32,000 bases of DNA. It comes from Gemmata obscuriglobus (GTDB lineage Bacteria; Planctomycetota; Planctomycetia; Gemmatales; Gemmataceae). The notes beneath the pieces were generated by a model. That model was not told the origin of the DNA and did not search any database. It worked only from the letters and a program-made list of their open reading frames with translations. The number at the start of each line of letters is the position of its first letter. The first letter of the stretch is position 1. Both the position numbers and the translations under genes were made by a program. Positions 1 to 32,000 of this stretch are shown one piece after another. The stretch is taken from positions 690,001-722,000 of the forward strand of contig NZ_CP042911.1 in the NCBI RefSeq assembly GCF_008065095.1, read 5' to 3'.

Positions 1-128
1 CCGACCCGCGTGTAGCTCGGCAGCGCGTAGTAGTACCACCCGGTCGCGACGAGCGCGGCAGCCACCGCCAGACCAATAGCGCCCTGGCGGACGTAACCGT
101 CGAGTGATCGCGGGAAGATCGCAGGCAC
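1..128 (-). CDS. hypothetical membrane protein, N-terminal fragment (gene runs off the window start)
   Basis: GTG at 128-126 (minus strand) lies 7 nt downstream of GGAGG. The frame reads (M)PAIFPRSLDGYVRQGAIGLAVAAALVATGWYYYALPSYTRV, with one hydrophobic helix and mostly G/C third positions, and stays open to position 1. It is absent from the ORF track because it is truncated. Confidence 0.35.
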   Translation of the reverse strand, partial: MPAIFPRSLDGYVRQGAIGLAVAAALVATGWYYYALPSYTRV

Positions 129-174
129 GCACTCGCCTCCGCCGGGGCGACCGACACGGGCCGCCCTCGCGACT

Positions 175-192
175 TTGTGAAAAGTTTCACAA
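175..192. promoter_or_regulatory. CRP/FNR-family-type operator-like palindrome TTGTGAAA-AG-TTTCACAA
   Basis: Perfect 8+8 inverted repeat containing TGTGA-N6-TCACA (176-191). It is AT-rich within GC-rich DNA and is the only such box in the window. It is centred about 55 nt upstream of the GTG at 128 (minus strand) and lies downstream of the aldo/keto reductase stop. Confidence 0.4.
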
Positions 193-261
193 GTGTAGCG
201 TTATGCTACGGAACCTGAGTGTACGGCGGCAAGAAACGGGTGCGAGAAAAATTTGCCCGGA

Positions 262-1248
262 TCAGTCCGGGCCGCGCACCGCCGGTTTCACCGTCGCAAC
301 GAAGAACTCGCGGAGCCGCGCCAGCGCTTCGGGCGCGATCGGCGGCAGGCCGCTGGCGGCGGCGTTCGCTTCGGCCTGCGCGCGGTTCCGGGCGCCCGGG
401 ATGATCGTCGTGACCGCGGGGTGGTCCAGGCACCAGCGCAGCGCGAGCTGCGGCAGCGTGTAACCGGCGGGCACGAGCGGCTTCAGCTTCTCCACCATGT
501 CCAGCCCGGTCTCGAAGCCGAGCCCGGCGAACGTCTCGCCGACGTTGAACTTCTCGCCGTTGCGGTTGATGGTGCGGTGGTCGTTCGGCCCGAAGGTGGT
601 TCGCGGCGTGTACTTCCCGGCCAGGAGCCCGGAGGCGAGCGGGAGCCGCACGATGATCGCCACGCCCCGCCGCCGGCACCGGTCGAGCAAGCCGCTGGTC
701 TCCGGCGTTTGCCGGAAGATGTTGAAGATGATTTGCAGCGACGCGCAGTCCGGCTGCTTCAGGCACTCCTCGGCCTCGGCGACCGACTCCACACTGGCCC
801 CGAACCGGGCGATCTTCCCCTCTTGTTTGAGCCCGCGCAGGGTGTCCCACACCTCGGCGCGTTTCAGTTGCTCCATCGGCAGGCAGTGGAGCTGCGTGAG
901 GTCGAGGCGCTCGACCCCGAGCCGCTTGAGCGAGTTCTCGGTGTGCTCGCGGATCGTCTTCGGCTCGAAGTTGGTGGGCCACCCAGGGCGCGGGAACCGG
1001 CCGAACTTCGATGCGACGAAGAACCGGTCGCGCGGGTACCCCGTGAGGAACCGGCCGATGAGTTCCTCGCTGCGCCCGGCCCCGTACACGTCGGCGGTGT
1101 CGAGGAACGTGACGCCCGTGTCGGCCGACGCCCGCAGCACCTCAATCGCGTCGGCCTCGGCCACGTCGCCCCACTGGTCGCCGCCGATCTGCCAGCACCC
1201 GAGCCCCACTTCCGATACGGAGGCCCCGTCGAAATCACGGTGCGTCAT
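262..1248 (-). CDS. aldo/keto reductase family oxidoreductase
   Basis: Start trimmed to the ATG at 1248 (MTHRDFDGASVSEVGLGCWQIGG). AKR catalytic signature residues are present in DTADVYG, SKFG and LDLTQLHC. Third positions are G/C-rich. The longer track ORF (to 1512) adds an Arg-rich, non-protein-like extension. Confidence 0.9.
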   Translation of the reverse strand: MTHRDFDGASVSEVGLGCWQIGGDQWGDVAEADAIEVLRASADTGVTFLDTADVYGAGRSEELIGRFLTGYPRDRFFVASKFGRFPRPGWPTNFEPKTIREHTENSLKRLGVERLDLTQLHCLPMEQLKRAEVWDTLRGLKQEGKIARFGASVESVAEAEECLKQPDCASLQIIFNIFRQTPETSGLLDRCRRRGVAIIVRLPLASGLLAGKYTPRTTFGPNDHRTINRNGEKFNVGETFAGLGFETGLDMVEKLKPLVPAGYTLPQLALRWCLDHPAVTTIIPGARNRAQAEANAAASGLPPIAPEALARLREFFVATVKPAVRGPD

Positions 1249-1283
1249 GACTGCCTTTCGTCTAAATGAGCGGGCGCCCGCGG

Positions 1284-1391
1284 TCACGGCTTGCCGATGA
1301 ACCCGAACAGCAGGAACGGTGTTACGATGATGAGCGGCACCCCAAAAATGGTGAACAGCACGAGCCCGGCGTGCCTGGCGAGCTTGTTCAT
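1284..1391 (-). CDS. small hydrophobic protein (35 aa), hypothetical
   Basis: ATG at 1391 lies about 6 nt downstream of GAAGGGG. It translates to MNKLARHAGLVLFTIFGVPLIIVTPFLLFGFIGKP* with one TM-like helix. About 31 of 35 third positions are G/C. It ends 35 nt upstream of the aldo/keto reductase start on the same strand. It is below the ORF-track length cutoff. Confidence 0.45.
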   Translation of the reverse strand: MNKLARHAGLVLFTIFGVPLIIVTPFLLFGFIGKP

Positions 1392-1571
1392 ATCGACCCC
1401 TTCCGCGTAAAGAGCGTGTGTTCAAAACGATACGAAGTCGGTCGCGGCGCGGCCGCGAGCCGCCCTGCCCTTGCGCGCCGGGAGCGAATTGATGCCGGGC
1501 GCCGTCCGTCACGCTTTACAACAGATCAGGACGGACCATAGCATTCGCCAACGTGAACCGGAGAGCGACAC

Positions 1572-2126
1572 ATGACGCACAACGCGGTCTCGGCGGTGCT
1601 GGAACCCGACGACCTGCTCGCAATGCCGGGCGGGGATCGCTACGAACTGATCGACGGTCGTCTCAAGGGGAAGGAGACGGGCGCTGAGTCGGACAAGGTG
1701 GCCCTTCGGATCGGGGGATTGCTGGACCAGTTCTGCGTGCGAACCAAAAGCGGCATCGCGTTCGGCTCACAAACCGGGTTCCGGTGCTTCCCTAAACAGC
1801 CGAAGCTGGCCCGTAAGCCGGACGCCGCTGTCATCGTCGCGGGGCGCCTGCCGGACGACAAATGGCCGAAAGGCGATATCGCGCTGGTGCCCGACTTGGT
1901 CGTCGAAGCGGTGTCCACGCACGACACCTACGAAGAAGTGGCCGTAAAGGTCACCGAGTTCAAATCGGTCGGCGTGAAACTGATCTGGGTCATCAGCCCC
2001 GAGACGCGCACCGTACTGGTGCGCCGCGCCGACGGCACCTGCGTCGAGTTGGACGAAACGGGAACGCTCTCGGGCGAGAACGTGCTGCCGGGGTTCGCGT
2101 GCCCGGTTGCCGATCTGTTCATCTGA
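1572..2126 (+). CDS. Uma2 family endonuclease (DUF820, PD-(D/E)xK fold)
   Basis: 184 aa. YELIDGRL near the N-terminus and the D...PDLVVEAVS...K pattern (DIALVPDLVVEAVSTHD) are typical of Uma2/DUF820 proteins, which are abundant in planctomycetes and cyanobacteria. Confidence 0.85.
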   Translation: MTHNAVSAVLEPDDLLAMPGGDRYELIDGRLKGKETGAESDKVALRIGGLLDQFCVRTKSGIAFGSQTGFRCFPKQPKLARKPDAAVIVAGRLPDDKWPKGDIALVPDLVVEAVSTHDTYEEVAVKVTEFKSVGVKLIWVISPETRTVLVRRADGTCVELDETGTLSGENVLPGFACPVADLFI

Positions 2127-2132
2127 CGTGGC

Positions 2133-2315
2133 TCACTTGCCGGCCCGGTCGAGCCGCTGCTCCAGTACACTGCGCACACGATTCAGCTCCTCGTCCGGAC
2201 CGCCGTCCCACGGTGCGATCGGTATCCAGCGGTCCCGCTGGTCCGGTCGTATCCAGCCCTCGTCGTCATCAATGAGAGTGCGCTCGAGGTCGAGCGCGAG
2301 CACGCCGGCCGCCAT
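2133..2315 (-). CDS. hypothetical small acidic protein (60 aa)
   Basis: Its ATG directly abuts the stop of the upstream gene (TAGATG at 2318-2313). Third positions are strongly G/C. No family recognised. Confidence 0.45.
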   Translation of the reverse strand: MAAGVLALDLERTLIDDDEGWIRPDQRDRWIPIAPWDGGPDEELNRVRSVLEQRLDRAGK

Positions 2316-2759
2316 CTACTTCTTCTCGCGCTGCAACTCGAGGTACAGCAGCTTCGAGTTCTTCAGTGTCTTGAACTCGGTCGGCCGCTCCTTCTCGCTG
2401 TCCGCCTCCGCGTAGCAGATCTTGAGCGTGGCGCCCTTCAGTTCGTAAACGCCTTCCCACTTCTTGTCTTTGAGCGGGCCGTCCTGGTGAACATAGTCGA
2501 TGTGCTTCGGCTTCTTCGTCGGGTTGAGAACCAGATCGCCCTTCAGCTCGGTGCCGCTCTTCGTTTTGACGTGGAAGTTGTTCTCCTTGATGACCATCTC
2601 TCCGCCGACGACGCGGTCCAGCGGGGCGCCGTCGTGTTCGGCGGCAACGACCGTCCACGTGCCCTCCAGCGCCTTCAGTTCCTTCTTGGCGGCCTCGTCG
2701 TCCCCGCGCACGGCAGAGCCAACGAACGCGAGCGCGCACCCGAGCAACAGGAATCGCAT
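2316..2759 (-). CDS. secreted TIGR03067-domain protein (planctomycete-specific lipocalin-like domain)
   Basis: Signal peptide MRFLLLGCALAFVGSAVRG is followed by LEGTWTVVAAEHDGAP...FHVK...ELKGATLKICY...RPTEF, the characteristic TIGR03067 pattern recalled from memory. Confidence 0.8.
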   Translation of the reverse strand: MRFLLLGCALAFVGSAVRGDDEAAKKELKALEGTWTVVAAEHDGAPLDRVVGGEMVIKENNFHVKTKSGTELKGDLVLNPTKKPKHIDYVHQDGPLKDKKWEGVYELKGATLKICYAEADSEKERPTEFKTLKNSKLLYLELQREKK

Positions 2760-2837
2760 GTGAGAATCCCCGAGTGTGAGAAGTCCGGGGACAAGATACC
2801 GATCGGCTCGGAGCCGTTAACAGAATTCCGACCGAAC

Positions 2838-3353
2838 TCACGCCGCGCCGAGTCGCTTGCGGAGGATGCCGCCGTGGTGCCGGACGTGGCCGACGACGAT
2901 GTACGCCAACGCCCGGACCGTGACCGGCGAATCGTTCGCCTTGCCGCTCCGCGTCCACGCCTCCGCGGGCAGGTTGCGGAACAGCCAGAGGCTCGACCGC
3001 CGCACCGCCTCGAACTCGCTCACCAAGGCCGCGACGGTGAGCCGCTCATAATGGCCCGTCTTTGCGTAGTCGTTCTCCTCGAACCCCGGCAGCGGGGTGG
3101 AATCGCCGCGGGCGAACCGCAGCGCCCGGTAGCCGAAGATGCGTTCGCCGTCGATCAGGTGCCCGATCACCTGTTTCACGGTCCAGGTGTACGGCGCGTG
3201 GCACACGTCCCCTTGCGATTCGGGGATGGTGCGCCAGAACGCGAGCGTCTCGGTGAGCTGCGATTCCATCGCCGCGAGCACATCGCCCTCGGGAACCAGG
3301 GTGATGTACGTCCCATAAAACGGCGCGTATTCGGTCGGCTCCGGTCGTTGCAT
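2838..3353 (-). CDS. DinB family protein
   Basis: 171 aa. His-triad style motifs are present (VIGHLIDGERIF, VVGHVRHHGG), and the length fits a four-helix-bundle DinB_2-like protein. Confidence 0.85.
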   Translation of the reverse strand: MQRPEPTEYAPFYGTYITLVPEGDVLAAMESQLTETLAFWRTIPESQGDVCHAPYTWTVKQVIGHLIDGERIFGYRALRFARGDSTPLPGFEENDYAKTGHYERLTVAALVSEFEAVRRSSLWLFRNLPAEAWTRSGKANDSPVTVRALAYIVVGHVRHHGGILRKRLGAA

Positions 3354-3455
3354 TTTGCGGGCGCCTCACGTCGTGAGCGATTCAGACGGCTATCTTAGCG
3401 AGAACGACGCGTACTCCTTTCCGACACCGCGTGCAATGGTCGAGGTACTTCACTG

Positions 3456-3761
3456 ATGGCAGCCGCTGTGACGGCTCACGCCGAAGGCTGCACGCTCGCG
3501 GTGCGCGTGCAGCCGAAAGCCAAGAAGAACGCTGTTCTGGGCGAGCGGGCCAGCGCGCTGCGGGTTTCGGTCACGGCGCCACCGGAAGACGGCCGGGCCA
3601 ACGACGCCGTTCTTGCACTGCTCTGCGACCACTTCAAACTACAACGATCGCAGTTGGCGCTGCTGAGCGGGCAAACGAACCGGAACAAGGTGATCTTGGT
3701 TCGCGGGGTTACGCCTCAGCAACTCGCGGACCTGATTCCGGCGTCGGACGGGGACGACTGA
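3456..3761 (+). CDS. DUF167 (YggU) family protein
   Basis: 101 aa. Matches LAVRVQPKAKKNAV...RVSVTAPPEDGRANDAVLALL...L..GQTNRNKVILV, the typical YggU/DUF167 pattern. Confidence 0.85.
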   Translation: MAAAVTAHAEGCTLAVRVQPKAKKNAVLGERASALRVSVTAPPEDGRANDAVLALLCDHFKLQRSQLALLSGQTNRNKVILVRGVTPQQLADLIPASDGDD

Positions 3762-5259
3762 CCCGCGCCCACAGGGCATGGCGGCGCGGGGGCAGTTCGA
3801 TCGCAGCCACCACTGCGGCGAACGGTGCGAGCCCGATCGCGACACCGACCGCGATGCTCAGCCACTTCGCTTCGACCGGAATCACGCCCCACCACACGAG
3901 CGCCGGCACGCTCACGGCGACGAGCGGCTTCACCCAACTCTCGCGCAAGTAGCGCCACACACACACATCGAGCGTGCGGCACGCGTATCCGATTACAAAC
4001 AGGCAGAACAGGACGTTCGGAACCGCGACCGCGACAGCGACGCCCACGATCCCGAACGGTTTCACCAGGGCGAGGCTGAGCGCCAAGTTCACGCCGGCCT
4101 CCACCAGCGCTAGCCGCGCGAAGAGCTTGAGCTTCCCCATCCCGTACAGGATGCGCGACGCGACCGACTGCGCCACGCCGATGGTGAGCGTCGCGGAGAG
4201 CACGGCCGTCGCGGGGAAACACCACTCGGCGTACTGCTCCCCACCCATCCACCGCACCAGAAACGGCGCTCCGAAGAACAGCAGCCCCAGGTGAATCGGC
4301 AGGACGAGGTACAGCACCGCGCGGGTGCCGTCGAGCAGCACCCGGCGCACGCCCGTCATGTCACCTGACGCCTCGCGCTGGCTGACGGCCGGCGTGAGCG
4401 TGGTCGTCGCGGAGCGGAGGAGGTTCTTCGCCATGTCCACCAGTCGCAGCGCGATGGCGTAGTACGCGGCCGCCTCGAACGTGAGGAACCCGCCGGCCAC
4501 GATCGCACCCGTCTGCACGGTGACTCGCCCCGCCACCATCGCCAAGAAGGCGTCGAGGCTGTAGCCGCGCACGTCCTTCAGGGTGGCCCGGTCGATCAGC
4601 CGGGTTGAAACCCGCAGGCCGGGCAGAAACCGGAAGCAGCACAGCGCCATCAGCGCGTGTTCGAGTACGTTCGTGACGGTCAACACGACGGCCAGCGGCA
4701 GGAGCCCGGGGCGCGTTTCCATCACCCACACGATTCCGCCCACGCGCAGCGCCAGGCACACGAGCCGGACGAGGCTCTTGGTCCCGAACCGCTGGAGCCC
4801 GTCGAGGATCGTCGGGAACGCGCTGAGCGGAAGCGTGACGGCCAGGTTCGCAAGCACCAGCAGCGCGAACGGCACCACATCGCCGGACTCGCCGAGTTTG
4901 CGCTCCAGCCCCGGCGCGACGAACGGCACGATCGCCCCGCCGACGAGCAGCACCCCCGCGCCGGCGAGTACGAACAGCGCCAAACACGCCGACACGAGTT
5001 TGTTGAGTTCGTGGCGCGACTCGGTGGCGTGGTACTTCGCGACGAACCGGACCAGGCACGCCGCGATGCCCATGTCAAAAAGGGTGAAGTACGCGAGGAC
5101 GCTCTCCACGACGCACCACACGCCGTAGCGGGCGACGCCGAGCGACTTCACCAAGTACGGTGCGAGAAAGATGCTGACCGCGAGCGTCGCGACGAACGCG
5201 GCCCAGTTGGTGGCCGCGCCGAGCAGAAGGGACCGCTTGGCCGAACTCGATTCAGACAA
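3709..5259 (-). CDS. polysaccharide/oligosaccharide flippase (MOP superfamily, Wzx-like)
   Basis: 516 aa, polytopic and hydrophobic throughout. The N-terminus (SLLLGAATNWAAFVATLAVSIFLAPYLVKSLGVARYGVW) is typical of Wzx/RfbX-type exporters. TTG start at 5259 lies 8 nt after GGAGG. The 3' end overlaps the convergent DUF167 gene by 53 nt. Confidence 0.8.
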   Translation of the reverse strand: MSESSSAKRSLLLGAATNWAAFVATLAVSIFLAPYLVKSLGVARYGVWCVVESVLAYFTLFDMGIAACLVRFVAKYHATESRHELNKLVSACLALFVLAGAGVLLVGGAIVPFVAPGLERKLGESGDVVPFALLVLANLAVTLPLSAFPTILDGLQRFGTKSLVRLVCLALRVGGIVWVMETRPGLLPLAVVLTVTNVLEHALMALCCFRFLPGLRVSTRLIDRATLKDVRGYSLDAFLAMVAGRVTVQTGAIVAGGFLTFEAAAYYAIALRLVDMAKNLLRSATTTLTPAVSQREASGDMTGVRRVLLDGTRAVLYLVLPIHLGLLFFGAPFLVRWMGGEQYAEWCFPATAVLSATLTIGVAQSVASRILYGMGKLKLFARLALVEAGVNLALSLALVKPFGIVGVAVAVAVPNVLFCLFVIGYACRTLDVCVWRYLRESWVKPLVAVSVPALVWWGVIPVEAKWLSIAVGVAIGLAPFAAVVAAIELPPRRHALWARVSRPRPTPESGPRVAEA

Positions 5260-5311
5260 TGCAAACGCCTCCGTGCCGGGGGCGCAAAGGCTATCACACC
5301 GCGCTACCTAC

Positions 5312-5346
5312 AAAAAAGGCGAACCCCGCCCACCGGGGCGGGGGTG
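5312..5346 (-). terminator. intrinsic terminator downstream of recA
   Basis: On the minus strand a CCCCGCCC-GGTG-GGGCGGGG hairpin is followed by TTCGCC and then TTTTTT (the A-run at 5312-5317 on the plus strand). Confidence 0.65.
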
Positions 5347-5454
5347 TCGGAGCGCAAGGGGATCATTGGTTGCTGTGAGCGCCAGCAACCGAGCGGGCAC
5401 CCGCGAGGCACCCACCCCCGCCCCGGCGGGCGGGGTTCGCCCGAGCGCGGCGCA

Positions 5455-6621
5455 CTACTCCGCGGCGGCCTTGCCGCGCTTCTTCTTGGGCGCGATCTCG
5501 ACCTCTTCGCCCAGCGCCGCGAGGGCCGCGGCGGCTTCGGCTTCTTCCTGCGCGGCGGTCGCTTCGAGGGCCGCCGCGTCCACCACCTTCGGGGTCCGCT
5601 TTTCCTTCACCGCCGCCACGATCTCGTCCCGCACCGCGTGGTTCTCGCGCAGGAACTCGACCGCGTTCTTGAGGCCCTGGCCGAGCCGCTGCTCCTTGTA
5701 CGAGAAGTGCGCCCCGCTCTTCTCGATGACCTCGTCCTCCAGCGCCAGCTTGATAACGTCGCCCTCGAAGTCGATGCCGCGGTCGTGCAGCAACTCGAAC
5801 TCGGCGTTGCGGAACGGCGGGGCGATTTTGTTCTTGACCACCCGAACGCGGGTCTCGGCGCCGATTGTGTCCTCGCCGTCCTTCACGTGCGTGACCCGCT
5901 TCACTTCCATGCGGACGCTGGCGTAGAACTTGAGCGCCAGCCCGCCGGTGGTGGTGTTCGGGTCGCCGTACATCACGCCGATCTTCTGGCGGATCTGGTT
6001 GATGAACATCAGACAGGTGCGGCTCTTGTTGATCTGCGGCGTCAGGATGCGCATCGCCTGGCTCATGAGCCGGGCCTGCAACCCCACCTTCGTGTCGCCG
6101 ATCTCGCTGTCCTGGATCTCGTTCTTCGGCACCAGGGCCGCGACCGAGTCCACGACGATCAGGTCCACGGCGTTCGACTTGACGAGCATTTCTGCGATGC
6201 GCAGCGCCTCTTCGCCGTAGCCCGGTTGCGAGACGAGGAGGTTGTCCAGGTCCACGCCCAGGCGCTTCGCCCAGCTCGGGTCGAGGGCGTGCTCGGCGTC
6301 GATGAAGGCGGCCACGCCGCCGGCCTTCTGGGCCTGCGCGATGGTGTGAAGGGCGATGGTGGTTTTGCCGCTGGCCTCGGCGCCGTAGATCTCGACGATG
6401 CGCCCGCGGGGGATGCCCTTGCCGCCGAGCGCGAGGTCCAGGCTCAGCGCCCCGGTCGAGATGCAATCGATGTCGAGGCCGTTCATGTCGCCGAGCGACA
6501 TGATGGACCCCTTACCGAACTCCTTTTCGATCGCCGCGAGGGCGGTCTTCAGTTCCTTGTTGTCCTTGATGCTCCCGCCGCCCTCTTTGCTCTTCTCCAG
6601 TTTGTCGCCTTTCTCGGCCAT
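5455..6621 (-). CDS. recA: recombinase RecA
   Basis: 388 aa. Contains [11 protein letters not shown], the Walker A motif [22 protein letters not shown] and the L2 region. This is unmistakably RecA, with short N- and C-terminal extensions relative to E. coli RecA. Confidence 0.97.
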
Positions 6622-6907
6622 GACGCGGTCCCATCCCTTTGAGCGGTTTAGTGTGGGTCAGTCGTAACGGGGTGAAGTTTACCCGCGCGCGGGGAACAAC
6701 TGAAGGTCAGCAGCCGAGCCGGCGACGCACTTTTCCGGCGCGCCCGAATATCCGGGGCGCGAGTGGACACGTGCTACGCGCCACAAACTCGTACCGCTAC
6801 GGGAGAAACTTCCCGCGCCGGCCGCGCCGGCCGCTTGACGGGACCGGCGGCGGCTGTCAGGCTGAAAGCATCACGTGGTGCCCTGGCGCCCGACTCGGGA
6901 GGAGCGG

Positions 6908-7756
6908 ATGAGCATTCGATTGGCGGTCGCGCTGGGCGGACTGGTCGCCGGGTTCGCGCTCGCACAGGCCCAGGAGCCGAAGGGCGGCGCGAAGGCCGCG
7001 AACGTGGTCCCGTCCACGTTCCGCGCCCAGCTCGTGGTGGACAACCGGTTCTCGCTCAAAACCAAGCACCGGCTCGATACGGGCGACGGGTGGCCGGAGT
7101 GCGCCGCGCTCGCGCTGGGCGAAAAGGCCAAGGACGAGGACAAGGTCAACGACAGCGACCGCGACCCGCGGGACCGCACCGGTAAGATGCACGACCTCGT
7201 TAGCGAGTACGGGCTGGCGCCGGTGGTGGCCATCTTCGTGCGCGCGGACGCCCCCCGGCTCACCGCGGACGCCGGACTGGGCAAACTGCTGCGGGGACTG
7301 GACCGAGAAAACGATGACCCGAAGGTCCGCGACGTGCGGCCCCGCGACGGCCTGATGACCACGTACCAGGCTGACAAGCTGGCCGCGTTCGTGATGTTCC
7401 TCTGGCTCGAGGGGGGCACCAAGGCCGTTACCGTGAAGGGCGAGGACGGGAGCGAACAGAAGGTCGCGGTGGACCTGGAGTTCCCGCACGACGAGAAGCG
7501 GGCGGATAAGGTCAAGCTGGTGCAGGAGTACGCCTGCAAAGTGCGGGCGAACAAGGTGCCGTTCGGGCTGGCGGCCGACAAGTCCGCCGCGGTGACCGCG
7601 TTCAAGATCGAAGAAACGGCGCCGGTCACCATTGTCATCTACAACCGGTTGCGGATCGTGCAGCGGTGGAGCCTCAAGACGGACGAACTGACCGACGAGA
7701 AGGTCGCCGAGATCCTCGCCGCCATCAAGAAGATGGTCGACGAGAAGAAGCCGTAA
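6908..7756 (+). CDS. hypothetical secreted protein
   Basis: ATG at 6908 follows GGAGCGG. Signal peptide MSIRLAVALGGLVAGFALAQA. Composition is balanced with G/C third positions. No family recognised. Confidence 0.7.
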   Translation: MSIRLAVALGGLVAGFALAQAQEPKGGAKAANVVPSTFRAQLVVDNRFSLKTKHRLDTGDGWPECAALALGEKAKDEDKVNDSDRDPRDRTGKMHDLVSEYGLAPVVAIFVRADAPRLTADAGLGKLLRGLDRENDDPKVRDVRPRDGLMTTYQADKLAAFVMFLWLEGGTKAVTVKGEDGSEQKVAVDLEFPHDEKRADKVKLVQEYACKVRANKVPFGLAADKSAAVTAFKIEETAPVTIVIYNRLRIVQRWSLKTDELTDEKVAEILAAIKKMVDEKKP

Positions 7757-7786
7757 TCGGCGTCGGTACGAGATCAGACAAGACCC

Positions 7787-7825
7787 GAGGCCGGAGCCGC
7801 AGAGGTTCCGGCCTCCGGCGTTTTT
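7787..7825 (+). terminator. intrinsic terminator after 6908..7756
   Basis: 9-bp stem GAGGCCGGA/TCCGGCCTC with an 11-nt loop, followed by CGGCGTTTTT. Confidence 0.6.
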
Positions 7826-9239
7826 AACTCCCGTTCGCACGCTCGCTCACACCGACCAGAAACGGCCGCAAGGTCTCTTCCGGATACAGAACCCAGGGGT
7901 AGTCGCGGCGCCGGAGGATCGCGTTCGCTTCGACTTCGCGCCTGATACGCTGCACGTCGGCCTCGGCAGCGGGTACTTCATTCGCCGCAGCTTTCCGTAA
8001 CCCTTCTTTTACCCGTTGCAGCGCCCGGAACCACTCGCGCCGGGCGGCGTGATTACTGTAAGGCGGCTCCGATGCCGTGATCGCTTTGTGTTCGCGCACG
8101 AGATCGGTTGGCGCGTTCGGACGCGCGTGCGGGTTCCAGCGCAGATCACGTACCCGGCGTTCCGCGGTCTGCAAGTCGCGAGCGGCCGACGGAAACGCCG
8201 GGAGCGGCAAATGCAAGGTTGCGGACAGCACCTGATACGCGGGCGGCTCGATACCGAAGTAGTCGCGAATGATGTCGTCGGTGACCTCGTCGTACTTCCC
8301 GCCGCCGATCCCGTGAATGAAGAAATCGCCCAGGCACACGCGGGCGAAGAGCGTTAGCGTGAGCGCCCGCGGGCGCAGTTGGTTCGTGTCGCTCGCGGGT
8401 GTCGCGCGCTGCCGCCGGCCGGCGCTGGTGCGCACCCAGAACGGGCCTTCGCCCTCCGCCAACTCCGGCGCCGGGTGGTTCATGCTGCGAACGCCGTTCG
8501 CGGTCCGGTAAGCGCGAATCGCCGCGTTGTACACCTCGTGGAACCGCGGCAGTTCGCCGAGGATGTGACGGGCGAAGCGCGCGAACGCGTCCGTTCGCGA
8601 CAGCCGGCTGACCGGCAGTTCGCGGTTGCGACAGCCCCACGCCCGCTCACGCGCCACGCGCATTGCCGTGAACGACTCGCCCACGTTTGCGCCGCCGGCC
8701 CAGTGTTTTGCCAGTAGCGGTTCGTAGCCCCAATCGGCCCAGAGCGGGGCGGCCCGTTCCGCGAACGTGCGGAACTGTTCGCCGTCGCGAACCGTGCGGT
8801 CCTCGTAAGGAACTTCGCCCGCGAGCGTGTCGAAGCTCAGGGCCTGAACGTGAACGGAAGCCGGGGCGCGATCGCGGAAAACCGGGAAGCGGATCGCGGT
8901 GCCCTTGAGCGTATCGTTGTCAACGATCAGGTTGAGCGGAACCCCGTCGAGCCGCCGGGCGAGGCCGTTGAGCGCGAAGTTCTTGACCCACACGCCCGGG
9001 TGCGACAACTCGGGCTGGTGCCCCGCGAGCAGCAGCGGGCCGTGGCCCGTTCCGCCCGCTAACTCCATCACTTCACGCCGTGCCAACGCCCGCAACTCGC
9101 GAAGCGGCAACCCGCCAACGACCACATCCGCCCGATCGAGACGCTTGCGGTTGGCTTCGACGAGCCCCGGAACGGCGTCGAAGCCCGGTTCGGCCAGAAC
9201 CTCGCCGTCGGCCTTCGGGGCGCGGAACCGGTGCAGCAT
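7824..9239 (-). CDS. conserved hypothetical protein (471 aa), translationally coupled to the upstream GT2 gene
   Basis: Start taken at the ATG at 9239 (MLHRFRAPKADGEVL), which overlaps the GT2 stop as TGATG. The longer track ORF (to 9446) only adds Arg/Pro-rich sequence inside the GT2 gene. Conspicuous motifs are LLLAGHQPELSHPGVWVKNF and GDFFIHGIGGGKYDEVTD. No family assigned with confidence. Confidence 0.75.
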   Translation of the reverse strand: MLHRFRAPKADGEVLAEPGFDAVPGLVEANRKRLDRADVVVGGLPLRELRALARREVMELAGGTGHGPLLLAGHQPELSHPGVWVKNFALNGLARRLDGVPLNLIVDNDTLKGTAIRFPVFRDRAPASVHVQALSFDTLAGEVPYEDRTVRDGEQFRTFAERAAPLWADWGYEPLLAKHWAGGANVGESFTAMRVARERAWGCRNRELPVSRLSRTDAFARFARHILGELPRFHEVYNAAIRAYRTANGVRSMNHPAPELAEGEGPFWVRTSAGRRQRATPASDTNQLRPRALTLTLFARVCLGDFFIHGIGGGKYDEVTDDIIRDYFGIEPPAYQVLSATLHLPLPAFPSAARDLQTAERRVRDLRWNPHARPNAPTDLVREHKAITASEPPYSNHAARREWFRALQRVKEGLRKAAANEVPAAEADVQRIRREVEANAILRRRDYPWVLYPEETLRPFLVGVSERANGS

Positions 9240-9976
9240 CAGCACGTCCCCGGGCACGGACAGCACGCCGCCGCAGGGGCCGTGGGCAGTTCGTCGCGTT
9301 CCGCGGACGCGAGGACGTCGCGGTAGTACGCGAGCCGCTGTTCGGGGTCGTTCATCACCCCGCCGAACGCGCGGTTCGGGTCCAGGTACAGCCGCGGCAC
9401 CCCGATTTCCTTCACCCGCAGTTCCTGGCGGGCGGCCTGCACCCACAGTTGCAGCGGCATCCCCCAGCCGCGCTCGGTGATGTTCAGCTTCTCCAGCGCC
9501 TCACGCCGGTACGCTTTGAACCCGCAGAACGTGTCTGTCAGGTTGAACCCGTACTTCGCGTTGATCTCGCGGGTGATGGTGGCGTTGATGAACCGGCGGT
9601 CGGTGGGCGCCGGGGTGTCCTGGCGGAAGTCGCGGAAGTAGCGCGAGCCGGACACGATGTCGCAGTCGTGAATCGCTTCCAGGAGCACCGAAATGCGCTC
9701 GGGCTGGTGCTGGCCGTCGCAGTCCATCGTGACCAACACGTCGAATGCACTCGCGCGGGCGAACGCGAACGCCGAGATCAGCGCCGCCCCGTACCCCCGG
9801 TTCTGCGGGTGATCGATCCGCAAGAGGCCGGGCTCGCGGTCGAGCAGTTCGGCGGTGCCGTCGGTGGAGCCGTCGTTCACGACCAGGATGTCGGGCGTGT
9901 ACTGCCGCACCTCCGCGAGGACGTGGCGGACATGCTTGGCCTCGTTGTAAACGGGAATCGCGGTGAGAACGCGCAT
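9239..9976 (-). CDS. family 2 glycosyltransferase (polyprenyl-phosphate sugar synthase-like)
   Basis: Contains MRVLTAIPVYNE, VVNDGSTDGT, the DxD-type motif DCDGQH and GFKAYRREAL. ATG at 9976 is preferred. The alternative GTG at 9994 adds 6 residues. Confidence 0.85.
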   Translation of the reverse strand: MRVLTAIPVYNEAKHVRHVLAEVRQYTPDILVVNDGSTDGTAELLDREPGLLRIDHPQNRGYGAALISAFAFARASAFDVLVTMDCDGQHQPERISVLLEAIHDCDIVSGSRYFRDFRQDTPAPTDRRFINATITREINAKYGFNLTDTFCGFKAYRREALEKLNITERGWGMPLQLWVQAARQELRVKEIGVPRLYLDPNRAFGGVMNDPEQRLAYYRDVLASAERDELPTAPAAACCPCPGTC

Positions 9977-10155
9977 GAGGTGCTTTCGCTTCACGGTGAA
10001 AGGACAGCCAGCCCCATTCTACTTGCACACGGTGTACCAGATCAAACCGTCGGTCGGCACGGACCTTTCATCGGGTTGCGGCTCCGGCGCGAACGCGGTT
10101 TCTTCTTCGTGCGGCCGGGGTTGAAACCCGGCGGCGAGTCGCGAAACCTGACACC

Positions 10156-11037
10156 ATGCTCACCGTCACACGCAAGCTGCTGGAACTGATCCGGTTCAGC
10201 CACACCGTCTTCGCGCTGCCGTTCGCCGCCCTGTCGGCGGCACTCGCGTGGCGGGACGAGCCGTTCCGCTGGGAAGACCTCGTCGGCGTCCTGCTGTGCA
10301 TGGTGTTCGCGCGCAGCGCCGCGATGGCGTTCAACCGCGTCGCCGACCGGCACATCGACGCCCGGAACCCCCGCACCGCCGGGCGCCACCTGCCCGCCGG
10401 CACGCTGACGGTCGGGACCGTGTGGCTGTTCACGCTCCTTTGCGGCGCGGGCTTTGTGGCCTCCACCCTCATTTTCTACCTCCGCGAACCCGCGAACCCG
10501 TGGCCGCTGTACCTGGCGCTCCCGACGCTGCTCTTCGTAATGGGCTACTCGCTCGCCAAGCGGTTCACCAGCCTCGCCCACTTCTGGCTCGGGGTCGCGC
10601 TCATGCTCGCCCCGGTGGCGGCGTGGGTCGCGATTCGGGGCTTTACCGAGATGACCGTGCCGCTCCTGCTCGGCGGCGCGGTCGGGTTCTGGGTCGCGGG
10701 CTTCGACATCCTTTACGCCTGCCAGGACGCCGCGTTCGATAAGGACGCCGGACTGCACAGCGTTCCCGCCCGGTTCGGCATCCCTCGGAGCCTCCGCATC
10801 GCCGCCGGGTGCCACGCGGTCATGTTCGCGCTGTTGGTGGGGCTGTACTTCGCATCTCCGCACCTCGGGATCATCTTCCTGACGGGCCTGGGAGCCGTCG
10901 GGGTACTTCTGGCTTACGAACACTGGCTGGTCCGCCCGGACGACCTGACTCGCGTGAACCGCGCGTTCTTCCACGTCAACGGCGTCATCAGCCTGGGCCT
11001 CCTCGCGGTGGTACTGGTGCAACTCGCGGTGCGGTAA
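10156..11037 (+). CDS. UbiA family aromatic polyprenyltransferase (4-hydroxybenzoate polyprenyltransferase-like; possibly a quinone biosynthesis enzyme)
   Basis: 293 aa, polytopic. First Asp-rich motif is FNRVADRHIDARNPRT and the second is YACQDAAFDKDAG. The N-terminus LELIRFSHTVFALPFA is typical of the UbiA-like subgroup. Confidence 0.9.
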   Translation: MLTVTRKLLELIRFSHTVFALPFAALSAALAWRDEPFRWEDLVGVLLCMVFARSAAMAFNRVADRHIDARNPRTAGRHLPAGTLTVGTVWLFTLLCGAGFVASTLIFYLREPANPWPLYLALPTLLFVMGYSLAKRFTSLAHFWLGVALMLAPVAAWVAIRGFTEMTVPLLLGGAVGFWVAGFDILYACQDAAFDKDAGLHSVPARFGIPRSLRIAAGCHAVMFALLVGLYFASPHLGIIFLTGLGAVGVLLAYEHWLVRPDDLTRVNRAFFHVNGVISLGLLAVVLVQLAVR

Positions 11038-11057
11038 ACCGGCCCCGGCCGCCGGCC

Positions 11058-11105
11058 GGCTCTCGGGGGCGCGGCCGGGTAGCCCCCGAGAGCCGTGCAT
11101 TTTTC
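11058..11105 (+). terminator. intrinsic terminator after the UbiA-family gene
   Basis: Perfect 12-bp stem GGCTCTCGGGGG/CCCCCGAGAGCC with a 13-nt loop, followed by GTGCATTTTT. Confidence 0.7.
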
Positions 11106-11645
11106 GCGTCCGGTAGTTCTGGCAGCTCGTGCGGCTCTCAACCGGCCCTTTGCCCTTCGATTCCGGTCCGCGGGCGGGGCGCCGCGATCCGGATGGAATT
11201 CGGCACAAGTTCCACCCTTTTGCGATGTTGCGGCGAGCAGTCCGGGCTGTCTCGGACCCGGCCTCTGTTCGCCCGTGCGTGTTGTCCGGGTTTTGCGGGC
11301 GGGATTCGGTGGTAGCGATCACCCAGCGAACCGGTAGCGAGTTGCCAGTCCGACGCCAGCAAATGTCCCGTCGTTGATCAGCCGAGCGCCACTTGTGTCG
11401 CACTGTAACCCCCGTTACAGACCCGCGCGAGCGGAAAACGCCAAAACCGGTCGCGAGGCCCTTCGGTCGTCCGGCCTTGCGTCGCGCGAAGGGCCGCTTC
11501 GCCCTATCCGACTGATGGCACCGGGGCGGAAAACGTGCCCCGTCGCGGCTTCAGATCGGGAGGGTCGGGGGCCACTGCCGCGGTAGCGGTCCGCCGGATC
11601 ACGCCGTATGCTAATCGGGGAAGCAACGCTCGCCGAGGTACGCGC

Positions 11646-13640
11646 ATGGGTGCCGTCGAACTGCCGCACGAAGCCCCGCGGAAGATTGAGAACACGCCCG
11701 GGCGGCTCGGGTCGTGGTCCGTCAACAGCGCCGTTTCGCGGGTCGGGACCCCGTGGACCCGCCGGCTCGCGAAGGCCGCGCTGATGATCCCCAAGATCCG
11801 GTACTACGAGAAGCTGCACGCGGACGTGTCGGACGAGAAGCTGATCGAACTCAGCATGGAGCTGCGCGGCAAGGCCCGCGGCAAGTGGGACCTCGACGCG
11901 CTGCTCCCGGAGGCGTTCGGGCTGGTCTCCGTCTCGATCCAGCGCACCCTCAACATCCGGCCGTTCGACGTGCAGCTCGCGGCCGGCACGGTGATGCACT
12001 TCGGCGGGCTGGTCGAGCTCTCCACCGGGGAAGGCAAGACGGTCAGCGCGTCGGCCCCGGCGTACCTGAACGCGCTCTCCGGCAAGGGCGTCCACGTCAC
12101 CACCGTCAACGACTACCTCGCCAAGCGCGACGCCGAGTGGATCGGGCCGGTGTACCAGAAGCTCGGCATGTCCGTCGGGGTGCTCCAGCAGAAGATGGAC
12201 GAGAGCGCCCGGGTGACGGCGTACAAGGCCGACATCACCTACGGCACCGCGGCCGAGTTCGGGTTCGACTTCCTGCGCGACCGGCTGAAGCTCCGCGGCG
12301 GGCAGGCCAACGCGGCCCCCTTCTGGGCCGCGTGGACCGGCGGCGCGGGGCGCCTGGACCCGCGGGTGCAGCGGCCCCTGCACTACGCCATCGTGGACGA
12401 GGCGGACAGCATCTTCGTGGACGAGGCCAAGACCCCGCTCATCATCGCGAACCCCACCCGGGCCGCCGAGCCCGACGAGCAGGTGGTGTTCAAGTGGGCC
12501 GACCAGCTCGCGCGCGAGATGCGGCGCGACCAGCACTTCGTGATGAACGCCAAGAAGGACAAGATCGAGCTGACCGACGCGGGCAAGCACCTCGTGCGGT
12601 ACTCGAACCCGCCCACCGGCAAGCACGCGAAGGCGATGGATAAGCTGCTCGAGGCGGTCGAGCGGGGGCTCCAGGCGCACTACCGGTTCATGCGCGACCA
12701 GCACTACATGGTGAACGGCGAGAAGAAGATCGTCATCATCGACGAGGGCACCGGGCGCCCGATGCCCGACCGGCACTGGCGCGACGGGCTGCACCAGGCG
12801 GTCGAGGCGAAGGAGCAGGTGCAGATCAACATGCCCAGCTCGCACGCCGCGCAGATCACGTTCCAGAACTTCTACCGCCTGTACACGAAGCTCGCGGGCA
12901 TGTCCGGGACGCTGCTGCCGAACTTCTGGGAGATGCGGAAGGTGTACCGGCGGTGGACCACCAAGGTGCCCACCAACAAGCCGAACCGCCGCGACAACCT
13001 GCCGGACCTCGTGTTCCCGACCGAGGAGGCCAAGTTCGACGCGGTGGTGCGCAAGACGCAGGAGATGCTGGCCGTGGGCCGCCCGGTGCTGATCGGCACC
13101 CGCACCGTGGAGGCGTCGAAGAAGATCAGCGCGAAGCTGACCGCGGTGGGCGTCGCGCACCAGGTGCTCAACGCCGAGCAGAACGAGAACGAGGCGGAGG
13201 TGGTGGCCGCGGCCGGGCAGCCGGGCCGGGTGACGGTGGCCACCAACATGGCCGGGCGCGGCACCGACATCAAGCTCGGGCCGGGGGTGGCCGAGAAGGG
13301 CGGGCTGCACGTGATCGGCACCGAGCGGCACGAGGCCGAGCGCATCGACCGGCAGCTCGTCGGCCGCGCCGGCCGCCAGGGCGACCCGGGCAGCGCGCAG
13401 TTCATGCTCTCGCTCGAAGACCAGTTGCTCGAAGGTCTGGGCGTCGCGAAGCAGCGCGAGCTGGAGCAGCTCGGGAAGGCCGGCGGGAGCCGCGACTGGA
13501 ACGCCTACGCCCCGCTGTTCCGGCAGGCGCAAAAGCGGGTCGAGGCGCGGCACTACCGCCAGCGGCTCGACCTGATGAACTACGACAAGCAGCGCCAGGA
13601 GATGCTCCAGGACCTCGGCGCGGACCCCTATGTGGACTGA
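11646..13640 (+). CDS. secA: SecA-family preprotein translocase ATPase, short paralog lacking the C-terminal third
   Basis: ATG at 11646 lies 6 nt after GAGGT. SecA motifs appear in canonical order: PFDVQL, STGEGKT (Walker A), TVNDYLAKRD, VDEADSIFVDEAKTPLII, HWRDGLHQAVEAKE, ITFQNFYRLY, TNMAGRGTDI, GRAGRQGDPG and finally RQRLDLMNYDKQRQ. The protein stops about 20 aa after that last motif, giving 664 aa. Confidence 0.9.
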   Translation: MGAVELPHEAPRKIENTPGRLGSWSVNSAVSRVGTPWTRRLAKAALMIPKIRYYEKLHADVSDEKLIELSMELRGKARGKWDLDALLPEAFGLVSVSIQRTLNIRPFDVQLAAGTVMHFGGLVELSTGEGKTVSASAPAYLNALSGKGVHVTTVNDYLAKRDAEWIGPVYQKLGMSVGVLQQKMDESARVTAYKADITYGTAAEFGFDFLRDRLKLRGGQANAAPFWAAWTGGAGRLDPRVQRPLHYAIVDEADSIFVDEAKTPLIIANPTRAAEPDEQVVFKWADQLAREMRRDQHFVMNAKKDKIELTDAGKHLVRYSNPPTGKHAKAMDKLLEAVERGLQAHYRFMRDQHYMVNGEKKIVIIDEGTGRPMPDRHWRDGLHQAVEAKEQVQINMPSSHAAQITFQNFYRLYTKLAGMSGTLLPNFWEMRKVYRRWTTKVPTNKPNRRDNLPDLVFPTEEAKFDAVVRKTQEMLAVGRPVLIGTRTVEASKKISAKLTAVGVAHQVLNAEQNENEAEVVAAAGQPGRVTVATNMAGRGTDIKLGPGVAEKGGLHVIGTERHEAERIDRQLVGRAGRQGDPGSAQFMLSLEDQLLEGLGVAKQRELEQLGKAGGSRDWNAYAPLFRQAQKRVEARHYRQRLDLMNYDKQRQEMLQDLGADPYVD

Positions 13641-13650
13641 CGCGGCGGCG

Positions 13651-13757
13651 CTGGAGCGCGGGCCTCCGGCCCGCTGGCCCGGCGAGTGAGGTGGCTTCGG
13701 GGAATCCGCGGAGCGGCACCTCGCAGCAAACCGGCGGGCCGGAGGCCCGCGCTCCAG
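13651..13757. repeat. long hairpin: perfect 24-bp inverted repeat with a structured 59-nt loop
   Basis: CTGGAGCGCGGGCCTCCGGCCCGC (13651-13674) is the exact reverse complement of 13734-13757. The loop contains a further GAGGTG/CACCTC pairing. The element starts 11 nt after the secA-like stop. Confidence 0.8.
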
Positions 13758-13810
13758 AAATGCAAGCGTGTCGGCTCTCGTTCACGATCCGCCTGACTAT
13801 GCCTGTTTCT

Positions 13811-13876
13811 TGTGGCACAGACATTCCTGTCTGCGCGGCCTTCTCGCGCCGCAAAGACAGGAATGTCTGTGCCACA
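13811..13876. repeat. long hairpin: perfect 22-bp inverted repeat with a nested GCGCG/CGCGC stem
   Basis: TGTGGCACAGACATTCCTGTCT (13811-13832) is the exact reverse complement of 13855-13876. Unusually AT-rich arms for this DNA. Confidence 0.8.
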
Positions 13877-13944
13877 AAGACATCAGCAAAAATGCACGCC
13901 AGCAACCGGACCACGAATCGGTAGCTTCGCGCCCTCACTGTCCG

Positions 13945-14937
13945 TCACGCCCGCCGCTTGTCCGCCACCTCCGGGTTGACCCAGTTCGGCAGCGCCGCGC
14001 CCCCCACCCCCGCCAGGAGGTTGTTGGCACACAGCCGTGCCATCGCGTTACGCGTGTCGATAGTGGCGCTCGCGATGTGTGGCACGATCAGGCAGTTCGG
14101 GAGCCGGAACAGCTCGTGATCGGTCGGTAGCGGCTCCGGGTCGGTCACGTCGAGCCCCGCGGCGAAAATGGTGCCGTCGCGGAGCGCCGCGGCCAGCGCG
14201 GCCTGATCGACCAGCGGCCCGCGCGACGTGTTGACGAACACCGCCGTCCGCTTCATCTTTGCGAACTGCGCCGCCCCGAACAGCCCCTTCGTCGTCGGGT
14301 TCAGGTCCGCGTGGACCGACACGAAATCGCTCCGCGCCAGCAGCTCGTCCAGTTCCACGCGGGTGGCGCCCAGTTCCTTGTCGGCGTCCTCCTTCGGGCC
14401 GCGGGCGGTGTAGAGCACCTTCATGCCCCAGCCGCCGTGGAGCCGCTTCGCCGCCGCGAACCCGATGCGGCCCATGCCGACGATCCCGAGCGTGCGGCCC
14501 GCGAGGTCCGAGCCGAGCCACCCGAGCGGCTCCCACGTCAGCCAGCGCCCCTCCTTCGCGTCGGTCGCGCTCTCGCCCACCCGCCGCGCCGCCGCGAGCA
14601 GCAGCGTGACCGCGATGTCGGCCGTCGCGTCGGTCAGCGCGCCGGGCGTGTTCCCGACGCACACCCCGCGGGCGGTGCAGGCGGCCACATCGACGTTGTT
14701 GAACCCCACCGCGAAGTTGCTCACCACCTTCAGCTTCGGCGCCGCGTCGAGGAGTTCGGCGTCCACGCGGTCGGTGAGCAGCGAAACCAGCCCGTCGCAG
14801 TCCGCCACGTGGCGGCGCAGCACCGCGGGCGGCGGGGGGAGCTGTTCGGGCCACACGTCCACGTCGCAGACGGCCCGGATCGCGTTCAGCCCTTCGTCGG
14901 GAATACGGCGGGCGACGAACACCTTTGGACGGCTCAT
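13945..14937 (-). CDS. D-isomer-specific 2-hydroxyacid dehydrogenase (glyoxylate/hydroxypyruvate reductase-like)
   Basis: Start at the ATG at 14937 (MSRPKVFVARRIPDEGL). NAD-binding motif GIVGMGRIGFAAAKRL is present, with catalytic-region motifs VNTSRGPLVD and PHIASAT. Confidence 0.9.
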   Translation of the reverse strand: MSRPKVFVARRIPDEGLNAIRAVCDVDVWPEQLPPPPAVLRRHVADCDGLVSLLTDRVDAELLDAAPKLKVVSNFAVGFNNVDVAACTARGVCVGNTPGALTDATADIAVTLLLAAARRVGESATDAKEGRWLTWEPLGWLGSDLAGRTLGIVGMGRIGFAAAKRLHGGWGMKVLYTARGPKEDADKELGATRVELDELLARSDFVSVHADLNPTTKGLFGAAQFAKMKRTAVFVNTSRGPLVDQAALAAALRDGTIFAAGLDVTDPEPLPTDHELFRLPNCLIVPHIASATIDTRNAMARLCANNLLAGVGGAALPNWVNPEVADKRRA

Positions 14938-15162
14938 GTTGCGCACTCGAATCGGGGGGCGAGCGGGTTCCTGTGAGGTGTAGTGATTGGGCGCCCGGTT
15001 GCCCCGCCTTGCCGCCGCGAGCCGAGCCACTGGGAAAGTGGCGCAGACACGGGAAGCGGGCGCGGGTATTTCCCTGTCCGGGATTTAACCTGGCGCACGT
15101 GACCCCCGGGCTCGGATGCCCGCGGTCCCCCTGGTTGCCGCGCCGCGCAGAGGTGTATCACC

Positions 15163-16266
15163 ATGTTGCTGACCCGCTGGAAGCTGATGGCCGGCGTGCT
15201 GGGCGTGTCGATCGGCGGCCTGGCCGCGGCCGCGAGCCAGTGCCCGAAGCTGGACAAGACCAAGGGCCGCCAGCCCGAAGCGCCGGTCACCGCCGAGGCC
15301 CCGAAGCTGCCGCCGGCCGGCGCGCCGTCGGCGCCGAAGGTCAACGAGGCGCTGCCCCCCGAACTGCCGGCTCCGTCATCGCCGAAACTCCCCGAGTTGC
15401 CGCCCGCGCTGCCGGCGGCGTTCCCGGCGCCGGTCAGGTCTTTGCCGGCGGGCGCCCCGCCGGTCCCGGCGATTGAAAAGGCGGCGAAGCCGGAGGAGCC
15501 GAAGGCCGCCCCCGCGCTGCCGGCCCTGCCGCTCCCGGACGCGAAGCCCGCGCTGGAGCCGACCAAGACGACCACCCCGGCCCCGGCCGCGCCCCCGATG
15601 AACCCGCCGAAGCCGGTCGCCGAGGCGCCGAAAATCGCTCCGCTCACCGTCCCGTTGCCGGCGCCTGAGGCCACGGGCGGCATGGCCCCGAGTAAGCCCT
15701 TGGCAACCCCGCCGGTGATGCCGGCTTCCGGCACCGCGCAGCCGACCGGTTCGGTGCTCCCGCTGGGTACGGGGGCGCCGGCCCAACCGCCCGCGCTGAT
15801 CGAGAGCCCGAAGATCACGCCGACGCCGATCGAGCAAGAAAAGCCGACGCTGGACGTGCCGGCGAGCAAGCCGACCCCGGCACCGGCGGCTGGCGCCGTC
15901 AAGGTGGAGGCGATGAAGTACCGCATCGTGCTCCGCGTGGGTGAGGGCGAGCCGACGTTCGAGGTGAAGTCGGGCGACGACCTGGTGCTGAAGGTGGCGT
16001 GCGAGAAGGTGGACATCAAGTCGCCGGAGAAGGGCGTGGGCCTCTCGGCGGTGACCGCCCGGGGTAAGGTGCGGTTCGCCGGGTTCGGTGTCGAGGGCAC
16101 CTGCGAGGAGCTGTCGTTCATGGCCGGCACCGGCGAGGTCGCCATGAGCGGTGACGTGAAGGTGCAGATGAAGGACAAGCTCGGCCGCGTCGAGTCCGAG
16201 CTGACCACCGCGACCCTGAAGTACAAGATCGACGCCAACGCGGTCGGCGCGTCGATCAAGCCGTAA
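15163..16266 (+). CDS. membrane-anchored Pro/Ala-rich protein with a C-terminal beta-rich domain, hypothetical
   Basis: ATG follows AGAGGTG. An N-terminal TM/signal segment (WKLMAGVLGVSIGGLAAAAS) is followed by about 220 aa of P/A/K/L low-complexity sequence, then a normal-composition C-terminal domain (KYRIVLRVGEGEPTFEVKSGDDLVLKV...). G/C third positions favour this strand over the antisense ORF 14934..16310. Confidence 0.75.
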   Translation: MLLTRWKLMAGVLGVSIGGLAAAASQCPKLDKTKGRQPEAPVTAEAPKLPPAGAPSAPKVNEALPPELPAPSSPKLPELPPALPAAFPAPVRSLPAGAPPVPAIEKAAKPEEPKAAPALPALPLPDAKPALEPTKTTTPAPAAPPMNPPKPVAEAPKIAPLTVPLPAPEATGGMAPSKPLATPPVMPASGTAQPTGSVLPLGTGAPAQPPALIESPKITPTPIEQEKPTLDVPASKPTPAPAAGAVKVEAMKYRIVLRVGEGEPTFEVKSGDDLVLKVACEKVDIKSPEKGVGLSAVTARGKVRFAGFGVEGTCEELSFMAGTGEVAMSGDVKVQMKDKLGRVESELTTATLKYKIDANAVGASIKP

Positions 16267-16270
16267 GTGT

Positions 16271-16364
16271 AATTCGGAATGCGGAACGCGGAGTGCGGAA
16301 TGACAGCCAAGGCATCAAGTCCTTTTGGCTGTCATTCCGCACTCCGCGTTCCGCATTCCGAATT
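16271..16364. repeat. 94-nt perfect palindrome (40-bp arms, 14-nt loop) in a convergent spacer; likely bidirectional terminator or REP-like element
   Basis: AATTCGGAATGCGGAACGCGGAGTGCGGAATGACAGCCAA (16271-16310) is the exact reverse complement of 16325-16364. The arms contain about four tandem GCGGAAY heptads. Confidence 0.85.
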
Positions 16365-16373
16365 AAACCCTGT

Positions 16374-17603
16374 CTACTCCCGCACCAGTAGCCCCATCGC
16401 CTGGCGCAGCTTCACTTCCGTCGTGTGCCACTCGATCACGGCCGAAAGCCGTTCGCCCTTCGCCTTGAGCACCGCGAGTTTTGCGGCCGCGAGGTCGGCC
16501 GCCACGCTGAGCCCGGCCGCCTTGCGCTGCTCCAGTTCGCTGACGCGTGCCTCCGCGGCCCGGACATCGAGCGCGCGGGCCGCGACCGCGGCCCGGTACC
16601 CACGCAGGCTCACTGCGGCGGCCCGGATCTCGGCCTCGGCCTGACGGGTCCGGGCCGCCAGCGCGCTGGCCGCGCGGCCGGTCGCAGCCTCCGTCTGACG
16701 CTCCGGTTCCTTGAGGCACGCTAGGAGCAGCAGCGCGAGCGGGCTGTCCGGCTTGAGCTTCGCCAGGAGCGGGTTCAGCCCCGTCAGCACCGCGTCCGTC
16801 AGGTCCGCCGCACCGCCGTCCGCGAGCACCCGCAGCGCGTTCAGGTCCGGCCGGTAGACCAACCCGGTGGCAACCGCCGCCGGTACATCGATGTCATCGG
16901 GACGAACCGCGAGCGGGTCGACCGGCCAGAGCGGCAGCGGATCGCCCGCCTCCAAACCGAGACGGGCGCGGAGGCTGGCGTTCAGCGCCCCGATGCCGGC
17001 TTCGAGTTTCGCCTGCTGCGCCTCGATGTCGAGCAACTGGCGCCGCAGCGCCGGGGTGTCGGCGCGGTCCTTCAATCCCGCCTGTTCGGCCCGCTCCGCT
17101 TCGCCGAGTTGGGCCTTGAGTTCGGCCGCGGCGGCGGCCAGCAGATCGAACTGCCCTTCGGCCCCGGCCAGTTTAAAGAACTCGTCGAGGGCCTCGCCCG
17201 CGGCCCGGTTGCGCAGCTCGTCGGCGGCGTGGCCGCGCACGAGGCGGCTTGCCGCGGCGAACCGTGCTGCTTTCCTGTTCAGCTTCTCGTGGTTCGGCCC
17301 TTGGTTGTCTTCGTGCCGGTCGAGGTCCGCCGCGAACGGGGCGTTGGCGCGTGCGAGCCTGCGCGTGTCGGGGGCGGTGAGGCGCCGCCCCTTGTCCGGG
17401 CGGACGAGTGGCACCGCTTCGGCCGTTACACCCGACAGGTCGGGCTCGAAATTGGGCCGGCTCGCGACCGGGAGTTGTGCCGGCCCCGGCGCCGGGCACA
17501 ACGAAGACGACGGCCGCGCGTGGCACCCCGCGAGCGCCAGCAGCGCGTAACCGGCGAACCACAGCACGCGACGGCGTCGCGCGTTCGTCGTGGGGAGTGG
17601 CAC
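16374..17603 (-). CDS. lipoprotein, TolC/outer-membrane-efflux-protein-like (coiled-coil rich)
   Basis: GTG start at 17603. Signal peptide with lipobox LLALAGC. The Ala/Leu/Arg-rich helical repeats (...LRRQLLDIEAQQAKLEAGIGALNASL...; ...AEARVSELEQRKAAGLSVAADLAAAKLAVLKAKGERL) resemble OEP-family repeats. The assignment is by pattern only. Confidence 0.55.
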   Translation of the reverse strand: MPLPTTNARRRRVLWFAGYALLALAGCHARPSSSLCPAPGPAQLPVASRPNFEPDLSGVTAEAVPLVRPDKGRRLTAPDTRRLARANAPFAADLDRHEDNQGPNHEKLNRKAARFAAASRLVRGHAADELRNRAAGEALDEFFKLAGAEGQFDLLAAAAAELKAQLGEAERAEQAGLKDRADTPALRRQLLDIEAQQAKLEAGIGALNASLRARLGLEAGDPLPLWPVDPLAVRPDDIDVPAAVATGLVYRPDLNALRVLADGGAADLTDAVLTGLNPLLAKLKPDSPLALLLLACLKEPERQTEAATGRAASALAARTRQAEAEIRAAAVSLRGYRAAVAARALDVRAAEARVSELEQRKAAGLSVAADLAAAKLAVLKAKGERLSAVIEWHTTEVKLRQAMGLLVRE

Positions 17604-17780
17604 GAACTCATAATCGGCACAACCGGCGCCAGCACTTCATACGAAGAACGGGTTGTGCCGTTGCGCCGGATCAGGGGAGCTGGGGTGCGTTTAGCGAATG
17701 TGTCAATTTGGTGCAGTTACGCGATCGTTCTGCTGTATACTGGTTCTGGTTGATGTCAGGGACCGACACAGGAGCCCGCG

Positions 17781-18194
17781 ATGAGCGCACGCCTGGCCCC
17801 GCCCGTTTCACGCCGCGTACTGGTGGTTGAAGACCTGCCCGACAGCCGCACGTCTCTTCAAGATCTGCTTCAGGTCGCGCTGGGCGTCGAAGTCGATACC
17901 GCCCCGGACGGCGTGCGCGGGCTCGAACTGCTCGCCGAGCGCGAGTACGCGCTGGTCATCACCGATCTACGGATGCCGAAGGCGAGCGGGATGCGGGTGC
18001 TGCGCGAAGTGCAGGACCGCGGGCTCGGGTGCCAGGTGGTGGTGGTCACCGGGCACGGGTCGGTGCGCGAAGCGGTCGAGGCCATGAGGCTCGGCGCGTA
18101 CGACTTCCTCCAAAAGCCGGTTGATCCGGAGAAGCTGATCCTGCTCGTGGACCGCGTGTTGCGGGAACGCGCCCCGCTCGCCTCGGCCGGATAG
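17781..18194 (+). CDS. single-domain response regulator (CheY-like receiver)
   Basis: 137 aa. Contains VLVVEDLPD, the phospho-acceptor context LVITDLRMPKASG, VVVTGHG and DFLQKP. No output domain is present and no kinase gene is adjacent. Confidence 0.9.
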   Translation: MSARLAPPVSRRVLVVEDLPDSRTSLQDLLQVALGVEVDTAPDGVRGLELLAEREYALVITDLRMPKASGMRVLREVQDRGLGCQVVVVTGHGSVREAVEAMRLGAYDFLQKPVDPEKLILLVDRVLRERAPLASAG

Positions 18195-18501
18195 CACGCG
18201 GAGCCCCAGGTTTCTTGGACCCGCCTCGTTCAGCTCACGTTCCGGCCGATCGCAGCATCATTTGCACAGCCCACCGCGAACGGCTTCGGCACCTGCGGGC
18301 TTCCGCGTTCCGGAGCCGGCCGACCTACTCACATCATCCTGGTGGCGGTGGCCGGGTTCCCTGTGGTATCGTTGCCTCAGGGAACGGCGCCGGTATGAAA
18401 TCCTGACTCCTGTCGAGTGTGGCTGTCGGCCATACCCGCGCCGAACGCCGCCCCGTCCCTGCCGCGCCCAGAGTCAACAATCTCCCGCCCCCGAGGTCAC
18501 C

Positions 18502-19755
18502 ATGTCCCGCGTTCCCGTAGCGCTTCTTCTCGTCGCGTTCGCGTTCGTCGAGAGTCCCACCCGCGCCGACGACTGGCCCCTGTTTCGCGGTCCCGACCGA
18601 ACCGGCGTATCGAAGGACAAGGGGTTACTGAAAGAGTGGCCCGGCGACGGCCCGCCGCTGGCGTGGAAGACGGAAGGCATCGGGATCGGGTTTTCCAGCG
18701 TGTCGGTGAGCGGCGACCGCGTGTTCACGATGGGCGACGGGAAGGACAGCAGCTTCCTGTTCGGGATCGACCGCAAGACCGGCAAGAAAGTGTGGGAGCG
18801 GAAGGTCGGCAAGACCGGCGGCAACTACCAGGGGCCGCGCTGCACCCCCGCGACCGACGGAACACTGGTGTTCGCGCTGGGGCAGTTCGGCGACCTCGTG
18901 TGCGCCGGCGCGAAGGACGGGAAAGAGGTGTGGCGCAAGAACCTGCCGAAAGACTTCGGCGGGCAGGCCGGCGGGTGGAACTTCACCGAATCGCCGCTGC
19001 TCGACGGCAACAGCCTGATCGTAACGCCCGGCGGGGCCAAGGCGGCGATGGTGGCGCTCGACAAGAAGACCGGCAAACCGTTATGGACCGGCGCCGTCGA
19101 GGGCGGGGACGCCGCCGGCTACTCGTCGGTAGTGATCGGCACCTTCGGCGGGGTGAAACAGTACATCCAACTGATGGCGAACGGGCTCGTGTCGTTCGAC
19201 GCGAAAACCGGCAAACTGTTGTGGCGGTACGGTACCGCGAGCAGCCGGTTCGGGGGGAACACCGCCAACATCCCGACCCCGATCGTCACGAGCGAGTACG
19301 TGTTCGCGTCGGCGGGGTACGGCCGGGGCGCGGCGCTGCTGAAGGTGAGCGGCACGGGCGGAAAGTTCGCGGTCGAAGAGGTTTATTGGGCCAACCAGCT
19401 CACGAACAAACACGGCGGTGTGATCCTGGTGGGCGACAAGCTGTTCGGCGACCGCGACGACAGCGGCACCCCGTTCTGCGCGGACTTGAAAACCGGAAAG
19501 GTGCTCTGGACCCGCAAGGGCGGCGAGGGGCGCGGGTCGGCGTCGCTGACCTACGCGGACGGCAAGCTCTACATTCGGTACTCGGACGGCTGGGTGGTGC
19601 TGGCGGACGCGACCGCCGACAAGTACACCGAGATCAGCGCGTTCAAGGTGCCGAACGGCAAGAACGACACCTGGGCGCACCCGGTGGTCGTGGACGGCAA
19701 GTTCTACGTCCGCGAGCGCGACGTGCTGTGGTGCTACGACGTGGCCGCCAAGTGA
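18502..19755 (+). CDS. secreted PQQ-like beta-propeller repeat protein
   Basis: ATG at 18502 follows GAGGT. Signal peptide MSRVPVALLLVAFAFVESPTRA is followed by DDWPLFRGPDRTGVS and repeated propeller blades (G.V..LD.KTGK.LW). The upstream part of track ORF 18262.. is not protein-like. Confidence 0.85.
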   Translation: MSRVPVALLLVAFAFVESPTRADDWPLFRGPDRTGVSKDKGLLKEWPGDGPPLAWKTEGIGIGFSSVSVSGDRVFTMGDGKDSSFLFGIDRKTGKKVWERKVGKTGGNYQGPRCTPATDGTLVFALGQFGDLVCAGAKDGKEVWRKNLPKDFGGQAGGWNFTESPLLDGNSLIVTPGGAKAAMVALDKKTGKPLWTGAVEGGDAAGYSSVVIGTFGGVKQYIQLMANGLVSFDAKTGKLLWRYGTASSRFGGNTANIPTPIVTSEYVFASAGYGRGAALLKVSGTGGKFAVEEVYWANQLTNKHGGVILVGDKLFGDRDDSGTPFCADLKTGKVLWTRKGGEGRGSASLTYADGKLYIRYSDGWVVLADATADKYTEISAFKVPNGKNDTWAHPVVVDGKFYVRERDVLWCYDVAAK

Positions 19756-19908
19756 GGGCGGGGGCTCGAATCGGTCGCCCGCCGATTTGTGCCGCGTAAC
19801 GTGTACCGAATCAGCTCGAGTGGTGCCGGCGCCACCCCGTTGCTTGCCGAACGCCACCCGCGCCCCGAACCGATCAAAGGCCCCGACGACACCACCGCGG
19901 AGAGATCC

Positions 19909-20739
19909 ATGACCCGGTTGTTCGCTTCTGCTGCTCTGCTGGCCGCCCTGCTCTCGGCCGCGCTCACCGCACCGTCCTCGCGCGCGGCCGGGCAGGAGCC
20001 GAAGGACAAGTCGATCAAGATCCGGTGGCTCGGGCAGTCGTTCTTCCAGATCGAGTCGGCCGAGGGGCGCCTGATCGCGATCGACCCGCACGGCATCCCG
20101 GCGTTCGGCCGCCCCATCATCCCCGCCGAGTTCGTCCTCGTCAGCCACTCGCACGAGGACCACGCGCTCGTCGAGTTCGTTGAGGCCCAGAAGAAGGACA
20201 CGAAGCTCAAGGAGGCCGACATCTACCGCGGGGTCGTCGAGACGAAACCCGGGAAGCAGGAGTGGAAGACGTACGACGAGAAGCGCGGCAGCATCCGCGT
20301 GCGCAACGTCGCGACCTACCACGACACCGTCAACGGGATGCAGCGCGGCAAGAACAGCATCTGGATCATCGAGATGAACGGCCTGGTGCTGTGCCACCTG
20401 GGCGACCTGGGCCACGAGCTGACCGCGGAGCAGGTGAAGGCGATCGGCAAGGTGGACGTGCTGATGGTTCCGGTCGGCGGCATCTACACCATCAACGGCG
20501 AGCAGGCGCAGAAGGTGACGGAGCAGATCAAGCCGCGGCTGTACGCGCTGCCGATGCACTACGGCGTGCCCGGGTACGAGGACCTCGCCGGCCCCGACGA
20601 GTTCCTTGATGGGGTGAAGAAGGAGCGCGTCACCAAGACGCCGGACACCAACGAACTCGTCATCCCGATCGACGCCAAGGCCGAGGAGTACCAGATCGTG
20701 CTGCTCGGCTGGCGCAAGGGCGAAGCGAAGAAGAAGTGA
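19909..20739 (+). CDS. secreted MBL-fold metallo-hydrolase
   Basis: ATG at 19909 follows GGAGAG. A signal peptide is present. The metal-binding motif HxHxDH occurs as VLVSHSHEDHA, with LCHLGDLGH and a later conserved His (ALPMHYG). Confidence 0.85.
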   Translation: MTRLFASAALLAALLSAALTAPSSRAAGQEPKDKSIKIRWLGQSFFQIESAEGRLIAIDPHGIPAFGRPIIPAEFVLVSHSHEDHALVEFVEAQKKDTKLKEADIYRGVVETKPGKQEWKTYDEKRGSIRVRNVATYHDTVNGMQRGKNSIWIIEMNGLVLCHLGDLGHELTAEQVKAIGKVDVLMVPVGGIYTINGEQAQKVTEQIKPRLYALPMHYGVPGYEDLAGPDEFLDGVKKERVTKTPDTNELVIPIDAKAEEYQIVLLGWRKGEAKKK

Positions 20740-20882
20740 CGCCGGCCGAAGTAATTGTGGGCGCCGGGGCACCAGGAGAGCCGCGCAACGCCCGTGTAAC
20801 GCGGCAATCCTTTCCGCCGCCTGCCGCGTCTTGGGGACGGTAGTATGAGGTTCGCCCGCCCCCACGCGCGGAGGTAGTTCCC

Positions 20883-21830
20883 ATGCGTCGGTCTCTGCTT
20901 GCGCTCGCTGCGGTCGCGCTCGTCGCGGCCCCCGGCGGCGCCGCCGAAACCTGCGGCCACGGCACGAGGCTCGATTTCGTCGACAGCCCCAAGGAAGCGG
21001 CCGCCGTCGCCAAGAAAGAACAGAAGCTCGTCCTTGTGCTGCACGTGTCCGGCCACTTCGAAGACCCGGGCCTGACCTGAAACAACGCCGAAGCGCTCCG
21101 TGCGGGCGCCCTGAACAACGCGGCGGTCGGTGCGTTCGTGAACGAGTACTTCGTGTCGTCGTACCAGAAGGTCGCGACCTTCAAAATCGTGGGCGGGCAG
21201 AAGCAGGGCGGGAACGTGGCCGCGTACTTCTGCGCCCCGGACGGCCGTGTGCTGCACTGCGTCGCCGGCCCGGTGGACGCCCAAACCTTCCTCCGCGAAG
21301 CGAAATGGGTCGTGGAGACCACCAAGACTTGCATGCGGGACGCGAAGAACGACGGGGCCACGTTCAAGGAGCTGTTCCGCAAGGCGCATGCGGAGAAGTT
21401 GCGCCGGGAGTTCGGCATCGTGGTCGAAGCGGTCGCCTACGACCCGCCGGACCCGATGGACGAGAAGGACGCGCTGACCTACCGCGACCCGACCGGGCGC
21501 CCGCTCGCGCCGAAGCTCCCGCCGCCGCCGATCGACGGCCCCGATGTCACCCTCGGTGCCAAGAAGTTCGAGCAGATGCAGAAGGACGCGGCGGGCGCGC
21601 CGGGCAACCGCGTGGTCGCGTGCGGTAAGGGGGGCCGCGTGGTGGTCACGAACCAGGGCCTCGTTCACCAGATCATGGCCGCGCACGCAATGATCCCCAT
21701 CGAGCGCGTGTACGGAACGGTGTTCGAGAACATCCTGGGCGAAAAGATCTCCACGAAACCGGTGGACGTGGTCCGGCCGTTCACGTGGGTCGATAAGGAC
21801 GGGAACCGCTTGCGCCCGGGTGCCCCGTAA
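20883..21830 (+). CDS. secreted thioredoxin-fold protein interrupted by one in-frame TGA (21078-21080): candidate selenoprotein, or alternatively a pseudogene
   Basis: Track ORFs 20883..21080 and 21138..21830 share a frame, and TGA is the only stop between them. The first piece holds only the signal peptide plus ...KEAAAVAKKEQKLVLVLHVSGHFEDPGLT. Reading continues NNAEALRAGALNNAAVGAFVNEYFVSSYQKV...AAYFCAPDGRVLHCVAG. The second piece has no SD or ATG of its own. GGAGG precedes the ATG at 20883. Confidence 0.6.
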
Positions 21831-21845
21831 CGCGTTATCGCCACT

Positions 21846-21895
21846 CCGAACGACGCGCCCCCGCGGTCAACGTGCCGCGGGGGCGCGTCGTTCGG
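21846..21895 (+). terminator. strong hairpin (perfect 21-bp stem, 8-nt loop) after 20883..21830
   Basis: CCGAACGACGCGCCCCCGCGG (21846-21866) is the exact reverse complement of 21875-21895. It is followed by CCTTTGCC, a weak U-tract. Confidence 0.6.
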
Positions 21896-22010
21896 CCTTT
21901 GCCGGTTGCACGTGTCGGGAAATTACGGTTACGTTCACCGGACCTGCGAACGGGTACAAGTTCCGCATCTCCCCGAGATTATGTTGGGAACGCCACCCGG
22001 AGCCCGAGCC

Positions 22011-22679
22011 ATGTTCGCTTGCTTCGCCGCCCTCTCCTTGATCGGAACCGTGCCGGCCGCCGAGTGCGCGCCGGGCTCACGGTACTATTTCGTTCTGTTC
22101 GGGGGGCAGTCGGTTCCGTTCAAACCGCGCACCGCGCACACCTGGGCGACGTTCGTGAAAACCACGCCGACCGCTGACGGCCGGACGGCGGTGGAGCAGG
22201 TCACAATCAGTTGGCTGCCCGCCTCCGGCCCGGTGCAACCGCTGCGCATACGCCCCGTTGAGGGGAGGAACTACACGCTCGACGAGACGTTCGCGAAGAT
22301 GGCGGCCAACAACGCCCAGGTGTCGGTGTGGGGGCCGTTCGAGACCGACGCGCAGCGGTACGAACTCGCCGCGCGCCAGGCGAACACGCTCAACAGCGGC
22401 GCCGTGACGTTCCGGAGCGTCGATTCCTTCCGCGGCAACCGGGCGGTGCAGAACTGCGTCCACGCGGTCACTTATGCGGACCCGAAACTGCAATCGCTCC
22501 GCCAGCCGGTGATCCGCGTCGGCGAACCCGGTACGAGTCGCCTCGCGGCGAAGTACGTGGACGGCGGCGCCGTCGCCGGGCCGCAAACGCACCCCGAGGT
22601 GCTGGCCTTGATCGGCGCGGACCGCTACCCGACGATTTCGCGTGCCGCAGGCGAGCGCCTCCGGCGCCAGTGGCGCTGA
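22011..22679 (+). CDS. hypothetical secreted protein
   Basis: ATG at 22011 lies about 10 nt after GGAG, with an alternative ATG at 21981. Signal-like N-terminus MFACFAALSLIGTVPAAEC. Normal composition with G/C third positions. No family recognised. Confidence 0.7.
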   Translation: MFACFAALSLIGTVPAAECAPGSRYYFVLFGGQSVPFKPRTAHTWATFVKTTPTADGRTAVEQVTISWLPASGPVQPLRIRPVEGRNYTLDETFAKMAANNAQVSVWGPFETDAQRYELAARQANTLNSGAVTFRSVDSFRGNRAVQNCVHAVTYADPKLQSLRQPVIRVGEPGTSRLAAKYVDGGAVAGPQTHPEVLALIGADRYPTISRAAGERLRRQWR

Positions 22680-22684
22680 CCAGA

Positions 22685-22944
22685 AGCATTTTTGACGGGG
22701 TCAACGGGAGAGACAGGATTTGAAGAAATGCGGTGCGACCTCTGGTCTTTCAAATTCCAGTAATTTCGAGTTGTTGGTTGTGCGCCACCCGCCTGCTGAC
22801 GCAGGCGGTTCGACCGTGGCTTGTCGAACCGCCTGCGTCAGCAGGCGGGTGTAAGGTGGGCGTGTTCGGGTCCTGTGAGTGATCTCGTCACGGCTGTCGC
22901 TAACTTGAAACGACTGAGATCCCGTTGATCCTGTCAAAAATGCT
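22685..22944. mobile_element. MITE-like non-coding element: 25-nt terminal inverted repeats (23/25) flanking a core 29-bp-arm perfect hairpin
   Basis: AGCATTTTTGACGGGGTCAACGGGA (22685-22709) matches the reverse complement of 22920-22944 (AGCATTTTTGACAGGATCAACGGGA). The core CACCCGCCTGCTGACGCAGGCGGTTCGAC (22786-22814) is the exact reverse complement of 22823-22851. By eye the element has lower G+C than its flanks. It fills the spacer between two + strand genes, and the only ORF inside (22701..22937, minus) is not protein-like. Confidence 0.4.
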
Positions 22945-23009
22945 GCTTCGGATCGGTATGCGAAGCCGGTATGCTGGCGGGAAGGGTCACCACCAACTCA
23001 CGGTGCCGC

Positions 23010-23882
23010 ATGTCAGCCGTTACCCTGACCACGCGCCCGGACGGCGTCGCGGTGCTCACGTTCGACCAATCGGGAAGCAAGGCCAACGTTCTCACACGCG
23101 AACTGTGGACTGAGTTCGGCGACGCGCTCACATCCCTCTCAACGCGCGCCGACGTGACCGGGCTGGTGCTCGCGAGCGCGAAACCGGGCATCTTCATCGC
23201 GGGCGCGGACCTGAAGCTCCTGGCGAACGCGCCCGTCCCGAACGACCCCGAGGTGCGAGCGTTCATCGAGCAGGGGTTGCGCGTTCTCGAACAACTTGAA
23301 GCGCTGCCGTTTCCCACCTGCGCCGCGATCGACGGCGCCGCGCTCGGCGGCGGGTTGGAGGTGGCACTCGCGTGCGACTGCCGCATCTGCGGAACCAACC
23401 CGAAAGTGCAGTTGGGGCTGCCGGAGGTGAAGCTCGGACTGATCCCGGGGTGGGGCGGAACCCAGCGGCTCCCGCGCGTCCTTGGTGTGAGCGGAATGCA
23501 CCAAGCAAGCACGATGCTCACGACCGGCCAGAGCCTCGATTACCACGGAGCCGTGGCTCACGAACTGGTCGATGTGGCCGTTGAGCCCGCCACGCTGGTT
23601 ACGCAAGCGGCGTACTACGTGCTGCGTGTGGACCGCAAGGACCGCCGGGCGCGCAAGTTCTACCCGCTGAGCCCTCCGTGGGAGCGGCAACGTTTCAAGC
23701 CGCTTCGGGAGCCGGAACCGGGGGCGGCGACGGAAGCCGTGCGCGTTCTGTACGAAGGGGAGCGGTTGCCACTGCGACAAGCCATTCAGCTCGAAACCGA
23801 GGCGTTCATGCAGCTCGCCGGGTCCGAGGAGTCGAAGCGGCTCATCGCGGAGTTCTTCAACCGCAAGGGCACCCGGGGGTGA
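23010..23882 (+). CDS. enoyl-CoA hydratase/isomerase (crotonase) family protein
   Basis: ATG at 23010 (MSAVTLTTRPDGVAVLTFD). Crotonase motifs are present: IFIAGADLK and AAIDGAALGGGLEVALACD. Confidence 0.9.
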   Translation: MSAVTLTTRPDGVAVLTFDQSGSKANVLTRELWTEFGDALTSLSTRADVTGLVLASAKPGIFIAGADLKLLANAPVPNDPEVRAFIEQGLRVLEQLEALPFPTCAAIDGAALGGGLEVALACDCRICGTNPKVQLGLPEVKLGLIPGWGGTQRLPRVLGVSGMHQASTMLTTGQSLDYHGAVAHELVDVAVEPATLVTQAAYYVLRVDRKDRRARKFYPLSPPWERQRFKPLREPEPGAATEAVRVLYEGERLPLRQAIQLETEAFMQLAGSEESKRLIAEFFNRKGTRG

Positions 23883-23904
23883 CCCGGGTGCCCTGGTTGG
23901 TTTC

Positions 23905-23949
23905 GGCCCCAACGGGGCCGCGGGAAATAGTCCGGGGTGAAAACCCCGG
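23905..23949. terminator. two short GC hairpins in a convergent spacer
   Basis: GGCCCC-AAC-GGGGCC (23905-23919) and CCGGGG-TGAAAA-CCCCGG (23932-23949) lie between the crotonase stop and the rseP stop. There are no clear U-tracts. Confidence 0.35.
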
Positions 23950-23958
23950 GCCGGCCGA

Positions 23959-26241
23959 TCAGAACCAGCCGAAGAACAGCCGGCGCACGTCCATCGCGAT
24001 CACGAACACCATCAGCGACAGGATCAGGAACAGGCCGGTGTACATCGCCACCGCGAACAGTCGCTCCGGCACCGGGCGGCCCAAGATCTTCTCCAGCAGC
24101 AGGAACACCATGTGCCCGCCGTCCAGCACCGGGATCGGCAGGAAGTTCACCACCGCCAGGTTCACCGAGATCATCCCCAGGAACAGCAGGAACTGCCAGA
24201 AGTCCTCACCCGCGAACCGGTACGACACGGTCGCGATCGTGAGCGGGCCGCTCATCGTCTTGACGCTCACCCGCCCGAACGCCATCGCGTACAGGTTCAT
24301 GTACACGACCTTGATGAACCGGGTCGTGCGCTGCGCCCCCAGCCGGATCGCGTCGCCCACGTCCGCGGCCACCTGCTCCTGGTTCTCGGTCTGGAAGATC
24401 AGCCCGCGGTCGTCGGTCGGGAACTCCTTGTGCTCGGCGCCCGTGAGCGTGAACTCCTTCACCTCCTCGCCGCGCTTCACCCGGATGTCGAGTTCCGGCG
24501 GGCCGGCCTGGTACGCCGACTCGGCGGACGCCCACTGGTACGACTTCAGGTCCTCCTTCCACTCGCCCGCCTTCAGGTTTCCGGCCGCGTCTCGGGACTT
24601 AAACCGTACCGCGACGATCACGTCGTCGCGCTGGACCCCCGCCGCGGCCGCCGGGCCGCCCGGGGCGACCTCGTCGATCCCGGCGTCCACCCAGTACGCC
24701 AGCCCCAAACCGCTGATCGGGATCGGGCTGTTCGGCAGCGTGCAGCTCTCGCGGTCGAACCGGTACGACGGGTCGAACTCGACCTTCAGCCGCTTGGACA
24801 CGTCGGTGTGGCTGGCCACGTCCTCGCGCAGCACCACGAGTTCCACCGCGACCGGCCCCGAAAGGCCGTTGGCCCACTGGTTGAGTTGGTGCGGGAGCAG
24901 CAGCGGGTCGAGCGGCTTCTGAACCACCTTCTTCGGGTCCTCGACCGCGAACTCGGGCTTGCCGAAATCGATCGGCCCGTTCACGAACCAGACCCGCGCG
25001 CCGCTCGCGTCCGGGGGCAGCAGGACGGCCTTGATCCGGTCGCCGCGGGTGGGGTTCGTGCCCTCGTTGTGCGCGATCACCCCGGCCTTCTCCGCGTTCC
25101 CGCCGGCCCGCAGCGCGACGATCTCGTTCATGCGCATCCGCAGCCCGAGGTCGTGCCGGTAGGTGGGCTTGACCGTGATCGCGACCGGCTGCTGGTCGCC
25201 GTCGGCGCGAACGACGTGGAACGTGATGTCCCTGCCGGCGAGCAGCACCATCCGGCGCTGGTACTCGGCGAAGGACGCAACATCCGTAACGGGCAGCTCC
25301 TGCGTACCCGGCTGGTCCTTCTTGGGCGGCTCGGTCATCTTGACGATCCGGTCGCCGGCCATGAACTTGGGTTCGGCCGCCGCCGCCGGGGTGCCGGGCA
25401 CCGTGGGACTGAAGCCGGACCGCTTCGGGATCGTCATCAGTTTCAACTGCGAGGGCGGCGACACCCCCAGTTGCGGGAACCGCTGGCCCTCGTCGCGCAG
25501 CGGCGAGACGGTGGTCGAAACGGTCTCGGTTCCGCCCCCACGGGTCCAGGTGATCGGCACCTTCTCGTCCTTCTGCGTGCCCATCACGATCGGGCGGATG
25601 TCGTCGAAGAACGGGCTGGTGCGGTCGTCGATCTGGGTGATCTGGTCGCCGGTGCGCATGCCCGCGCGCCACGCGGCACTGCCGCTCTCGACGGTGCCCA
25701 CGGCCGCGGGCTTCTCCTGCACCCCGTGCAGGTACGCCGCCACGAAGCAGGCCATCCCGAGGATGATGTTCATCACCACCCCCGCGGAGATGATGAGCAT
25801 CCGCTGCCCCACCGTCTTCTTGCGGAAGCTGCGCGGGTCGTCGTCGGCCTCCTCGCTGTCGGCCCCGTCCCCCTCGCCCACCATCTGCACGAACCCGCCC
25901 AGCGGGATGATGCCGATCTTGTACGTGGTCTCGCCCCACTTGTACTGGCAGAACGGCACTGCCGGGCCGAACCCGATGCTGAACATGTTGACGTGGACGT
26001 CGCACCACTTGGCCGCGAGGAAGTGGCCCAGCTCGTGGATGAAGATGATGAACCCGAGCCCGAGCACCACCTTGAGGGTGTCGAACGGGTCGAGGTACCG
26101 GCACACGAGCGCGATCACGACGGCGCTGGTGACGAGCGAGAACGCGTTCTCGCGCACCCACCCCCTGAGCGCGGACACCTCCTGGCCGTGGTCGGGCGCG
26201 CCGGCCGCGGCGTTCGGGTCGGTCGGCGGCGGCGGGTTCAT
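23959..26241 (-). CDS. rseP: RIP (site-2) zinc metalloprotease RseP with an enlarged periplasmic region
   Basis: Start at the ATG at 26241 (MNPPPPTD...), which overlaps the dxr stop (ATGA). Contains [10 protein letters not shown] (HExxH), and [13 protein letters not shown] near the C-terminus. The region between them includes PDZ-like segments (e.g. [35 protein letters not shown]). 760 aa. Confidence 0.9.
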
Positions 26242-27443
26242 GCTGTCGGGGCTACCGGCGTTCGGGGTCGGGTCCAACGGGCCACCTCCTGCCGCGCCCA
26301 CCGGTCGAGGGCCAAGAGCCTCTCCAGCGTGGGTCGGGTTTCGTAGTCGTGCGAAGAGAGAACCGCCCGGCAGCACCGGGCGATGTCGAGAAACGCCAGC
26401 TCGCCGTTCAGGAAGCGGCCCACGGCCGCCTCGTTGGCCGCGTTGAGCACCGCGCCGCACGTCCCGCCGCGCCGCACCACCTCGAAGCCCAGCTCCAGGG
26501 CCTCGAACGTGTCGCGGTCGGGCTGCTCGAAGCGCAGCGCCGCGAGCGCCTTCCAGTCGAGCCGCTTGGTGGGGCCGGGCACGCGGTCGGGGTGAAGGAG
26601 CGCAAGCTGAATCGGCAGCCGCATGTCCGGGGGCGAGAGCTGGGCGAGCACCGAGCCGTCCCGGAACTCGACGAACGAGTGGACGATCGACTCCGGGTGG
26701 ACGATCACGTCGATCTGCTCGGCGGTCAGCCCGAACAGCCAGCGGGCCTCGATCACCTCCAGCGCCTTGTTCATCAGGGTCGCGGAGTCGATGGTGATCT
26801 TCGGCCCCATCTGCCAGGTCGGGTGCCGCAGCGCCTGCTCGCGGGTGACGGTCTCCAGGTCGCAGGCGCGCTTGCCGCGGAACGGCCCGCCGCTGGCGGT
26901 CAGGACGACGCGGTCCACGTCCGCCGCGGCGTGGCCGGTGAGCGCCTGGAAGATGGCGGAGTGCTCGCTGTCCACGGGCAGGAGCTTCGCGCCCCGGCGC
27001 GCCGCCAGTTCGGTCACGAGCGGCCCGGCGACGACGAGGGTTTCCTTGTTCGCGAGCGCGACTGTCTTGCCGCTCTCGAGCGCTGCCCAGGTGCCGGCCA
27101 GCCCGGCAGCCCCGACGACGGCGGAGACCACCACGTCGGTGTCGGGGTCCGTCGCGATCCGGTGAACGCCGTCCTCGCCACAGAGGAGTTCGGTTCCCGC
27201 GGGGAAAGATTTTCGGTCGGCCCGCTGGAACGCCTCGCGGTCACAGAGGACGGCGAACCGGGGGCGGAACTCGCGGCACTGCTCCGCGAGCTGCTCCCAC
27301 TTCGAGTGGGCCGCCAGGCCGGCGAGTTCGAGCCGCTCGGGCAGGTGCCGGACCACGTCGAGGGTGCTGGTCCCGATGCTCCCGGTGGACCCGAGCACGG
27401 CGACGCGGCGCGGGCGATCGGCTCTCGGTTGTGGTGACTGCAT
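26238..27443 (-). CDS. dxr: 1-deoxy-D-xylulose 5-phosphate reductoisomerase
   Basis: Start at the ATG at 27443 ([30 protein letters not shown]). Contains [19 protein letters not shown] and NAANE. This is canonical Dxr. Confidence 0.95.
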
Positions 27444-27597
27444 CGCGCCCGCGGGAAGGAACCGCGGGCGTCCCGCCCGCGAGTGATACCGGGCATTGTA
27501 CGACCGGGCCGAACGCGGCAACAAGATGACCCCGCGGCGCCCCACTCGCCGCACGAGTGAGGGGCCGCGGGGCCGTGAGCGGGGCGCAACAACCGGC

Positions 27598-27834
27598 TCA
27601 GTCCCCGGTGCCCAGTTCGAGGTAGTCGGAATCGAGATCGGCGCGGCGCGGGCGGGCGGGCAGGTGGGGCGCCGGGGCGGACGGCGCCGACACGCGGACC
27701 TGGGCCGGGATCAGTCGCAGTCGGATCGGCAGCGGCTCCTCCCCGGGCCGGTCCACGCGAACGCTGATGTCGCGAGCCTCGGCGAGCAGGAAGCCCACCG
27801 GAACGACCACTTGCAGTTCGGATTCCGAAACCAT
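27598..27834 (-). CDS. hypothetical small protein (78 aa)
   Basis: ATG at 27834 lies about 8 nt after AAGGGG. Third positions are mostly G/C. It sits upstream of dxr on the same strand. No family recognised. Confidence 0.4.
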
Positions 27835-28498
27835 CGGCGTTTCCCCTTAGAAAAGGGTGACAGGAAAGAGGGGCCGGGCGTACCGGCGCAAACGCCGTGC
27901 CTCGCCGGAGGCACGGGGCGGGCGGTGAGGGCTGGGAGAGGGGCCCGCCGCGAGAGCGACTGATGCGGGTTAAGCGATTAAGATAACGCGCACCGACTGG
28001 GCGTCAAAGAAGTATTTTTGCGATTTCCGGACGATTCTATGGGCATTCGCTCAGGCGGGCGCTGCGGGCTTGAGTGAAACCACGCAGACACTTTAGCGCA
28101 GGAGCCGAAGTTGCGCCACGTGTAACGGCTGAAAATGTTACAAGTTCAGACGTCCGCAAGACCGGTCGGACGGTGTAGGTAAAGTGGCCAAACGGCGGCC
28201 CATTTTCGGCCGCCCGCGGGGATGCGACACGGTCGCCGGGCACGTCTATCGGGAACGCATCGTCACGTGAGCGAGACGCGGCTGAACGGTCGGCGGGGGA
28301 AACGCCACAGCACCCACATCTAACTGATGCCCCCATCCGGGCCGCAAGAGCGCGGGGCCACCGTGGGAACGGCACCATACGGAGGCACGCGGTCTGCCGC
28401 CGAGGGGCCGAGGGCATCGCCGTACCCAGCGCCTTGACCCGGCCTTTCGGACCCGCGACAGTAGTCTCGTTCTGCGTTCCCGTTCGGGAGACGAATTC

Positions 28499-29692
28499 AT
28501 GCGACTCTGGATCTGCACCGCGGCCGTCGCGCTGGGGCTCGCCCCGGCGGCGGCCCGCGCCGACGAGGACACGGCGCGGGCGCTCAAAGCGCTCAAGGCT
28601 GTCGCCAAGGAAGGCAAGGGGAATGAGGACGCCGGCCCGGCGTGGAAGACCCTCGTGAGCCAGGGCGGCCCGGCGCTCTTCCTCGCCCTCGGCGCCTTCG
28701 ACGACGACAACGTCGCGGTCACCAACTGGCTCCGCACCGCCGTGGACGCCATCGCGGAAGGCGAGCACGCCGCCGGCCGCAAGCTCCCCGCGGACAAGCT
28801 CGAAGCGTTCGTCACGGACACCAAGAACGCCGCGACCGCCCGGCGCGCGGCCTACGAACTGCTCGCGGCGCAAGACGAGGCCGTGAAGGCCCGGCTGCTG
28901 CCCGGCTTCCTCAACGACAAGTCGCCCGACCTCCGGCGCGACGCGGTCGCCCACGAACTCGCCATTCTGGAAAAGGCCGCGAAGCCGTCCCTCAAGGCCG
29001 ATCTGGAAAAGTTGTTCGCCCACGCGCGCGACAAGGATCAGGTGGACCTGCTGGCCAAGAAGATCGCGGACGCGGGCGGCAAGGTGAGCGTCACCGAGCA
29101 CTTCGGATTCGTAACGCACGTGGCGCTGGTCGGCCCGTTCGACAGCACCGGCGGAAAAGGGTTCGCGGTCGCGTACCCGCCGGAGGGCGCCCGGGACGCG
29201 AGCGGTAAGTTCCCCGGCAAGGGCGGCGCGGAGGTCAAGTGGCAGCCCGCCGACACGCGGGACAAGTACGGCACGTTCGACCTGAACACGCTGCTCGGGA
29301 AGCACAAGGACGCGGTCGCCTACGCGCAGGCCGTCGTCGTGGCCGGCGCCGAGACCCCGTGCGAGATCCGGGCGACGTGCGCCACCGCGACCCAGATCTT
29401 CCTGAACGGGAAGCTCCTGTGCGCGCACGAGGAGTACCACCACGGCGCCCCGTTCGACTCGCACGTCGGCAAGGGCACGCTGCGGAAGGGCGAGAACGTG
29501 CTCACCCTGAAGGTGTGCCAGAACAACCAGACGGAGCAGTGGGCGCAAACCTGGGCGTTCCAGGTGCGCGTGTGCGACCCGACCGGCGGCCCGCTCCCGC
29601 TGGAGCAGAAGGTGACCACCGACGGCCGAGAGCGGACGATCAAGCTCGGCTTCGTCCCCGAAGGCGGCGAAAAGAAGGAGGAGAAGAAGTGA
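28499..29692 (+). CDS. secreted protein with a helical-repeat (HEAT-like) N-terminal half and a beta-jelly-roll (galactose-binding-domain-like) C-terminal half
   Basis: Signal peptide MRLWICTAAVALGLAPAAARA. The helical part contains DKSPDLRRDAVAHEL. The C-terminal pattern AVAYAQAVVVA....CEIRATCATATQIFLNGKLL....GENVLTLKVCQN...W.F.VRV is typical of jelly-roll modules in planctomycete secreted proteins. Confidence 0.75.
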   Translation: MRLWICTAAVALGLAPAAARADEDTARALKALKAVAKEGKGNEDAGPAWKTLVSQGGPALFLALGAFDDDNVAVTNWLRTAVDAIAEGEHAAGRKLPADKLEAFVTDTKNAATARRAAYELLAAQDEAVKARLLPGFLNDKSPDLRRDAVAHELAILEKAAKPSLKADLEKLFAHARDKDQVDLLAKKIADAGGKVSVTEHFGFVTHVALVGPFDSTGGKGFAVAYPPEGARDASGKFPGKGGAEVKWQPADTRDKYGTFDLNTLLGKHKDAVAYAQAVVVAGAETPCEIRATCATATQIFLNGKLLCAHEEYHHGAPFDSHVGKGTLRKGENVLTLKVCQNNQTEQWAQTWAFQVRVCDPTGGPLPLEQKVTTDGRERTIKLGFVPEGGEKKEEKK

Positions 29693-30891
29693 CCCGGTAC
29701 CTTCTGACTTTTGCGCTCGCGTCCGCCCTCGCGCCCGCGCTGGCGGCGGCCGACTGGCCCCAGTTCAAGGGGCCGAACGCGACCGGCGTTTCGACCGAGA
29801 AGGGGCTCCCGGCGGAGTGGGGCAAGGACAAGGGCGTCGCGTGGCAGGCGAAGCTCCCGGCCCGCGGGGTGTCGTCGCCCGTGGTGGTCGCGGGGCGGGT
29901 GTACGTCACCTGTAGCTCCGGGGTCCGGGACGACCGGCTCCACGTCCTGTGCTTCGACGCGGGCACCGGCAAGCAGCTCTGGCACCGCCAGTTGCAAGCG
30001 ACCGGCGGGACGGCGGCGCACCCGAAGTCGTGCATGGCCGCCAACACCCCGGTGGCCGACGCGGACGGCGTGTACGCGCTGTTCGCCACCGGCGACCTGG
30101 CCGCGTTCGACGCGGACGGCACCCTGCGCTGGTACCGCTCGCTGGTCGGCGACTACCCGACGATCACGAACCAGATCGGCATGGCGGCCTCGCCGATCCT
30201 GGTGGGGGACAAGCTGATCGTGCCGATGGACAACGCGGGCGAATCGTTCCTCGCGGCGGTCGACACGAAGTACGGCAAGAACGTCTGGAAGGCCGAGCGC
30301 CCGCGGGACAGCAACTGGACGACGCCCATCACGCGCGCCGTCGGGTCCACCACCGAGGTGCTGTTCGACGGCCCGAGCGGCCTGACCGCGTACGACGCGG
30401 CGAGCGGCGACAAGCGCTGGTCGTCGAAGGCGTCGAAGGGGTCCATCCCGACCGGCACCCTCGACGGCGACACGCTGTACCTGCCGACCGGCGGGGTGAG
30501 CGCGTTCAAGCTCGGCGCGCAGGGCGTGGCGGAGAAGCCATCCTGGACCGCGAAGGACGTTCAGTCCGGGATGCCGTCGCCGCTGGTGTACCTGGGGCGG
30601 GTGTACGCGGTGACCGGCCAGGGGCTGGTGTCGTGCGCCGAAACGAAGACCGGCAAGACGCTGTACAAGGAGCGGCTGAAGGGGGCGTTCTCGGCGTCCC
30701 CGGTTGCGGCCGACGGGAAGGTGTACTTCCTGAACGAAACCGGCTCGTGCGCGGTACTCGACGCCAAGGCGGACGGGTTCGAGGTGCTGGCGACCAACGA
30801 CCTCCCGGGCGAGACGCTGGGCACCCCGGCGATCGCGCGCGGGCGGATCTTCATCCGCACCGACAAGGCGCTCTACGCCATCGGGAAGTAG
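29689..30891 (+). CDS. secreted PQQ-like beta-propeller repeat protein
   Basis: GTG at 29689 overlaps the upstream stop (GTGA) and is preceded by AAGGAGGAG. The product begins (M)TRYLLTFALASALAPALAAADWPQFKGPNATGVS and continues with propeller blades. It is a paralog of 18502..19755. The upstream part of track ORF 29239.. is out-of-frame overlap with the preceding gene. Confidence 0.85.
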   Translation: MTRYLLTFALASALAPALAAADWPQFKGPNATGVSTEKGLPAEWGKDKGVAWQAKLPARGVSSPVVVAGRVYVTCSSGVRDDRLHVLCFDAGTGKQLWHRQLQATGGTAAHPKSCMAANTPVADADGVYALFATGDLAAFDADGTLRWYRSLVGDYPTITNQIGMAASPILVGDKLIVPMDNAGESFLAAVDTKYGKNVWKAERPRDSNWTTPITRAVGSTTEVLFDGPSGLTAYDAASGDKRWSSKASKGSIPTGTLDGDTLYLPTGGVSAFKLGAQGVAEKPSWTAKDVQSGMPSPLVYLGRVYAVTGQGLVSCAETKTGKTLYKERLKGAFSASPVAADGKVYFLNETGSCAVLDAKADGFEVLATNDLPGETLGTPAIARGRIFIRTDKALYAIGK

Positions 30892-31349
30892 GGTGAGCGA
30901 GCGCGTGATCCTCCGGTTGGCGCACCTGTCTCAACCGGCGGGTCGCACGCGCGCGGCCTCGTGGCGCAGAGCACGAGGTCGCCATGGCTAAATTGACCTT
31001 CCATCGCGGCGGACGCGTTAGAGGACGCCGGGTGCGATGACGCCGAAGCCCTCGCTCACTGCCGGGCCGAGCGGCGGCACTGCCGCGGCTGCTGGGTCGT
31101 TGACCTGCTGCTCGGGAAGTCGTAACGATCCGAGCCGGGCGGTTACGACTGTTGGCACCGTAGCCCAGAAGGTGCGGTGCGAGTAGCCGTCGATCGGCTC
31201 CTTACTGAAGTTCTGGTGGGTTCGGACTTCGCGGTTGCGCGGGGCGCGTGGACGAATATCGGTTGGGGGCGTATCATCACTTTTCACGCTCGGCTCGCGC
31301 AATGCTGCCGCCCGGCGAACCACGAAACACGATAACACGAAACACGACC

Positions 31350-31574
31350 ATGTCCATCGACAAGAGCCTGAAGCGGAAAGCCGGCATGTCCCGGCAGCGG
31401 TGCGTGCTGACCCGCGCCGAGCGCATCACCAAGATGCTGGAAAACGGCAAGTTCGGCGCGGAGTCCAGCCCCTACGGGCTGCCCAAGACCCGCGTCCAGA
31501 AGATCGCCCTCAAGAAGAAGGCGAAGAAGGAAGAGGCCGAAGGCGGGGACGACAAAGCCAAGAAGAAGAAGTAA
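31350..31574 (+). CDS. small basic protein (TIGR04137-like), 74 aa
   Basis: MSIDKSLKRKAGMSRQRCVLTRAERITKMLENGKFG...GLPKTRV plus a Lys-rich tail. This matches my recollection of the small basic protein family shared by planctomycetes and leptospires. The ATG at 31350 is preferred over the longer track ORF. Confidence 0.7.
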   Translation: MSIDKSLKRKAGMSRQRCVLTRAERITKMLENGKFGAESSPYGLPKTRVQKIALKKKAKKEEAEGGDDKAKKKK

Positions 31575-31582
31575 CCGCTCCC

Positions 31583-31640
31583 GCTCGGCTGCGGCGCTCG
31601 TCAGGGACTTTTGCCCCTCAACGAGCGCCACGACCGAGCG
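31583..31640 (+). terminator. extended hairpin after the small basic protein gene
   Basis: CGCTCGG...CCGAGCG (7 bp) encloses GGCGCTCGT...ACGAGCGCC (9 bp), with a 4x4 internal loop and a 19-nt apical loop. No U-tract follows. Confidence 0.45.
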
Positions 31641-31741
31641 TCGTAGTTTCAAGTCCGGACGTTTGCGAGTCGCAAGTCAACCCAGTCGTGTCCTGGACTT
31701 GATGACTTTCGACTTGCCGTCTTGAAACTACCGGGGTTCTA

Positions 31742-32000
31742 ATGCCGCTCGCATACGTCGCGCTCGGGTCCAACCTTGGCGACCGCTGGGCCACACTCTC
31801 AACCGCGGTGAAGCGGCTCCGGGCCGAACCCGGGCTGCGGGTCACCGCGGTTTCGGCGTTCTATGAAACCGCCCCGGTCGATTGCCCGCCCGGGGCCGGT
31901 GAGTTTTTCAACGCCGTCGCCGCGGTCGAAACCGACCGCACGCCCCACGACCTGCTCAAGCTCCTCCTTTACATCGAACGGCAGTTCGGGCGCGTCCGCA
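31742..32000 (+). CDS. folK: 2-amino-4-hydroxy-6-hydroxymethyldihydropteridine diphosphokinase (HPPK), 5' partial
   Basis: Own translation from the ATG at 31742 gives MPLAYVALGSNLGDRWATLSTAVKRLRAEPGLRVTAVSAFYETAPVDCPPGAGEFFNAVAAVETDRTPHDLLKLLLYIERQFGRVR. This shows the classic HPPK N-terminal pattern (A.GSNLGD, S..YET.P, F.N.V, LL..L..IE...GR.R). The frame is open to the window end. It is absent from the ORF track because it is truncated. Confidence 0.85.
   Translation, partial: MPLAYVALGSNLGDRWATLSTAVKRLRAEPGLRVTAVSAFYETAPVDCPPGAGEFFNAVAAVETDRTPHDLLKLLLYIERQFGRVR

Follow-up and report, generated by a model that had tools for sequence, protein, structure and literature searches.

A probable secreted selenoprotein with a predicted thioredoxin fold, encoded across an in-frame TGA in Gemmata obscuriglobus

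The locus and its reading frame

The window analysed here is a stretch of 32,000 nucleotides of the Gemmata obscuriglobus contig NZ_CP042911.1, and on its forward strand two ORFs, 20883..21080 and 21138..21830, share a common frame and lie 19 codons apart. A previous sequence-only reading had pointed to a single TGA as the only stop between them, and translation of 20883-21830 (+) agrees with this: the 316 codons include one internal stop, the TGA at 21078-21080 (codon 66), and end with a TAA (21828-21830), giving a joined product of 315 residues with the proposed selenocysteine (Sec) at residue 66. The features of the locus are as follows:

20870..20874, + strand: Shine-Dalgarno-like GGAGG, separated by 8 nt from the ATG at 20883, as read from the sequence
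20883..21830, + strand: proposed complete selenoprotein coding sequence, a single frame interrupted once, by the TGA; in orthologues the frame is kept and coding conservation extends to both sides
20883..20945, + strand: signal-peptide-like N-terminus (MRRSLLALAAVALVAAPGGAA); a hydrophobic segment is present in nearly all orthologues
20952..20954, + strand: Cys24 (TGC) in a C-G-x-x-G-T motif, candidate resolving partner of Sec by co-occurrence
20961..21413, + strand: predicted thioredoxin-like domain, residues ~27-177, from AlphaFold2 models of the Cys homologue P0116 (residue offset 29) and Foldseek
21078..21080, + strand: putative Sec codon TGA (residue 66), motif T-U-N-N-A, at the predicted N-terminus of helix alpha1; present in 137/137 DNA loci
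21093..21109, + strand: SECIS-type hairpin of 17 nt, stem 21093-21098 / 21104-21109, loop 21099-21103
21414..21827, + strand: conserved C-terminal region (LTYRDPTGRPLAPKLPPPPIDGPDV ... VHQxMAAH ... VYGTVFENILGEKISTKPV), strongly conserved in alignment A2
21846..21895, + strand: perfect 22-bp GC-rich hairpin past the stop codon, resembling a terminator but lacking a distinct T run; RNA fold of -55 kcal/mol

Gene callers split this locus into two hypothetical proteins in every genome examined (in the G. obscuriglobus annotation, GobsT_06290 and a truncated neighbour), and taken at face value such annotation would make the TGA a true stop that separates two conserved products, one a secreted peptide of 65 aa, the other a protein of ~230-250 aa begun downstream. 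A start for the latter is at hand in most species, where a GTG (Val) lies 8 codons past the TGA. The window, however, has GCG in its place, which is why the caller moves there to a start 19 codons downstream of the TGA. Inspection of the sequence ahead of that start, the GTG at 21138, found no Shine-Dalgarno-like signal comparable to the GGAGG upstream of the ATG, as the sequence-only reading had stated, and the downstream piece would be a protein without a signal peptide.

TGA is the ordinary stop in 8 of the 10 genes checked in the window, and any recoding of UGA at codon 66 must therefore be site-specific. The idea that the selenoprotein gene itself avoids TGA as its true stop was rejected, the orthologues ending in TGA in 54 cases, TAA in 43 and TAG in 29. 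The GC-rich hairpin past the stop codon is not called by a consensus terminator scan. Comparison of gene neighborhoods yielded no operon partner and no Sec-machinery gene near the locus; neighboring genes are kept only among close relatives, and an all-against-all clustering of neighborhood ORFs was swamped by spurious GC-rich antisense ORFs. Genes selA, selB, selC and selD are likewise absent from the 32-kb window. Published work places the Sec machinery elsewhere in this organism: for strain UQM 2246, Table S8 of PMC4807772 has IMG gene ids of selA, selB, selC and selD, and PMC5029168 counts G. obscuriglobus among Sec users, with 3 selenoprotein genes.

Conservation of the TGA and its cysteine counterparts

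The TGA occupies one shared column in 137/137 orthologous DNA loci, made up of the window, 56 genomes and 80 metagenome contigs. It is present in 56/56 genome loci, which range from 98% down to 44% protein identity, and in 80/80 metagenome loci recovered with the loci-derived alignment A2 as query. This pattern is far beyond chance. The protein is conserved on both sides of the TGA (KLVFVLHVSGxFEDPxFT-TGA-NNAEALRVNALA) under strong purifying selection, and the frame runs across it unbroken in the 137 loci, with no indels. The protein databases reflect the same arrangement in fragmented form, with hundreds of partial entries that either stop or start at the TGA: 119 of the best 120 matches to the joined protein are pieces starting just past the TGA, and the best 120 matches to the N-terminal piece are all 58-69 aa long and end at it.

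For an isolated in-frame stop the default expectation is a recent nonsense mutation (pseudogene) or an error of sequencing or assembly, and the sequence-only reading had kept both as its alternative. Neither explains the recurrence of the same TGA in 137 independent loci drawn from isolates, MAGs and metagenomes, its presence in two G. obscuriglobus assemblies and in raw-read assemblies, or the purifying selection on either side, and conservation across more than 100 independent assemblies excludes this explanation. The case for a true stop fares little better, and we consider it very improbable in spite of the uniform annotation: the codons between the TGA and the candidate starts are conserved as protein (NNAEALRVNAL) at all loci, just as the earlier reading had judged this stretch to be coding; the frame is held across the TGA throughout; full-length single-chain Cys homologues exist; and the thioredoxin fold predicted below would span the TGA, with strand beta1 before it and helix alpha1 after it.

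If the codon specifies Sec, its column would be expected to hold either TGA or a Cys codon in orthologues, and this is what was found, with no additional disruptions. Among close relatives one Cys form was found, P0116/L057; its codon at the Sec column is TGT, and it retains the hairpin described below. The distant Cys forms are P0398, P0405, P0442 (TGC) and P0491. Such forms are rare, with 1 close Cys form against hundreds of Sec forms. Other distant relatives often have Ser, Ala, Glu, Asp or Gly at this column, and on the strength of these aligned residues the wider family appears not to be uniformly redox-active.

The hairpin downstream of the TGA

Immediately downstream of the TGA lies a hairpin, GCGCTC-CGTGC-GGGCGC, whose location at 21093-21109 and GU-containing loop had been recognized correctly in the sequence-only reading; its distance had been put at a start 13 nt after the TGA, and this is amended here to 12 nt between the TGA and the first base of the hairpin. 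It has a 6-bp stem and a 5-nt apical loop, which is CGUGC in the window and CGUGU in most orthologues (CGUGY), and its bases belong to the codons for helix alpha1. The loop begins 18 nt past the UGA and its GU is near-invariant, with G invariant and U in at least 90% of sequences. Several observations establish that constraint at the RNA level and covariation act on this element: 1) The hairpin is conserved in every TGA carrier. 2) The codons GCG CTC CGT GTG AAC downstream of the TGA are nearly invariant at synonymous sites, the synonymous codon entropy being 0-0.22 bit at codons +5..+9 versus 1.2-1.9 bit elsewhere. 3) The stem pairs in 91% of cells versus 24-57% in slid controls, and 0/500 shuffles reach the observed pattern. 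4) Compensatory double changes occur at 3 of the 6 stem pairs (G-C to A-U, C-G to U-A and C-G to G-C). 5) The hairpin is part of the MFE fold in all sequences tested. With these results the SECIS reading that had been offered only as compatible with the sequence gains firm ground.

Folding energies are unremarkable for GC-rich sequence, with z-scores of 0 to -2.5 relative to shuffles, and thermodynamics alone consequently proves nothing here. In roughly half of the sequences a C.A mismatch replaces one of the stem pairs; it is on account of this mismatch that RNAalifold, run on the 57-sequence alignment, missed the stem and favored two trivial 3-bp helices instead, and the hairpin was therefore tested explicitly. 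A lower-stem extension (columns 10-13 with 35-38) was discarded, having moderate support only and failing to form in the window's own sequence. An Rfam scan of 20800-21400 at E<=10 recovered no SECIS family, its only match being a spurious IRES_L-myc on the opposite strand.

Under criteria of the bSECISearch type the apical loop should be small, contain G and lie some 16-37 nt away from the UGA, and the loop at 18 nt falls within this range. The minimal SECIS of E. coli is a 17-nt upper stem-loop about 11 nt past the UGA; the Gemmata hairpin resembles this fdhF type in its length of 17 nt, its 12-nt spacer, its place inside the CDS immediately 3' of the UGA and its small apical loop with G-U. 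It differs in its unrelated sequence, in the recurrent C.A mismatch of its stem and in that no bulged U is evident. The near-invariant element supplies a clear SECIS example from a phylum sparsely covered by SECIS models.

In some systems read-through of a stop codon is stimulated by a structure that lies downstream of it, and the hairpin could by the same token promote insertion of a standard amino acid at the UGA (e.g. Trp, Cys or Arg, by a near-cognate tRNA), with no Sec involved. We regard this as highly unlikely. The 12-nt spacer, the loop at 18 nt and its G-U fit a bacterial SECIS; Cys occurs in the homologous column of relatives; the structure models would place the residue at the nucleophile position of a thioredoxin fold; and selA, selB, selC and selD are reported from the organism (PMC4807772). 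Furthermore, a sense codon lies one mutation away and yet all 137 loci keep TGA, which implies that the TGA encodes something no sense codon supplies.

The conserved TGA, the constraint on the hairpin and the Cys counterparts thus lend strong support to the candidate selenoprotein that had been proposed from the sequence. In our view 20883-21830 is very probably one gene for a secreted selenoprotein of ~315 residues, with Sec at UGA codon 66 and a thioredoxin fold. By this account the UGA would be decoded as Sec, with the hairpin serving as a bacterial SECIS, bringing SelB and its Sec-tRNA(Sec) to the ribosome while the UGA is in the A site.

Predicted fold, chemistry and place among selenoproteins

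In the product, the signal peptide would lead into a divergent domain of the Thioredoxin_7/DsbH/AGR type. Tat export, suggested by an RR in the window's signal peptide, was rejected as the twin-Arg is not conserved among orthologues, and for this reason export probably proceeds through the general Sec translocon. Two AlphaFold2 models, of moderate confidence (mean pLDDT 64 and 70.5), agree on the order alpha-beta-[Sec]-alpha-beta-beta-beta-alpha, and in full the domain is predicted to comprise alpha0, beta1 (LVLVLHVS), the Sec loop, alpha1, beta2, a beta3-beta4 hairpin (NVAAYFC-APDG-RVLH) and two long helices. In the model of P0116 residue 95, the Sec equivalent, directly precedes a helix (96-103). 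Foldseek returned the same best matches for both models, namely 3ira, 7tkv, 2kuc, 3f9u, AGR2/AGR3, DsbH and DsbD-C, with probability 1.00, modest E-values of 2.6e-4 to 1e-2 and a TM-score of up to 0.68 normalised on the target; hhalign pairs the Sec with the Cys of the CPHS motif of AGR2, at a probability of only 9%. The models thus support a divergent thioredoxin-type fold with Sec at the N-terminus of alpha1. The sequence-only reading had foreseen a Thioredoxin_7/DUF255-like fold with Sec at the place of the CxxC nucleophile, and fold and placement are supported by AlphaFold, Foldseek and hhalign; the motif itself is U-N-N-A, with Ala at the fourth position and no second Cys, rather than CxxC or UxxC. 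Nor did the expected Pro turn emerge: the cis-Pro loop just before beta3 is absent and G-G-N stands in its place, within a K-Q-G-G-N that is invariant in the Sec subfamily and that is assigned to this position from predicted secondary structure only.

Sequence comparisons recover no affiliation. The window protein has no match in NCBIfam and none in Pfam at E<=1, PF13899 and PF03190 included; the Pfam thioredoxin models give stray sub-threshold matches (E 0.014-0.24) in 3 of 52 family members; and a profile search of PDB sequences returned noise only. By sequence, then, it is not a member of the Thioredoxin_7/DsbH Pfam families, with which it appears from the models to share only the fold. The similarity to the Thioredoxin_7 and Thioredox_DsbH (DUF255) proteins (2kuc, 3ira, 7tkv, 2ju5 DsbH, 3f9u and the DsbD C-terminal domain 1vrs/6dnu) lies in the predicted succession alpha0-beta1-[active-site loop]-alpha1-beta2-beta3/beta4 hairpin-alpha, in a secreted or periplasmic location and in a '...dpdG...' hairpin, represented here by APDG. 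Unlike them, the Gemmata protein has a 6-7-residue insertion between beta1 and the nucleophile, U-N-N-A in place of CxxC, G-G-N in place of the cis-Pro loop, and an additional conserved C-terminal region of ~140 residues without known counterpart, which is modelled with low to moderate AlphaFold confidence and finds no Pfam, NCBIfam or PDB match. AGR2, AGR3 and ERp18 (TXNDC12), PDI-like proteins with a single Cys in a CxxS motif, matched in both Foldseek runs and resemble it in being secreted, in their single-nucleophile motif and in doing without helix alpha2 between beta2 and beta3. The hhalign pairing of T-U-NNAEALR with E-C-PHSQALK puts Sec on the catalytic Cys of AGR2, and at its 9% probability implies no common ancestry beyond the fold. 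These eukaryotic proteins of the ER differ in using Cys and not Sec, and AGR keeps the cis-Pro (V-P-R).

Sec would on this model stand where CxxC/CxxS oxidoreductases have their attacking Cys, and the motif T-U-N-N-A leaves no resolving Cys within itself. Attack of Sec on a disulfide, or on some oxidised substrate, may yield an intermediate of selenenylsulfide or selenenic type, whose resolution would fall to Cys24 near the N-terminus or to a thiol from outside the protein. In 57/57 Sec forms a Cys precedes Sec by 40-50 residues. Among 18 full-length distant relatives, 17 have no Cys at the Cys24 position, the four distant Cys forms among them; the exception, P0362, has a CxxC there. Whether the protein is a periplasmic or secreted single-nucleophile selenol oxidoreductase of this kind we consider about evenly balanced. 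Inserted Sec might instead serve a chemistry other than thiol-disulfide exchange, either peroxidase-like, with Sec as the peroxidatic residue next to Gln76, Asn92 and Trp123, or in a periplasmic binder or carrier of metal or metalloid in which the selenolate acts with His54. Glutathione peroxidases have a Sec/Gln/Trp/Asn tetrad, which the residues Gln76 after beta2, Asn92 at the start of beta3 and Trp123 in alpha3 may recall by analogy; like His54, they are invariant in the Sec subfamily. The absence of a resolving Cys from U-x-x-A and the G-G-N in place of the cis-Pro loop point in the same direction, and the Ser, Ala and Glu tolerated at the site in the wider family would suit a binding scaffold. 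Nevertheless the best Foldseek matches are of DsbH, Thioredoxin_7, AGR and DsbD-C type, peroxiredoxins come far down the list (E>0.09) with no glutathione peroxidase among the 50 matches listed, and the N-terminal Cys that accompanies every Sec fits a resolving-Cys mechanism. The candidate Gln, Asn and Trp are not consistently kept in distant Cys forms. We are accordingly inclined to doubt such a non-exchange role, possible as it is.

Known thioredoxin-fold selenoproteins of bacteria include Trx, Grx, DsbA-like proteins, a thiol:disulfide interchange protein, the Trx7/PDZ selenoprotein NF041199, SaoT and the HUIPC-motif family (PMC13188914 Table 1). With these the Gemmata protein shares a UGA-encoded Sec in the position of the redox motif and, just downstream in the CDS, a SECIS-like hairpin; they differ from it in having motifs of the types UxxC, CxxU, UxxT or UxxS and in being covered by Pfam or NCBIfam models. 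The selenoprotein models of NCBIfam (release 20) and Pfam match none of 52 members searched (33 of the Sec subfamily and 19 of the wider family), and the T-U-N-N motif is in none of the 119 families of the 2026 review (PMC13188914 Table 1), a comparison made by model scan except for a few families with only cd or PTHR ids, which were compared by table entry alone. This is a new selenoprotein family of a well-known kind, missing from current catalogues, its likely biochemical function being deduced from fold and motif; joining the two annotated pieces adds it to a prokaryotic selenoproteome of currently about 119 families.

Most known selenoprotein families have many close Cys orthologues, in contrast to the 1 close Cys form here, and SECIS-independent discovery methods require Cys homologues among the closest matches (PMC12013277). 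The family was missed by such pipelines because nearly all of its close homologues are Sec forms, themselves split in the databases; it thus exposes a blind spot in selenoprotein discovery, with a mis-annotation that extends to the model planctomycete G. obscuriglobus. Tentatively, we suggest that this may be an essentially obligate selenoprotein family, in which Sec is fixed throughout an entire order of planctomycetes, most of them aerobic, with virtually no Cys orthologues; Sec would then have been gained on a scaffold whose redox activity is not uniform, for a selenium-specific envelope chemistry that Cys cannot replace; this is rather doubtful at present, and were it true Sec would not be merely an interchangeable 'better Cys'. 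A secreted thioredoxin-fold selenoprotein with a U-x-x-A motif offers in any event a testable target for the role of selenium in the aerobic planctomycete envelope. The gene is widespread in soil and freshwater Gemmatales, occurring in at least 533 metagenome stretches.

A conserved in-frame TGA

We consider 20883-21830 on the forward strand very probably a genuine selenoprotein gene. It translates as 316 codons in one frame that closes with TAA and has TGA at 21078-21080 (codon 66) as its sole internal stop. This bears out the sequence-only reading that the ORFs 20883..21080 and 21138..21830, 19 codons apart, share a frame interrupted by a single TGA. The ATG at 20883 is preceded by GGAGG at a spacing of 8 nt, and nothing comparable stands ahead of the GTG at 21138, the start of a downstream piece that had been described as having no SD. 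Of 10 window genes checked, 8 end in TGA as an ordinary stop, so the recoding is site-specific.

The joined protein recovered 2277 homologues as a query. All but one of its best 120 matches (119) are 216-269 aa long and cover the post-TGA part only; the exception, the homologue P0116, spans the full length, and its sequence ...HVSGHFEDPRFT-C-NNAEALR... puts Cys precisely in the TGA column. The pre-TGA piece alone retrieved 307 proteins, the best 120 of which are all 58-69 aa long and are therefore ORFs that end at the TGA. At the DNA level, in contigs from one genome per species, TGA stands in the same column in 56 of 56 loci, which span Gemmata, Frigoriglobus, Fimbriiglobus, other Gemmataceae and some MAGs labelled Pirellulales; the protein is conserved on either side of it, at identities running from 98% down to 44%, and the frame never changes. 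TGA is likewise found in 80 of 80 metagenome loci (the best 80 of 533 stretches), for a total of 137 of 137 with the window itself counted, and with Cys (TGT) in the close form P0116, encoded at locus L057. The alternative of a recent nonsense mutation or a sequencing error, raised by the earlier reading, and that of a pseudogene, are excluded by this sharing of both the TGA and the coding sequence around it.

Past the Sec codon, apparent frameshifts disrupt the gene copies in two long-read MAGs (L049 and L051) and that of the homologue P0393, leaving reading frames of 112 and 84 codons in the two MAGs and garbled stretches in P0393; these are most likely assembly indels rather than real pseudogenes. 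Four MAGs titled 'uncultured Alcaligenaceae' (L021, L022, L029, L040) carry the planctomycete-type gene at 60-63% identity, likely reflecting mislabelling or binning contamination and not true presence in Proteobacteria.

The hairpin downstream of the TGA

The hairpin GCGCTC-CGTGC-GGGCGC at 21093-21109 is present as first described, and its proposed role as a SECIS gains support from an ungapped alignment covering 60 nt that start at the TGA. Codons +5 to +9 (GCG CTC CGT GTG AAC) are near-invariant at synonymous positions, with a codon entropy of 0-0.22 bit, where Ala, Leu, Arg and Val columns elsewhere in the gene reach 1.2-1.9 bit. The 17-nt element has a 6-bp stem and a 5-nt loop CGUGY, whose G is invariant and whose U occurs in at least 90% of sequences; the spacer from the UGA is 12 nt and the loop begins 18 nt past it. 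Across 137 sequences (120 distinct), standard pairs fill 91.1% of cells; sliding the 3' arm by 1-3 columns gives 24-57%. Three of the six stem pairs show double-sided compensatory changes (G-C to A-U, C-G to U-A and C-G to G-C), a signal reached by none of 500 column shuffles. Three points are weaker: at one stem position roughly half of the sequences have C.A, the folding energies are ordinary for GC-rich RNA, and no Rfam model matches the hairpin. The minimal SECIS of E. coli fdhF is a 17-nt upper stem-loop about 11 nt after the UGA, a geometry that the present hairpin resembles.

The hairpin is intact in L057, the sole close Cys form, which points to a replacement of Sec by Cys in the very recent past, or else to an error in reads or assembly; the locus (L057:344-391, with a perfect hairpin) lies on a single 1172-nt metagenome contig. 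The distant Cys form P0442 (TGC) is without the motif. At its locus (L062:3555-3602) folding predicts another hairpin with 6 perfect bp, GCCGAA-CAGA-UUCGGC, 9 nt past the Cys codon, and in this single sequence it may be due to chance.

In most species columns 25-27 of the hairpin-region alignment A6 (window 21102-21104), 8 codons past the TGA, hold a Val codon GTG that gene callers choose as a false start, giving proteins that begin M/V-GALNN... In G. obscuriglobus GCG (Ala) replaces this GTG and the called start moves to the GTG at 21138; this substitution also turns the SECIS loop CGUGU into CGUGC.

Fold, active site and wider family

Nearly all orthologues have a signal-peptide-like hydrophobic N-terminal segment. 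The joined protein matches nothing in Pfam, NCBIfam or PDB sequences, and scanning 52 family members singly gave just three stray sub-threshold matches (Thioredoxin_7, Thioredox_DsbH) and none to NCBIfam selenoprotein families. We ran AlphaFold2 twice on P0116 with different input alignments (mean pLDDT 64 and 70.5, most of the core above 90). Both models show alpha(65-75), beta(78-85), an active-site loop, a kinked alpha(96-118), beta(119-126), beta(141-146), beta(151-157) and two long helices. Foldseek against the PDB returned the same group in both runs, namely 3ira, 7tkv (Thioredox_DsbH), 2kuc, 3f9u, AGR2/AGR3, DsbH and the DsbD C-terminal domain, at probability 1.00 and E-values of 2.6e-4 to 1e-2. 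Thus the earlier guess of a Thioredoxin_7/DUF255-like fold is favoured by predicted structure and profile alignment, although sequence models yield no match at threshold. In the better model the Sec column (residue 95 of P0116, pLDDT about 79) lies directly ahead of helix 96-103, and hhalign of the family profile with human AGR2 (sequence checked against PDB 9i3u_B) pairs T-U-NNAEALR with E-C-PHSQALK, at a low probability of 9% but in agreement with the predicted structure; together these would place Sec at the CxxC nucleophile position, as had been proposed. The protein departs from the expected pattern in two ways: its motif is U-N-N-A, with a single nucleophile, and an invariant K-Q-G-G-N takes the place of the cis-Pro loop ahead of the predicted beta3.

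With P0116 as query, HMMER run over all 1.84 billion representative proteins found 957 relatives at E<=1e-3. About 18 of these are full-length but distant, at 28-48% identity, and many bear a transmembrane segment at the N-terminus as well as a Pro-rich linker; their Sec column holds Cys (4), Ser (5), Ala (4), Glu (2), Asp (1), Gly (1) or, once, a deletion. Sec and Cys thus both occur in this column, yet its variation means that the site is not universally redox-active in the wider family. The near absence of Cys orthologues and this variable residue are the most unusual features. In 57 of 57 Sec forms a Cys precedes Sec by 40-50 residues, within the motif C-G-x-x-G-T (Cys24 in the window protein). 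Of 18 distant relatives, 17 lack it, among them the four distant Cys forms (P0398, P0405, P0442, P0491); only P0362 has a CxxC there. From this pattern Cys24 is a candidate resolving residue. We regard as evenly balanced the proposal that the protein acts as a secreted single-selenol oxidoreductase in which Cys24, or else an external thiol, would be the resolving partner of Sec; its main rival as a function is peroxidase-like activity or metal binding. The Cys of a Y-F-C motif, invariant throughout the family, is probably structural, since thioredoxin-fold topology would put it at the end of beta3 that is remote from the active site.

A sub-clade (the regions L034:2998 and L035:827, and P0362) has one additional CxxC immediately past its signal peptide (NCKKCGKESFGT / NCGKCGNKSYGT) and a further one at the very C-terminal end (ICLPCE / VCLKCD / ICLGCE), which could form a four-Cys zinc-ribbon-like clamp joining both termini. 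P0362 has lost the entire Sec segment.

Sec decoding, catalogues and gene neighbourhood

Over a 44-residue query, the ORF ahead of the TGA matches GobsT_06290 from Gemmata obscuriglobus at 100% identity, and assembly GCA_000171775.1 has the same gene order (PQQ_2, Lactamase_B_3, 65-aa ORF, 225-aa ORF). The 32-kb window contains no tRNA or sel genes; for the species, PMC4807772 reports a full Sec-insertion gene set, with IMG ids for selA, selB, selC and selD in its Table S8, and PMC5029168 counts the strain among Sec users and credits it with three selenoprotein genes, which belong to known families. In a 2026 review (PMC13188914), 119 families of prokaryotic selenoproteins are tabulated together with their domain identifiers. 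The T-U-N-N motif is in none of them, and none of their Pfam, TIGRFAM or NCBIfam models matches the Gemmata family members scanned. The deep-Sep and BSepDB papers make no mention of Planctomycetes or Gemmata, though other papers or supplements might include the family. Homology filters in pipelines of this type demand either that a Sec homologue be known already or that Cys homologues rank among the top matches; this family fails such a filter, as its close homologues are themselves Sec forms whose annotated proteins are truncated, which plausibly explains its absence from catalogues. We place it as a new family within a well-known class, the thioredoxin-fold selenoproteins with an in-ORF bacterial SECIS.

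Neighbours are kept among close relatives only (an enoyl-CoA hydratase in 8-9 loci, a 257-aa ORF in 5). Three features of the window are:

21906-22679, + strand: 257-aa ORF without a Pfam match, directly downstream; adjoins the selenoprotein gene in 5 related loci (L001, L003, L008, L011, L016)
21846-21895, + strand: perfect 22-bp GC-rich inverted repeat, 16 nt past the TAA; fold -55 kcal/mol
11535-13640, + strand: SecA-like ORF, 701 aa in the mechanical ORF list, with SecA_DEAD, PP_bind and P-loop domains

The inverted repeat is terminator-like, has no T run and was missed by a consensus terminator scan; the selenoprotein gene looks monocistronic. The SecA-like ORF is shorter than typical SecA proteins, and the C-terminal part of its product may lie in another frame or ORF.
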